DNA of 64,000 nt from a virus (taxonomy: Duplodnaviria > Heunggongvirae > Uroviricota > Caudoviricetes): positions 24,263 to 88,262 of the IMG/VR virus record IMGVR_UViG_3300045988_009865; one strand, written 5' to 3'. Below are positions 1 to 64,000 of the stretch, one piece after another. The notes beneath the pieces were generated by a model. The model was not told the origin of the DNA, did no database searches, and saw only the letters and a program-made list of their open reading frames with translations. Both the position numbers and the translations under genes were made by a program. Positions within the stretch are counted from its first letter, which is position 1, and each line of letters starts with the position of its first letter.

Positions 1-4977
<4,977 letters not shown>

Positions 4978-4979
4978 TA

Positions 4980-6167
4980 ATGGCAGTAGGTGAAATTCAA
5001 ATTAGTGCCTTGCCTCAAGCAGCCTTACCAATTGACCTTAGTGATATCTTCCATCTTAAGCAGGGTATTGAGGATAAGAGATGTACTCTTGAGCAATTAC
5101 TTGCTCCACACTCAAGCCTAAAAAATAACCCTCATGGTGTTACTAAAACACAAATTGGTTTAGATAATGTTATTAATGCTCTTCAGTTAGTTGCTGCAAA
5201 TAACTTATCAGATATTGTTAATGTAGCTGAGGCAAGAGCAAATCTACAGATTATGTCTTCAGAAGAGGTTAATAACCTTGTCCAGCAACATATCAAGGAC
5301 AAGAGTAACCCACACAATACAACTAAGGCACAGGTTGGTTTAAGTAATGTTCAGAACTGGACAACATCTAACCTGTATAATGAAGATGCAGATAAGTATG
5401 CTACAGCAAGAGCAGTAAATAACTTGTACAAGGCTGTTCAGGCTTCTTATCCAGTAGGTACTATCCATCTTTCTATGAACTCTGCAAACCCTTCTACATA
5501 CTTAATTTGTGGAGGTACTTGGGAGTTAGTTTCAAAAGGTAGGGCATTGGTTGGTTATGACTCTGATACAAGGCCAGCAGGTTCTGTATTTGGTGCTTCA
5601 ACTGTCACTTTGTCAGTTAATAATATGCCTCAACACTCACACTCTGTGTCTCTCAGTGGTGGTGGTCACACTCATAATGCAACTGTTTCAATCTCAGCTT
5701 TTGACTATGGAACAAAGACTACCAACTCTTTTGACTATGGAACAAAGACCACTAACACAACTGGTAACCACAATCACGTTGGTAGTGGGTCAACAAGTGC
5801 TGCTGGTGCTCACAACCACAGATTGACTTATGAAGCAGGTGGTGGTCTGTCGGAAAGACCTGCAATGGTTTGGTCTACAAGGAATGACCAATCGTGGTAC
5901 TCAGCAGATGCTGTCTGCGAAGTCGCTGGTTCGCACACCCACTCTTTTAGCGTTACCACTAACACAACTGGTAACCACAATCACACAGTGGGTATTGGTG
6001 CTCATAGCCATACAGTTGGTATTGGTTCACATACACACAACGGTACTGTGACAGTTTCTTCTTCTGAGCATACACATAGTGGAAACACGAATAGTGTTGG
6101 TGGTGGACAAGCTTTCAACATTGAGCAGCCATCATTCGTACTGTATGTATGGCAGAGAACAGCTTAA
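4980..6167 (+). CDS. tail fibre protein with His-x-His repeat tip
   Basis: 395 aa; RBS aggag upstream; repeated GNHNH/SHTHS/GAHSH/GSHTH motifs; C-terminal end (VWQRTA) paralogous to next gene. Confidence 0.6.
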   Translation: MAVGEIQISALPQAALPIDLSDIFHLKQGIEDKRCTLEQLLAPHSSLKNNPHGVTKTQIGLDNVINALQLVAANNLSDIVNVAEARANLQIMSSEEVNNLVQQHIKDKSNPHNTTKAQVGLSNVQNWTTSNLYNEDADKYATARAVNNLYKAVQASYPVGTIHLSMNSANPSTYLICGGTWELVSKGRALVGYDSDTRPAGSVFGASTVTLSVNNMPQHSHSVSLSGGGHTHNATVSISAFDYGTKTTNSFDYGTKTTNTTGNHNHVGSGSTSAAGAHNHRLTYEAGGGLSERPAMVWSTRNDQSWYSADAVCEVAGSHTHSFSVTTNTTGNHNHTVGIGAHSHTVGIGSHTHNGTVTVSSSEHTHSGNTNSVGGGQAFNIEQPSFVLYVWQRTA

Positions 6168-6177
6168 TTTCTTTACA

Positions 6178-6197
6178 GGGGCTTTATAGCCCCTTTT
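6178..6197 (+). terminator. intrinsic terminator between tail-fibre genes
   Basis: ggggct-ttat-agcccc hairpin followed by tttt. Confidence 0.5.
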
Positions 6198-6213
6198 AAG
6201 AGGATAATATATA

Positions 6214-8592
6214 ATGGCAGATTACAAATTGAGTGAATTAAACTCAATCGATACAATCCGTTCAGATGACCTTCTTCATGTCAGAGTTAAAAAGAGACCT
6301 GAAATGCTGGGTGATGAAGACCGTCGAATGACCTATCAAGACTTCTTAGCATCTTTTAAGCTTGAGAGATTTGTTCAGATTATTGGTAGTACCATGACGG
6401 GTGATTTAGGGATTGTTAAGTTACTTTATGGTGGTAAGGTAGTATTTAACCCGACAGGCTCTTCTGAGATTAATATCGGGGATGTTTTAAAGACTTTTAA
6501 AATTAACGCAAACGGTCTTAAACTAACTGTTGCAGATGCTTCAAGGTCAGCAACTGTTTACCATACTCTGAATAAACCAAGTCCTAATGAGCTTGGGATG
6601 AGAACTAATGAAGAGAATGATGCGAGATACTCAAGATTAGCTGCAAATAACATCTTTACCTTCCAACAGGTTATTCAAGCAAATGGCGAAGCTATTAGAC
6701 TAAAAAACTCTTCTGAGAACTCACCGTTGTATATTAGAGGTCAGGACAGCACTGGTGCTAATAGGTGGTATGTAGGTAATGGTTCAGGGAATGATGATGT
6801 TATTATCCACAACTACAAGACAGGTTGTGAAGTTAATCTGTCTAGTGTTGCTGCTATTAGCAAAACACTAAGAATCACTGGTCAAGTTCAACCATCTGAC
6901 TTCTCTAACTTAGATGCTAGATATTTTACTCAGACAGTAGCTAATCAGAGATTTGCACAGTTAGCTGGTAATAATACATTTAGTGGCTCTAATATTTTCA
7001 CTAACTTTGTTGTTAAGAAGAATGCTAATGCTATTACTCTTCAAAATGTAGATACCACTGCGGCTTTGTATATCCAAGCAAGAAAATCAGATGGAACTAA
7101 TAAGTGGTACATTGGTAATGACGGTGATGAGAACATTGTAAACATCTATAACTATTTAGCAAAAACACAAATCTCATTAGGCAACACCATTACCATGAGC
7201 AGAACAGTCCAAATTGGTGGTCAAGTTCAACCTTCTGATTGGTCTAACATTGACTCTAGATACATTCCAGCAGCTACTTTGAGTAATCTTGCTAAACTTA
7301 ATGTGGCAAACACTTTTACAAATGTGCAGACTATTGTATCGAACAATGAAGGCGTAGTATTAAGAAACTTAACACAGGGGCAGCCACAATATATCCGTGG
7401 TGTTGATACTGCGAACGTATCTAGGTGGTGGGTAGGTGTAGGTGGTACAAATTCTACTGATGTAGCCTTAAACAACAGCTTTTCTGGGACTCAAATTACT
7501 CTTATGACTTCAGCGATTAAGGCCAATAAGAGTCTAACCATCACTGGTCAAGTTCAACCTTCTGATTGGTCTAACTTGGATGCTAGATATTTTGTTAAAA
7601 CTCAGTTATTAAATCAATCCTTAATGACTGTCTCTGTAGATAACCTTGAAAACCCTTCAGCATTTAATCTTGGATATTCAGGTTTTGTCAGAAACAACAG
7701 TGTGACTAGTGGTCTGAAAGAGTTGGCAATTCATGTTGCTCACTCTAGTAAGTCTGCTGCACATGCAAGGGGTATCTCTTTTGTATACGGTTCAAACGGT
7801 TTGGCAACATTCACCTATGCCTATGACAAAAATGGTGACTATGCCGGAGAAGCACAACTTTATACAACTGATTTTAAACCAACCCCTTCAGATATCGGTG
7901 CATACACTAAAGCTGAAACTGACCAGAAGATTGCACAGGCAGTAAGTGACTCTACAGACCTTAACAAAATCTATCCAGTTGGCATTGTAACGTGGTTTAA
8001 CAGTAATGTTGACCCTAACACAGTGTTGCCTGGGTTAACTTGGACGTACCTGAACAATGGTGTTGGTAGGACTATCAGAATCGCAGCAGCAAATGGTTCA
8101 GATGTTGCTACAACTGGTGGTTCAGATTCTGTAACGTTAGCTGTTGGTAACTTACCATCACACACTCACAGTTTCTCTGCTACCACTTCATCTTTTGATT
8201 ATGGTACAAAGGGAACTAATAGTACTGGTGGTCATACTCACTCTGTAAGTGGTACAACAAGTGCTGCTGGTAACCACGCGCACCACTTAGGTCTGCTATT
8301 AGTTAACGGTGGTGACGCTTTGTACGGGTATACAACCGTTGGTAACAAGAAGACAAGGACTCTTGACTGGCTTGACAGAACTGATAACAAGTTTCCTAAC
8401 ACTAACACAACTGGTAACCATACACATACATGGTCTGGTACTACAAGCGGTGCTGGCGACCATTCCCACTCTGTAGGTATTGGTGCTCATAGCCATACAG
8501 TTAGTGGTAACACCGGTAGCACAGGTTCTGGTTCAGCATTTAGTGTTACTAACCAGTTCTACAAGTTAATGGCTTGGGTAAGAACTGCTTAA
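6214..8592 (+). CDS. long tail fibre protein with internal repeats and His-x-His tip
   Basis: 792 aa; three copies of ITGQVQPSD(F/W)SNLDARYF; C-terminal HTHS/GNHAH/GNHTH/GAHSH motifs and ending AWVRTA like 4980-6167. Confidence 0.65.
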
Positions 8593-8599
8593 TCCCTTA

Positions 8600-8628
8600 T
8601 TGACTGATTGTTAAGATGGTGTTAATAT
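8600..8628 (+). promoter_or_regulatory. sigma70-like promoter (TTGACT-17-TAATAT)
   Basis: -35 ttgact 8600-8605, 17-nt spacer, -10 taatat 8623-8628; identical hexamers to the promoter at 50447. Confidence 0.45.
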
Positions 8629-8670
8629 TCTTTAGGGTATTCTCACCATCTTGGCTGATGAGGTGATTAA

Positions 8671-8868
8671 ATGCCTACAATCCTAGCAATTCTTCTAAAA
8701 AATCTAGGTAGCTTCTTCTGGAAACTCATTTTATCCCTTCTAAGTGAATACATGATTGAGAAAGTGTTCTTTAGGCTTGCAAGATACCTTGCGAGTAAAA
8801 CAGACACACCTATTGATGATGAGTTCGTAGATAACTTAGAAAAAGCTTTTAAGGGGGAGAATAAATGA
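8671..8868 (+). CDS. small membrane protein
   Basis: 65 aa with hydrophobic N-terminal segment. Confidence 0.35.
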   Translation: MPTILAILLKNLGSFFWKLILSLLSEYMIEKVFFRLARYLASKTDTPIDDEFVDNLEKAFKGENK

Positions 8869-9236
8869 AGTGGCTAGAGGAAGCTTTTAAAAATAATATT
8901 GGTGCAATTGTAGTTGGTATTTTTAGTGTTATTGGGATGTATACCACCATGCAAGTTTCGGATGGTAAACAAGAAGTGTCTATCACAACAAAGTTACAGC
9001 AGTTGGATAATTATTCCAAAAGTAATTATTCAGCTATCCGTGATTTACAGTCTGATATGAGGTTGCTTCAGCTAGGGATGGAGAACCAGAAAGTCCAGTT
9101 AGAGAATGTTAAGGGTGAGAACGCAAAACTTACTAAGACTCTTGATAAATTCTCTGATAGTGTGAATAATCTGGCTCAATCAGTATCAGCCCTCCAAGCT
9201 ATTACTGAAAAGAACACAAAGAATACTGAAAAGTGA
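8865..9236 (+). CDS. membrane-anchored coiled-coil protein
   Basis: 123 aa; N-terminal hydrophobic helix then heptad-like Q/L/K-rich region. Confidence 0.35.
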   Translation: MKWLEEAFKNNIGAIVVGIFSVIGMYTTMQVSDGKQEVSITTKLQQLDNYSKSNYSAIRDLQSDMRLLQLGMENQKVQLENVKGENAKLTKTLDKFSDSVNNLAQSVSALQAITEKNTKNTEK

Positions 9237-9243
9237 AGTTTAA

Positions 9244-9275
9244 GGCTCCCGTAAAAAGGAGCCTTTTTTGTTTTA
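9244..9275 (+). terminator. intrinsic terminator at convergent junction
   Basis: ggctcc-loop-ggagcc hairpin followed by tttttt g tttt; sits between + and - gene blocks. Confidence 0.65.
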
Positions 9276-10172
9276 TTTACCTACTGACAAAGGTGCTTCA
9301 ATCTTTCCTGCATGTTGGTAATTATCAATACCACCAATAAAGTCACTTGCAGTGAGATGTTTTAAGTCACTTAAAGTGTTAAGTGGGATACCAATCTCAA
9401 AAGTTGGTGCATGGAACTCTTCATTGTTCATCAGTTCATAAACCTGCTTCATATGGTTCTGATAAATCTGGGTATCTCCAAAAACACCTATCAAGTACCG
9501 TGGAGTGTATCCAGTCATCTTACAAAGAACTTCCAGAATAAAGCCATAAGATGCAATGTTAAAGGGAAGTCCTAAAAAGGTGTCTACAGAACGCTGATAC
9601 CATTGTAAGTCAACTTCACCCTCGTTAGTGATATAAATCTGAAACAGAACATGACAAGGTGCTAAAGCCATTGAGTTAGCTGCAATATCTGCTGCATTCC
9701 AAGCATTAACAAGCATGTAACGGTCTGTGATATCACCCTTCATCTTCGTTACTAAGGTATCTAACTGGTCTACAACACAACCATTATGACCTTCAAAGTT
9801 TCTCCACTGAACCCCATAAATCCTTCCACCTGCATCTTCTAACCAATCTTGTTCAGAAGAATAATTAGAGCTTAACCAGCGTTTGAAATCATCTGACCAG
9901 ATTGTCCAACGTTCTCCGTCATTTTCACCCCAAGTACGGTAACGGAGTTCACCCAGTTTATTCTCACCGTTCAGGAACCATAAAGCTTCCCCAATAACTT
10001 GCCGTGTAAACACCTGTTTAGATGTTAAAAGTGGGAAACCAGTTCTCATATCAAAACGAAATTGTGGTGGAGCAAATGCAGAGATAACATCTCCAGTTCG
10101 TGTAGTACGCAGTTCACCGACTGATAAAACATGGTTCAGGATATTTTTGTAACTTGTATCTGCTTGTGACAT
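9273..10172 (-). CDS. thyA: thymidylate synthase
   Basis: 299 aa; PCH...QFY and LGLPFNIASY-type ThyA signature motifs. Confidence 0.9.
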   Translation of the reverse strand: MSQADTSYKNILNHVLSVGELRTTRTGDVISAFAPPQFRFDMRTGFPLLTSKQVFTRQVIGEALWFLNGENKLGELRYRTWGENDGERWTIWSDDFKRWLSSNYSSEQDWLEDAGGRIYGVQWRNFEGHNGCVVDQLDTLVTKMKGDITDRYMLVNAWNAADIAANSMALAPCHVLFQIYITNEGEVDLQWYQRSVDTFLGLPFNIASYGFILEVLCKMTGYTPRYLIGVFGDTQIYQNHMKQVYELMNNEEFHAPTFEIGIPLNTLSDLKHLTASDFIGGIDNYQHAGKIEAPLSVGK

Positions 10173-10173
10173 A

Positions 10174-10719
10174 TCAAAAGTGTCCTTTTACTTGTGGAAC
10201 ATAAATTTCAAAGGTTGCTTTACCATCCTCTGATGGTTTTGACTGTACCTTTGTAAATACACGGTTATCATACAGCTTCTCAAAGAAGTTTTCAAAAGGT
10301 AAATGCACAGTGGCCTCTTCAGTAACTTTATGGAAAACTGTATGGAAAACTACACCAGCATACGGTAAAGCATTGACAAGGACACCTGCACCACCAATTA
10401 CAAATACATCTTCATCAATAGAGCTATCAAGATAGTTCAAAAATGCTCCAAAGGATTCTTTGCTGGCCTTAGCATACATTACATCATCTTTGCCAAAATC
10501 TATGCCTAAATATGGTACAGAGTTTGTTAAGATGAGGTTTGCACGTTCTGGTAAAGGTTTACTTCCCAGAGTCTTGAAAGTTTCATTACCCATCACTACT
10601 AAGTTGTTTTTAGTGAGTCTCTTAAACTCTTGCATATCTTGCTTATGTCGAGGCCACGGCATACCAGTTGGAGTACCAAACTCACCATTTTCACCACTTG
10701 CAAAGATTAATTTAATCAT
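10174..10719 (-). CDS. frd: dihydrofolate reductase
   Basis: 181 aa; N-terminal GMPWPRH...VVMGNETF DHFR motif; adjacent to thyA. Confidence 0.85.
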   Translation of the reverse strand: MIKLIFASGENGEFGTPTGMPWPRHKQDMQEFKRLTKNNLVVMGNETFKTLGSKPLPERANLILTNSVPYLGIDFGKDDVMYAKASKESFGAFLNYLDSSIDEDVFVIGGAGVLVNALPYAGVVFHTVFHKVTEEATVHLPFENFFEKLYDNRVFTKVQSKPSEDGKATFEIYVPQVKGHF

Positions 10720-10976
10720 TTTGTAAAACCTTTCTTAATGAACCAGTTGATAACAGTCTTCACAGCTTTATTGCTATGGTAGATTAAGTGTGGTACAGGT
10801 TGGTATGAACCATAAGCCCAGAAAGCAATAATTTCACTACACTCTGTACACCTTGTACTCTCTTCAGCAATATGACCATTGACTATTTCACTTACCTCGC
10901 CTTGTAAGTCTGTGCATCCACAATGCGGACAACGGATAGGTGCTCCGTCAGACTCATAGCAGTGTTCAATTTTCAT
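10716..10976 (-). CDS. small zinc-ribbon protein
   Basis: 86 aa with CPHCGC ... CTEC cysteine pairs. Confidence 0.4.
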   Translation of the reverse strand: MKIEHCYESDGAPIRCPHCGCTDLQGEVSEIVNGHIAEESTRCTECSEIIAFWAYGSYQPVPHLIYHSNKAVKTVINWFIKKGFTK

Positions 10977-11492
10977 TTATTTAACCTCAAAAACTGGTTC
11001 AAGAACCAATATAAAATCTACACAGTCATCTTCTTCATCCAGAATACCATCAAAGTTCTTAGGAACGAAGTCGAAGAGGCTCATAACAAAGCAGTCAAAA
11101 GTAACCCTGATAGTTCCTCCCATATTCTCTACAGTCAACACTGTACGACTTTCTTTTACCTCTCTCAGAAGATTACTCACAAAGTCATCTAAGAAGTACT
11201 TCATCAGTGACTTAAAGCCTTTAGGGTAATCTGTACCAGAGTATGTTTCAATCTGAGGTACAAGCTTAACATTTATGCTAGTCTTTGTTAAGAATGTGCT
11301 AGAGAACATACTATCAGGTAACTTACAAACAGTCTTTCCAGTACCTTCATGCTCAATCTCAACAAAACCAGCTTCGTCGCCACATGTAACTATTTTAAAA
11401 GATGCTTCATTCTCATACTGTGAAGCCATAAACTTTTTAAGCATTTCTTTAAGGAAGTCTGCATGAGCATCTTGTAAGTAGATATCAATCAT
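10977..11492 (-). CDS. hypothetical protein
   Basis: 171 aa ORF in tightly packed minus-strand block. Confidence 0.4.
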   Translation of the reverse strand: MIDIYLQDAHADFLKEMLKKFMASQYENEASFKIVTCGDEAGFVEIEHEGTGKTVCKLPDSMFSSTFLTKTSINVKLVPQIETYSGTDYPKGFKSLMKYFLDDFVSNLLREVKESRTVLTVENMGGTIRVTFDCFVMSLFDFVPKNFDGILDEEDDCVDFILVLEPVFEVK

Positions 11493-11505
11493 AGTTAATC
11501 ACCTA

Positions 11506-11865
11506 TTATGGGAACAAGCACTTAATGTCATCGTTTTTGAAAACAAAACTTGTGTAGTTGTGACCGTCAACATCCAGCCAAACAGCCTGAACATCCACAC
11601 CATCAAGATTGTGGTAAAGTTCTTTGATGAAGTGGTCTTTCACAATCTGGCTGCTAGTTGTTTCCAGCTTAATGTTCGAGATTGCTGAACCTACAGCCAT
11701 ATAGCCCATGACCCGTTTCTTCTCAGTATGCTTAATCTTACCATCTTTGTAAGCCATAATGAGATTGGAAAGAATTTTTACACCATAATACTTTTCAAGG
11801 TGAGTAGGTACACCATAAAAGCCTAATGCGAAGTTTTCAGAGTGGATAATGTTTTCACGTTTCAT
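11506..11865 (-). CDS. hypothetical protein
   Basis: 119 aa ORF. Confidence 0.4.
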   Translation of the reverse strand: MKRENIIHSENFALGFYGVPTHLEKYYGVKILSNLIMAYKDGKIKHTEKKRVMGYMAVGSAISNIKLETTSSQIVKDHFIKELYHNLDGVDVQAVWLDVDGHNYTSFVFKNDDIKCLFP

Positions 11866-11866
11866 A

Positions 11867-12196
11867 TTAATCTGCCAACCTTAAATTGAAATTAACACCA
11901 AATTTTTCGCATACTTCCAACATAAACTCAAGAGAGACATTACCAGTGAGATTAATTATGTTGGATACACGAGCCTGAGAGATACCACAAATTTTAGCAA
12001 CTTGCTCTTGAGAAAGACCTCTGGATTTAATCTCTCTCTTAAAACGATGTGCAACGAAGTCTCTCATTTCGTCTACATCCATTGGACAAACATAACTCTC
12101 CATTTCAGCCTCTCTGTCAGCCTCCCAATCATCTTGTGGAGCATAAGGGTCAAAAACCTCATTCATCTTTCTTCTTCCGTTTACGTGAAGTGTCAA
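11867..12196 (-). CDS. helix-turn-helix DNA-binding protein
   Basis: 109 aa; LSQEQVAKICGISQARVSNI resembles XRE-type HTH. Confidence 0.5.
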   Translation of the reverse strand: MTLHVNGRRKMNEVFDPYAPQDDWEADREAEMESYVCPMDVDEMRDFVAHRFKREIKSRGLSQEQVAKICGISQARVSNIINLTGNVSLEFMLEVCEKFGVNFNLRLAD

Positions 12197-12371
12197 TCAA
12201 TGAATCTATGTTTGTAGCCCTAACCTTTTCACGTTCATCGTTGAGATAATCGTCAAGAGCCTTCTCAATCTGTGAATCATCTTGACAGATAACTGTAAAG
12301 ACTGTAAAGCCGTCTGTATCGTCAATTATCTTACCATAACCGCTTCTGGGATGTAACTTTTTAAGAGCCAT
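12159..12371 (-). CDS. hypothetical protein
   Basis: 70 aa ORF. Confidence 0.3.
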   Translation of the reverse strand: MALKKLHPRSGYGKIIDDTDGFTVFTVICQDDSQIEKALDDYLNDEREKVRATNIDSLIDTSRKRKKKDE

Positions 12372-12372
12372 A

Positions 12373-12756
12373 TCAAATACCTGTGCAGCTTCTGTTTTCT
12401 AAGAAATACTCAACACCATACATAGCTTTTTGCATCAAATCTTCTTTAAACTGGATACGATGGTTGAGCATAGCCTGTACATCAATATCATCACGGTGTT
12501 TCTCTTTAATGTTTGCAGATTGAAGGAAATACTCTGCAAGAACACGATACTGATAGTCAGTTACCTTATCCGTCATCTCTGTCAAAGACTCTTCAGAGAT
12601 TGGTTTAAGCAACTCACCATTAGATAGAGCAACACCTTTAACAATCTGACAAGTGTCTTCTGGAACACCTGATAAGTCCACATTTGGAAGTTCTGTTGCA
12701 TTGACTGGTAAATTTATTGCCATAACCATTGCAGCAGCTAATAAAATCTTTTTCAT
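12373..12756 (-). CDS. secreted/periplasmic protein
   Basis: 127 aa; N-terminal signal peptide MKKILLAAAMVMAINLPVNA. Confidence 0.45.
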   Translation of the reverse strand: MKKILLAAAMVMAINLPVNATELPNVDLSGVPEDTCQIVKGVALSNGELLKPISEESLTEMTDKVTDYQYRVLAEYFLQSANIKEKHRDDIDVQAMLNHRIQFKEDLMQKAMYGVEYFLENRSCTGI

Positions 12757-12849
12757 AATGACCTCAAAGTTATATTAAATTTTGTATTACGTTGAGTATA
12801 AAAATAAGCTATAACACCTGACTTGTCAACAGATTTTATAGCTTATTTG

Positions 12850-13125
12850 GCAGATTTTTTATAAGGCTACTGCCATCCTTCCATACATTACCTTACCTTA
12901 CCTCACCTGACCTGACCTGACCCTACCTAACATTACCGTGCCACACCTCACTTAAGAACCCTCTTAAAAGACTCTTAAGTGATGTAATCGAATTTTTATG
13001 TAGCTCCGATTAACTACCCATACCTCACCTCATCCAACCATACCATGCCTTACCAGACCGCACCTTACCTTACTAAAAGACCCTGTTTAAAGACCTTTTA
13101 AAAAGGAGCCTCCGAAGAGGCTACC
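12850..13125. repeat. two copies of a composite intergenic repeat (ACC/ACCT-rich tract plus conserved AAGA(A/C)CCT..TTTAAAAGAC box)
   Basis: Direct comparison with 14255-14525; shared strings aaccctcttaaaagactcttaagtgatg and ggctactRccatcc. Confidence 0.6.
13090..13122 (-). terminator. intrinsic terminator downstream of 13134-13574
   Basis: gagcctc-cgaa-gaggctc hairpin; U-run on the minus strand. Confidence 0.5.
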
Positions 13126-13133
13126 TAGTCAAC

Positions 13134-13574
13134 TTAGAAAGGTTTTCTACGTTGCTTGTTAATGTTAGCTTTCATAGCAGCTAAATGGTTTTGCTGTTCA
13201 ATCAGTCGTGAACGTTCTTGATGACTAAGTGCCATAGTGTTCACATTCTCAATCGCTTGAGTGGCTTGCTTTAAAGCTCGACCAATCTTGCCAGACATTT
13301 TACGTTTTGCAATAGTTGCTTGATGCTTAGGTTCAACCACACGATAACCAACACCCATTGAAGCAACCAGATAAATCTTCTCTTCTTTAAGAAGCTTCTC
13401 AATAAACTTCTCAAGTCGGTTTAGACGTGTAAGCGCATAAGCCTTCATTTCATCTTCGTACTTAACAATGTCACCTTGATAAGTTGGCTTCACAATACCT
13501 AAGAAGGTATCCATCTCAGAATGTGATACAGTGTCACCGTAACTAAACTTTGCTGCTAATGCTTTTGTATTCAT
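13134..13574 (-). CDS. hypothetical protein
   Basis: 146 aa ORF. Confidence 0.4.
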   Translation of the reverse strand: MNTKALAAKFSYGDTVSHSEMDTFLGIVKPTYQGDIVKYEDEMKAYALTRLNRLEKFIEKLLKEEKIYLVASMGVGYRVVEPKHQATIAKRKMSGKIGRALKQATQAIENVNTMALSHQERSRLIEQQNHLAAMKANINKQRRKPF

Positions 13575-13576
13575 AA

Positions 13577-14182
<606 letters not shown>

Positions 14183-14254
14183 TTAGTTTATTGTTAAGTT
14201 GTTTGTAAAGAACCCTCAACAGAAGACTCTTTAGAAACTTGGTAGATTTTTAAT

Positions 14255-14525
14255 GTGGCTACTACCATCCACCCATACCTCACAACACCATGCCATACCC
14301 GACCGGACAAGACCAGACCCTACCGCGCCAGACCTCATTAAAAGACCCTATTTAAAGACCTTTTAAAAAGGTAAGTCTCATTTTAATGTAGCTGAGACTA
14401 ACTACCCATACCCTACTTTACCTTACCGTACCGTACTTTACCCGACCGTACCGGACAATACTTAACCCTACCTCACCCGACCGGACATCACTTAAAAACC
14501 CTCTTAAAAGACTCTTAAGTGATGC
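14255..14525. repeat. two further copies of the composite intergenic repeat
   Basis: Same ACC-rich tracts and conserved boxes as 12850-13125. Confidence 0.6.
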
Positions 14526-14588
14526 TGGTGAGTACCCGTTGGTTTATGCTGCTCAGTATACTCACCAAATTTTCTATGTCAACAACTT

Positions 14589-15725
14589 TTATTCATAATC
14601 TCGTATAACCAGCCCAACAGGGAACTGTAAAGACCCCTTACGAGTCATCTTCTGGAACTGAACCGTTAAAGGCTTCCCGATAAACTCTTCAGGATGCTCA
14701 GCAAGATACTGTTTCTTCTCATGAGTAGTCTTCCATGAGACATCTACAAAGACATTAGGAAGAGTCTCTACAACGAACTTGCCATGACCACGTTTATCTG
14801 TCTTTACACCAGTCACTTTAAACTCTTCAGTGTGCATCTTCTTGTGCTTAATCAAGAAGTATGAACGGTGACAACACTCATAGAAGGAGTCTTCAGAGAT
14901 TGAACGGTACATTGCACCTTCAAACTTAGCTTCAACCCACTTATCATGAGCTTCATCAAACTCTTCCCAAGAATTTACACGACGAGACTTAACAGGAACA
15001 ACTTTACAGCCGTCTCTGAAGTCATTCAATGGTGAAGTCTCAATAATATCTCTACGCTCAGGCCACGTCATAGTACTGTCACAGATATCGTACCAGTAGA
15101 ACTGGAGTAGATGTCGGTCTGGATTGTCAGCATTCTTAATCATAGACACAATATCTTCTAAGTCCCAACCATGAGCATAAATCTCACCATCAAAGTCTTC
15201 GACTTGTGGATGCAATTTAAGCAACAAAAGCAAATCTGGGGTTAGTTCTTCTGGGACGTTGTAAATAGTATTCTCACGAGAATAAGCCGTGAAGTTAACT
15301 AAATCAGCATCTCTTGAAATCCTACAACGGACACCATCAAGTTTCGGTTGAGCATCAGCAGGGAACTTCAGATACTTTGCGTGACTAACCTTTGCAGCAT
15401 CATGAGCAAGCTGTACACCTACCTTTTCAGTATTCTGTGCAGACTCTTTTGTGTAAGCATAACCTTTACGGTCAACTTGCTTTTTATACTTAGCAGCAAC
15501 TTCAAAGAGAGCTTGCTGTTCAGCGTTACGCTCATTCTTTTTACCGATGTTTTTAGGTTCTGCTGTATACTCTTCAAACATCATCTTGCCATTTTCTTTG
15601 CCATACGTGGTAACAACTTTGTCACCTACAGCGACACATGACCAGACGTTAAAAGAGCCATCTTTATTTTGTTTATACAGTATTGTCATTTTATTCCTCT
15701 GAGTGATACCAAGTATTGCAAGCAT
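14589..15725 (-). CDS. ATP-dependent DNA ligase
   Basis: 378 aa; motif I KLDGVR (QPKLDGVRCRI), DGEIY, EGAMYRS and LIKHKK motifs. Confidence 0.8.
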   Translation of the reverse strand: MLAILGITQRNKMTILYKQNKDGSFNVWSCVAVGDKVVTTYGKENGKMMFEEYTAEPKNIGKKNERNAEQQALFEVAAKYKKQVDRKGYAYTKESAQNTEKVGVQLAHDAAKVSHAKYLKFPADAQPKLDGVRCRISRDADLVNFTAYSRENTIYNVPEELTPDLLLLLKLHPQVEDFDGEIYAHGWDLEDIVSMIKNADNPDRHLLQFYWYDICDSTMTWPERRDIIETSPLNDFRDGCKVVPVKSRRVNSWEEFDEAHDKWVEAKFEGAMYRSISEDSFYECCHRSYFLIKHKKMHTEEFKVTGVKTDKRGHGKFVVETLPNVFVDVSWKTTHEKKQYLAEHPEEFIGKPLTVQFQKMTRKGSLQFPVGLVIRDYE

Positions 15726-15882
15726 TACATGCGTAAAGCTCTAAGTCATTTTTGTCTGGTTTATGAAAACAGTTTGCTCTGCAGTGGCAACGAAACGGCT
15801 TTCCACCAACTGTCAGGATGAAGGATTGAACCTTTCCATCAGGAGTCCGTACAGCATTTTTATGCTTGTCTTCTTTATTCAT
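15691..15882 (-). CDS. small Cys-rich protein
   Basis: 63 aa; CHCRANC...CNAC. Confidence 0.3.
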   Translation of the reverse strand: MNKEDKHKNAVRTPDGKVQSFILTVGGKPFRCHCRANCFHKPDKNDLELYACNACNTWYHSEE

Positions 15883-16038
15883 TTGTGCTATTGCCTTTGT
15901 CAGATTTCATATAGGACATGTTACTATGCCTTTTAATAAAATGTACAACGCATTTTGGTGTATCTTTTGGGTCTTTGATGTGCAATCTATCGAAACTGTG
16001 TACTGTGAAGGTTGCATCTGTCATTGTCTGCTTAGGTT

Positions 16039-16344
16039 TCATTTTCTCTTACCACCAATCTCTACGTCAATGACTTGAACATCACCAGCAACATCAAACT
16101 TATGAATGATGCTTTCCACAGTGTAAGTCCAACCCTCGATTCGAACCAACTCACCTTCTCGTGGGACGATTGGGTTACGTTGAGCTACGGTTGTAGTGGA
16201 GTGCACAACATCATAACAGTAGATATAGTTTACTAGGACTTCCATCTTGAACACCTCACTCAATAACAGTAGTGTGTGATTGACCATTTTTACCATAGCT
16301 ATAAGATGTTGTTGTTTGAGAGTTTGGACATCTGACAACAACAA
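16039..16344 (-). CDS. hypothetical protein
   Basis: 101 aa ORF; overlaps next gene, start uncertain. Confidence 0.3.
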   Translation of the reverse strand: MLLSDVQTLKQQHLIAMVKMVNHTLLLLSEVFKMEVLVNYIYCYDVVHSTTTVAQRNPIVPREGELVRIEGWTYTVESIIHKFDVAGDVQVIDVEIGGKRK

Positions 16345-16516
16345 TGTCTCTGCTTATGGCATCACCATGTAACTTATAGACTTTGCAATCTTGCATCTCT
16401 GGTGGGAAGCTATAAGAAGCGTTTTTGTCCTCGTAAGAGGGATTACAGCCAGATAGAAAGATAACACTAAGCACAATTACTGCTTTCCACATAATACTTC
16501 TCCTATTACTGTTCAC
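16256..16516 (-). CDS. putative lipoprotein
   Basis: 86 aa; signal sequence with lipobox FLSGC. Confidence 0.4.
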   Translation of the reverse strand: MNSNRRSIMWKAVIVLSVIFLSGCNPSYEDKNASYSFPPEMQDCKVYKLHGDAISRDIVVVRCPNSQTTTSYSYGKNGQSHTTVIE

Positions 16517-16661
16517 GATGTTCTACTTCTCTGTACGTTCGTCGATAGTTTATAATAAGCTGTGCTAACTCGTTGCTTTTAACATCTGAACGTAGGAGTT
16601 GCCAATCAAAACCTTTACCGACTCTTCCATATAAACTAAAGAATTTTACTTTGCGTTTCAT
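16506..16661 (-). CDS. small basic protein (51 aa, not in ORF track)
   Basis: ATG at 16659-16661 (minus) preceded by ggaga RBS; leader nearly identical to the one upstream of 16891. Confidence 0.3.
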   Translation of the reverse strand: MKRKVKFFSLYGRVGKGFDWQLLRSDVKSNELAQLIINYRRTYREVEHREQ

Positions 16662-16678
16662 TTTGGTATCTCCAATAC

Positions 16679-16891
16679 TCAGATGTCAATGCTAATACGT
16701 TCACCCTTAAGGACTCCTGTACGGTCCCTTGCAATCTTACCGTCAACAATAAGGATATGTGCAGACCTTAAAGATTCGCCATTAAAAGCTTTTACGAACT
16801 TACAAGGCATTACCACAATAGACATCTCCTGAATCAACTCTGGAGTATAGCAATTGTCGTGAAGTTGCTGAATAACGTCTGCAAGTGTCAT
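16679..16891 (-). CDS. hypothetical protein
   Basis: ORF-track start at 16906 is TTG; ATG at 16889-16891 with ggaga RBS is more likely. Confidence 0.4.
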   Translation of the reverse strand: MTLADVIQQLHDNCYTPELIQEMSIVVMPCKFVKAFNGESLRSAHILIVDGKIARDRTGVLKGERISIDI

Positions 16892-17097
16892 TTTTGATGT
16901 CTCCAATACTCAATGTCAATAAGTTCTTGTGCAATGCTTTTCAGATTGCCTTTCAAGAAAACCTTCTCAGAACCTGAAAGAGATGAATTGTCAATTAGCC
17001 TGTTCATTCTCTCAAACAACTTCTGCTTACGATTCTTGATAGTCTCCTTTGAAGCACCTTTCATCATCGCTGCATGGGTTCTTCCACGGTGGCTCAT
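16888..17097 (-). CDS. hypothetical protein
   Basis: 69 aa; ggaggg RBS upstream. Confidence 0.4.
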   Translation of the reverse strand: MSHRGRTHAAMMKGASKETIKNRKQKLFERMNRLIDNSSLSGSEKVFLKGNLKSIAQELIDIEYWRHQK

Positions 17098-17158
17098 AAG
17101 CCCTCCTATATAAGATATTGTATAAGGTACTCTTCCATGAGCACCTTGTCAATACTAA

Positions 17159-19888
17159 TTAGTGTACTTCAAGCCAGCTTTTACCAACCTTACCAGTACC
17201 TGTAACAAGTGTTTCTTTCTTAAGACCTAAGTTTTTAGAAGCTTGTCCATAATACCAGTCAGTAACTGCTTTCACATCTGCCGTCATACTTTCTGGACAT
17301 TCCCAACTCGTCTCATCGTGATATGCGCAGAGCAAACGAGCACCAATAGCTGGTTGACGACCATTCAACTTCATCAAACCTTCGTCAATCATACGACGGC
17401 AAGCAAGGTTAATTGCCTCATTCTGAATTTGAGCCTCTGAACCCATCAAAAGATAGTTCAACAGTTTGTGTGGAGATTTACACCACAACCAAGCTCCAGC
17501 AACCTTTACAAAACCCCCTTTAGAGATTGCAGCAGTCTTACCAAACACCTCTTCAAGTGCTTTTTTAGTTGCTTTGTAGTCAGCTTCCAAGTCATCAAGT
17601 AGCTTCTTAATCTTAGGCAAACGAATAAAGTAAGTCTGTTTAGTTAGTGCACCTTCCTGAGTAGTTGCAGCTTTAATCGTCTTAGCAAACTTCTCATCAC
17701 CTGCACCGAACAGTAGTGCATAGATACCATTCTTAGCTTTCTTACGACCCTTGCTAATCTCATGAAGAAGGTTCTCATCCTGAGTAGCTCGACAAGTCAA
17801 GATATCCTGCTCATCATTCAAGCTAAAGTAAATACTGTTCAGTGTGTGTGCATCAGTCCCTGAATAGACAACGTAAAGGTCATTCTCAGAGTCATAGCGT
17901 AGGTACTTATCAACCTCTGGATTGAGGTACTCATCAAAGTGTTTGCAGTAATAGCGTCCATCTTCTTGACGAATAAACTCAATCTCTTCTTTACCTTGCG
18001 TTACCGCTTTGGTGAAGTCTTTGTCACCCATAAAGTTACAAAGAAGGACTAGCTGGGCTGAGTTCATGTCTACAGAGACAACGTTAGTACCTTCTTCACA
18101 AATCCACACTGCCCTCATTGGTTCCCCATAGACAGCAGCACCAGACGGTACGTTTACAATACCATACTGTGTCATACGTCCAGTTGAAGTACCAAATACC
18201 ATTGCACCAGCACTAAGGCGACCATCAGGACGAATCTGGTTCAGCCAACCTTTTTCATCATCCTTTGAGTTCTCAATAGTTCTGCGTCGGTGCATCAAAG
18301 TATAGTACTTAGCAATCTTCTGTCCAAGCTCACCTTCAATCGTATCATAAGATGATTCAGTAAGTTTTGGTGAAGTACGGATTAAGCAAGGCTCAAGCAA
18401 ATCTGTGTACTTCTTCACAGACCAGTTATGTTCAATGTACTGGACACCTTCATGTTCAACATAACTCAAACCACACCGTTCCACCATCTCATCCCACTTA
18501 GGATGTTTTGTAATCATCTTTTTGTTGTCTTTGAAGCGACAAACCTTAACAGGACGACCATCAGAGTCTTTCTTATAGTTCCAGTCATCTGGAATCCAAC
18601 CAACTGATTTCAAGTAGTCTTTAACAACTGCTACCTGAGTCATACGAGAAACTTCGAACTCAATTGGTGTATATGGTGCATCAATCAAACCTGTGTAGCG
18701 ACTTGACTCAAGCTCAAAGTGGTTAACAACATGGCTGTTATAGTACTTCACAGTCTTAACTGTTTTTACTGGCTTCCAGTCTTTGCACTTCTTACCAATC
18801 TTTGCATTCAACTCATTGCAAATTGCACGAGCATCCTTCATTGCTACAAAGCCTTCCTTGTACTCTTCGCCAGTTACAGAGTTGGTTGGTGTATAGCAAT
18901 TCCGCTTTTCAATGTTAAAAATCTTGGTAGTTGGTTTACCAAATGGCTTGATTTCATATGTCTGCATCTCACCGTTACGTACCTGTTGACGATACTTTGT
19001 CTTAGGGTACTTGGTAATTCTCTTCAGTCCATCTGCATGACCGAATGCTTCAACATACTCATTCCAAGCTTTTGCAAACTCTTCTCCAGTGACTTTACCT
19101 TTGGTCTTAATAGTTGGAGGAAGATGTGGTTCAACTTCTGAAGCAAGCTCATTAGTCAATTTGTCAAGTTCCTTTACATGAAACTCCATAAGCTCTTTAT
19201 CAGCTTTCCAACCATTGATAGCCTGTTGACTCATCCAGAAAGATGTTTCTTTAGCTCGCATGTAGGTTTCATAAGTGTCTATGCCACACTTCTTTAGCTT
19301 GAGATATTCATTATCCAGTGCACGTTTAGTTTTGGCGTTAATACGGATGTCTTCTACAACACGAGTGAAGATTTCTGCATTCCACACACCCCAATGTTCA
19401 ATCTCTGGTTTACGTACACCAACACGAGCACCCCATGCAGCCAATCCATGAGCACCTTTATAGCCCTTTGGAGTTGGTCTATCCATCCACTGAACACGAG
19501 ACTGGATAAGAGAATCCTGAAAGAAATTACTCCACGGCTTACACTTTGGATTATCAAAGTTCCACAAATCAGGTGCAATGTGATTGAAAACCCACCAGTC
19601 ATACCCTAAACCATTATGGATGCAAAGTCGTTTTGCCTTTAACGCAAACTCAATACCTTCACGCAAACCACCCTTAATGTACTTGGTATACTTGTGACCG
19701 AGGATAGGTTCATCTGTAAAGACCCATACAGGTGGCTCTTCATCGTCAGATTTATAGTCTGCGAAAGCCATTACGTGCACCTTAGTGAACTCAAGGAGTA
19801 AACCATCAGTTTCTGTATCACCAACTAAATGTAAGTTTTTAAAATCTACGTTTTCCATTTTTACTCCCTCTAAAATCATTAACCTCAT
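17159..19888 (-). CDS. DNA polymerase, family A, with 3'-5' exonuclease domain
   Basis: 909 aa; DTETDGL exo I motif; polymerase motifs D.NSAQL, K...LLFGAG, YHDE. Confidence 0.9.
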   Translation of the reverse strand: MRLMILEGVKMENVDFKNLHLVGDTETDGLLLEFTKVHVMAFADYKSDDEEPPVWVFTDEPILGHKYTKYIKGGLREGIEFALKAKRLCIHNGLGYDWWVFNHIAPDLWNFDNPKCKPWSNFFQDSLIQSRVQWMDRPTPKGYKGAHGLAAWGARVGVRKPEIEHWGVWNAEIFTRVVEDIRINAKTKRALDNEYLKLKKCGIDTYETYMRAKETSFWMSQQAINGWKADKELMEFHVKELDKLTNELASEVEPHLPPTIKTKGKVTGEEFAKAWNEYVEAFGHADGLKRITKYPKTKYRQQVRNGEMQTYEIKPFGKPTTKIFNIEKRNCYTPTNSVTGEEYKEGFVAMKDARAICNELNAKIGKKCKDWKPVKTVKTVKYYNSHVVNHFELESSRYTGLIDAPYTPIEFEVSRMTQVAVVKDYLKSVGWIPDDWNYKKDSDGRPVKVCRFKDNKKMITKHPKWDEMVERCGLSYVEHEGVQYIEHNWSVKKYTDLLEPCLIRTSPKLTESSYDTIEGELGQKIAKYYTLMHRRRTIENSKDDEKGWLNQIRPDGRLSAGAMVFGTSTGRMTQYGIVNVPSGAAVYGEPMRAVWICEEGTNVVSVDMNSAQLVLLCNFMGDKDFTKAVTQGKEEIEFIRQEDGRYYCKHFDEYLNPEVDKYLRYDSENDLYVVYSGTDAHTLNSIYFSLNDEQDILTCRATQDENLLHEISKGRKKAKNGIYALLFGAGDEKFAKTIKAATTQEGALTKQTYFIRLPKIKKLLDDLEADYKATKKALEEVFGKTAAISKGGFVKVAGAWLWCKSPHKLLNYLLMGSEAQIQNEAINLACRRMIDEGLMKLNGRQPAIGARLLCAYHDETSWECPESMTADVKAVTDWYYGQASKNLGLKKETLVTGTGKVGKSWLEVH

Positions 19889-20115
19889 ACATTACTGCAA
19901 AAAATTATAAAAAGCAAGTTGACAATGTACTTGACAAGGTGTTAATCTTTGCGAAGTGGGTTTTTACTTAAAAGGTTACTTAACAGTTTAACTATACAGA
20001 TACTTTAAAACTCTTAAAAGATTATTTAATAGCTTTTAAAAAGCTTTAAAGTATAACGTATAGAATACGTTAAGATAAAAGATTAAAACTTAATAGTTAC
20101 TTAAAAGAGGCTTAC
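19889..20115. promoter_or_regulatory. AT-rich divergent regulatory region
   Basis: Separates minus-strand DNA polymerase from the plus-strand block; TTGACA at 19919 and near-palindrome aaagcttttaaaaagcttt; precise promoters not resolved. Confidence 0.3.
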
Positions 20116-20538
20116 ATGCAGAAAATGTTTGTTCACCCAGACATAGCTGACTTTGTTAGAGCTTTGCAGAAGTTGGAAGAACTTGACATTGCTGCTCAAC
20201 GGGAATATGCTCACCATCACAGGAGAATGGTTGATATACAACATGAAATAGAGTTGTCTGAAAACTATGAAGATGACTTAAAATGCTCTGTATTTGAGCA
20301 TATGAAAGATGTTGCTACAGCGAGGCGTAAAGCTAAAGACACAGTTGCTTTACTAGATTCTCTTAAAAAGAGGTTGCAAAGTGGTACAGACCTGTGTAAT
20401 CTAGCGTCACTGATTAACGATGTTGAAACTTCTTGGGATAGACATTACTATCCACGTTCTGAAAAGACACTTGACTTTTCTTCATCAGAAAACTTAAAAT
20501 GTTCTAGAAAGAAACTTAACCAACTGAGAGAGAAATAA
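20116..20538 (+). CDS. hypothetical protein
   Basis: 140 aa; RBS aagagg upstream. Confidence 0.4.
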   Translation: MQKMFVHPDIADFVRALQKLEELDIAAQREYAHHHRRMVDIQHEIELSENYEDDLKCSVFEHMKDVATARRKAKDTVALLDSLKKRLQSGTDLCNLASLINDVETSWDRHYYPRSEKTLDFSSSENLKCSRKKLNQLREK

Positions 20539-20539
20539 T

Positions 20540-21340
20540 ATGAATATCGATGTAGAAAAGATGCTTGAAGAAAAAGGTGTTGACGAAGCGTTCTTAATCA
20601 ATGCCGTAGAAAGCATGGCTATGATTCTTCGTGGCAACAACTACACAGAACAGTTTATGCCTGCAAGCTATAACTTGTCTGAAGACAAGTCTGATAACGG
20701 TGCTTTTGCAGAACAGGTTAACATGATGTTGACAGACACTACACTTGCTCTGGCATCTATTGCGGTTGGTGTTGATGCACTTGCTGAGTTCATTTTTTAT
20801 GAAATGCAAAAGAATGACTATATCAGAATGTCAGACGAAGATAAGGAACTGTTGCTGACTAAGGACACTGATTTCATTATTGATACGCTTATCTCATCAA
20901 CGAGTGCTGTTATGGCTGTTCTTGAGAAGCGTATGGAAGAGAAACTTTCACGATATGAAAAACTTGATTGGGGCGTAGAAGAATTAAACCCACGAATCAA
21001 AGAGATTATCCAGCAAACTAAAGAGTCTTTGGAAGAAGCTGTTGAAAATGACTCTGTAGCTGATATTGAACCACTTCAGGTGAAAGTTGCACTGATGATT
21101 CCAGCTATCTCTACGATGATGAATATCGTTGCACTAATCCAACTGTCACAGATGATGGGTGTGAGTATTGAGTTCATTGAGGAAATGACTGGTGGCGTTA
21201 GTATGCAAGCAATCAATGATGTTTTGGTGAACATTGGTGCTTCAATCATTGAAGAGAAACTACGCATTAACTTCGGTGATGATTTTGTGAAGCAAATCTC
21301 AGCTATGGCTGAAAAAGAGTCTGCTGAGCAACTGCACTAA
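20540..21340 (+). CDS. hypothetical acidic protein
   Basis: 266 aa ORF. Confidence 0.4.
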   Translation: MNIDVEKMLEEKGVDEAFLINAVESMAMILRGNNYTEQFMPASYNLSEDKSDNGAFAEQVNMMLTDTTLALASIAVGVDALAEFIFYEMQKNDYIRMSDEDKELLLTKDTDFIIDTLISSTSAVMAVLEKRMEEKLSRYEKLDWGVEELNPRIKEIIQQTKESLEEAVENDSVADIEPLQVKVALMIPAISTMMNIVALIQLSQMMGVSIEFIEEMTGGVSMQAINDVLVNIGASIIEEKLRINFGDDFVKQISAMAEKESAEQLH

Positions 21341-21401
21341 GTCTTTATAAATCTTACAAGCCTCCTTAGTTGGGGGCTTTTTAGTAATTAAGGGAGATAA
21401 A

Positions 21402-22145
21402 ATGAGTAATATTATCGCATTTACTGGAAAGGCACGTTCTGGAAAAGACACCTCATGTTCTATTGTGAAGAACATCTTAGAGGATGAGTATGGCTACAAT
21501 GTTGCTGTAATGGCCTTTGCAGACAACCTTAAACTATCTGCATCAAAGATATTTGACTTGACTTGGAATGACCTGTACGGTGAAACTAAAGAGACTCCAC
21601 AGGTATTTGACTTATCATATCATGAACTGATGTTTAAAGTTACGGAAGCTATGGAGTTCACCTTCAGAGATGAACGTTATCATATGGACTTCAAGCTTAT
21701 GTCAGAGTTAACCGGACGATTAATCATGGAGCTTAAGAAGGTTGCTAAACCTACCATACTAACACGTCTGGGATTTAGTAAAAAGTATAAATTCTCATCA
21801 AGACAAATTCAACAAATTTGGGGTACTGAAGTTGTCCGTAAGGTAATGGGCGACAAGTTCTGGTCTAAAGACCTTGAAAAAAGAATGGTTAGATTCCATG
21901 AAATGTGCTCACTTAGAAATCAGTATGGTTTTGTCTTAATCAGTGATTTAAGATTTGACTCTGAAGCTGAATGGCTGAGTAGATTTGCACACCAAACTAT
22001 TGAAGTAAAAAGAGACAATGTGGACAAAGTTTCATCACATGTTTCAGAAAATGGGATTTCTACAAAATATGAGCGTGACATTATTCATAATAATGGTACT
22101 CTTGCAGACCTTGAGAACAAGCTAAGAGCCATCATTAAAGTTTAA
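21402..22145 (+). CDS. deoxynucleoside monophosphate kinase-like P-loop kinase
   Basis: 247 aa; N-terminal IIAFTGKARSGKDT P-loop, resembling the T4 gp1 N-terminus. Confidence 0.55.
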   Translation: MSNIIAFTGKARSGKDTSCSIVKNILEDEYGYNVAVMAFADNLKLSASKIFDLTWNDLYGETKETPQVFDLSYHELMFKVTEAMEFTFRDERYHMDFKLMSELTGRLIMELKKVAKPTILTRLGFSKKYKFSSRQIQQIWGTEVVRKVMGDKFWSKDLEKRMVRFHEMCSLRNQYGFVLISDLRFDSEAEWLSRFAHQTIEVKRDNVDKVSSHVSENGISTKYERDIIHNNGTLADLENKLRAIIKV

Positions 22146-22153
22146 AAGAGAGA

Positions 22154-22354
22154 ATGAAGATGAGAGTAAAAGACAATTTTAAAGTTATTGACCACCGTTT
22201 AGTGGAACTCTCATCTCTTTCCAATGAGGTAATGATTGAACGTCTTAAGAGAGTTGAATCACGAAGGAAAGAGATTGCAGATGAAATTCATGAACTGGAC
22301 AAGATTGAAAATGGATTGAAGGCAGAACTACAACGAAGAGGTGCTAATGTCTAA
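22154..22354 (+). CDS. hypothetical small protein
   Basis: 66 aa. Confidence 0.3.
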   Translation: MKMRVKDNFKVIDHRLVELSSLSNEVMIERLKRVESRRKEIADEIHELDKIENGLKAELQRRGANV

Positions 22355-24332
22355 AGGTCGTAAATTGAAAGAGGCTGGTCAGTTTGTTGGTCATTGCGCA
22401 TGTCCACGTTGTGGTTCATCAGATGCTGGTTCAATCTATCATCATGACGATGATTCTTATTCAATGACTTGCTTTAGTTGTAACAAAGGTTTCCCAGAGT
22501 GGGATTTTGATAAAGGACAAATCGTGAGCACTTATTCTACTGGTTCAGACAATAAAAACCGTACTTTCCGTGGAATGGATTTAGACGATGTGAAAGAAAA
22601 CCTTGAAGCAATGGACTTGAAAGACAGGAAGATTCCTGCAAAAGTTCTTGAGCGTTTGGGTATTAAGGTTGACATTGACAGTGATGGTGAAATTGATGCG
22701 CATTTCTATCCAACTTACAAACGTAATGAAGATGGTAAGCTAGAGCACGTTGGCTACCGTGTTCGTCACCGTTACCCAGAAGACCATCCAAAAGAACACC
22801 TACGAGGTAAGCTAAAAGACTTCTCAGGCGGTGTTGGAGACATTAAAGGTGAACTGGCGATGTTCGGTTCATGGATTGCTCCAGAAGGTGGTAACCGTCT
22901 ATTCATCTGGGAAGGTGAGATGGAATGTGCGACAGCAATCTACATGACTTCTTTGGCGATTAAAGATAAATCTCGTCGTAAGAATTACTGTCACGTATCT
23001 GTTCCATCAGGCGCAAACATTAAATCTATCAAAGACAACTATCAGTACATCACATCATTTGATGAGATTTACTTGTGCTTTGATAACGATGAAGCTGGTG
23101 CTAAAGCTACCAAAGAGGCTGCTGGTATCCTACCTATTGAGAAGGTTCGTTTATTCCAGTATCCAGAAGGTGTAAAAGACCTTAATGAATGGTGGACAAA
23201 GTTCTATAAAGAGAAAGACACAGTTCTGGAAGGATTTAAGCAGCGTATCTACAATGCACCTCGTTACTGCCCTGCTGGTATCAAGAACTTTGCAGACGGT
23301 TTTGAGGCAATGAAGAATCGTGGTCAGATTCCATTGATTCCTTTCCCAGAGTCTTTCGGGGATTTGAACAGGCTGACTTATGGTGGTTATGGTTTAGGTG
23401 AGATTACAACTATTGCAGCACCATCTTCAGTAGGTAAGTCAGCTTACACTCGTGAGATGATTTATTCAGCTTGGAAAGAAACTGATTACAATATCGGTGT
23501 AATTCCTGTAGAAGATACCTATGAAGAGTTGATGGAGATGCTCTGTGCAATTCACCTAAGCAAGCAGATTTCTGAGATTCCTTATGATGAACGGGATTGG
23601 GATGAACTAAAAGGAGCACACGCAGAACTATCTAAAGGTCGTCGTATCCATATCGTTGACCATCAAGGGGCAATTGACCAAGATAACCTGCTAGAGTTTG
23701 TTGACTATCTTGTTAATAGTTTAGACTGTAAGATTATCATCCTTGACCCTATTACGTTGGCTCTGTCACGTTCAGATACGGATGAAGAGGAAGTTTTGTC
23801 TGAGCTATTGCGTCGTTGCAAACGCTACCAGTATGCGCAGGTAAACGTGTGTCACGTTCGTAAGAGTGCAGGTGGTCAGAAAGCCAACTCTGAAGGTGGA
23901 GATATCTCTGAAGAGGATATTAAGGGTTCTGGTGCATACTTCCAGATTTCCATGAATAATATTTTGTTAATGCGTAACAAGGTTGACCCAGACCCTGTTA
24001 AGAAAAACTTGACAAAAATCAAGTTAACTAAATGTCGTCGTCATGGTAAGTCAACAGGTATTGCTGGTCATACTTGGTACAATCCAGATACAGGACGTCT
24101 TATCAAAGCTTCTGGATGTGGTGTTGATATTGATGGTGCAGCAGAAAATATTCGTCAACAGTTTGGTATTGGTGAAGCTGAAGACCATTACGATGACTCT
24201 TTACCTCATTATGAGGATGAAGTGTTTGACCGTGAGACTGGTGAAGTCTATACTGAAGAACAACGTCAAAGCTCAACAATTCCACCTGTATTAAGTGAGG
24301 ATGCAGATGACTGCCCGTTTGAAACTGAGTGA
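22341..24332 (+). CDS. DNA primase-helicase (zinc finger, TOPRIM, DnaB-like helicase)
   Basis: 663 aa; CPRCGSSD...CFSCNKG zinc ribbon; E...DNDEAG TOPRIM; Walker A AAPSSVGKS. Confidence 0.85.
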   Translation: MLMSKGRKLKEAGQFVGHCACPRCGSSDAGSIYHHDDDSYSMTCFSCNKGFPEWDFDKGQIVSTYSTGSDNKNRTFRGMDLDDVKENLEAMDLKDRKIPAKVLERLGIKVDIDSDGEIDAHFYPTYKRNEDGKLEHVGYRVRHRYPEDHPKEHLRGKLKDFSGGVGDIKGELAMFGSWIAPEGGNRLFIWEGEMECATAIYMTSLAIKDKSRRKNYCHVSVPSGANIKSIKDNYQYITSFDEIYLCFDNDEAGAKATKEAAGILPIEKVRLFQYPEGVKDLNEWWTKFYKEKDTVLEGFKQRIYNAPRYCPAGIKNFADGFEAMKNRGQIPLIPFPESFGDLNRLTYGGYGLGEITTIAAPSSVGKSAYTREMIYSAWKETDYNIGVIPVEDTYEELMEMLCAIHLSKQISEIPYDERDWDELKGAHAELSKGRRIHIVDHQGAIDQDNLLEFVDYLVNSLDCKIIILDPITLALSRSDTDEEEVLSELLRRCKRYQYAQVNVCHVRKSAGGQKANSEGGDISEEDIKGSGAYFQISMNNILLMRNKVDPDPVKKNLTKIKLTKCRRHGKSTGIAGHTWYNPDTGRLIKASGCGVDIDGAAENIRQQFGIGEAEDHYDDSLPHYEDEVFDRETGEVYTEEQRQSSTIPPVLSEDADDCPFETE

Positions 24333-24588
24333 TAGTTATAAAAGAGAGGGGTTCATACCCTTCTTTGAAGAAAAAAGTTTAAATGAATTTCAGGAAGAGT
24401 GTTTGACAAAGGTTGATAGGTTCTATAGAATGCTCTACATGAAATGTGATGGAGGCGTTGAGGTAGAAGAAAAGTTCCATCACAGTATGATAACAGTCAC
24501 TATTACTATACCTCGACATAATATTGGTTGGTTGTTTATAATTAAAGAAAATGTGTTTGAATATCAAGTATATCGGAGAATATCATGA
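24295..24588 (+). CDS. hypothetical protein
   Basis: 97 aa ORF overlapping the primase 3' end. Confidence 0.25.
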   Translation: MRMQMTARLKLSDSYKREGFIPFFEEKSLNEFQEECLTKVDRFYRMLYMKCDGGVEVEEKFHHSMITVTITIPRHNIGWLFIIKENVFEYQVYRRIS

Positions 24589-24734
24589 AACACTCTAAAG
24601 CATTTGAAAAAGTTTTTGGGGATTCCTTAAAAGCCACTGCTGGTAAACCAGCAAAATACTATGAAGAGAAGCGTGTAAGAACTGGAAAAACTGCACGTAA
24701 AGCAGCTTCTAAAGATAAGCACAACTTCCAGTAA
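24585..24734 (+). CDS. small basic protein (49 aa, not in ORF track)
   Basis: ATG 24585 with ggag RBS, ATGA overlap with upstream stop; K/R-rich. Confidence 0.25.
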   Translation: MKHSKAFEKVFGDSLKATAGKPAKYYEEKRVRTGKTARKAASKDKHNFQ

Positions 24735-24741
24735 TTAATGT

Positions 24742-24770
24742 TTGACAATAGAGTATCAACAAATTAGAAT
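24742..24770 (+). promoter_or_regulatory. sigma70-like promoter (TTGACA-17-TAGAAT)
   Basis: -35 ttgaca 24742-24747, 17-nt spacer, -10 tagaat 24765-24770, about 35 nt upstream of 24807. Confidence 0.55.
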
Positions 24771-24806
24771 TGGTACTCTTCATAAATTGAGATAGAGGTT
24801 TAAATA

Positions 24807-25664
24807 ATGTCTAAAGTTGTTAAAATGAAAGCTCCGGTAGAGAAGTACAACGGTACTGAACGTCAAACTCTGCGTTACCTGCTGAAAGATGTCTGGTTTT
24901 ATTACCTGAATACTTCACCACGTCCGGGAAAAGGTAAATCTATCGATAAGAAATTCCCAGGCAAAGACTGTAACTACAGTGTTTCAATTCTGGCAGAAGA
25001 TGGTAACAAACTGTTTAAAGAGTTTACTAAGTCTAAGAAAAACCCAGAAGGTTGGGATAAAGTTACTACTGAAGCAGTTGATGCAGATGACTTCGAAGAG
25101 AAGTTTGGTTGCAAACCACCATTTGAAGCAGACACTTACTACATCTTGAAAGTAAGTCGTGCAGCAGCTTATAAGGATGGTGCTGTGTGGACAGCTAAAC
25201 AGTCATTCCCTGTAATGCTGATTGAAGAAGTAAACGGTAAGCGTGTAGCTGTTAAACAGCCGATGAAGAAAATCAAAGCTCAAGCATCTGACAAACATGA
25301 AGATGACAAGAACTATGATGTAATTCATCCAGATATTGCAGTTGGTAACGGTTCTTTTGGTAGTGTGATTCTTTCTACTCACTTCTACACTTTTGAGAAC
25401 AATGTTCTGACAAAACCTATTCAGGAACAGTTTATCATTGATACCCTTGTACCTTACACTGGTGGTAACGGTGCTAACGGCGAACCTGAACTGGATGAAG
25501 ATGAACTGGCTATGCTTGGTCTTGATGGTGTTGAAGATAATGGTGAAATCACTGAAGAAGACGCAACAGACCACAAACCTTCGAATAATTCTGATGATGG
25601 TGACGATGAAGACTTGCCAGACCCAGATGACGAAGAAGATGAAGACTTCGATACAGAAGACTAA
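24807..25664 (+). CDS. putative single-stranded DNA-binding protein
   Basis: 285 aa; extremely acidic C-terminal tail (DDGDDEDLPDPDDEEDEDFDTED) typical of phage SSBs; position after primase-helicase. Confidence 0.4.
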   Translation: MSKVVKMKAPVEKYNGTERQTLRYLLKDVWFYYLNTSPRPGKGKSIDKKFPGKDCNYSVSILAEDGNKLFKEFTKSKKNPEGWDKVTTEAVDADDFEEKFGCKPPFEADTYYILKVSRAAAYKDGAVWTAKQSFPVMLIEEVNGKRVAVKQPMKKIKAQASDKHEDDKNYDVIHPDIAVGNGSFGSVILSTHFYTFENNVLTKPIQEQFIIDTLVPYTGGNGANGEPELDEDELAMLGLDGVEDNGEITEEDATDHKPSNNSDDGDDEDLPDPDDEEDEDFDTED

Positions 25665-25682
25665 TCTCTAAAAGTTACTTTA

Positions 25683-25710
25683 AAGCCCTGTACTTAGTAT
25701 GGGGCTTTTT
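25683..25710 (+). terminator. possible intrinsic terminator
   Basis: aagccc ... gggctt stem with long loop then ttt. Confidence 0.35.
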
Positions 25711-25726
25711 CATATGGAGAGTCACA

Positions 25727-26773
25727 ATGGAGAAGTACACATTAAAAAAACTTCCCGATTCAGTTACACATGTCTTTATTGACTCTGATAGTATTGCCTA
25801 TAAAGGTGCTTGTGTAGTTGAGAAAGCAAAATATAAATATGTCAATAAACTCACAGCAGAAGAATCTGAACCATTTGATAATGCAAAAGATGCTGCAAGA
25901 TGGTTAGCAGACCAGAGAATCCTTGTAGAAGAGCTTGGCCTAGCATTTGATGAAGATGAATGGGACAGACAGACTTGGAAAGAAGCTAAGAGTGAAAAAG
26001 AAGCTATCATGGCTACTCAGCAGGTTCTTCAGGAATGGCTTAAGGTTGTTGGTAAAGAAAGAACTTGGGTAGGTTACTTAACAGAGAAGGGTGTACATAA
26101 ACATAAAGACGTTAAAGGTCTTGAGCACCAATATCAAGGTAACCGTAAAGATGCTGTCACACCAACACACTTAGTTGCTTGTCGTGAATATCTTTTATCC
26201 AGACCAGAGTTCAAACTCTTAAGGGGCGGCTTCGAAGCCGATTCAATTGTAATTGCTAAAGCTGAAAAGATGGGTAAGAAAGCTGCTCTTATGAGTATTG
26301 ACAAAGACCTTCGACAAGCTGAAGGGACTTATTGTATTGATATGACTTATGAAAAGTCACCACTAATTTTTATTGCTGATAATAACGTTGGTAATATCTG
26401 GGATTGTCCTATTAAATCAAAACCAAAAGCTGCAAAAACAGTTGGCGTAGGTTTTAAATTTTTGTGTTATCAGGCTGTTGCTGGAGATAATGCAGACAAC
26501 TACTTCGGCCTTAAAGGTGCTGGAAAAGTAGCTGTGATGAATGCTTTAGATGGTAAAGAGACTTATAAAGAATGTCTTGATGCTATCTATGAACTCTATG
26601 CTAAAAAAGACTCTTATACCTATGTGTCATGGGATGGACAGACTGTCACAAAGACACCATTAGAGTTAATGGAACAACATTTCTTCCTAGCTTATCAAGA
26701 GCGAAATAAATCAGATATTTTTTCATTTGAAAAGTATGGTTGGACTCCAAATGTTGACTCAGCAGACACTTAA
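25727..26773 (+). CDS. 5'-3' exonuclease / flap endonuclease (RNase H-like)
   Basis: 348 aa; SIDKDLRQ (GDKD..Q-type) motif and FGLKGAGKVAV H3TH-like motif. Confidence 0.55.
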   Translation: MEKYTLKKLPDSVTHVFIDSDSIAYKGACVVEKAKYKYVNKLTAEESEPFDNAKDAARWLADQRILVEELGLAFDEDEWDRQTWKEAKSEKEAIMATQQVLQEWLKVVGKERTWVGYLTEKGVHKHKDVKGLEHQYQGNRKDAVTPTHLVACREYLLSRPEFKLLRGGFEADSIVIAKAEKMGKKAALMSIDKDLRQAEGTYCIDMTYEKSPLIFIADNNVGNIWDCPIKSKPKAAKTVGVGFKFLCYQAVAGDNADNYFGLKGAGKVAVMNALDGKETYKECLDAIYELYAKKDSYTYVSWDGQTVTKTPLELMEQHFFLAYQERNKSDIFSFEKYGWTPNVDSADT

Positions 26774-27251
26774 AGAATATCTACACTATGACCCCGAAAC
26801 AGGGGTCTTTACGTGGATAAAGAAATCAGCTAACAGAACAGTTATAGGCTCCATTGCAGGTACACCACATAAGCGAGGTTATATTAGGATAAAAATTAAA
26901 AGAAAATTCTATATGGCTCATGATTTAGCAATCCTGTACACAGACGGTTTCCTACCTAACAGAGTAGACCATCGCAACGGTATTACGAATGATAATCGTA
27001 GATTAAATCTAAGGGTTTGCACACAAGCTGAAAACTCTTGGAATAGAAGAACACACTCCAACAACACATCTGGAGTTAAGGGTGTATCTTTCTATAAGGC
27101 TAACCAAAAATGGAAGGCCAGAGTTATGGCACACGGGGTATCTCACTTTCTGGGGTATTTTGACAGTATTGAAGATGCCAAAGATGCAGTTACAAAGAAA
27201 AGAGAAGAACTACATAAAGAGTTTTCAAATCACGGAGAAGCTTATGAATGA
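26727..27251 (+). CDS. HNH homing endonuclease with AP2-like DNA-binding domain
   Basis: HRNGITNDNRRLNLR..TQAEN HNH motif followed by GVSFYKANQKWKARV...GYFDSIEDAKDA; start uncertain (overlaps upstream gene). Confidence 0.7.
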   Translation: MKSMVGLQMLTQQTLKEYLHYDPETGVFTWIKKSANRTVIGSIAGTPHKRGYIRIKIKRKFYMAHDLAILYTDGFLPNRVDHRNGITNDNRRLNLRVCTQAENSWNRRTHSNNTSGVKGVSFYKANQKWKARVMAHGVSHFLGYFDSIEDAKDAVTKKREELHKEFSNHGEAYE

Positions 27252-27745
27252 AGATTAAAGGATTTGGCAATTGTCCTACCTATGGTCATTGGGTATCTTT
27301 ATGTGGGGAAGTTGACCCCACTAAACATTTTGGTTTTGTCTATTTAGTATACTGTAAGAAAACCGGACAATATTATATTGGAAAGAAACAGCTTAATAGC
27401 GTGACCAAAAGAAAAGTTGCTGGCAAGACTCGGAAGAAGGTAGTCACTAAGGAGAGTGATTGGATGACTTATGAGACTTCTTCTGAGTATATTAAAAAAG
27501 ATATTGAGAGCTTTGGAAAAGAATTTTTTGACTTTTACATTATCCAAACCTACTACACAAAAGGTGGTCTAGTTTATGGTGAAGCAAACCTCCAACATAA
27601 ATTCGATGTAATGACAAAAAGGATTGACTCTAAGCTCAGACTCTTCTACAATGCCAACATTGCAGCAATTAAGTTTATCACTAAAGAAACTTATGAAGAT
27701 GCTGAAAAAAGAATCCATAAGGTAATGAAAGCAAACTGTGCTTGA
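27248..27745 (+). CDS. GIY-YIG-like endonuclease domain protein
   Basis: GFVYLVYCKKTGQYYIGKK matches a GIY-(10)-YIG motif. Confidence 0.45.
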   Translation: MKIKGFGNCPTYGHWVSLCGEVDPTKHFGFVYLVYCKKTGQYYIGKKQLNSVTKRKVAGKTRKKVVTKESDWMTYETSSEYIKKDIESFGKEFFDFYIIQTYYTKGGLVYGEANLQHKFDVMTKRIDSKLRLFYNANIAAIKFITKETYEDAEKRIHKVMKANCA

Positions 27746-27751
27746 TAACTA

Positions 27752-28015
27752 TTGAGAGAGAATAAAATGTTTAACAAAAGTAAAGCTGTGAGTCATGTAG
27801 CAAAGGTTGACAGCAAGATTGAAGAACTTGAGCGCATTCTTGCAAATGCCAGAGAGTCAATAATTAAAGAAGTTGAAGCTGTTGAATCTCAAATGCAGCA
27901 CCTAATGCTCAAACGTCAAGAGTTACGTGAGCATCTGGAATATATTGAAACACGAGAGCTAAAGGTTAACAGATATTTTAAGGAGTCCGAATGTTTAACT
28001 CAAGAGAATCAGTAA
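27752..28015 (+). CDS. hypothetical coiled-coil protein
   Basis: 87 aa. Confidence 0.35.
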   Translation: MRENKMFNKSKAVSHVAKVDSKIEELERILANARESIIKEVEAVESQMQHLMLKRQELREHLEYIETRELKVNRYFKESECLTQENQ

Positions 28016-28746
28016 AAAACTGGAATCTTCGTTGCGGAAACACCCAAAAGCAACCTTACAGTGATGAGTATTGGGAATCTTTGAAATCCCAGTCTCTGTG
28101 TATGCTTGAAGAAGCAAAAGAGCTTGTAAAAGCAATTGAAGAGAAAGACCCCATTGAGACACTGGATGCTCAGGCAGATTTGCAATATGTTCTTGACGGT
28201 CTAATTTATCTGTCACAACATGACCACAATGGCGCTATGGAAGCTGTTTGCCATAATAATGACCTGAAGTATACAGACGACTATGAAGAAGCTTTAAAAC
28301 GTCTTGCAGATGTTGAGAAGCGTACTGGTCAAGAGTGTGTTATCAGAATGTCAGTAGTTGATGGTAAAGAGTGGTATGCAATTGTTCGTGCAGCCGATGG
28401 GAAGATTATGAAGCAATCAAATCTCCCTAAAGTACAGCTTGGTGAATACATTGTAGAGCTTGAAAGCCAAGAACTTTTTGTGGTAGTATCTGAGACATGC
28501 GTTATCTGCAAAGGTATTGTAGGTAGCTTAAAGGATTTGGGTGTAGATGGTTTTGTAGAAGTTAATCCAATTACCTCTAAAGCAGATAAAGATTTCTGTA
28601 AAGAGAATGGACTATGGATTGCAGATATTGTCTACTACGATGGTGAGCAGTTCCATGTAACCTCATACCCGAAACTGAATTATGATGCTAATAACCTGAA
28701 GTGCTGGTTAAAAGGGGTTGGTTATAATGGATTCACAGAACATTAA
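27991..28746 (+). CDS. hypothetical protein
   Basis: 251 aa ORF. Confidence 0.4.
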   Translation: MFNSRESVKNWNLRCGNTQKQPYSDEYWESLKSQSLCMLEEAKELVKAIEEKDPIETLDAQADLQYVLDGLIYLSQHDHNGAMEAVCHNNDLKYTDDYEEALKRLADVEKRTGQECVIRMSVVDGKEWYAIVRAADGKIMKQSNLPKVQLGEYIVELESQELFVVVSETCVICKGIVGSLKDLGVDGFVEVNPITSKADKDFCKENGLWIADIVYYDGEQFHVTSYPKLNYDANNLKCWLKGVGYNGFTEH

Positions 28747-29050
28747 TAAAGAAGGTGTGGCTCAGAAGAGCCACTTCTCAAACTACAATATCTCTATGAC
28801 GGTGTTTATGTATGACCCGTTACTTGAGAAGTATGGTGAGACTCCAGATACACTTCTGGATAATGAACAAGTTTTAAAAGCAGTTCTGTACAAATACGGG
28901 ATTGATATTGAGAAAGAGTATTCTTTTGAAATCTGTCAACACAGGAATACTTTTGGTAAAGTTGTAATGGCTCCACTCTTCATGGGTGTAGAAAGAACTG
29001 ACTATGGTTGGTTATATCTAAAAAGAAACTTGGAGAAATACCGTGTCTAA
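28718..29050 (+). CDS. hypothetical protein
   Basis: 110 aa. Confidence 0.35.
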   Translation: MVIMDSQNINKEGVAQKSHFSNYNISMTVFMYDPLLEKYGETPDTLLDNEQVLKAVLYKYGIDIEKEYSFEICQHRNTFGKVVMAPLFMGVERTDYGWLYLKRNLEKYRV

Positions 29051-29381
29051 AGCAAAAAAGCTATCTTATGATGACATTATCTCAGGTGCTAAATTAGGTG
29101 TTGATAGTATCGGACAAGATGTTAAGCACGGAGACACAGTTATGTACTGTGATGACCGAAGAGGGAGAAGTGCAATCTTGTTTGGAAGAATTGTTTGCAA
29201 GATGCGAGGTAATTACGTTGTTGCAGACATGGATGTGAACGTTACACAAAAACTTGAAACACTTATGGATGATAATACATCATCATGGTTCTTCCTGAAT
29301 TGTATGCACACTTCTTCAGTCACAAAAGTAAGTGATAAGTTTTACGATATGTGGCAGAATGAGCAAATTTTCAAGATTTAA
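29043..29381 (+). CDS. hypothetical protein
   Basis: 112 aa. Confidence 0.35.
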   Translation: MSKAKKLSYDDIISGAKLGVDSIGQDVKHGDTVMYCDDRRGRSAILFGRIVCKMRGNYVVADMDVNVTQKLETLMDDNTSSWFFLNCMHTSSVTKVSDKFYDMWQNEQIFKI

Positions 29382-29387
29382 ACTAGG

Positions 29388-29410
29388 GAGCCTCTTCGGA
29401 GGCTCTTTTC
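29388..29410 (+). terminator. intrinsic terminator
   Basis: gagcctc-ttcg-gaggctc hairpin then tttt. Confidence 0.7.
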
Positions 29411-29427
29411 ACCTGTAGGATTTAAAA

Positions 29428-31662
29428 ATGATTAAGACAATTAAAAAATCAAACGGTACAGTAGTAAGCTTTGACCCAGAAAGACTGAATAAGTGGGCAT
29501 CATGGGCAGATAAGCGTGGTATTATTTGGTCAGAAGTCACTATGGAAGCCATGAAACGTGTCTATGAAGGTTGCACTACAAAAGAGATGCACCAAGCTAT
29601 GATTGATGTTTGTGTTGATAAACAAACTCAAGAGTACTCAGACATGGCTGGACGGCTACTTCTAGGGATTATCTACAAAGAAGCCTTTGGAGGCTTTACT
29701 AAGGTTCCTACGCTGGTTACCTTCGTTAAAAATATGGAGAGAGCAGGACTTTGGGAGAAGATGGACTATTCTCAGGAAGAGCTTGAATACCTGCAAGGAT
29801 ACATTGTGCACTCAAAAGATATCTCTTATGGTTATGCAGTCCTGAAACAGTTCAGAGACAAGTATGGTATCCGTGATATTAAAACGGGAAGACTTTTTGA
29901 GTCACCACAGTTTATGTTTATGGGTATGGCTATGAAAGCCTTTGAGAAGCAACCAAAGCACCGTAGACTGCAAGATGTTATCAAGCTATACACTTACCTA
30001 TCTGACCTTAAGATTAATGCTCCTACGCCTTATCTGAATGGTTTAAGAGCTACTAAATCAGGTTATGCGTCATGCTGTTTGATTAAAGCAAACGACACTG
30101 CTGAGTCACTTGGTATTGCTGCAAAGGTTGCTTATGATATGACCACAAAGCAAGCTGGTATTGGTATGCTGATGGAGACTCGCACTATTGGTGATGGTAT
30201 CCGTCAAAACACTATCGAACACATGGGTAAACTACCTTATTACAAGCTTGTACGTTCATCTGTAGAGGCAAACAAACAGAAGAGCCGTGGTGGTTCAGCT
30301 AACAACTTCTACACCGCTCTAGACCCGCAGATTGAAGATTTACTGCGTTTGAAGCACCCTACAACGGTTCCTTCGAAACGTATTAACGAGATGGACTACT
30401 CATTTGGTACAAATGATTATTTCTGGCAGTGTGTTCAATATGATACAGACTGGTTGCTATTCTCTTACAAGGATGCACCAAAGCTCTATGACATGTTCTA
30501 CACAGCATCTGCTGATGAGTTTGCTATGGCAGTTGGTCATGCAGTACATTCAGGTGTTAAGCACAGACGGGTGAAGGCTCGTGAAATTGCTAAACTGTTT
30601 ATCCAGCAGCGTTATGCAACAGGCCGTGTGTATCCATTCTTCACAAATAATGCAAACACACATACACCATTTAAAGAGCCTTTGAAGATGTCAAACCTTT
30701 GTATGGAAATTGTGTTGCCAGTGTACGGCTTTGAGAAAGAGACAGACCTTTACAGAGATGATGCTGTGAAAGAGGATGGTGAGGTAGCTCTTTGCTTCCT
30801 AGCTAGTTTGGTTGCAGGGAGAATTTCAGAAGATGAATACGCTGACGTTGCTTATTATGCTCTTGCAATGGTTGACTCCGTTATTGACCTTATGGATTAT
30901 CCGTATCCGTCAATGCGTAACCATGTTCAGAAGCGTCGTTCTGTTGGTATTGGCCTTACAAATGTGGCTCATTACCTTGCAAAAAACTACGTGAACTACT
31001 CTTCAAGAGCAGGTAAGACGAAGCTTCATGAGCTTGCTGAAATGCACTCTTACTACTTACACGAAGCTTCTTTAAGACTTGCTAAAGAACGTGGTGTACC
31101 TGAGTATATGAAGTTCACTAAGTATCCTGAAGGTTGGGTTCCTCCGAAGACAGCTAACAGGAAGATTGATGAGAAGCATGATGCAAAACTTCGTTATGAT
31201 TGGGATGACTTAGCACAACGTATTAAAGAAAATGGTGGAATCCGTAACTCTGTATTAGAAGCTTACATGCCTAATGAGAGTTCTTCACTGGCAACTAATA
31301 CGACAAATGGCTTGTATCCAATTCGTGACTTTATTTTAACTAAAAAGTCTGCAACTGGTAACGTGCTGTTTATTGTTCCAGATTATGAAGAGTTGAAGTA
31401 TGTCTATGAAATTGCTTGGGATATTGACACCTTTGACCTGATTGATTGTTATGCAATTGTTCAAAAGTTCACTGGTCAAGCTATCTCTTCAGATTTCTAT
31501 GTTGACTACGCAAAAGCTAAGAAGGTATCATTGGCTCAAGCTTTGAAGTACATGATTTATGCCAACTCAGTAGGTATGAAAACCATGTACTACCTTAACA
31601 GTCGCATTGGTGTAGGTAAATCTGCACTACAAGATGCTTATTGCGAGGGTTGTGGTGTTTAG
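29428..31662 (+). CDS. nrdA: ribonucleoside-diphosphate reductase alpha subunit
   Basis: 744 aa; N-terminal ATP-cone-like region; NLCMEI active-site motif. Confidence 0.9.
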   Translation: MIKTIKKSNGTVVSFDPERLNKWASWADKRGIIWSEVTMEAMKRVYEGCTTKEMHQAMIDVCVDKQTQEYSDMAGRLLLGIIYKEAFGGFTKVPTLVTFVKNMERAGLWEKMDYSQEELEYLQGYIVHSKDISYGYAVLKQFRDKYGIRDIKTGRLFESPQFMFMGMAMKAFEKQPKHRRLQDVIKLYTYLSDLKINAPTPYLNGLRATKSGYASCCLIKANDTAESLGIAAKVAYDMTTKQAGIGMLMETRTIGDGIRQNTIEHMGKLPYYKLVRSSVEANKQKSRGGSANNFYTALDPQIEDLLRLKHPTTVPSKRINEMDYSFGTNDYFWQCVQYDTDWLLFSYKDAPKLYDMFYTASADEFAMAVGHAVHSGVKHRRVKAREIAKLFIQQRYATGRVYPFFTNNANTHTPFKEPLKMSNLCMEIVLPVYGFEKETDLYRDDAVKEDGEVALCFLASLVAGRISEDEYADVAYYALAMVDSVIDLMDYPYPSMRNHVQKRRSVGIGLTNVAHYLAKNYVNYSSRAGKTKLHELAEMHSYYLHEASLRLAKERGVPEYMKFTKYPEGWVPPKTANRKIDEKHDAKLRYDWDDLAQRIKENGGIRNSVLEAYMPNESSSLATNTTNGLYPIRDFILTKKSATGNVLFIVPDYEELKYVYEIAWDIDTFDLIDCYAIVQKFTGQAISSDFYVDYAKAKKVSLAQALKYMIYANSVGMKTMYYLNSRIGVGKSALQDAYCEGCGV

Positions 31663-31717
31663 TTTTAATAACTATGAGGGTCGTAAAAGACCCTCTAAAA
31701 TTAACTTTGGAGAAACT

Positions 31718-31975
31718 ATGAAAGACCTAATAGAAAAACATGAGAGGCCAATATACTTATTCTACAAACCCCGCAAAACATTATACTACGTGAGCAGCAC
31801 AGGCATCATGATAAAGCAGAATGATGACTTATGGGTCACTGGAGCCTCTTACATCTCTACAGCAGATGGTAAAATCTACGCAAGACCTTATGAGATGTTC
31901 AATGAAGAAAATTGGGAAGTTTTAGACAGAAAACAAGCCTTAGAGATGATAAAGAAAGGAGAAATCACGCTATGA
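31718..31975 (+). CDS. hypothetical protein between nrdA and nrdB
   Basis: ATG 31718 with ggaga RBS; stop overlaps nrdB start (ATGA). Confidence 0.3.
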   Translation: MKDLIEKHERPIYLFYKPRKTLYYVSSTGIMIKQNDDLWVTGASYISTADGKIYARPYEMFNEENWEVLDRKQALEMIKKGEITL

Positions 31976-33045
31976 TTAACCAACACCCAATCTTTTTAGG
32001 TGGTGAGAGAAAAACATTCGACTCACTTAATAAGCACTACCCAAAAATCTTTGAGCTATATAAACAACAAAAAGCACAAGACTGGTCAGAAGATGAGTTC
32101 CCTTTTGAACAATCACGCCTTGATTTTGAGAGTGTACCAGCATCAATGTCAGGTGTAATGCTTGAGATTCTTAAGTGGCAGTGGGAAGCAGATACCCAAG
32201 TTGCTAAGAGTCTAGCGTTTGCCTTTGCGCCATTCATCTCTGATGACATTTATGCAACTGCAATTATGAAGCAGTCTGAGATTGAAAACCTACATGCTCT
32301 TACTTACTCGGAGATTGTCAGACAATGTATTAAAAATCCTGAAACAATCTTAGATGAGATTAACCAGAACATTGCTGTACAAGACCGATTAAAAACTGTG
32401 AATCGTGTTCTTGAAGAATTACTAGATGAAGGCATAAACTATCGTCTGAGTTATGTCCGTGACTCGCTTCTGGACAAAGACCCTTTACACTTCCATAAAG
32501 TGATTCTAAAAGGTCTATTTGCAGTGACTGCACTTGAAGGCATTTCTTTTATGGCATCCTTTGCATGTACTTTTGCACTTGATGCTCAAGATAAATTTCA
32601 AGGTATTGCTCAAGCTGTCCAGAAAATTATGCTTGACGAAATCCTTCACACTAAAATTGATATTGAAGTTTTAAAAGAAACTTTAAGAGATGATGAGTGG
32701 CAAAAAGCTTTCCAACAAATTCTTCCAGAGATTAAAGTAATCTTAGATGAAGTAGTTGAAAGTGAAGAGAAATGGTCGTATTATATCTTCTCCGAAGGAC
32801 GTGCTGTAGTTGGGTTAAATACAAAGCTTCTTCATGAGTGGGTTTACTATAATGCTGCCCCACTGTATGATATGTTTGGCATTCCCAGAGATTTTGTAGC
32901 TCCTAAAGAACCACCTTTGAAGTATATGATTAAGAAGATGGAAATTGATAAAGAGCAGAATGCTAATCAGGAGCAACAGAACGGTGCGTATTTATTGAAT
33001 ACTGTTGTAGATGATTTGAATAGTGGATTTTTAGAGGTTCCTTAA
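31972..33045 (+). CDS. nrdB: ribonucleoside-diphosphate reductase beta subunit
   Basis: Start refined to ATG 31972 (RBS aaaggag); 357 aa; follows nrdA. Confidence 0.8.
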   Translation: MINQHPIFLGGERKTFDSLNKHYPKIFELYKQQKAQDWSEDEFPFEQSRLDFESVPASMSGVMLEILKWQWEADTQVAKSLAFAFAPFISDDIYATAIMKQSEIENLHALTYSEIVRQCIKNPETILDEINQNIAVQDRLKTVNRVLEELLDEGINYRLSYVRDSLLDKDPLHFHKVILKGLFAVTALEGISFMASFACTFALDAQDKFQGIAQAVQKIMLDEILHTKIDIEVLKETLRDDEWQKAFQQILPEIKVILDEVVESEEKWSYYIFSEGRAVVGLNTKLLHEWVYYNAAPLYDMFGIPRDFVAPKEPPLKYMIKKMEIDKEQNANQEQQNGAYLLNTVVDDLNSGFLEVP

Positions 33046-33287
33046 TGACTTATGTAATTTACTCCAAAACTGGATGCCCTCAGTGTGAGACTGCAAAGAA
33101 TTTTGCGAAAGCTCGTGGTATTGACCATGTTGTGAGAATGTTAGGGCAGGATTATGAACTGTCAGACCTGATGGATATTGCACAGATGCCAGTTCGTCAG
33201 ATGCCATTCATCATGAAAACTGATGGTCAAAATCTAAAACCTGTTGGAACGCTACAGAATTTTATGGCAGAGGTGAACAATGCTTAA
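33045..33287 (+). CDS. glutaredoxin/NrdH-like redoxin
   Basis: 80 aa; CPQC redox motif near N-terminus; follows nrdB. Confidence 0.7.
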   Translation: MTYVIYSKTGCPQCETAKNFAKARGIDHVVRMLGQDYELSDLMDIAQMPVRQMPFIMKTDGQNLKPVGTLQNFMAEVNNA

Positions 33288-33486
33288 ACGCCTTTGGGAA
33301 GGTTTGGTTGTTGATGCACCAGCCATTGTGATTGGTATGCTTGTTGTTAACCTATTTACTGATTTTGAACAAGGTTCATTGTTTGGAGCCATGTTACTAT
33401 GGGTTATCTTTGAAATATTAGAGATACAGCTAGGCATTACTGAAAAACTAAGAAAACTTGTTTCGAAGTTTTCTAAAAAGATTTAA
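33280..33486 (+). CDS. small membrane protein
   Basis: 68 aa, two hydrophobic segments. Confidence 0.3.
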   Translation: MLKRLWEGLVVDAPAIVIGMLVVNLFTDFEQGSLFGAMLLWVIFEILEIQLGITEKLRKLVSKFSKKI

Positions 33487-33493
33487 AATGAAA

Positions 33494-33516
33494 GGGTCTC
33501 TTCGGAGACCTTTTTA
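33494..33516 (+). terminator. intrinsic terminator
   Basis: ggtctc-ttcg-gagacc hairpin then ttttt. Confidence 0.7.
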
Positions 33517-33534
33517 GCATGTAAAGGGGCAATA

Positions 33535-35679
33535 ATGAACAAAGTACAGATTATTAAAAAGAACGGCTCACTTGAAGAACCTGATATCAAAAAAGTTTTA
33601 GCAGCAGTAACTAAGTCAGCTAACAGGGTTGGGTATAAAGAACTCCCACCAGATGTTACCCAAGCTCTTGAGTCAGCATTTATGAGGATTCTGGTAAAGT
33701 CCACTAAGCAGAATAATTTACTCATCTCGGTAAATGATATTCACAGCATCGTTGAAGGTGCTTTGGCAGAAGTCAATCACGAGATTTATGAGTCTTACTC
33801 AACATACAGAAATTACCGTAAAGAGGTTGCTCAAAATTGGGATGAGCTTTACCAAAAGACTAAAGACACACTCTTCTTAGGTGACCGTGAAAACGCTAAC
33901 TTTGACAGTAGTTTAATTTCTACAAAAGGCTCAATTATTCGTGGTTACCTGACTAAAGAAATCTTTAAACAGTACCATTTAACACCAGAGGAACTTGAAG
34001 CCATTGAAAAAGGGTTTATCTATATCCATGACTTAAGAGACCTAATTTTTGGTGGTATCAACTGTTGCCTGTTTGACATTGGTAAAGTACTGAAAGGTGG
34101 CTTTGAAATGTCTGGCATCGAATACTGTGAACCGAAATCTGTACTGTCAGCCTTACAGGTTATCGGTGATGTAGTTCTTTCAGCAACTGCACAGCAATTT
34201 GGTGGTTTTACTTTAGCAGAGATTGATAAGGTGCTTGTACCGTATGCTAAGAAGTCTCTACGATATCATGCTGAGAAAGCAGCATCTTACGGTATTCCTA
34301 AAGAACATTACCACAATTATGTCATGGAGCAGCTACAGCTTGAATTAACTCAGGGTTTCCAGTCACTCGAAATGAAACTAAATACTGTACCTTGTAGCCG
34401 TGGTGATTTCGCATTTACAACTTTGACATTCGGATTACTTGACTCAGATATGTCTAATGAAGACAACCGACTGCAATATATGATTGCAAACACCATTCTT
34501 GATGTTCGCATGAATGGACAAGGTAAGAGTAAGAAGCCTGTTGTATTCCCTAAACTGGTTTATATTCATGACCAGAAGAGACACGATGAGAATATCTGTC
34601 AAGGCCAACTGTACAGCAAAGCTATTGAGTGTTGCTCTAAAGCTATGTATCCAGATTTCTTAAGTGTATCTGGTCATGGTGCTGTAGCAGAGGCTTTTGA
34701 GCGTTCTGGCAAGGTAATTTCACCGATGGGTTGCAGAGCTTTCTTGTCTCCATATCTTAATGAGGATGGGGAAGAGTTCTACGTTGGTCGTGCTAACATT
34801 GGTGCTGTATCTTTGAACTTACCAATGATTTACCAGTATTCTAAAGAGAATGGTTTAGATTTCTGGAAAGAGCTTGATAAGTACCTAGAAATGATTCGCA
34901 GCTTCCATAAGAAACGTTATGAAATGATTGCCAATATGCCAGCAAGTTCTAACCCTCTTGCATTCACACAAGGCGGTCTGTATAAAGGGACTAAGAAGCC
35001 TACTGACAAGGTTGGTTGGGATATTGTGAAGTCCTTCACAGCTTCTTTTGGGGTTACTGCTCTTGATGAGTTATCTGTTCTTGCTGAAGGTAAACGACTT
35101 CATGAAGTTGGAAGTTCTAGTTTTGCATACGATGTTCTAGCATACATTAACATGAAAACTGAAGAGTTTAAGAATGAAGATGGCTTCCTGTATGCAGTAT
35201 ATGGCACTCCAGCAGAGTCATTGTGTGGAACTCAGCTAAAACAGTTCAGAGATATGTTTGGTGTTATTAAAGGCGTTTCTGACAAGGAATACTTTACAAA
35301 CAGTTTCCATATGAATGTTGCAGCAAACATCTCACCATTTGAGAAGCAGGACTTAGAAGAGCCATTCTTCCATATCTGTAGAGGTGGCAGAATCCAGTAT
35401 GTAAGGGTAGCTAACCCAGAAAACTTACCAGCACTTAAAAGTTGTATTACCAGAGGTATGTTGAAAGGTTTTTATCAGGGACTTAACTTTGACTTAGCAA
35501 TCTGCGAACATTGTGGCAACAGACCAAAGGCTGATGTTGAAGAATGTGAGGTTTGCCATTCACATGACATCTCTGTGATTAACAGAGTGTGTGGGTATCT
35601 TGGGTGGACTAAGATTAAAGGTGAATCCCGAATGAATGATGCAAAAATTGCTGAGATTCGTGACAGGGTTTCTATGTAA
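33535..35679 (+). CDS. nrdD: anaerobic ribonucleoside-triphosphate reductase
   Basis: 714 aa; C-terminal CEHCGN...CEVC zinc ribbon and glycyl-radical motif RVCGYLG. Confidence 0.9.
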   Translation: MNKVQIIKKNGSLEEPDIKKVLAAVTKSANRVGYKELPPDVTQALESAFMRILVKSTKQNNLLISVNDIHSIVEGALAEVNHEIYESYSTYRNYRKEVAQNWDELYQKTKDTLFLGDRENANFDSSLISTKGSIIRGYLTKEIFKQYHLTPEELEAIEKGFIYIHDLRDLIFGGINCCLFDIGKVLKGGFEMSGIEYCEPKSVLSALQVIGDVVLSATAQQFGGFTLAEIDKVLVPYAKKSLRYHAEKAASYGIPKEHYHNYVMEQLQLELTQGFQSLEMKLNTVPCSRGDFAFTTLTFGLLDSDMSNEDNRLQYMIANTILDVRMNGQGKSKKPVVFPKLVYIHDQKRHDENICQGQLYSKAIECCSKAMYPDFLSVSGHGAVAEAFERSGKVISPMGCRAFLSPYLNEDGEEFYVGRANIGAVSLNLPMIYQYSKENGLDFWKELDKYLEMIRSFHKKRYEMIANMPASSNPLAFTQGGLYKGTKKPTDKVGWDIVKSFTASFGVTALDELSVLAEGKRLHEVGSSSFAYDVLAYINMKTEEFKNEDGFLYAVYGTPAESLCGTQLKQFRDMFGVIKGVSDKEYFTNSFHMNVAANISPFEKQDLEEPFFHICRGGRIQYVRVANPENLPALKSCITRGMLKGFYQGLNFDLAICEHCGNRPKADVEECEVCHSHDISVINRVCGYLGWTKIKGESRMNDAKIAEIRDRVSM

Positions 35680-35833
35680 AACTTGACAAGGTGGTGTGAG
35701 TCTTGATAGGCTTACATCACCTTTTTTATTGGATGTTAGATATGGCAGAGAGCATCATTGGCCTGTTCATAGGTTCTGTCTTACTGGGGTTCTTTTTAGG
35801 ACTCTCTTATTGTGAGTTGAGAGATAAGTTAAA

Positions 35834-36034
35834 ATGTTTAAAATATCAAAAACGTTGATATACATACTTCACATTCTAATCTTCTTTTTTGGAGTTAGTG
35901 TTATGGTATGGGGTTTTTCAGACCCACAATGGAGTTTCGCATATCATGGTCAGATGGATTTATGGTCATGCTTCAAACCATTTTTAGGGTTAGCTATAGC
36001 ATTCAGTGCATTACCAACTAAGGTGAAATTATGA
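35834..36034 (+). CDS. small membrane protein
   Basis: 66 aa, hydrophobic. Confidence 0.3.
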   Translation: MFKISKTLIYILHILIFFFGVSVMVWGFSDPQWSFAYHGQMDLWSCFKPFLGLAIAFSALPTKVKL

Positions 36035-36426
36035 TTAAGTTGAGCAAAAAACAGTTAGAGTGGATTAAAGATTACGCCTCAGAGTGTGGCTCTTGCGAAA
36101 AGAATCACGTAAGATACTCAACATTCCATACAACCTTCACATTGTACATCAGTGACAACGTTCTAAGTGATTCCATAGAAGATGGTGTAGCGTTGCCTAA
36201 TGAATTGCTTGACAAATTAGCTGTAGTCACTGGAACTTGGTCTGAAGAAGACGGTCATGAATTATCTGACGATGTTGTCTTCTACAGTCTTGAAAATATT
36301 ATGAATCCAGAGTACATCATGCTAATGACTTGTGCACAAGACTGTGTTCCATTACAAAACTTCATTAAAGAGCACTGTGAGGAGTTTATTACTAAACAGG
36401 TTCCTTGTCAGGTAGTGTTTGAATGA
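36031..36426 (+). CDS. hypothetical protein
   Basis: 131 aa. Confidence 0.4.
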   Translation: MIKLSKKQLEWIKDYASECGSCEKNHVRYSTFHTTFTLYISDNVLSDSIEDGVALPNELLDKLAVVTGTWSEEDGHELSDDVVFYSLENIMNPEYIMLMTCAQDCVPLQNFIKEHCEEFITKQVPCQVVFE

Positions 36427-36461
36427 GTAAAACAATTAAATAATATTGGTGAGGTAACTAG

Positions 36462-36947
36462 ATGAATTACATGGAGATTCGACCATTTGACACAGCTAAT
36501 GGTGAAGGGGTTCGTGTAAGCCTCTTCGTAGCTGGTTGTAAACATCACTGTGAAGGCTGCTTTAACAGGGAGTCTTGGAAGTTTAATGCTGGTAAAGAGT
36601 TTACTTATGCAAACCTCTACGGCATCATTAAGTTAATGGATGATAAGGCCATTAGTGGGTTGTCAATACTTGGTGGAGAGCCTCTTGATGATAGAAACAT
36701 TCAAGAGGTCACCAACATATGTAAACGTATTAAAACTGTTTACCCAGAAAAATCTATCTGGCTCTGGACAGGTTTTCAGTTACACGAAAAAATCCACCTA
36801 GATGTGATGAAATATGTTGACGTGGTGATTGATGGTAAGTATGATTCATCTAAACCAACAGTTAAACCATATCGTGGTTCTGATAACCAAAACCTCTGGA
36901 GAAAAGAGTATGGGTGGCAAGGTGATTGTCAATGGCGAGCAGAGTGA
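36462..36947 (+). CDS. nrdG: anaerobic ribonucleotide reductase activating protein (radical SAM)
   Basis: 161 aa; CKHHCEGC radical-SAM cysteine cluster; follows nrdD. Confidence 0.85.
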   Translation: MNYMEIRPFDTANGEGVRVSLFVAGCKHHCEGCFNRESWKFNAGKEFTYANLYGIIKLMDDKAISGLSILGGEPLDDRNIQEVTNICKRIKTVYPEKSIWLWTGFQLHEKIHLDVMKYVDVVIDGKYDSSKPTVKPYRGSDNQNLWRKEYGWQGDCQWRAE

Positions 36948-36984
36948 ATCTCGTCGTAAAATTGGCTACGGGAAAGGTGAGATA

Positions 36985-37287
36985 ATGATTATCTCTTTTA
37001 ATAGTGCTTTATTAGGCACTTATAAGGTTAAGACCGAACTCCTTGATGAGTGGAAAAAGTATACAAACTCACTTTTCGGTAATGTTGGGATGGAAGCCTT
37101 AGCAGAGATTGAGAAGGCTGGAACATTCGAAGTTGTTGGTAAAGGCCACTTTACAATGTTCTACAAAACAAATTTAAACGTTGGTGACAGTGTTGTTGGT
37201 GTCACTGAAGAAGAACTCAAAACATTTTGTGAAAAGATTGAGAGAGATACTAAATGGGAATCTGGAATAGTTTTAAATCAAAAGTAA
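36985..37287 (+). CDS. hypothetical protein
   Basis: Start chosen at ATG 36985 (RBS aaggtga); ORF-track start 36829 would overlap nrdG. Confidence 0.35.
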   Translation: MIISFNSALLGTYKVKTELLDEWKKYTNSLFGNVGMEALAEIEKAGTFEVVGKGHFTMFYKTNLNVGDSVVGVTEEELKTFCEKIERDTKWESGIVLNQK

Positions 37288-37511
37288 AAGCAGCACTGGC
37301 ATCACTAGGTATGCTTACTGGTGTTGACGTGACTCATCTCATGCAGAACTTCAAGATGGATGAGAAACTAGCTAATGAGATTATGAAAAGCATCTATGTA
37401 GGTCGTGGCAAAGGTGGTAAAAAACAAGCACATCGACCAACTGGTGCAGCAGCAATTAAACGTGCAGCTAAGAAAGCTCGTAACCGTAAACGTAACAAGA
37501 AGGCTAAATAA
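37254..37511 (+). CDS. small protein with highly basic C-terminal tail
   Basis: 85 aa; C-terminus KGGKKQAHRPTGAAAIKRAAKKARNRKRNKKAK. Confidence 0.35.
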   Translation: MGIWNSFKSKVKAALASLGMLTGVDVTHLMQNFKMDEKLANEIMKSIYVGRGKGGKKQAHRPTGAAAIKRAAKKARNRKRNKKAK

Positions 37512-37513
37512 TC

Positions 37514-37834
37514 ATGAACAAAGTTTATAATACTCGTAAATTACAGATTTTCGTACTGTGCCAGTTTATGGCTAAAGAGTATAACTACTACTATTGTGGT
37601 ACAGGGTTCATTAGTGACAATGACGGCTCATATCTACCATTTAAAGAGGCTGTAAAACTCTTCAATGAAGAGAAAAGCTCTAAGAAAGATATTGAAAAGG
37701 TTAAGCTAACCTACAGCAAGAAAGATAAGAAGATTATCTGCCTAGATAACTTTGTAAAAGTTACTGGAGAAGCAAAAGAGTTTATGGATGAGAGTGAAAT
37801 CTCATTTACAAGCATCTTGAAAGTAGCTCAGTAA
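37514..37834 (+). CDS. hypothetical protein
   Basis: 106 aa. Confidence 0.35.
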   Translation: MNKVYNTRKLQIFVLCQFMAKEYNYYYCGTGFISDNDGSYLPFKEAVKLFNEEKSSKKDIEKVKLTYSKKDKKIICLDNFVKVTGEAKEFMDESEISFTSILKVAQ

Positions 37835-37847
37835 ACAGATACTATAA

Positions 37848-37875
37848 GGGGACTGTAAAGGTTCCCTTTTTATTT
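37848..37875 (+). terminator. intrinsic terminator
   Basis: ggggac-loop-gttccc hairpin then ttttt atttt. Confidence 0.5.
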
Positions 37876-37885
37876 TGGAGATAAT

Positions 37886-38401
37886 ATGTATCTGTCAAAT
37901 CTGAAACGTTCTGCTGCAATGTCTGTCCTAAGACTGAGCTTTGATGAACGTCAAGAGTTCATTGACTCCCACCAATACGACCCTTCTAACTCTAATCACA
38001 TGATTCTCTGGAATCGTGACAGTACTCGTGAAAGAGCACTATTCCGCTATTACCCATATTACACCATAGATAATCTGTATGAATGTTTTGTTGTGAAGAA
38101 CACCATTGTAGTGCTCAATAAGCTTTGTAGATACACAGGTAACCAGTCCTTCACATTAGGTCACCACAAGCCTGTTACAAAAGGTGGTGAACATCACTGT
38201 GCAAACTGGTTTATCCAGACTAAAGCTGATAATCAGAAGCAAGGAGATAACCTTCTAAGTACTCCTAAGATGACCTATGAAGAGCAAGAGAAATATATCA
38301 AAAATAATATGCCAGATGTGCTTGACAACAACTATACAGATTTGGCAATATCTCTCCTGTTGAAGTTTGAGACAGTTTATAGGGCAACTTACAATGGCTA
38401 A
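37886..38401 (+). CDS. HNH endonuclease-like protein
   Basis: 171 aa; LGHHKPVTKGGEHHCANW...N..KQGDN HNH-type motif. Confidence 0.45.
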   Translation: MYLSNLKRSAAMSVLRLSFDERQEFIDSHQYDPSNSNHMILWNRDSTRERALFRYYPYYTIDNLYECFVVKNTIVVLNKLCRYTGNQSFTLGHHKPVTKGGEHHCANWFIQTKADNQKQGDNLLSTPKMTYEEQEKYIKNNMPDVLDNNYTDLAISLLLKFETVYRATYNG

Positions 38402-38672
38402 AGCAGATTGGGAAATAAAAGACCTAATAAGTGATGCTGGAAATGGTTGTGAGATGTATATGATTCGTGGTCATGTACCAGACCCATTAGCTCTTGAGAT
38501 GATTGACCATCACACAAATGGATTCTACAAAGAACTAGGTGAACCAAATGTTGAACGCACTTGGACAAAACCAGTACCAGATAGCACAGGCAACTGTTCA
38601 GTCCTCTATCACATTGTGAATCCACAAAAATGCAAAACAGCTATGGCTGTGACATTCGTAACTTTTGATTGA
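38394..38672 (+). CDS. hypothetical protein
   Basis: Start refined to ATG 38394; 92 aa. Confidence 0.35.
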   Translation: MAKADWEIKDLISDAGNGCEMYMIRGHVPDPLALEMIDHHTNGFYKELGEPNVERTWTKPVPDSTGNCSVLYHIVNPQKCKTAMAVTFVTFD

Positions 38673-38684
38673 GAGAGAAAAACT

Positions 38685-39566
38685 ATGAAAACATCTATCC
38701 GTGTTATAATTCATTCACCGACAAAAGGGTCTCATGAAGAAGAGTTTAACATCATCCAGTTCCCTTCTGGTGAGATTGGTGGACACTTTTCACAAGAGCT
38801 TGTTGACTTTACTGCTCACGCAGCATCATCCATCAACAATGTGATTATGATTGTAAAAGGCTATGATAAAGACACATTGTTTGCTGTGGCACTTGCTAAA
38901 GAAGCAATTGATGATTTAGTTCCTCATGAATATGCCTTAAAGACTGTCATCTTTTACTACTTACCAAATGCACGATATGACCGTCACATGTTTAAAGGTG
39001 ATGCAGCAGCTTTGAAGGTTTTTGCTAAACAGGTTAATGCAATGGGGTTTGGTGCGGTCTGTGCAGTTGACCCTCACAGTTATGTGCCAGATAACCTGTT
39101 TAACTGCTTCCAAAGTATTCCTCAAAATGAAATTGCAGTCCACTATGCAAATGACCCACTGGTTGATTACTTAGTAGCCCCAGATGCAGGTGCTTCTAAG
39201 AAGATTGCAGAGTCTGCTAAAGAGGTGGATAAACCATATATCACAATGTCTAAAGTACGTAACCTTAAGACTGGTGAAATTACTGGTATGCGAATCCTTG
39301 ATGATGTTGATTTGACAGATAAAACTGTTATGATTCTGGATGATATCTGTGATGGTGGTCGAACCTTCATAGAAGCAGCTAAACATCTTCGTGAAGCAGG
39401 TGCAAAACGTGTAGAACTCTATGTAACACATGGTATCTTTTCTAAAGGTGTTGAAAACCTTCTTGACAATGGTATTGACCACATCTACACTACAAACTCT
39501 TTAGGAGAAGCTAAAGACCGTGGCTTAACACATTATGGTCAAGTTACTGTAGCAAACCTTGATTAA
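38685..39566 (+). CDS. ribose-phosphate pyrophosphokinase-like protein (PRPP synthetase family; candidate ADPR-PP synthetase)
   Basis: 293 aa; phosphoribosyl-binding loop MILDDICDGGRTF; adjacent to NAMPT-like gene. Confidence 0.75.
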   Translation: MKTSIRVIIHSPTKGSHEEEFNIIQFPSGEIGGHFSQELVDFTAHAASSINNVIMIVKGYDKDTLFAVALAKEAIDDLVPHEYALKTVIFYYLPNARYDRHMFKGDAAALKVFAKQVNAMGFGAVCAVDPHSYVPDNLFNCFQSIPQNEIAVHYANDPLVDYLVAPDAGASKKIAESAKEVDKPYITMSKVRNLKTGEITGMRILDDVDLTDKTVMILDDICDGGRTFIEAAKHLREAGAKRVELYVTHGIFSKGVENLLDNGIDHIYTTNSLGEAKDRGLTHYGQVTVANLD

Positions 39567-39575
39567 AACTTTATA

Positions 39576-39596
39576 GGGGCTTAAAAGCCCCATTTT
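39576..39596 (+). terminator. intrinsic terminator
   Basis: ggggctt-aa-aagcccc hairpin then atttt. Confidence 0.55.
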
Positions 39597-39611
39597 GAGA
39601 GAGATTAAAAG

Positions 39612-41393
39612 ATGACTAAATCACTTTATGCAGTCCCAGCAGGTTTAAAAGCAGATGCTTACAAATCTGGTCACATTTACCAGTACCCTAGTGCAACAGA
39701 ATACTTGATGTTCAACCTGACACCACGTAGTGATAAGTGGTTTAACAGCCCTTTAGCCATTGACGGTGTAGTGGCTTTTGGTATCCAACGTTTTGTTAAA
39801 GATTATTTAATAGACCACTGGAATGCCACCTTCTTTGAACGTGACAAAAAAGAAGCAATTGACGAAATCTTAGAAGTCATGAACGGTGTTCTGGGTAAAG
39901 ATGCTATTGGTCGAGAACATTGGGAAGCACTCCACGACTTAGGTTATCTACCGGTTGAAGTATACGCTGTAGAAGAAGGCACAGTTGTCCCTATGCGTGT
40001 ACCAATGATTGTCTTCCAGAACACTGTCTCAGGTTTCCATTGGGTAGCGGGGTATCTGGAAGATGCTTTCTCTGCTGAGATTTGGAAGGCTTGTACCATT
40101 GCAACTATTGCATTGCACTACAAACGTATTTGTAAGAAGTGGTCTGACCTTACTTGTGACAATGACTTACATTTGCCTTATCAGTGCCATGACTTTGCTA
40201 TGCGTGGTATGTCTGGCTTTACTGATGACGCATTTAATGCTGTAGGTCACTTAACCAGCTTTAAAGGGACTGATAGCTTCCCTGCTGTATACACGGCTAA
40301 ACGAATCTATGGACAGTCCTACCCAATCTCTGATATTGGTAGTTCTGTACCAGCCACTGAACACTCTGTAATGTGTGCAAACATTGCTTGGGAAGGTGGC
40401 AATGAGTTGATTGAAGAAGAAAGACGTTTTAAAGGTGAGTTACAAACCTTCCGTCGTTTCTTAACAGAAACTTACCCAACTGGTATTGCAAGTGTTGTTT
40501 CAGATACTTATAACTTCTGGAGAACTGTATCAGTTATATTACCAGAACTCCGTAAAGAGATTATGGAACGTGATGGCAAACTGGTAATTCGTCCTGACTC
40601 TGGAGACCCTGTACATATTGTCACAGGTTATAAAGCAATCCACTTAGAGTGTGCTAAAAAGGCTTATTACGAACACCTAAGCAAGCTGGAAGCCAGCGAC
40701 ACAATGTTGAATGCTGTTCTGAACATGAAGCTTGAAAACATCAACTATGGTATTGCTGGATGGCTACTGTCAGAAGGATACGAGATGGTTGTTGACAGAG
40801 AAGACTTTGAAGTTGCTGATACAGTGATGTTGAAAAACGCTTATATGGTTGGTTCTGCAAACGTTGTAACACGTCCTGTAGCAGAGATTGATGGGGCTAT
40901 TAAGACCTTGTATAACATCTTTGGAGGGACTATCAACTCTAAAGGTTTTAAGGTACTGGATGAACACATTGGCCTTATTTATGGTGACTCTATCACGTTG
41001 GAACGTGCAAACGAAATCCTGAAGCGTTTGTATGAAATGGGTTTTGCAAGCTCTAACGTAGTGTTTGGTGTGGGTTCTTACACTTACCAGTACATGACTC
41101 GTGATACCTTTGCATTTGCTGTCAAAGCAACTCTTGCAAGCATTGGTGGTAAAGAGATTATGCTTGCAAAAGACCCTAAAACAGATAGTGGTGTTAAGAA
41201 GTCTGCTTTTGGTGGTGTAGCACCTATGTGGGATGGTGATAATCTGAAAGCTGTAGATGGCTATGGATTCCAGAGCTTTGCAGATGTGCTAGAGCATCCA
41301 GCTTGCGCTTTACGTTTAGTCTTTAGCGACTCTGAGCAGTTCGGTTACACAACTCTTGGTGATATTCGAAATAATATTGACAAGCAGCTTTAA
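39612..41393 (+). CDS. nicotinamide phosphoribosyltransferase-family protein (NAMPT/NadV-like; candidate Namat)
   Basis: 593 aa; N-terminal DAYKSGHIYQYP matches the NAMPT DSYK..H..QYP signature. Confidence 0.75.
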   Translation: MTKSLYAVPAGLKADAYKSGHIYQYPSATEYLMFNLTPRSDKWFNSPLAIDGVVAFGIQRFVKDYLIDHWNATFFERDKKEAIDEILEVMNGVLGKDAIGREHWEALHDLGYLPVEVYAVEEGTVVPMRVPMIVFQNTVSGFHWVAGYLEDAFSAEIWKACTIATIALHYKRICKKWSDLTCDNDLHLPYQCHDFAMRGMSGFTDDAFNAVGHLTSFKGTDSFPAVYTAKRIYGQSYPISDIGSSVPATEHSVMCANIAWEGGNELIEEERRFKGELQTFRRFLTETYPTGIASVVSDTYNFWRTVSVILPELRKEIMERDGKLVIRPDSGDPVHIVTGYKAIHLECAKKAYYEHLSKLEASDTMLNAVLNMKLENINYGIAGWLLSEGYEMVVDREDFEVADTVMLKNAYMVGSANVVTRPVAEIDGAIKTLYNIFGGTINSKGFKVLDEHIGLIYGDSITLERANEILKRLYEMGFASSNVVFGVGSYTYQYMTRDTFAFAVKATLASIGGKEIMLAKDPKTDSGVKKSAFGGVAPMWDGDNLKAVDGYGFQSFADVLEHPACALRLVFSDSEQFGYTTLGDIRNNIDKQL

Positions 41394-41408
41394 AAGTATA
41401 TGATAAGA

Positions 41409-41429
41409 GGCTCCTACGGGAGCCTTTTT
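41409..41429 (+). terminator. intrinsic terminator
   Basis: ggctcc-tacg-ggagcc hairpin then ttttt. Confidence 0.7.
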
Positions 41430-41446
41430 AATTTCTGGAGAATGCT

Positions 41447-41791
41447 ATGGACAACCTTTCCATATGGTTTAACAAGAAACCTGTACAACCGAAATACTTA
41501 CAAGTTGCCTACACAGACATCCTTGAAGTTCTCGGTAAAGAAAAGTTTGAAAAGTTTTGTGAAGGTATCTACAATCACCACTGCCAATTTGCTACAAAAG
41601 AAGGTATGTTTGTCATAGAACAGTTCTTTGGCAGAGACCCAGATGATTATGAAGAGATTAGCTTTGTAATGAAATACATGATAGAGTATATTGAAAATCG
41701 TGGATTCGAAGTTAATCCTGAATTTTATGAGCATGAGGGTGTACCTTTAGCAAAAGGTTTTGATGGCATACTCGTTAACTGGACTTGGTGA
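41447..41791 (+). CDS. hypothetical protein
   Basis: 114 aa; RBS ggagaa upstream. Confidence 0.4.
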   Translation: MDNLSIWFNKKPVQPKYLQVAYTDILEVLGKEKFEKFCEGIYNHHCQFATKEGMFVIEQFFGRDPDDYEEISFVMKYMIEYIENRGFEVNPEFYEHEGVPLAKGFDGILVNWTW

Positions 41792-42132
41792 AAATTATGA
41801 AAATCAAAGAGATGAACATCAACATTGTCTTAGAAGAACGTTGGGAGAACATCAAGAAGCCTGAGAATGGTCATAAGTTCCTCAACAAAATCTTAGTAGC
41901 AGCTAAAGAAGAACTGACTGGCAAGGTTGCAGCGGCAATCACAATAAAGGTCTGTGTAAAAGGTCTTCCAGACAATCACCAATTTGCACTTGACGAGTTC
42001 AAAGAGAGCTTCTACAATCCAAACAAACAGATGCTTGAAAGTAACTTTGCAGTATCTACAAGTATCGTCCATGACAGAAGCTTTATCCTTTACAAGAATA
42101 TGAGAGGTGAGTCATGCAAGCATATTGGATAG
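41785..42132 (+). CDS. hypothetical protein
   Basis: 115 aa. Confidence 0.35.
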   Translation: MVKIMKIKEMNINIVLEERWENIKKPENGHKFLNKILVAAKEELTGKVAAAITIKVCVKGLPDNHQFALDEFKESFYNPNKQMLESNFAVSTSIVHDRSFILYKNMRGESCKHIG

Positions 42133-42290
42133 AAATTTTACTGTCACTTGGTAGTGTAGCAGTATTTGTTTACCTTCTTTGCAAGTACTATGCAGAACAC
42201 AAAAAATGTGACTTCTGTAATGGAGAGGGTTATACAAGAGCAGGTTGCTGCCCTATGTGTGGTGGTTCTGGTAAAATGTTTAATAAGTAA
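42114..42290 (+). CDS. membrane-anchored micro-protein with two CxxCxGxG (DnaJ-type) zinc-finger motifs (58 aa, not in ORF track)
   Basis: ATG 42114 after gaggtga RBS; hydrophobic ILLSLGSVAVFVYLL then CDFCNGEG and CPMCGGSG. Confidence 0.4.
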   Translation: MQAYWIEILLSLGSVAVFVYLLCKYYAEHKKCDFCNGEGYTRAGCCPMCGGSGKMFNK

Positions 42291-42318
42291 TTTAACAGTA
42301 AACTAAGAGGAAAGTATT

Positions 42319-44685
42319 ATGCGCATGGTAAACGACCACGCAGAAGTGATTAAGAGTTCAACTTCTTTAGAGACGTCTCAAGCACAGATTACAATGACAC
42401 CTGAAATGTTCAGCCTTTTGAGTTCTGGTGTATATACCTTTAAAGAAAGGGCAGTTATTCGTGAACTGTCATGTAACGCAGTAGATGCTCAGAAAGAAGC
42501 TGGAAAAGAGAACATCCCGTTCCATGTGCATTTACCTACTCGTTTTGAGCCTTACTTTGAAGTTCGTGATTTTGGAACTGGATTGACTCATGATAAAGTT
42601 ATGAGTTTGTATCTAAATTACGGGGCTTCTACGAAGAATGACTCTAATGACTACATTGGTGCAATGGGTATCGGCTCAAAATCCCCATTTGCAATTGCTC
42701 AGTCATTCACAGTATCTAGCTATGTTGATGGTGTTGTCAATAAGTACTCTGTTTACCTTGAGAATGGTATTCCTCAAGTAACTAAGCTTACCACTAACCC
42801 AACAAAAGAGCCTAATGGTTTAGCTGTACGTGTAGCAGTTGCTGACCACCGTATCTCAAAGTTCTTTGAAGAAGCTGGACATGTATATTCATACTTTGCT
42901 GTAAAACCAGAAAGTAATATCGAGTACGACGATGTATTAGCAGATATGAATGTTATTGCCCGTGAAGAAGGTGTTTATGATGCCATGATTCATAAGCAAA
43001 GCTGGCGTTCTAGTGGTAACAGGACAGAGTTTAATGTGGTGATGGGTAATATCGCCTATCCAGTTAACATGGAAGCATTACTTGGTGATGATTTCTTCAA
43101 AGTCTTGCCAGAGTTTTTCCGTAGGAGCGTAGACCTTGTAAACATCTACATGCCTATTGGTTCAGTTGCTATTGCAGCTTCTCGTGAAGCATTGCAGATG
43201 AATGATACGACAAAAAATGTTATCATCGAGGCTACTAAAAAGATAACTGAAGCAATTACAAAGGATGTTATCAAGAAAGTTAATAGCCAACCTACACTCA
43301 TGGATGCTGCACAGGCTTATGCTGAGTTACGTTTAAACTCACGAGAGATGTTTAATGCTGTGTGTCCAAAGCTAGAGTGGGGTGGTGTTAAGCTTGATTC
43401 TCTGGAAGAAGAATTACTAAACATTCGTCGTGGAATTATCTACGCAGAAGACGGCTCAGTCATTTACGAGCGTGACGGTAAAGGTAATATTAAGGTTGAT
43501 AGGAACGGGAACAATATCCCTAAAGTAGATTATCTTTATGACCCAGTTGCTTATGTCAAGTTCAACTCTTTAGAGAGTAAGATTCGTGCAACATCGCTTT
43601 CCTACACTCAAGAGGCAAGTATGTTCAATATCTTCGGAGCAATGCGTAAAAGTCAAATTGAACAGTTTTTGTTTGTCATAAATGACCGTCGCAATAAAAA
43701 CGGTACTGAGAAGACTGTAGGACGCAATCAAATCTTGCGTGGTGCATGTCGAGACTATGCCAGTGAGTCGAGTATGTTTCACAGATACAATGGTATTGTC
43801 TTTGTATTCTCGACTGAAAAAGAGTTAGACAACCTAATCAATCTACACAAACTTGATAAAAGCTTGTTAAAGATTGTAAAGATGTCTGATAAGGAGCACC
43901 ATTATCAGCGTAAAGAAGCTGTAAGAGGTGTTGTAAAACTCTGGAAAGCCGTTCCAGCAGAAGGTGTAGCTTCATACAAAGAGGTGTCAGAAGACTTAGA
44001 TACGATTGAAGAGCCTCAGCTTTATATTAAGGCAGTAGGCGACACAGTTGATGGTGAATGTTTTTGCTCATCTCCAGAAGATGTAGCTAAGTCAGTTGCC
44101 AATGTCATTGGAAAGACAGTCTATGTTTTCCGAAAAGCAAATTGGAAAAAGATACCAGAAGACTGGATTGAAGTAGATGAGAAGCTCTTGAACGACAGCT
44201 TAACTGATGTTCACTGGATTAACCATAACAGGTATATGACACGTATCTATATGAATGGTGTCCTTGACCTTACAAGCAGTTGGATTATTGCCAGAAACTT
44301 TACGTTCAATAACAGGAAGATTTCTCGTGGTTATTGTTATTCACGAGATACAAACAAAACTATCTTCTTAGAAGGTAATGAAGATGCTGTTGAGGCAATG
44401 TTTGGTAAAATCCAATACGTTGCTGCACCGTTTGCATACACTTACACTGTTAGCAGGTTGCAAACTTTGAAAGAATGTCTTGACAACGATACAAAGCTGT
44501 ACAAGAAAATCAAGAAAGCGGGTGACCGTATGGTCATTAAGGTGACAAACTATCTTTCAAAAAGAAAACAAGAAAACTTCTTGCTTTCTCATTTAGATTG
44601 GAATAAAGTGTCACCCATCGAAGTGAGTAAGTTCTTAGGCTTTGATGTAAAGTGTGTTCCAGAAGGGACTACAATTTACGATTAA
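42319..44685 (+). CDS. rIIA: rIIA-like protein (GHKL ATPase N-terminal domain)
   Basis: 788 aa; VIRELSCNAVDA, DFGTGL, GAMGIGSKSPF boxes as recalled from T4 rIIA; no TOPRIM motif. Confidence 0.7.
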   Translation: MRMVNDHAEVIKSSTSLETSQAQITMTPEMFSLLSSGVYTFKERAVIRELSCNAVDAQKEAGKENIPFHVHLPTRFEPYFEVRDFGTGLTHDKVMSLYLNYGASTKNDSNDYIGAMGIGSKSPFAIAQSFTVSSYVDGVVNKYSVYLENGIPQVTKLTTNPTKEPNGLAVRVAVADHRISKFFEEAGHVYSYFAVKPESNIEYDDVLADMNVIAREEGVYDAMIHKQSWRSSGNRTEFNVVMGNIAYPVNMEALLGDDFFKVLPEFFRRSVDLVNIYMPIGSVAIAASREALQMNDTTKNVIIEATKKITEAITKDVIKKVNSQPTLMDAAQAYAELRLNSREMFNAVCPKLEWGGVKLDSLEEELLNIRRGIIYAEDGSVIYERDGKGNIKVDRNGNNIPKVDYLYDPVAYVKFNSLESKIRATSLSYTQEASMFNIFGAMRKSQIEQFLFVINDRRNKNGTEKTVGRNQILRGACRDYASESSMFHRYNGIVFVFSTEKELDNLINLHKLDKSLLKIVKMSDKEHHYQRKEAVRGVVKLWKAVPAEGVASYKEVSEDLDTIEEPQLYIKAVGDTVDGECFCSSPEDVAKSVANVIGKTVYVFRKANWKKIPEDWIEVDEKLLNDSLTDVHWINHNRYMTRIYMNGVLDLTSSWIIARNFTFNNRKISRGYCYSRDTNKTIFLEGNEDAVEAMFGKIQYVAAPFAYTYTVSRLQTLKECLDNDTKLYKKIKKAGDRMVIKVTNYLSKRKQENFLLSHLDWNKVSPIEVSKFLGFDVKCVPEGTTIYD

Positions 44686-44690
44686 AGTGT

Positions 44691-44720
44691 TTGACAAGGG
44701 GCTTTGAAGCCCCTTAGAAT
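44691..44720 (+). promoter_or_regulatory. possible promoter (TTGACA-17/18-TAGAAT) with hairpin in the spacer
   Basis: ttgaca 44691-44696; ggggctttgaagcccc in the spacer; tagaat 44715-44720. Confidence 0.4.
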
Positions 44721-44764
44721 AACCTCACAAAATGATTTATTAACTAACAAGAGAGAGTAACAAG

Positions 44765-45874
44765 ATGACTACTAAAACTAAAGCACAGATTGACGCAGAA
44801 ATTTACAAACTGGTTAAAGAAGGTAAGCTGACTAAAACAGCTATTGCACAGAAGTTCAATACTTCAACCCGTTCAGTTGGTCGTGCTGTAGAGCGTCATG
44901 AAGCAACCTTAAAAGGTAAGAAGAAGGCGACTTCTACACCAGCTAAGAAGACCCTAAAGCAAGTTGCTAAGTCAGTTAAAAAGAAAGCTGGCAAACCAGT
45001 TGAAAAGGTTGTTAAAGACACTGTACAGAAAGTTCCAGTAAATAAACTGCACGAAGCTATGCAGAAAGATGACAAGATTGAGTACATGATTACTGGTGAC
45101 TCTGTAATTATGACTTATGGTTCAGAATCTGAAATTGTTGAGTCTACTCATCCGAACTATCAAGAAATTGTAGTTCATGTTGTGAAAGGTGAGTTCAAGA
45201 AAGCATTTGAACTGATGAACATTCGTAAGTCTATCGAAAACTTCACTCAGGGTGCTATCACAATCAAAGGTGACAAGTTATTCTACGGTGCTGTTGAGAT
45301 GCGTTCTACTCTGGTTGACCGTATTCTTCACATGATGAAGACTGGTGATAAAGGTTTTGAACGACTTGTAATGTTCTTCGAAAAACTGATGGAAAACCCA
45401 TCTAAAGATTCTGTAGAACAACTTTGGGGATTCATATCTCACCTTGATGTTGAAATTGATGAAGAAGGTTACATCATTGGTTGGAAGAAAGTCTCTACTC
45501 GTGAAGGCAAGTTGGTTGACTCCCACACCTACAAAGTACCTAATGATTTGGGTAACATTGTAGAAATGCCACGTTGGATGGTTGACAACAACCGTAACGT
45601 AACTTGCTCTCAGGGTCTTCATGTTGGTGCTTGGGATTATGTTCGTTGCTTCTCAGGTGATACAATCCTGAAGGTTCGTGTCCATCCACGAGATGTTGTA
45701 TCTGTTCCGACTGATTACAACGATATGAAGATGCGCTCATCCCGTTATGAAGTTGCAGCAATCGTTGATAATCAGCGTAAAGTGCTGAAAGCATGGGACG
45801 GTAAGACTGAAGCTTTGCATGTCATCGTTGGCACTGCTGGTGAACTTATCTCTCAACGTAAACGTGAAATCTAA
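44765..45874 (+). CDS. rIIB: rIIB-like protein
   Basis: 369 aa; CSQGLHV and VHPRDVVSVPTDYNDMKMR resemble the conserved rIIB C-terminus; follows rIIA. Confidence 0.7.
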   Translation: MTTKTKAQIDAEIYKLVKEGKLTKTAIAQKFNTSTRSVGRAVERHEATLKGKKKATSTPAKKTLKQVAKSVKKKAGKPVEKVVKDTVQKVPVNKLHEAMQKDDKIEYMITGDSVIMTYGSESEIVESTHPNYQEIVVHVVKGEFKKAFELMNIRKSIENFTQGAITIKGDKLFYGAVEMRSTLVDRILHMMKTGDKGFERLVMFFEKLMENPSKDSVEQLWGFISHLDVEIDEEGYIIGWKKVSTREGKLVDSHTYKVPNDLGNIVEMPRWMVDNNRNVTCSQGLHVGAWDYVRCFSGDTILKVRVHPRDVVSVPTDYNDMKMRSSRYEVAAIVDNQRKVLKAWDGKTEALHVIVGTAGELISQRKREI

Positions 45875-45889
45875 TAAGTAATTTCTTAA

Positions 45890-45912
45890 AAGGCTGCTTC
45901 GGCGGCCTTTTT
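45890..45912 (+). terminator. intrinsic terminator
   Basis: ggctgc-ttcg-gcggcc hairpin then tttttt. Confidence 0.65.
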
Positions 45913-45974
45913 TATTTGTATTTTGTGCAGAGTGCTGTATAATTGTTGTCACGATAAACTAAACAGGAGAACCA

Positions 45975-46523
45975 ATGAAGAAGTTGATTCTAGGTTTGTG
46001 CTTAATGTTTACAGCACACTTATCTTATGCAGTTGACTGCCCAGAGCTATCAATTAGCCAAAAAGTAAACATGTTAAAAGCTTACCAATATGGTGAGAAT
46101 AATATGGGTAAAGGTTGGGGTATCACTCTAGCTGCTATAGCCTTACAAGAGTCAGAGTTAGGTCTGAAGGTAGAGAATAAAAAGACCCATGACTATGGTA
46201 TCTTCCAGAATCACTTGAAGACTGTTGTAAAGCGTAACAAAATCAGTCCTAATGTGGCTAAAAAGAAACTCTTAAAAGATTTTGACTATGCTGCAAAGGA
46301 AACACACAAAGAGCTTGAGTTTTGGACGAAGGTACATGGTCAACCAAAGTCAAAGAAGACTTTACAAAAAGTTTTAGCATCATATAATGCTGGGTATTCG
46401 TACAAAATCCCTAAAGCTAAGAAATATTCTCAAGATGTCTATAACAACATGAAAGTTATTGCTCAATGTGAATTTGCAACAAACATTTCTAAGGTAAATC
46501 ATGAAAAAATTAAGAAAGTCTGA
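45975..46523 (+). CDS. secreted protein, possibly transglycosylase-like
   Basis: 182 aa; signal peptide MKKLILGLCLMFTAHLSYA; AIALQESELG...YGIFQN loosely SLT-like (weak). Confidence 0.35.
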   Translation: MKKLILGLCLMFTAHLSYAVDCPELSISQKVNMLKAYQYGENNMGKGWGITLAAIALQESELGLKVENKKTHDYGIFQNHLKTVVKRNKISPNVAKKKLLKDFDYAAKETHKELEFWTKVHGQPKSKKTLQKVLASYNAGYSYKIPKAKKYSQDVYNNMKVIAQCEFATNISKVNHEKIKKV

Positions 46524-47196
46524 TGAAGTACTGTGTCATGCTTATGACTTGCATCCTCATGAGTTAGGTCTTGATTCCTGTGTATGGACTCCAGAACAGT
46601 GTAGGGATTTTGAAGACACCGCAAGAGAAGTTGTATGTTCACTCGAAGAGTTCCACACATCAGAGACAATTGTGAATGTTGTAGATAAAGAGACTGGACA
46701 AACTATAGGTGTAAGTCGTGACAGTTTAGTCATAGTCAATAAAGACCTTGTAGAAAAAGGTAACCTTATCTTAGCAGACATTGATGGTGTTCTTACAAAT
46801 TTTAATCACGAAGATTACTCAACAGAATTGATTGATGGGTCATTTTCACAGTACACTAATTTGCTTGACTCTGTAAGTGCAAAACCAACGTATGTTTTCA
46901 ATATTATTGACGCAATCTCTAATCATGCTACTATTGGACTCTTGACAGCGAGGGGTGAATCTCAGAGAGTACCTACTGAGATGTTTTTAAGGCATTACAT
47001 AGAGCATGATTACATGCTTTTCATGCGTGGTTTTGGAACTAACTCTATAAGTGCAGAAAGTTTAAAAGTTAGGATGATTCAGTCTTGCATTCTTCCTTAC
47101 TTTAATATAGTATGCTTTATAGAAGATACAGAGAAGAATGTTCAGAAGGTAAACAGAATCCTTCCACACATCAAAACCATGTTAGTTAAACATTGA
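46501..47196 (+). CDS. hypothetical protein
   Basis: 231 aa. Confidence 0.4.
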   Translation: MKKLRKSDEVLCHAYDLHPHELGLDSCVWTPEQCRDFEDTAREVVCSLEEFHTSETIVNVVDKETGQTIGVSRDSLVIVNKDLVEKGNLILADIDGVLTNFNHEDYSTELIDGSFSQYTNLLDSVSAKPTYVFNIIDAISNHATIGLLTARGESQRVPTEMFLRHYIEHDYMLFMRGFGTNSISAESLKVRMIQSCILPYFNIVCFIEDTEKNVQKVNRILPHIKTMLVKH

Positions 47197-47672
47197 GAGA
47201 AAAACTTATGAACAATATCATTACGGTAGCACTGGACGTCACAGCAAACAAATCTGAAGTAGTTCGTAACATTATCAAGAGCAACTTTGAGGGGAAAATC
47301 TTCCGTGCTGTCAATGTAAAAGCAGACGGGAACATCCGGGAGTATCGTGCTCTTCTGAATGTTAAGAAACACGTCAAAGGCGCTGGTTCAACGACTGCAC
47401 ACAAAGAAAACCTGATGACTATCTATGATATGGGTATGGCTTCAGAGTTAGGTGCTGAAGGTATCGTTAAAGAAGGTGCTCCGTATCGCTCTTTCAATCT
47501 GGAAACTGCTCTTATGCTTTCCTTTACAAGTGGTTCTAAAACAACTACTTATCTCTTTACTGATGCTGCAACGGTATCTGCTATCAAGGATAGCACCGTC
47601 AAAGCTGGGGTAGCTGCTGCTGCAAAAGCTTCTTCGATGGCTGCAAATGTCCTTGCTAAAGTCCTCGGTTAA
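47193..47672 (+). CDS. hypothetical protein
   Basis: 159 aa. Confidence 0.4.
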   Translation: MREKLMNNIITVALDVTANKSEVVRNIIKSNFEGKIFRAVNVKADGNIREYRALLNVKKHVKGAGSTTAHKENLMTIYDMGMASELGAEGIVKEGAPYRSFNLETALMLSFTSGSKTTTYLFTDAATVSAIKDSTVKAGVAAAAKASSMAANVLAKVLG

Positions 47673-47683
47673 GGTTAAGATAC

Positions 47684-47706
47684 AGGCTCCTTCGGGAGCC
47701 TTTTTC
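47684..47706 (+). terminator. intrinsic terminator
   Basis: ggctcc-ttcg-ggagcc hairpin then ttttt. Confidence 0.7.
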
Positions 47707-47724
47707 ATTTCAGGAGATTGTTAA

Positions 47725-48072
47725 ATGGCATTTAAAGAGTTCTGCCAAGCTACTTTCATAATTGTTTTCTTAGTTGGGGCAGGTGTCTGGGGAGGATACT
47801 CTTACAGAGATTATCAAGTTGCTGAAGCTGAGCTAAATAATGAGAAACTAATAAGTGTTGCTAAAGATGCTTATCAGGAAGGTTTAGCCACACTCAGCAC
47901 CAATTACAAAAATGATTTGAAAGATGTGCTTGCTAAGAATAAGCACACAAAAGAGGTACTAACATATGAAAAAACTAAGCCAGAGTTTTATAATGTTTGT
48001 GTTACTGATAATTATGTCAGGGTGTTCAACGAACAAAGTGAACAGTACATTCAAAAACTCCCAAGTAAGTGA
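47725..48072 (+). CDS. putative inner-membrane spanin (Rz-like)
   Basis: 115 aa; N-terminal TM helix FIIVFLVGAGVWGG then coiled-coil-like region. Confidence 0.5.
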   Translation: MAFKEFCQATFIIVFLVGAGVWGGYSYRDYQVAEAELNNEKLISVAKDAYQEGLATLSTNYKNDLKDVLAKNKHTKEVLTYEKTKPEFYNVCVTDNYVRVFNEQSEQYIQKLPSK

Positions 48073-48235
48073 GAGTGACAAGTACACTCAAGAAGAATCA
48101 CGGTATATCATTAAAGGTAATACTGGCAGTGATGTGGCAGCAGCCCTTGAGTTTTATCGTGATGGTTTTTACCAGTGCACAATCAAAGCTAATAACCTTA
48201 TTGATATGATTTTATTAGGAAACAAACAGCAATGA
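47966..48235 (+). CDS. putative outer-membrane spanin lipoprotein (Rz1-like), overlapping the Rz-like gene out of frame
   Basis: 89 aa; lipobox MSGC in MKKLSQSFIMFVLLIIMSGC; strong RBS aagaggt inside the upstream ORF. Confidence 0.55.
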   Translation: MKKLSQSFIMFVLLIIMSGCSTNKVNSTFKNSQVSESDKYTQEESRYIIKGNTGSDVAAALEFYRDGFYQCTIKANNLIDMILLGNKQQ

Positions 48236-48501
48236 CAGAGAATGAAGACACTTTCTATGTAGAAGGGTACTTACTGCTACCACGACCAAAAGAAACTTAT
48301 ATGCGGGTTGATTTCTCACCAACCATTATGGATAATGTGATGTGCCATATCTTTATGCAAGGTGTCACAGCACAGCTTAAGCATGTTGGTAAAGAGTGTA
48401 AAATAAAGGTTGACACTCATCCAGAAATCAAAGAGAATCACTACACATGGTTCTTACCAGACTCTAAAGAAATCTTAGCAGTTCTTAAAACGAGGAAGTG
48501 A
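48232..48501 (+). CDS. hypothetical protein
   Basis: 89 aa. Confidence 0.35.
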   Translation: MTENEDTFYVEGYLLLPRPKETYMRVDFSPTIMDNVMCHIFMQGVTAQLKHVGKECKIKVDTHPEIKENHYTWFLPDSKEILAVLKTRK

Positions 48502-48830
48502 CTATGCAGATTAATGGAAGAGACTTTGTAGCCGTTTACTACGAGAAAGATAAAGAAGTTGGCGTAGCACAAGTATCTTATGGCAATGGTAAGTGGTTGT
48601 ATGGGACAATCGCAGTAGTCGGGACAAGAAGTGATACAAAAACTTTTAAAGACTGTGTTGACCTTCTTGAAGAATCCATCCATAATCATTGGTGTCTGAT
48701 ATGGATGACTGACAATGAAGTGATAGAACGCTTCAAAAAGATTGGTATCAACATTGATAGCATTGAGCATGTTGACTTGTATGAGCTAACTGAGAAGGTA
48801 AACTATGAAAGTAATACTAGCCAGAGATAA
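48498..48830 (+). CDS. hypothetical protein
   Basis: 110 aa. Confidence 0.35.
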   Translation: MTMQINGRDFVAVYYEKDKEVGVAQVSYGNGKWLYGTIAVVGTRSDTKTFKDCVDLLEESIHNHWCLIWMTDNEVIERFKKIGINIDSIEHVDLYELTEKVNYESNTSQR

Positions 48831-49038
48831 AAAGACCCGCAAGATTGTACGTTCAGCAGTATTCATAGGGAGAGATGAAGTCGTCCCGTTTGCAGGGGAA
48901 GATGTACTAACTTATAAGAAGGGTTTAAAACGTAAATTCAGTGACCGTTTACGCGGCTTCATCTCTGAACCATTAGAAGATTTCAAAAGTCGCTGTGGCG
49001 AAGGCATCATCATTCAAGAGGCAATTATTCATGGCTGA
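48805..49038 (+). CDS. hypothetical protein
   Basis: 77 aa. Confidence 0.3.
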   Translation: MKVILARDKKTRKIVRSAVFIGRDEVVPFAGEDVLTYKKGLKRKFSDRLRGFISEPLEDFKSRCGEGIIIQEAIIHG

Positions 49039-49231
49039 TTTCTGCAAAGATTGTGCTATCGAAATGTTTGGACGTGATACAGGTGACTTAAAAGGTCTTA
49101 TCACTGAAGATGACTTTAAAGCTGGCTATGCAATGCCAGTAATCTGTGAAGGTTGTGGATGTATCTGGGTAGACCACGAAGGACAACGTGTAAAACCTTC
49201 AGAAGATAAAGAATCTTGGGAGAGATGCTAA
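48995..49231 (+). CDS. small Cys-rich protein
   Basis: 78 aa; CKDC ... CEGCGC. Confidence 0.3.
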   Translation: MAKASSFKRQLFMADFCKDCAIEMFGRDTGDLKGLITEDDFKAGYAMPVICEGCGCIWVDHEGQRVKPSEDKESWERC

Positions 49232-50017
49232 ATGGGTATTGTAAAAATCATCAATGGGGATATCTTCTCCGCATTTGATAAAGGTAAGTTTGATATTATT
49301 GGTCACGGTTGCAACTGTATGAATTTAATGGGTGCAGGTATCGCTGACAAGATTTCTAAACTTTACCCAAAAGCATATGAGACTGATACAGAAGTCTATC
49401 TGTATGCAGGTGGTATAGGTCACAAACCCTGTGAAAATTTACTAGGCAATTTCTCTGTAGCACGTTTAGAACAAGGCCGTATAGCTAACCTTTACACTCA
49501 GCTTAAGACTGGTAAAGATGCCCGATACAGTGCTTTAGAGTCATCTTTGAAACAACTTAACAGATACTGTGAAGTCAATCAGTTGAAGAAAGTTGGGTTA
49601 CCTATGATTGGTGCAGGTATCGGTGGACTAGACTCTCAAGCCGTCACAGTCATCATTAATCAGGTGATGAAGAGTGTAGATGTGTATCTGTATGTCTATG
49701 AAGGAGAGATGTACCACAAGTTACGCTCAGGTTGGAAGAACTACTGTGAACCAGAATACTTTGCAGGTGTAGTAGTGTTCACTGATGATACAGTTACCCT
49801 CTTCAGACGAAGAAAAGGCAAGATACATCAAAGTAACCCTCCGGTTGAAAAGATGTCTCTAAGTAACGCTCTAGTTACCCACCTGTCGAAGAGCAATCAC
49901 AGGATTGCAGTAACATTTGGCAGTGATGCAGATACATATATCTATGCAAGAACTGATGAGGATGTTGAGGAAATTTTCTCTTCACCGGAAGTTACCTTCT
50001 TAGACGCAAAGAACTAA
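49232..50017 (+). CDS. macro-domain (ADP-ribose binding/processing) protein
   Basis: 261 aa; N-terminal IINGDIFSA...DIIGHGCNCMNLMGAGIA resembles the macrodomain GDI...N.AN...G.G.A signature. Confidence 0.5.
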   Translation: MGIVKIINGDIFSAFDKGKFDIIGHGCNCMNLMGAGIADKISKLYPKAYETDTEVYLYAGGIGHKPCENLLGNFSVARLEQGRIANLYTQLKTGKDARYSALESSLKQLNRYCEVNQLKKVGLPMIGAGIGGLDSQAVTVIINQVMKSVDVYLYVYEGEMYHKLRSGWKNYCEPEYFAGVVVFTDDTVTLFRRRKGKIHQSNPPVEKMSLSNALVTHLSKSNHRIAVTFGSDADTYIYARTDEDVEEIFSSPEVTFLDAKN

Positions 50018-50047
50018 GAAACTTTGTAGAATATTCACAATAGACTA

Positions 50048-50091
50048 AGCCTTTCTTATCTGGTAAATTTTTCAGGTAAGGAGGGCTTTTT
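50048..50091 (+). terminator. possible intrinsic terminator
   Basis: agcctttctta / taaggagggct stem (two G-U pairs) with long loop, then ttttt. Confidence 0.35.
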
Positions 50092-50267
50092 CATTTTAGG
50101 ATTGTGCAGGTAGAGTTCTGTAGAGAAATCTGTAGAGAAAATTTTGAACTCCAAAGAGAAAATTCATTTTCAAACTGTGCAGGTAATCTCCAAAGAGCTT
50201 TTTCATTTTCAAAACGTGCAGACCCCGCTCAGGTCGGGCAAGAAAAATCATTTTAGAATTGTGCAGG
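50091..50267. repeat. four direct repeats of about 20-35 bp (core tcatttt..a...tgcagg)
   Basis: Copies at 50091, 50164, 50203, 50248; also ctgtagagaaa x2 and ctccaaagag x2. Confidence 0.6.
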
Positions 50268-50446
50268 TAGGGTGGTGCAAGTGGGAATGTCGCCATTTCT
50301 CACAAGGCTACCACATATGAAAAGAAAAGTCAACAGAAAAATTTGTAGCGGATTGAAAAATAATTCTTGATTGTAGTTCTGTTTTGTGGTAGTCGCGTGC
50401 ACCCGTTTCATTACAGTTTTTTGCAAAAATATTTTTAAAATTCCTA

Positions 50447-50475
50447 TTGACTCTTTGAGTATGGTTATCTAATAT
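50447..50475 (+). promoter_or_regulatory. sigma70-like promoter (TTGACT-17-TAATAT) at head of small-gene array
   Basis: -35 50447-50452, -10 50470-50475. Confidence 0.55.
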
Positions 50476-50523
50476 TTGCATCAGACGGGCAATCAAGCCC
50501 ACTTCCTAAACTGGAGAATCAAA

Positions 50524-50730
50524 ATGCTTTACAGTCGTGAATTGATGGTTACAACTAACGTTAACACAAAGGTAAAACGTTTTTATATGCAAGTGTGCGG
50601 CGCATGGCGTAGAATATCAGAAGCTGACTATTGCAACTATGTAGAAACGGCTATCAATTCTAATTGCTACCTTACAATAAACACTAAGAAGTTTACAAGA
50701 CAGACAGCAATTTACTACTACGATAAATAA
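50524..50730 (+). CDS. small hypothetical protein (array gene 1)
   Basis: ATG 50524 after ctggagaatcaaa RBS; ORF-track start 50476 lies inside the promoter. Confidence 0.45.
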   Translation: MLYSRELMVTTNVNTKVKRFYMQVCGAWRRISEADYCNYVETAINSNCYLTINTKKFTRQTAIYYYDK

Positions 50731-50737
50731 AAAGTAC

Positions 50738-50766
50738 TTTACAAGGGGCTTAAAAGCTGGTATCTT
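50738..50766 (+). promoter_or_regulatory. type-1 cassette promoter candidate (TTTACA-17-TATCTT) with hairpin in spacer
   Basis: Conserved element agtacTTTACAaggggcttaa...ttaagcccc...ccttaaactaggagattcaaaaATG. Confidence 0.4.
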
Positions 50767-50820
50767 AAGCCCCAGATAAAGAGCTTTACTAAATTAACCC
50801 TTAAACTAGGAGATTCAAAA

Positions 50821-51201
50821 ATGGCTTATCGTGCACCGAAATTCATCAACAAAGACAACTTCCGCAACGCACTGGAGAAGTCACTTGATGAAAAATTTAA
50901 CGGCAAATTGATTGTTGTTCACGCATTCAATTTTAAGTATGATATTAACGGGAATAAAATCAACCATTACACGGCAACCATGTTAGATGGTACACTATCA
51001 AGTGAAAAAGCTGTACTGAATGCACTTGCAGGACGTGGTAAAAACCTGATAAGATGCGATAAGAGACGTTATCAGGGTGGCGCATATGGTTATGATGATG
51101 CTGTTTATCATCTTGAAAATATGGGCTATTCAGTGGAAAAAGCTGGAGTGTCTCAAATAATCGGCAGTGACGGCTATGTGACAATTTTCAAAATTAACTA
51201 A
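50821..51201 (+). CDS. small hypothetical protein (array gene 2)
   Basis: 126 aa; conserved leader and RBS. Confidence 0.5.
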   Translation: MAYRAPKFINKDNFRNALEKSLDEKFNGKLIVVHAFNFKYDINGNKINHYTATMLDGTLSSEKAVLNALAGRGKNLIRCDKRRYQGGAYGYDDAVYHLENMGYSVEKAGVSQIIGSDGYVTIFKIN

Positions 51202-51209
51202 TAAAGTAC

Positions 51210-51238
51210 TTTACAGGGGGCTTATAGTTCGATAAAGT
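51210..51238 (+). promoter_or_regulatory. type-1 cassette promoter candidate (TTTACA-17-TAAAGT)
   Basis: Same cassette; stem carries compensatory changes. Confidence 0.4.
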
Positions 51239-51289
51239 AAGCCCCAGATAAAGAGCTTTACCACTAAATCCTAAATTGGAGATTCAAAA

Positions 51290-51580
51290 ATGGCTATTAT
51301 TAAAAACGTTGTAATTCCTGCAAAAACTCGTGATGACGCTCGCATCATGGCGAAAAAGTTAGGCGGGAAAGTGGTTGACAACGGAAAACAAACTGCTGTA
51401 AGGTGGAACGTGAAGGCGGATAAACAAATGAATTTAAAAAATTCACCAATAAACCTTTTTACATGTGTAAACACTATCGGGAAAACGAATGTATACACTA
51501 AAAAGGCATATATCAGACGCATCGCCATGACGTCACCTATTCGTACAATGAGAAGTCATGCAAAGCTGAAAATTAAGTAA
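51290..51580 (+). CDS. small hypothetical protein (array gene 3)
   Basis: 96 aa; conserved leader. Confidence 0.5.
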   Translation: MAIIKNVVIPAKTRDDARIMAKKLGGKVVDNGKQTAVRWNVKADKQMNLKNSPINLFTCVNTIGKTNVYTKKAYIRRIAMTSPIRTMRSHAKLKIK

Positions 51581-51588
51581 TAGAGTAC

Positions 51589-51617
51589 TTTACAGGGGGC
51601 TTAAAAGCTGATATCTT
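51589..51617 (+). promoter_or_regulatory. type-1 cassette promoter candidate (TTTACA-17-TATCTT)
   Basis: Same cassette. Confidence 0.4.
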
Positions 51618-51670
51618 AAGCCCCAGATAAAGAGCTTTACCACTCAATCCTTAAACTAGGAGATTCAAAA

Positions 51671-52183
51671 ATGAAAACTGTAGACGCTACCTTTGAAGTT
51701 GTAAAAGAAAAATTTTCCATCATTTACGAAGCTGTCAATTGCTACGAAGCAAGCCATAATCTTGATAATTGGAAGTTTACAGATGACCATCAAGGTGGTG
51801 TGACTATTAAAAACCCCAACTGTCAGCGTAATGGATTTAAATATGCAATTCCTTTACATTACAGCCTTAAACAGCTTTCAATTGACTATGCAAAACAAGG
51901 CCGGGAAAATCCATCGAAAGAGGCTTACATCAGCTTACAGAAAGAACTAGAAAGAGATTTAGAGGCTTCAGAATATAACATCGCCGCGAAAGTTGTAGAT
52001 GCAAACGGTAGCACGGTTTTAGAAAGTTTTTATATTGGTTATGCTTTCGATTGGTGCTACAGTGACGGCGATGATTTAGATGACAGACTAAAAGAGGAAG
52101 TGAACAACGCAGACGCAGAATCTGAAGTATTAGAACGCTTGGAAGCATTAAAAGATTCAGTGATGAATATCTTTAAGAACTAA
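51671..52183 (+). CDS. small acidic hypothetical protein (array gene 4)
   Basis: 170 aa; D/E-rich. Confidence 0.5.
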   Translation: MKTVDATFEVVKEKFSIIYEAVNCYEASHNLDNWKFTDDHQGGVTIKNPNCQRNGFKYAIPLHYSLKQLSIDYAKQGRENPSKEAYISLQKELERDLEASEYNIAAKVVDANGSTVLESFYIGYAFDWCYSDGDDLDDRLKEEVNNADAESEVLERLEALKDSVMNIFKN

Positions 52184-52193
52184 ATAGATTTCT

Positions 52194-52222
52194 TTACACG
52201 GGGCTAACAAGCGGATATGATA
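52194..52222 (+). promoter_or_regulatory. type-1 cassette promoter candidate (TTTACA-16/17-TATGAT)
   Basis: Hairpin ggggcta...tagcccc with compensatory base change. Confidence 0.4.
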
Positions 52223-52274
52223 GCCCCAGATAAAGAGATTTATCAAATTAACCCTTAAACTAGGAGATTCTAAA

Positions 52275-52571
52275 ATGAAATTATCAAATAAAGTTAGGGA
52301 AAACCTTAGCAAATTACTCAATAAAATTGATTTTATCGAGACATCAAGGAATAGTCATGATGTTATGGAATGGTTACACGGCAAAATAAAAGGCCGTCGC
52401 GTAGTGATTTGCTTATGGAATAGTTGCAGGGAATATAAAAAGCCTGTATTGCAAGTTAATATTTATGATGATACTTTTAAAAGTCCTGTAAAGTCTAAAA
52501 GCGATTTATTAGAATCCTATGAGATAACTATAAATGGCAAAGTATCACGTAAAGAGGAAGCACCATGTTAA
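52275..52571 (+). CDS. small hypothetical protein (array gene 5)
   Basis: 98 aa. Confidence 0.45.
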   Translation: MKLSNKVRENLSKLLNKIDFIETSRNSHDVMEWLHGKIKGRRVVICLWNSCREYKKPVLQVNIYDDTFKSPVKSKSDLLESYEITINGKVSRKEEAPC

Positions 52572-52897
52572 TGATGGGTATCACTGCAATCATTGCCATT
52601 ATAGCACTGTACAAGGCTTATAGCGCATATAATTTGGCAAGTAAGGCAATCACGCAACAGGTTAATAATAGCCTTGTAATGAGCTTTCTGGAGCGTTTAA
52701 GTGATGAACAAATAAAACGGTTAGAAATGAGCTTCAGATTTCAATCAAAAACTTATCAAATCAGCGACATTTTCAAAGATAATTTTCAGCTTGTCGATGA
52801 TTATAACTCTCTGATAAATGCTTTAAATATCAGTGACTTAAAAGACTATTACACTGTAATTGTCCAAGAACTGAACAAACGAAAAAATTTCTCTTGA
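52565..52897 (+). CDS. small membrane protein (array gene 6)
   Basis: 110 aa; N-terminal TM MLMMGITAIIAIIALY; RBS gaggaag; overlaps upstream stop. Confidence 0.45.
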   Translation: MLMMGITAIIAIIALYKAYSAYNLASKAITQQVNNSLVMSFLERLSDEQIKRLEMSFRFQSKTYQISDIFKDNFQLVDDYNSLINALNISDLKDYYTVIVQELNKRKNFS

Positions 52898-52922
52898 TTT
52901 TAGTTTTAAAAACAAGTAAATT
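52894..52922 (+). promoter_or_regulatory. type-2 cassette promoter (TTGATT-17-TAAATT)
   Basis: Followed by conserved leader actaatcaacggggagg...ccttcccc...aactaggagattc. Confidence 0.5.
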
Positions 52923-52987
52923 ACTAATCAACGGGGAGGGAATGACCTTCCCCACTAAGTAAAGTCCTTAAACTAGGAGATTCAAAA

Positions 52988-53260
52988 ATGTACACTACTA
53001 ACAACGGTCGCACCTTAAACGTAACCCTACGCCACTATGTAAACGGTGTAATGCACTTCGAGGATTTACAAGCTGAACAGCACATTTTGGATTGGCAACT
53101 TGCAGGATTCCAAAAAACTGCTACCGGATACGGGAAAAAGATTCCAACCAGTTGGAAAGTATACTACGAAGGACGTTTGCGCAGAATTTATCAGGATGTG
53201 CAAAGCAATAGCGCATCGAGTTACATTATAGTAAAAGGTAAAAAGCTGCATTTAGCATAA
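52988..53260 (+). CDS. small hypothetical protein (array gene 7)
   Basis: 90 aa. Confidence 0.45.
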   Translation: MYTTNNGRTLNVTLRHYVNGVMHFEDLQAEQHILDWQLAGFQKTATGYGKKIPTSWKVYYEGRLRRIYQDVQSNSASSYIIVKGKKLHLA

Positions 53261-53265
53261 AGTAC

Positions 53266-53294
53266 TTTACAAGGGGCTTATAGTTCGATAAAGT
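53266..53294 (+). promoter_or_regulatory. type-1 cassette promoter candidate (TTTACA-17-TAAAGT)
   Basis: Near-identical to the cassette at 51210. Confidence 0.4.
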
Positions 53295-53346
53295 AAGCCC
53301 CAGATAAAGAGCTTTACCACTAAATCCTAAATTGGAGATTCAAAAA

Positions 53347-53751
53347 ATGGCTATTAATAATCGTGAGTTATCTATCTTAAAAGCACGTTTGACCGTCAAC
53401 CGGATTAATGTTATCACATCATCAGCACCAGATGAAACACTGCAAAACATTATTGGGAAGATTCAAAGTATTATCTTAGACGTTGAAAGCGTAAAAAACT
53501 CATTGGCTGACGTTGCAGCCGGTATCACGCTAGACGGTGCACAACATGAGATGGCCGACATGTTAGGCAAATCAAAGGTAATGAATAAAGAGCTTGATTT
53601 AAAGATGTTCCGATTTGCTGTTAAAGTGTGGCTATCCGTCGAGTATGACGCTAATTTTGCAATCGCTGATTTCTTTGCCACTTGGTTACAACGTAACTTA
53701 ACAAATCATGATTTCCGTGATGTCTGTGATGCAATCTACGCAGAACTTTAA
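53347..53751 (+). CDS. small hypothetical protein (array gene 8)
   Basis: Start refined to ATG 53347 after conserved leader. Confidence 0.45.
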   Translation: MAINNRELSILKARLTVNRINVITSSAPDETLQNIIGKIQSIILDVESVKNSLADVAAGITLDGAQHEMADMLGKSKVMNKELDLKMFRFAVKVWLSVEYDANFAIADFFATWLQRNLTNHDFRDVCDAIYAEL

Positions 53752-53758
53752 AAAGATG

Positions 53759-53787
53759 TTGACACTGATTTTTAGATAGATTAAATT
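53759..53787 (+). promoter_or_regulatory. type-2 cassette promoter (TTGACA-17-TAAATT)
   Basis: -35 53759-53764, -10 53782-53787. Confidence 0.55.
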
Positions 53788-53851
53788 ACTCATCAACGGG
53801 GAGGCAATAACCTCCCTACTAAATAAAGTCCTTAAACTAGGAGATTCTAAA

Positions 53852-54049
53852 ATGGCTATTATTAACGGCTTAACCATTGAAACAACACACATCAAAGATA
53901 TCAAAGTTGGTGATGTAGTCCTTTCCCACGGCGTAGAAAAAACTGTCACTGCAAAGGATATCAAAGAGGATTCTTTCATGGGTAGAACTCTCTTCGGTGA
54001 TTCTTATTGCTTAGGTTATCTTGCAGTTTTAAAAGTTGTCAAAAATTAA
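53852..54049 (+). CDS. small hypothetical protein (array gene 9)
   Basis: 65 aa. Confidence 0.4.
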   Translation: MAIINGLTIETTHIKDIKVGDVVLSHGVEKTVTAKDIKEDSFMGRTLFGDSYCLGYLAVLKVVKN

Positions 54050-54061
54050 GTAATAAAGTAC

Positions 54062-54091
54062 TTTACAAGGGGCTTAAAAAGTTGGTATCTT
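54062..54091 (+). promoter_or_regulatory. type-1 cassette promoter candidate (TTTACA-18-TATCTT)
   Basis: Same cassette. Confidence 0.4.
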
Positions 54092-54141
54092 AAGCCCCAG
54101 ATAAAGAGCTTTACACAGTCCTTAAACTAGGAGATTAAAAA

Positions 54142-54390
54142 ATGATGAACTATTTCAATATTCCTGATACCTGCCGACTATTGACACAAGAAGAAAACTT
54201 GGGTAAACCTTTTCTTTACCACATGCCAGACAACACACCAAAAACTTATAGTTACAATGTCAACCGTTTTACCGCATACGCTGCAAAGAACGGTTATAAG
54301 TTGGTCACTCAAAAAGTAATGCTGGTTACAACCGCTGACGAGATTCCTACAGTTGCAGTTAAACTAATTTTCTCAAAAAAAGTTAAATAA
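54142..54390 (+). CDS. small hypothetical protein (array gene 10)
   Basis: 82 aa. Confidence 0.45.
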   Translation: MMNYFNIPDTCRLLTQEENLGKPFLYHMPDNTPKTYSYNVNRFTAYAAKNGYKLVTQKVMLVTTADEIPTVAVKLIFSKKVK

Positions 54391-54395
54391 AGTAC

Positions 54396-54424
54396 TTTAC
54401 AGGGGGCTTAAAAGCTGATATCTT
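54396..54424 (+). promoter_or_regulatory. type-1 cassette promoter candidate (TTTACA-17-TATCTT)
   Basis: Same cassette. Confidence 0.4.
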
Positions 54425-54475
54425 AAGCCCCAGATAAAGAGCTTTACCACTAAATCCTAAACTGGAGATTCAAAA

Positions 54476-55039
54476 ATGAAATGCTATCACGGAACTACCC
54501 TCAAAAACTTTGTAAACCTGCTGAATGGTGGCGACAAGCCGGAAGGAATCTGGAACTGCTCCTACATGGATGATTGTTTCTACGTTTACCCAATGAACAA
54601 GATTATCAAAACGGAATGTCTGGAAGATGAGGAAGATTCTTACATTCGTGAACGCTGCATTCAAAACGCTTTAGAATCTGGGCTTATTACGGCAGCTTTC
54701 CAAATGGAAACGCAGGACGTAATTGTCATTGAGATGGATATCCCAGAGGAAGAGTTAGAGGATGATTATTCTTGTGACAACATGAGCGATATCGCCAGCT
54801 TTACCGGACACTTTGATAAAGGTTGGATTATTGGCCTTCACTCGACGAAATTTAGTGCGATGTATGCACCTTTCTTTGTACCAGATGCAACTAACCGCAA
54901 TTTAGGCTATGTTGACGATGATTTGTTAAGTATGGCGAAAATTGTACAGAATAGCGGTGATAGTTCCGTGTTTTGTGACTTGCTGGATAAAATCACGGCA
55001 AACATCACAGAACGCAATTTAAAAGACTTTTTAGGTTAA
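54476..55039 (+). CDS. acidic hypothetical protein (array gene 11)
   Basis: 187 aa; D/E-rich stretch DIPEEELEDDYSCDNMSD. Confidence 0.5.
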   Translation: MKCYHGTTLKNFVNLLNGGDKPEGIWNCSYMDDCFYVYPMNKIIKTECLEDEEDSYIRERCIQNALESGLITAAFQMETQDVIVIEMDIPEEELEDDYSCDNMSDIASFTGHFDKGWIIGLHSTKFSAMYAPFFVPDATNRNLGYVDDDLLSMAKIVQNSGDSSVFCDLLDKITANITERNLKDFLG

Positions 55040-55102
55040 TCAGTACAAAGATACCAACTTTCAACTTAAGGCCCATACAGGGCCATTTAAAGGGCTTAAA
55101 TC

Positions 55103-55336
55103 ATGCTTACAACCATTTACCTCATCCTTTCCATTTGTAACGGTCATTCATGCGATTTTGAAGAGCTTGGGGAGTTTACAGGGAGTAAAGAAAATGCTAT
55201 TCAGGTTTGCCAGATAGCAAGACAAGACTACCCCGCCAGTGATGATATTCAATGTTACTTTAAGACAGAAGACAGCGACGGCGTTTATTTTGATAGCGTT
55301 GACGGAAAACATGAAATTATCATAGAAAAAGACTAG
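55103..55336 (+). CDS. small hypothetical protein (array gene 12, no conserved cassette)
   Basis: 77 aa; preceded by ggcccatacagggcc hairpin. Confidence 0.35.
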   Translation: MLTTIYLILSICNGHSCDFEELGEFTGSKENAIQVCQIARQDYPASDDIQCYFKTEDSDGVYFDSVDGKHEIIIEKD

Positions 55337-55362
55337 ACAAGCCGGATAAAAATCTGTAAATT
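55334..55362 (+). promoter_or_regulatory. type-2 cassette promoter (TAGACA-17-TAAATT)
   Basis: Followed by leader with gggagg/cctccc hairpin. Confidence 0.5.

Positions 55363-64000: not shown

Follow-up and report, generated by a model that had tools for sequence, protein, structure and literature searches.

A conserved array of asymmetric direct repeats, probably a protein-binding DNA element, follows the macro-domain gene of Felix O1-like phages

The four direct repeats that begin at positions 50091, 50164, 50203 and 50248 of the phage DNA analyzed here (a stretch of 64,000 nucleotides, referred to as the window) are probably a cis-acting DNA element, an array of sites on which protein binds, and we give this reading a probability of roughly three in four. 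Their cores are under purifying selection. We are evenly divided over the narrower description suggested by their sequence, that of an iteron-like array of asymmetric, two-part binding sites recognized at the level of DNA. The source of the window is a Felixounavirus genome, since positions 49000-52000 match more than 100 Felix O1-like phages infecting E. coli and Salmonella at 91-98% identity, the closest relative in that segment being Escherichia phage vB_EcoM_CRP22 (97.9%). Felixounaviruses are myoviruses with genomes of about 87 kb. The repeats lie in a 507-bp gap without genes (50018-50524) that has a macro-domain gene on its left and a cluster of small genes on its right, and the features of the locus are as follows.

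49232-50017, plus strand: macro-domain gene (261 aa; Pfam Macro), immediately upstream of the array.
50047-50088, plus strand: intrinsic terminator that ends the macro-gene operon, with a stem of 17 pairs, an 8-base loop and a T-run.
50091-50108, plus strand: repeat copy 1, TCATTTTAGGATTGTGCAG, core TCATTTTAGGATTGTGCA (direct reading and motif scan).
50118-50140, plus strand: two CTGTAGAGAAA units in tandem, within the long spacer that separates copies 1 and 2.
50164-50181, plus strand: repeat copy 2, TCATTTTCAAACTGTGCAG, core TCATTTTCAAACTGTGCA (direct reading and motif scan).
50203-50220, plus strand: repeat copy 3, TCATTTTCAAAACGTGCAG, core TCATTTTCAAAACGTGCA (direct reading and motif scan).
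50248-50265, plus strand: repeat copy 4, TCATTTTAGAATTGTGCAG, core TCATTTTAGAATTGTGCA (direct reading and motif scan).
50267-50310, no strand: G+C-rich block immediately 3' of copy 4, with AT down to 0.47.
50408-50425, plus strand: degenerate fifth match, TCATTACAGTTTTTTGCA, with 2 mismatches, just 5' of the -35.
50425-50446, no strand: least stable and most A+T-rich part of the gap, abutting the -35.
50447-50475, plus strand: sigma-70-type promoter TTGACT-17-TAATAT (promoter scan), the first of the small-gene cluster.
50524-50730, plus strand: first small gene (68 aa, no family), which differs among relatives.

An earlier, sequence-only reading of this DNA had claimed four direct repeats at these positions, and direct reading recovered four exact copies of TCATTTTNNNANNGTGCAG (TCATTTT-N3-A-N2-GTGCAG), all on the plus strand, with start-to-start distances of 73, 39 and 45 bases. 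When up to two mismatches were allowed across the 64-kb window, six matches were found, namely the four exact copies and two elsewhere with 2 mismatches; 100 shuffled controls averaged 1.02 matches, with at most 4, and none reached 6. The extended identity claimed for the middle two copies was also borne out, as copies 2 and 3 share the longer unit CTCCAAAGAG...TCATTTTCAAA..GTGCAG. Copy 4, together with the upstream GGTCGGGCAAGAAAAA, is nearly identical to copy 3 of Erwinia phages, and positions 456-490 of L007 match window positions 50231-50265 at 91%. The only exact copies of CTGTAGAGAAA in the window are the two at 50118-50140; the motif also occurs 3' of the array in L141, a distant metagenomic relative, and a related motif is found in phage Mordin. 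Bas63 (JohannRWettstein) has a complete genome of 87,100 bp, in which the four array copies are the sole matches to TCATTTTNNNANNGTGCAG with 0 or 1 mismatch, and the 29 matches with 2 mismatches fall inside the range of 50 shuffles (mean 17, maximum 29). A motif confined to a single locus in this way is unlike that of a general regulator or a special RNA polymerase, which would be expected at many genes.

A profile built from 80 distinct units, taken from the window and related loci, resolves each unit into two nearly invariant blocks, TCATTT and GTGCA (1.7-2.0 bits per position), separated by seven A/T-rich positions of 0.6-1.4 bits. Most flanking positions are near 0 bits, the exceptions being a G six bases upstream and a TA soon after GTGCA. 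Because neither TCATTT nor GTGCA is the reverse complement of the other, the unit is asymmetric, and its orientation is uniform across copies. Dyad symmetry within the units was likewise absent, with arms inside one unit in 0 of the 15 inverted-repeat pairs in 49500-51000. The four 18-nt cores thus have the form expected of iterons, which number at least three, run in a single orientation as direct repeats about 17-22 bp long and occur nowhere else in their replicon. We infer that the repeats would be bound by a putative sequence-specific DNA-binding protein, probably encoded by the phage itself, with one molecule per site. Each bound molecule would contact two successive major grooves, and a multi-protein complex would assemble on the array. 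The array sits where little transcription would be expected, past the terminator that closes the long replication/metabolism operon and ahead of the first small-gene promoter. Helical phasing of the sites was considered and rejected: in Felixounavirus, copies 1, 2 and 4 are separated by 73 and 84 bp (7.0 and 8.0 turns), but the relationship fails in L141, Pectobacterium phage Arno18 and Kolesnikvirus, and copy-to-copy spacing across the lineages follows no constant number of helical turns.

Conservation within the genus sets the repeats apart from the surrounding DNA. Among 19 distinct Felixounavirus sequences, 91% of the core columns are invariant, compared with 90% of second and 60% of third codon positions in the adjacent gene, 76% of the rest of the array and 64% of the DNA 3' of the array. 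The same core, always in the same orientation and directly behind the macro gene, recurs in Mooglevirus (Mordin and Sf13; spacing 75/41/45), in Kolesnikvirus phages of Erwinia and Salmonella (spacing 37/37/39) and in phages of the finno/Si3 type, which have three copies (spacing 75/45). Two distant metagenomic relatives whose macro proteins are each 37% identical to that of the window have it as well: L141 has four copies spaced 91/35/45, and L035 has four copies by motif scan and a fifth, degenerate one by eye. Conservation in related phages, a check named in the sequence-only reading, was therefore found in Felixounavirus, Mooglevirus, Kolesnikvirus, L035 and L141. In blastn comparisons with Erwinia phage records, the array was the only part of the 507-bp gap that could be aligned.

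These observations bear on whether the repeats could be a functionless tandem duplication of the terminator tail that has persisted by chance, which we find scarcely credible. The left part of the unit, CTTTTTCATTT, does resemble terminator tails, and one related lineage (L140) lacks the array, but the core is as invariant as second codon positions whereas the flanking noncoding DNA drifts like third positions. The array has also been retained down to 37% macro-protein identity, including in L035, where the array region has no nucleotide match in the phage collection. The L140 macro protein has the same overall length and a C-terminal extension, yet no array stands behind its gene, so the element is not indispensable at this position. 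Neither a gap nor an array was found 3' of the macro gene in Pakpunavirus K8 or Proteus phage J3S.

Most lineages with an array share one order, in which the macro gene is followed by a terminator and then by three to five repeats. The first gap between copies is long and the next two are short in Felixounavirus, Mooglevirus, L141 and Arno18; the exceptions are Kolesnikvirus, with three short gaps, and L035, with a different arrangement. A 40-80 bp G+C-rich block lies 3' of the array in Felixounavirus, Mooglevirus, Kolesnikvirus and Arno18 (AT 0.38-0.47 at the equivalent position in Mooglevirus and Kolesnikvirus, with the stretch in Arno18 likewise 3' of its own array), and it is followed by a stretch of 80-88% A+T, a sigma-70-type promoter and small genes. 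Mordin and the Erwinia phage likewise have TTGACT together with a -10-like hexamer. The constant neighbor of the array is the upstream macro-domain gene, for which records often give the product as "phosphatase." The first downstream gene varies; it is absent in wV8, and Kolesnikvirus has another gene in its place. Several of the small genes downstream of the gap carry promoter- and terminator-like sequences of their own.

Arno18, a member of Ounavirinae, differs in the sequence of its repeats. It has four direct repeats of 41 nt, GTGTCACATTGCAAAACTCGTTGGAAAAAAGTGCTCTAGGT, at the same place with a spacing of 89/47/47, and only ...AAAAGTGC...TAGG is reminiscent of the other lineages. The sequence has been swapped while the number and layout have been kept, which fits a site that co-evolves with its own protein. 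This replacement also argues that the binder is phage-encoded, since a conserved host factor would be expected to fix the sequence; DnaA, IHF and Fis, which are conserved among Enterobacterales hosts, should hold a site of theirs constant. Beyond the phages, 72,556 plasmids and 5,426 E. coli genomes yielded no similar DNA, a tandem-pair pattern search of 185,579 bacterial genomes matched only unrelated regular tandem repeats, and a pattern scan of metagenomes returned only Ounavirinae contigs or unrelated regular tandem repeats. Several metagenome contigs stop 100-800 bp past the array, probably because a highly conserved block there meets strain-variable DNA.

Two open reading frames run across the repeats, one on the minus strand (50096-50296, 66 aa) and one on the plus strand (50144-50320, 58 aa). 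A protein-coding repeat was rejected on the basis of the periods seen in relatives (37, 41, 43, 47 and 91 bases), which break any frame, and GenBank records disagree at the array, with ORFs on differing strands or none. The frame-breaking spacing and the inconsistency of the recorded ORFs indicate that neither frame is a gene, in agreement with the suggestion of the sequence-only reading that the minus-strand ORFs predicted here are translated repeats.

The terminator just upstream raises the question of a role in RNA. Its columns in the alignment are 100% or nearly 100% conserved, and its T-run continues into repeat copy 1, an overlap that the earlier reader missed, as was the degenerate fifth match at 50408-50425. 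It corresponds to Felix O1 terminator t13 (-21.8 kcal/mol), the strongest among the entries compared from Table 2 of the Felix O1 genome paper (PMC3185647). Under an RNA-level role, the motifs would be carried by a small RNA or by the 3' untranslated part of transcripts that read through from the macro operon, and would bind or titrate an RNA-binding protein or another RNA. The T-run of copy 1 within the terminator would suit this, as would the ending of Felix O1 terminator t5 in the same CTTTTTCATTT (PMC3185647) and a plus-strand fold more stable than that of shuffled sequences (z -2.7). That stability, however, is due to the terminator hairpin alone, and the minus strand gave z -0.2. Searches of the entire window found no Rfam match at gathering thresholds and no tRNA (ARAGORN). 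Primary sequence is conserved in two blocks with no consistent pairing partner, and what precedes the array is a very strong terminator, not a promoter. We therefore regard an RNA-level role as very improbable. A promoter scan of both strands over 50018-50446 found no promoter-like site, and a cluster of sigma-70 promoters was rejected, there being no -35/-10 pair with 16-18 bp spacing inside the units. The position of the array between the terminator and the next promoter, with no internal promoter, favors action as DNA, and all lineages examined have the array placed likewise, between a terminator and the promoter that follows.

The sequence-only reading took the repeats to be an operator or iteron array controlling the switch into the small-gene array and placed them about 180-350 bp upstream of a TTGACT-17-TAATAT promoter at 50447. 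The promoter scan found that promoter, 181 bp after copy 4 and 356 bp from the start of copy 1, so that the stated distance holds. The iteron part of the proposal stands, as these are noncoding direct repeats of the iteron type; the part that found no support is a classical operator switching the small-gene array. The sites are 181-356 bp away, the intervening DNA is not conserved between genera, the units have no dyad, and the motif is absent at other promoters. A classical operator is unlikely. An operator of the adjacent promoter finds no support in the layout either: the sites neither overlap that promoter nor come within about 100 bp of it, and only a doubtful 2-mismatch match lies near the -35.

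A phage regulator acting at long range on the four sites, such as the Xre-type HTH protein at 11867-12196, is the chief rival explanation, if a doubtful one. By looping or spreading it would switch the 50447 promoter off or on, or it would reinforce the terminator or insulate it against read-through. The array lies exactly at the border of two transcription units, a promoter is found about 175-215 bp 3' of the array wherever the downstream promoter could be located, an HTH_3 protein is encoded in the window, and the weak fifth match at 50408-50425 beside the -35 could anchor a loop. Against this, the distance to the promoter and the lack of dyad symmetry count as they do for an operator, and the DNA between array and promoter varies between genera. 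The motif is missing from all other promoters of the genome, with no copy at 0 or 1 mismatch at the other small-gene-cluster promoters or in the rest of Bas63. The downstream gene is variable or missing, and Kolesnikvirus, L141 and Arno18 have not kept the overlap between the terminator and copy 1. The fifth match is also absent from the gaps of Mooglevirus and Kolesnikvirus. Felix O1 and Si3 have a 2-mismatch match, TCATTTCCCAACCTTACA, about 159 nt past the last copy, but its sequence differs from that of TCATTACAGTTTTTTGCA; the two correspond by position only, and the fifth match may be a product of chance.

Several candidate binders were compared with the conserved blocks. By eye, the Erwinia sequence CTATGCACA fits a DnaA box at 8 of 9 positions but the E. 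coli phage sequence ACCTGCACA at only 6 of 9. Sites for IHF, Fis, CRP, OmpR and PhoB and promoters for sigma-E, sigma-54 and sigma-32, also judged by eye, did not fit the conserved blocks. Copy 2 does contain a sigma-E-like GAACTC...TCAAA, but its spacer is 18 nt and the other copies lack it, and the MuA end-site consensus matches at 14 of 20 positions in copy 3 only, with a matching middle that is not conserved between copies. The C-terminal domain of the macro protein was rejected as the binder because L035 has an array and a 148-aa macro protein without the extension, while L140 has the extension and no array. The HTH protein at 11867-12196, which had been named as a candidate regulator, is of the Xre type (HTH_3), and nothing was found that links it to the array. 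Xre-type HTH proteins usually bind palindromes.

A search for initiators covered part of the proteome. PHROGs was searched with eight window proteins (seven larger ORFs near the polymerase and primase-helicase genes, and the HTH protein), and Pfam with 11 of about 100, that is, with these eight, the macro protein and the first two small genes. No match to Rep, O or DnaA-type initiator families was found among the 11. About two thirds of the genes in the Bas63 record are without functional annotation.

Our leading guess at a function, and a tentative one, is that the complex on the array marks a replication origin or a similar organizing site; long-range control comes close behind, and the remaining weight goes to other roles. 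In an origin, the iterons would be followed by the G+C-rich block, then by A+T-rich DNA that melts easily and by a strong promoter, the transcript of which could open or prime the DNA. In favor of this are the iterons, the fact that the array occurs once in the genome, the strong promoter, and blocks rich in G+C and in A+T close by. The A+T-rich stretch (AT 0.80-0.82, dG about -43 kcal per 40 bp) lies 125-160 bp 3' of the array and abuts the -35, so that it could equally be an UP element of the promoter. Mooglevirus and Kolesnikvirus are A+T-rich at the equivalent position, and in L035 a region of 85-88% A+T stands immediately 3' of the array. Several observations speak against an origin. No initiator was matched among the scanned proteins. 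The replisome is T7-like, with a Toprim plus DnaB-type primase-helicase resembling T7 gp4, and T7 replication starts from transcripts, without iterons. Cumulative GC skew turns at about 20 kb, in the divergent DNA-polymerase region, and at about 57 kb, not at 50 kb; phage GC skew follows transcription. Finally, the leftward fork from an origin at the array would run head-on into 30 kb of plus-strand genes. No mapped replication origin was found in the literature for Felix O1-like phages. It seems unlikely that the array is the loading site of a new, hitherto unrecognized phage initiator or organizer that co-evolves with its sites, although such co-evolution is what the Arno18 variant suggests.

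The position of the array in the genome also invites comparison with the genome ends. A terminal repeat had been suspected because the KhF1 record starts and ends in the gap and because of the ends of Erwinia phage BoyaciRG1. The KhF1 ends are redundant for about 370 bp over the array, in low-quality sequence with many Ns, and the identical ends of the BoyaciRG1 record (1232 bp) cover the array. The 581-bp identical ends of vB_EcoM_D4, which was analyzed with PhageTerm (PMC11737134), map to window positions 57303-57883, and terminal repeats of 608 bp and 581 bp are described for the Felix O1-like phages UAB_Phi87 (PMC4837284) and Pr103Blw (PMC8303462). The array as a terminal repeat or packaging site was consequently rejected, since the D4 ends map 7 kb away. 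The redundant ends of KhF1 and BoyaciRG1 look like assembly artifacts, because PhageTerm-analyzed Kolesnikvirus genomes have either a 439-bp repeat (SPARTY) or an internal array (Fifi318).

A related proposal makes the array a DNA-entry or genome-end site, either a pause or stop in stepwise injection as in T5 or an accessory packaging site, and we consider it quite improbable. The right-end 7.4 kb or so, comprising the small genes and the terminal repeat, would then enter and be expressed first. The array does mark the inner limit of the small-gene cluster; from it to the beginning of the terminal repeat is about 7.0 kb, and to the right genome end about 7.6 kb, or roughly 8-9% of the genome length. 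The arrays of L035 and L141 precede TTAACA/TGTTA clusters that resemble the YTGTTAR heptamers of the terminal repeat. The terminal repeat itself is nevertheless at 57303-57883, away from the array, and the redundant record ends at the array look artifactual. The distance is not conserved, being about 16 kb to the end in a PhageTerm-oriented Kolesnikvirus record (PMC11984208), and no report of stepwise injection was found for Felix O1-like phages.

We found no prior description of the array in the searchable literature. The repeat list of the Felix O1 genome paper, which starts at 24 bp, does not include it, and the same paper states that the temporal regulation of Felix O1 is unknown (PMC3185647). 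The DR features annotated in the wV8 record do not cover the array, no literature was found that pairs "iteron" with names from the Felix O1 group, and the passages searched in the Bas63 knockout and SUSP1 knockdown studies contain nothing on the gap. The array is of a familiar kind, a conserved direct-repeat array in a phage control region, and is a new and deeply conserved instance of it that lends itself to experiment. Felix O1-like phages are standard Salmonella typing phages that have also been suggested or employed for biocontrol, and Bas63 is on its way to becoming a laboratory model. As a unique element conserved like the second codon positions of the adjacent gene, the array is usable as bait for its putative binding protein and as a site to spare, or else to exploit, when Felix O1-like genomes are engineered. 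It also accounts for spurious "hypothetical protein" calls in many GenBank records. If it is a loading site for an initiator or organizer, it would be the first origin of replication, or else the first DNA-entry checkpoint of the T5 type, to be defined in the Felix O1 group, and an origin or entry checkpoint would open a so far unstudied biology of this group.

Among known systems, the injection-stop region of T5 is a repeat-rich noncoding region that bounds, on the inner side, a terminal block of small early genes amounting to about 8% of the genome. The array also borders a terminal small-gene block from the inside, but the T5 region is contained in a 10-kb terminal repeat and entry in two steps has been demonstrated there, whereas the array is outside the 581-bp repeat. 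The operators of lambda (OR/OL), Mu (O1-O3) and P1 (C1) resemble the array in having multiple copies of one motif in an intergenic control region; they differ in that they overlap or adjoin promoters and are palindromic (lambda) or found at many promoters (P1), while the sites of the array lie 181-356 bp upstream, are asymmetric and occupy one locus only.

A likeness in form is also seen with lambda ori, with its four O-protein sites, and with the plasmid iterons of R6K gamma, RK2 oriV, F and pPS10, which have 3-7 direct repeats of 17-22 bp in one orientation, two-block asymmetric sites that suit a monomer with two DNA-reading domains, and A+T-rich and G+C-rich blocks close by, and which diverge together with their cognate protein (see also PMC4980987). 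Their repeats are regular at about 22 bp and stand beside or inside the initiator gene, whereas the Felix O1-like arrays are irregular at 37-91 bp and have no recognizable initiator gene and no nucleotide similarity to plasmids. The closest parallel for an origin-type role comes from another virulent myovirus: T4 oriE has a cluster of short direct repeats in an early region, syntenic in relatives, to which no initiator has been assigned, and these iterons are reviewed as having no established link to origin activity (PMC3016281). The T4 repeats are 12 nt long, evenly spaced and located in a mapped origin, whereas the Felixounavirus units are about 18-20 nt long, built of two parts and unevenly spaced at 73/39/45.

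A short motif and a related variant accompany the four-copy array of direct repeats, and a degenerate match to the repeat core lies near the downstream promoter.

50118-50140: two tandem units of CTGTAGAGAAA, between array copies 1 and 2
50342-50352: TTTGTAGCGGA, related to CTGTAGAGAAA, downstream of the array
50408-50425: TCATTACAGTTTTTTGCA, a fifth core match with two mismatches, just upstream of the -35

Exact copies of CTGTAGAGAAA are confined, within the window, to the tandem pair. The motif also follows the array of the distant metagenomic relative L141, and a related version occurs in the Mooglevirus Mordin, so that the array element may include a second conserved short motif. The fifth core match may reflect chance or a promoter-proximal site. 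Felix O1 and Si3 carry a two-mismatch core match about 159 nt past the last array copy, with a different sequence (TCATTTCCCAACCTTACA), and none was found in the other genera. In Pectobacterium phage Arno18, the place of the array behind the macro gene is taken by repeats whose sequence is unlike that of the window array.

Arno18 (L137) 2492-2715: four 41-nt direct repeats, GTGTCACATTGCAAAACTCGTTGGAAAAAAGTGCTCTAGGT, spaced 89/47/47

The orf14 annotated within these repeats is probably spurious.

Further downstream, heptamers of the form YTGTTAR are concentrated in and near the direct terminal repeat of felixounaviruses.

57303-57883: direct terminal repeat, 581 bp
58047-58398: second YTGTTAR cluster, just outside the terminal repeat

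The terminal repeat contains 20 YTGTTAR heptamers, against a background of about 1 per 900 bp; many are spaced 10-11 bp apart (e.g., 57366/57377/57388/57399), and inverted copies lie at its left edge. The heptamers may act as packaging or end-recognition sites. Similar TTAACA/TGTTA clusters directly follow the array in two distant metagenomic relatives, L035 (1-1200, minus strand) and L141 (4140-4260). The L035 cluster is a 170-bp stretch with an A+T content of up to 85-88%, and the array there lies at most about 800 bp from the contig end. In these two lineages, the array may adjoin the genome terminus.

Several public records (among them KT184313.1 [L003/L006] and OR125561.1 [L007/L008]) and metagenome contigs (those behind L025, L032, L037, and L051) start or stop at or just past the array. 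Record ends of Felix O1-like phages are an unreliable guide to physical termini. The KhF1 record has an overlap of about 370 bp between its ends, with Ns, and that of Erwinia phage BoyaciRG1 has identical ends of 1232 bp. In the RefSeq record of UAB_Phi87 (NC_027360.1 [L009/L010]), the two ends are identical over 542 bp and lie in the tRNA region, at odds both with the published 608-bp terminal repeat of this phage (PMC4837284) and with the position of the repeat in vB_EcoM_D4.

Elsewhere in the window, two adjacent homing-endonuclease-like genes (26727-27745) lie within the replication gene block.

26727-27251: HNH_3 homing-endonuclease-like gene
27248-27745: SegE-type GIY-YIG homing-endonuclease-like gene

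The small-gene cluster is interspersed with repeated modules of about 75 bp that are 84-96% alike.

50731-50787: module, with a hairpin adjoining a promoter-like site
52915-52990: module
53782-53856: module
55348-55430: module
55918-55992: module
56517-56580: module

These modules are the counterparts of the DR features in the wV8 record and of the direct repeats, 57 bp and 39 bp long, that have been described in Felix O1.
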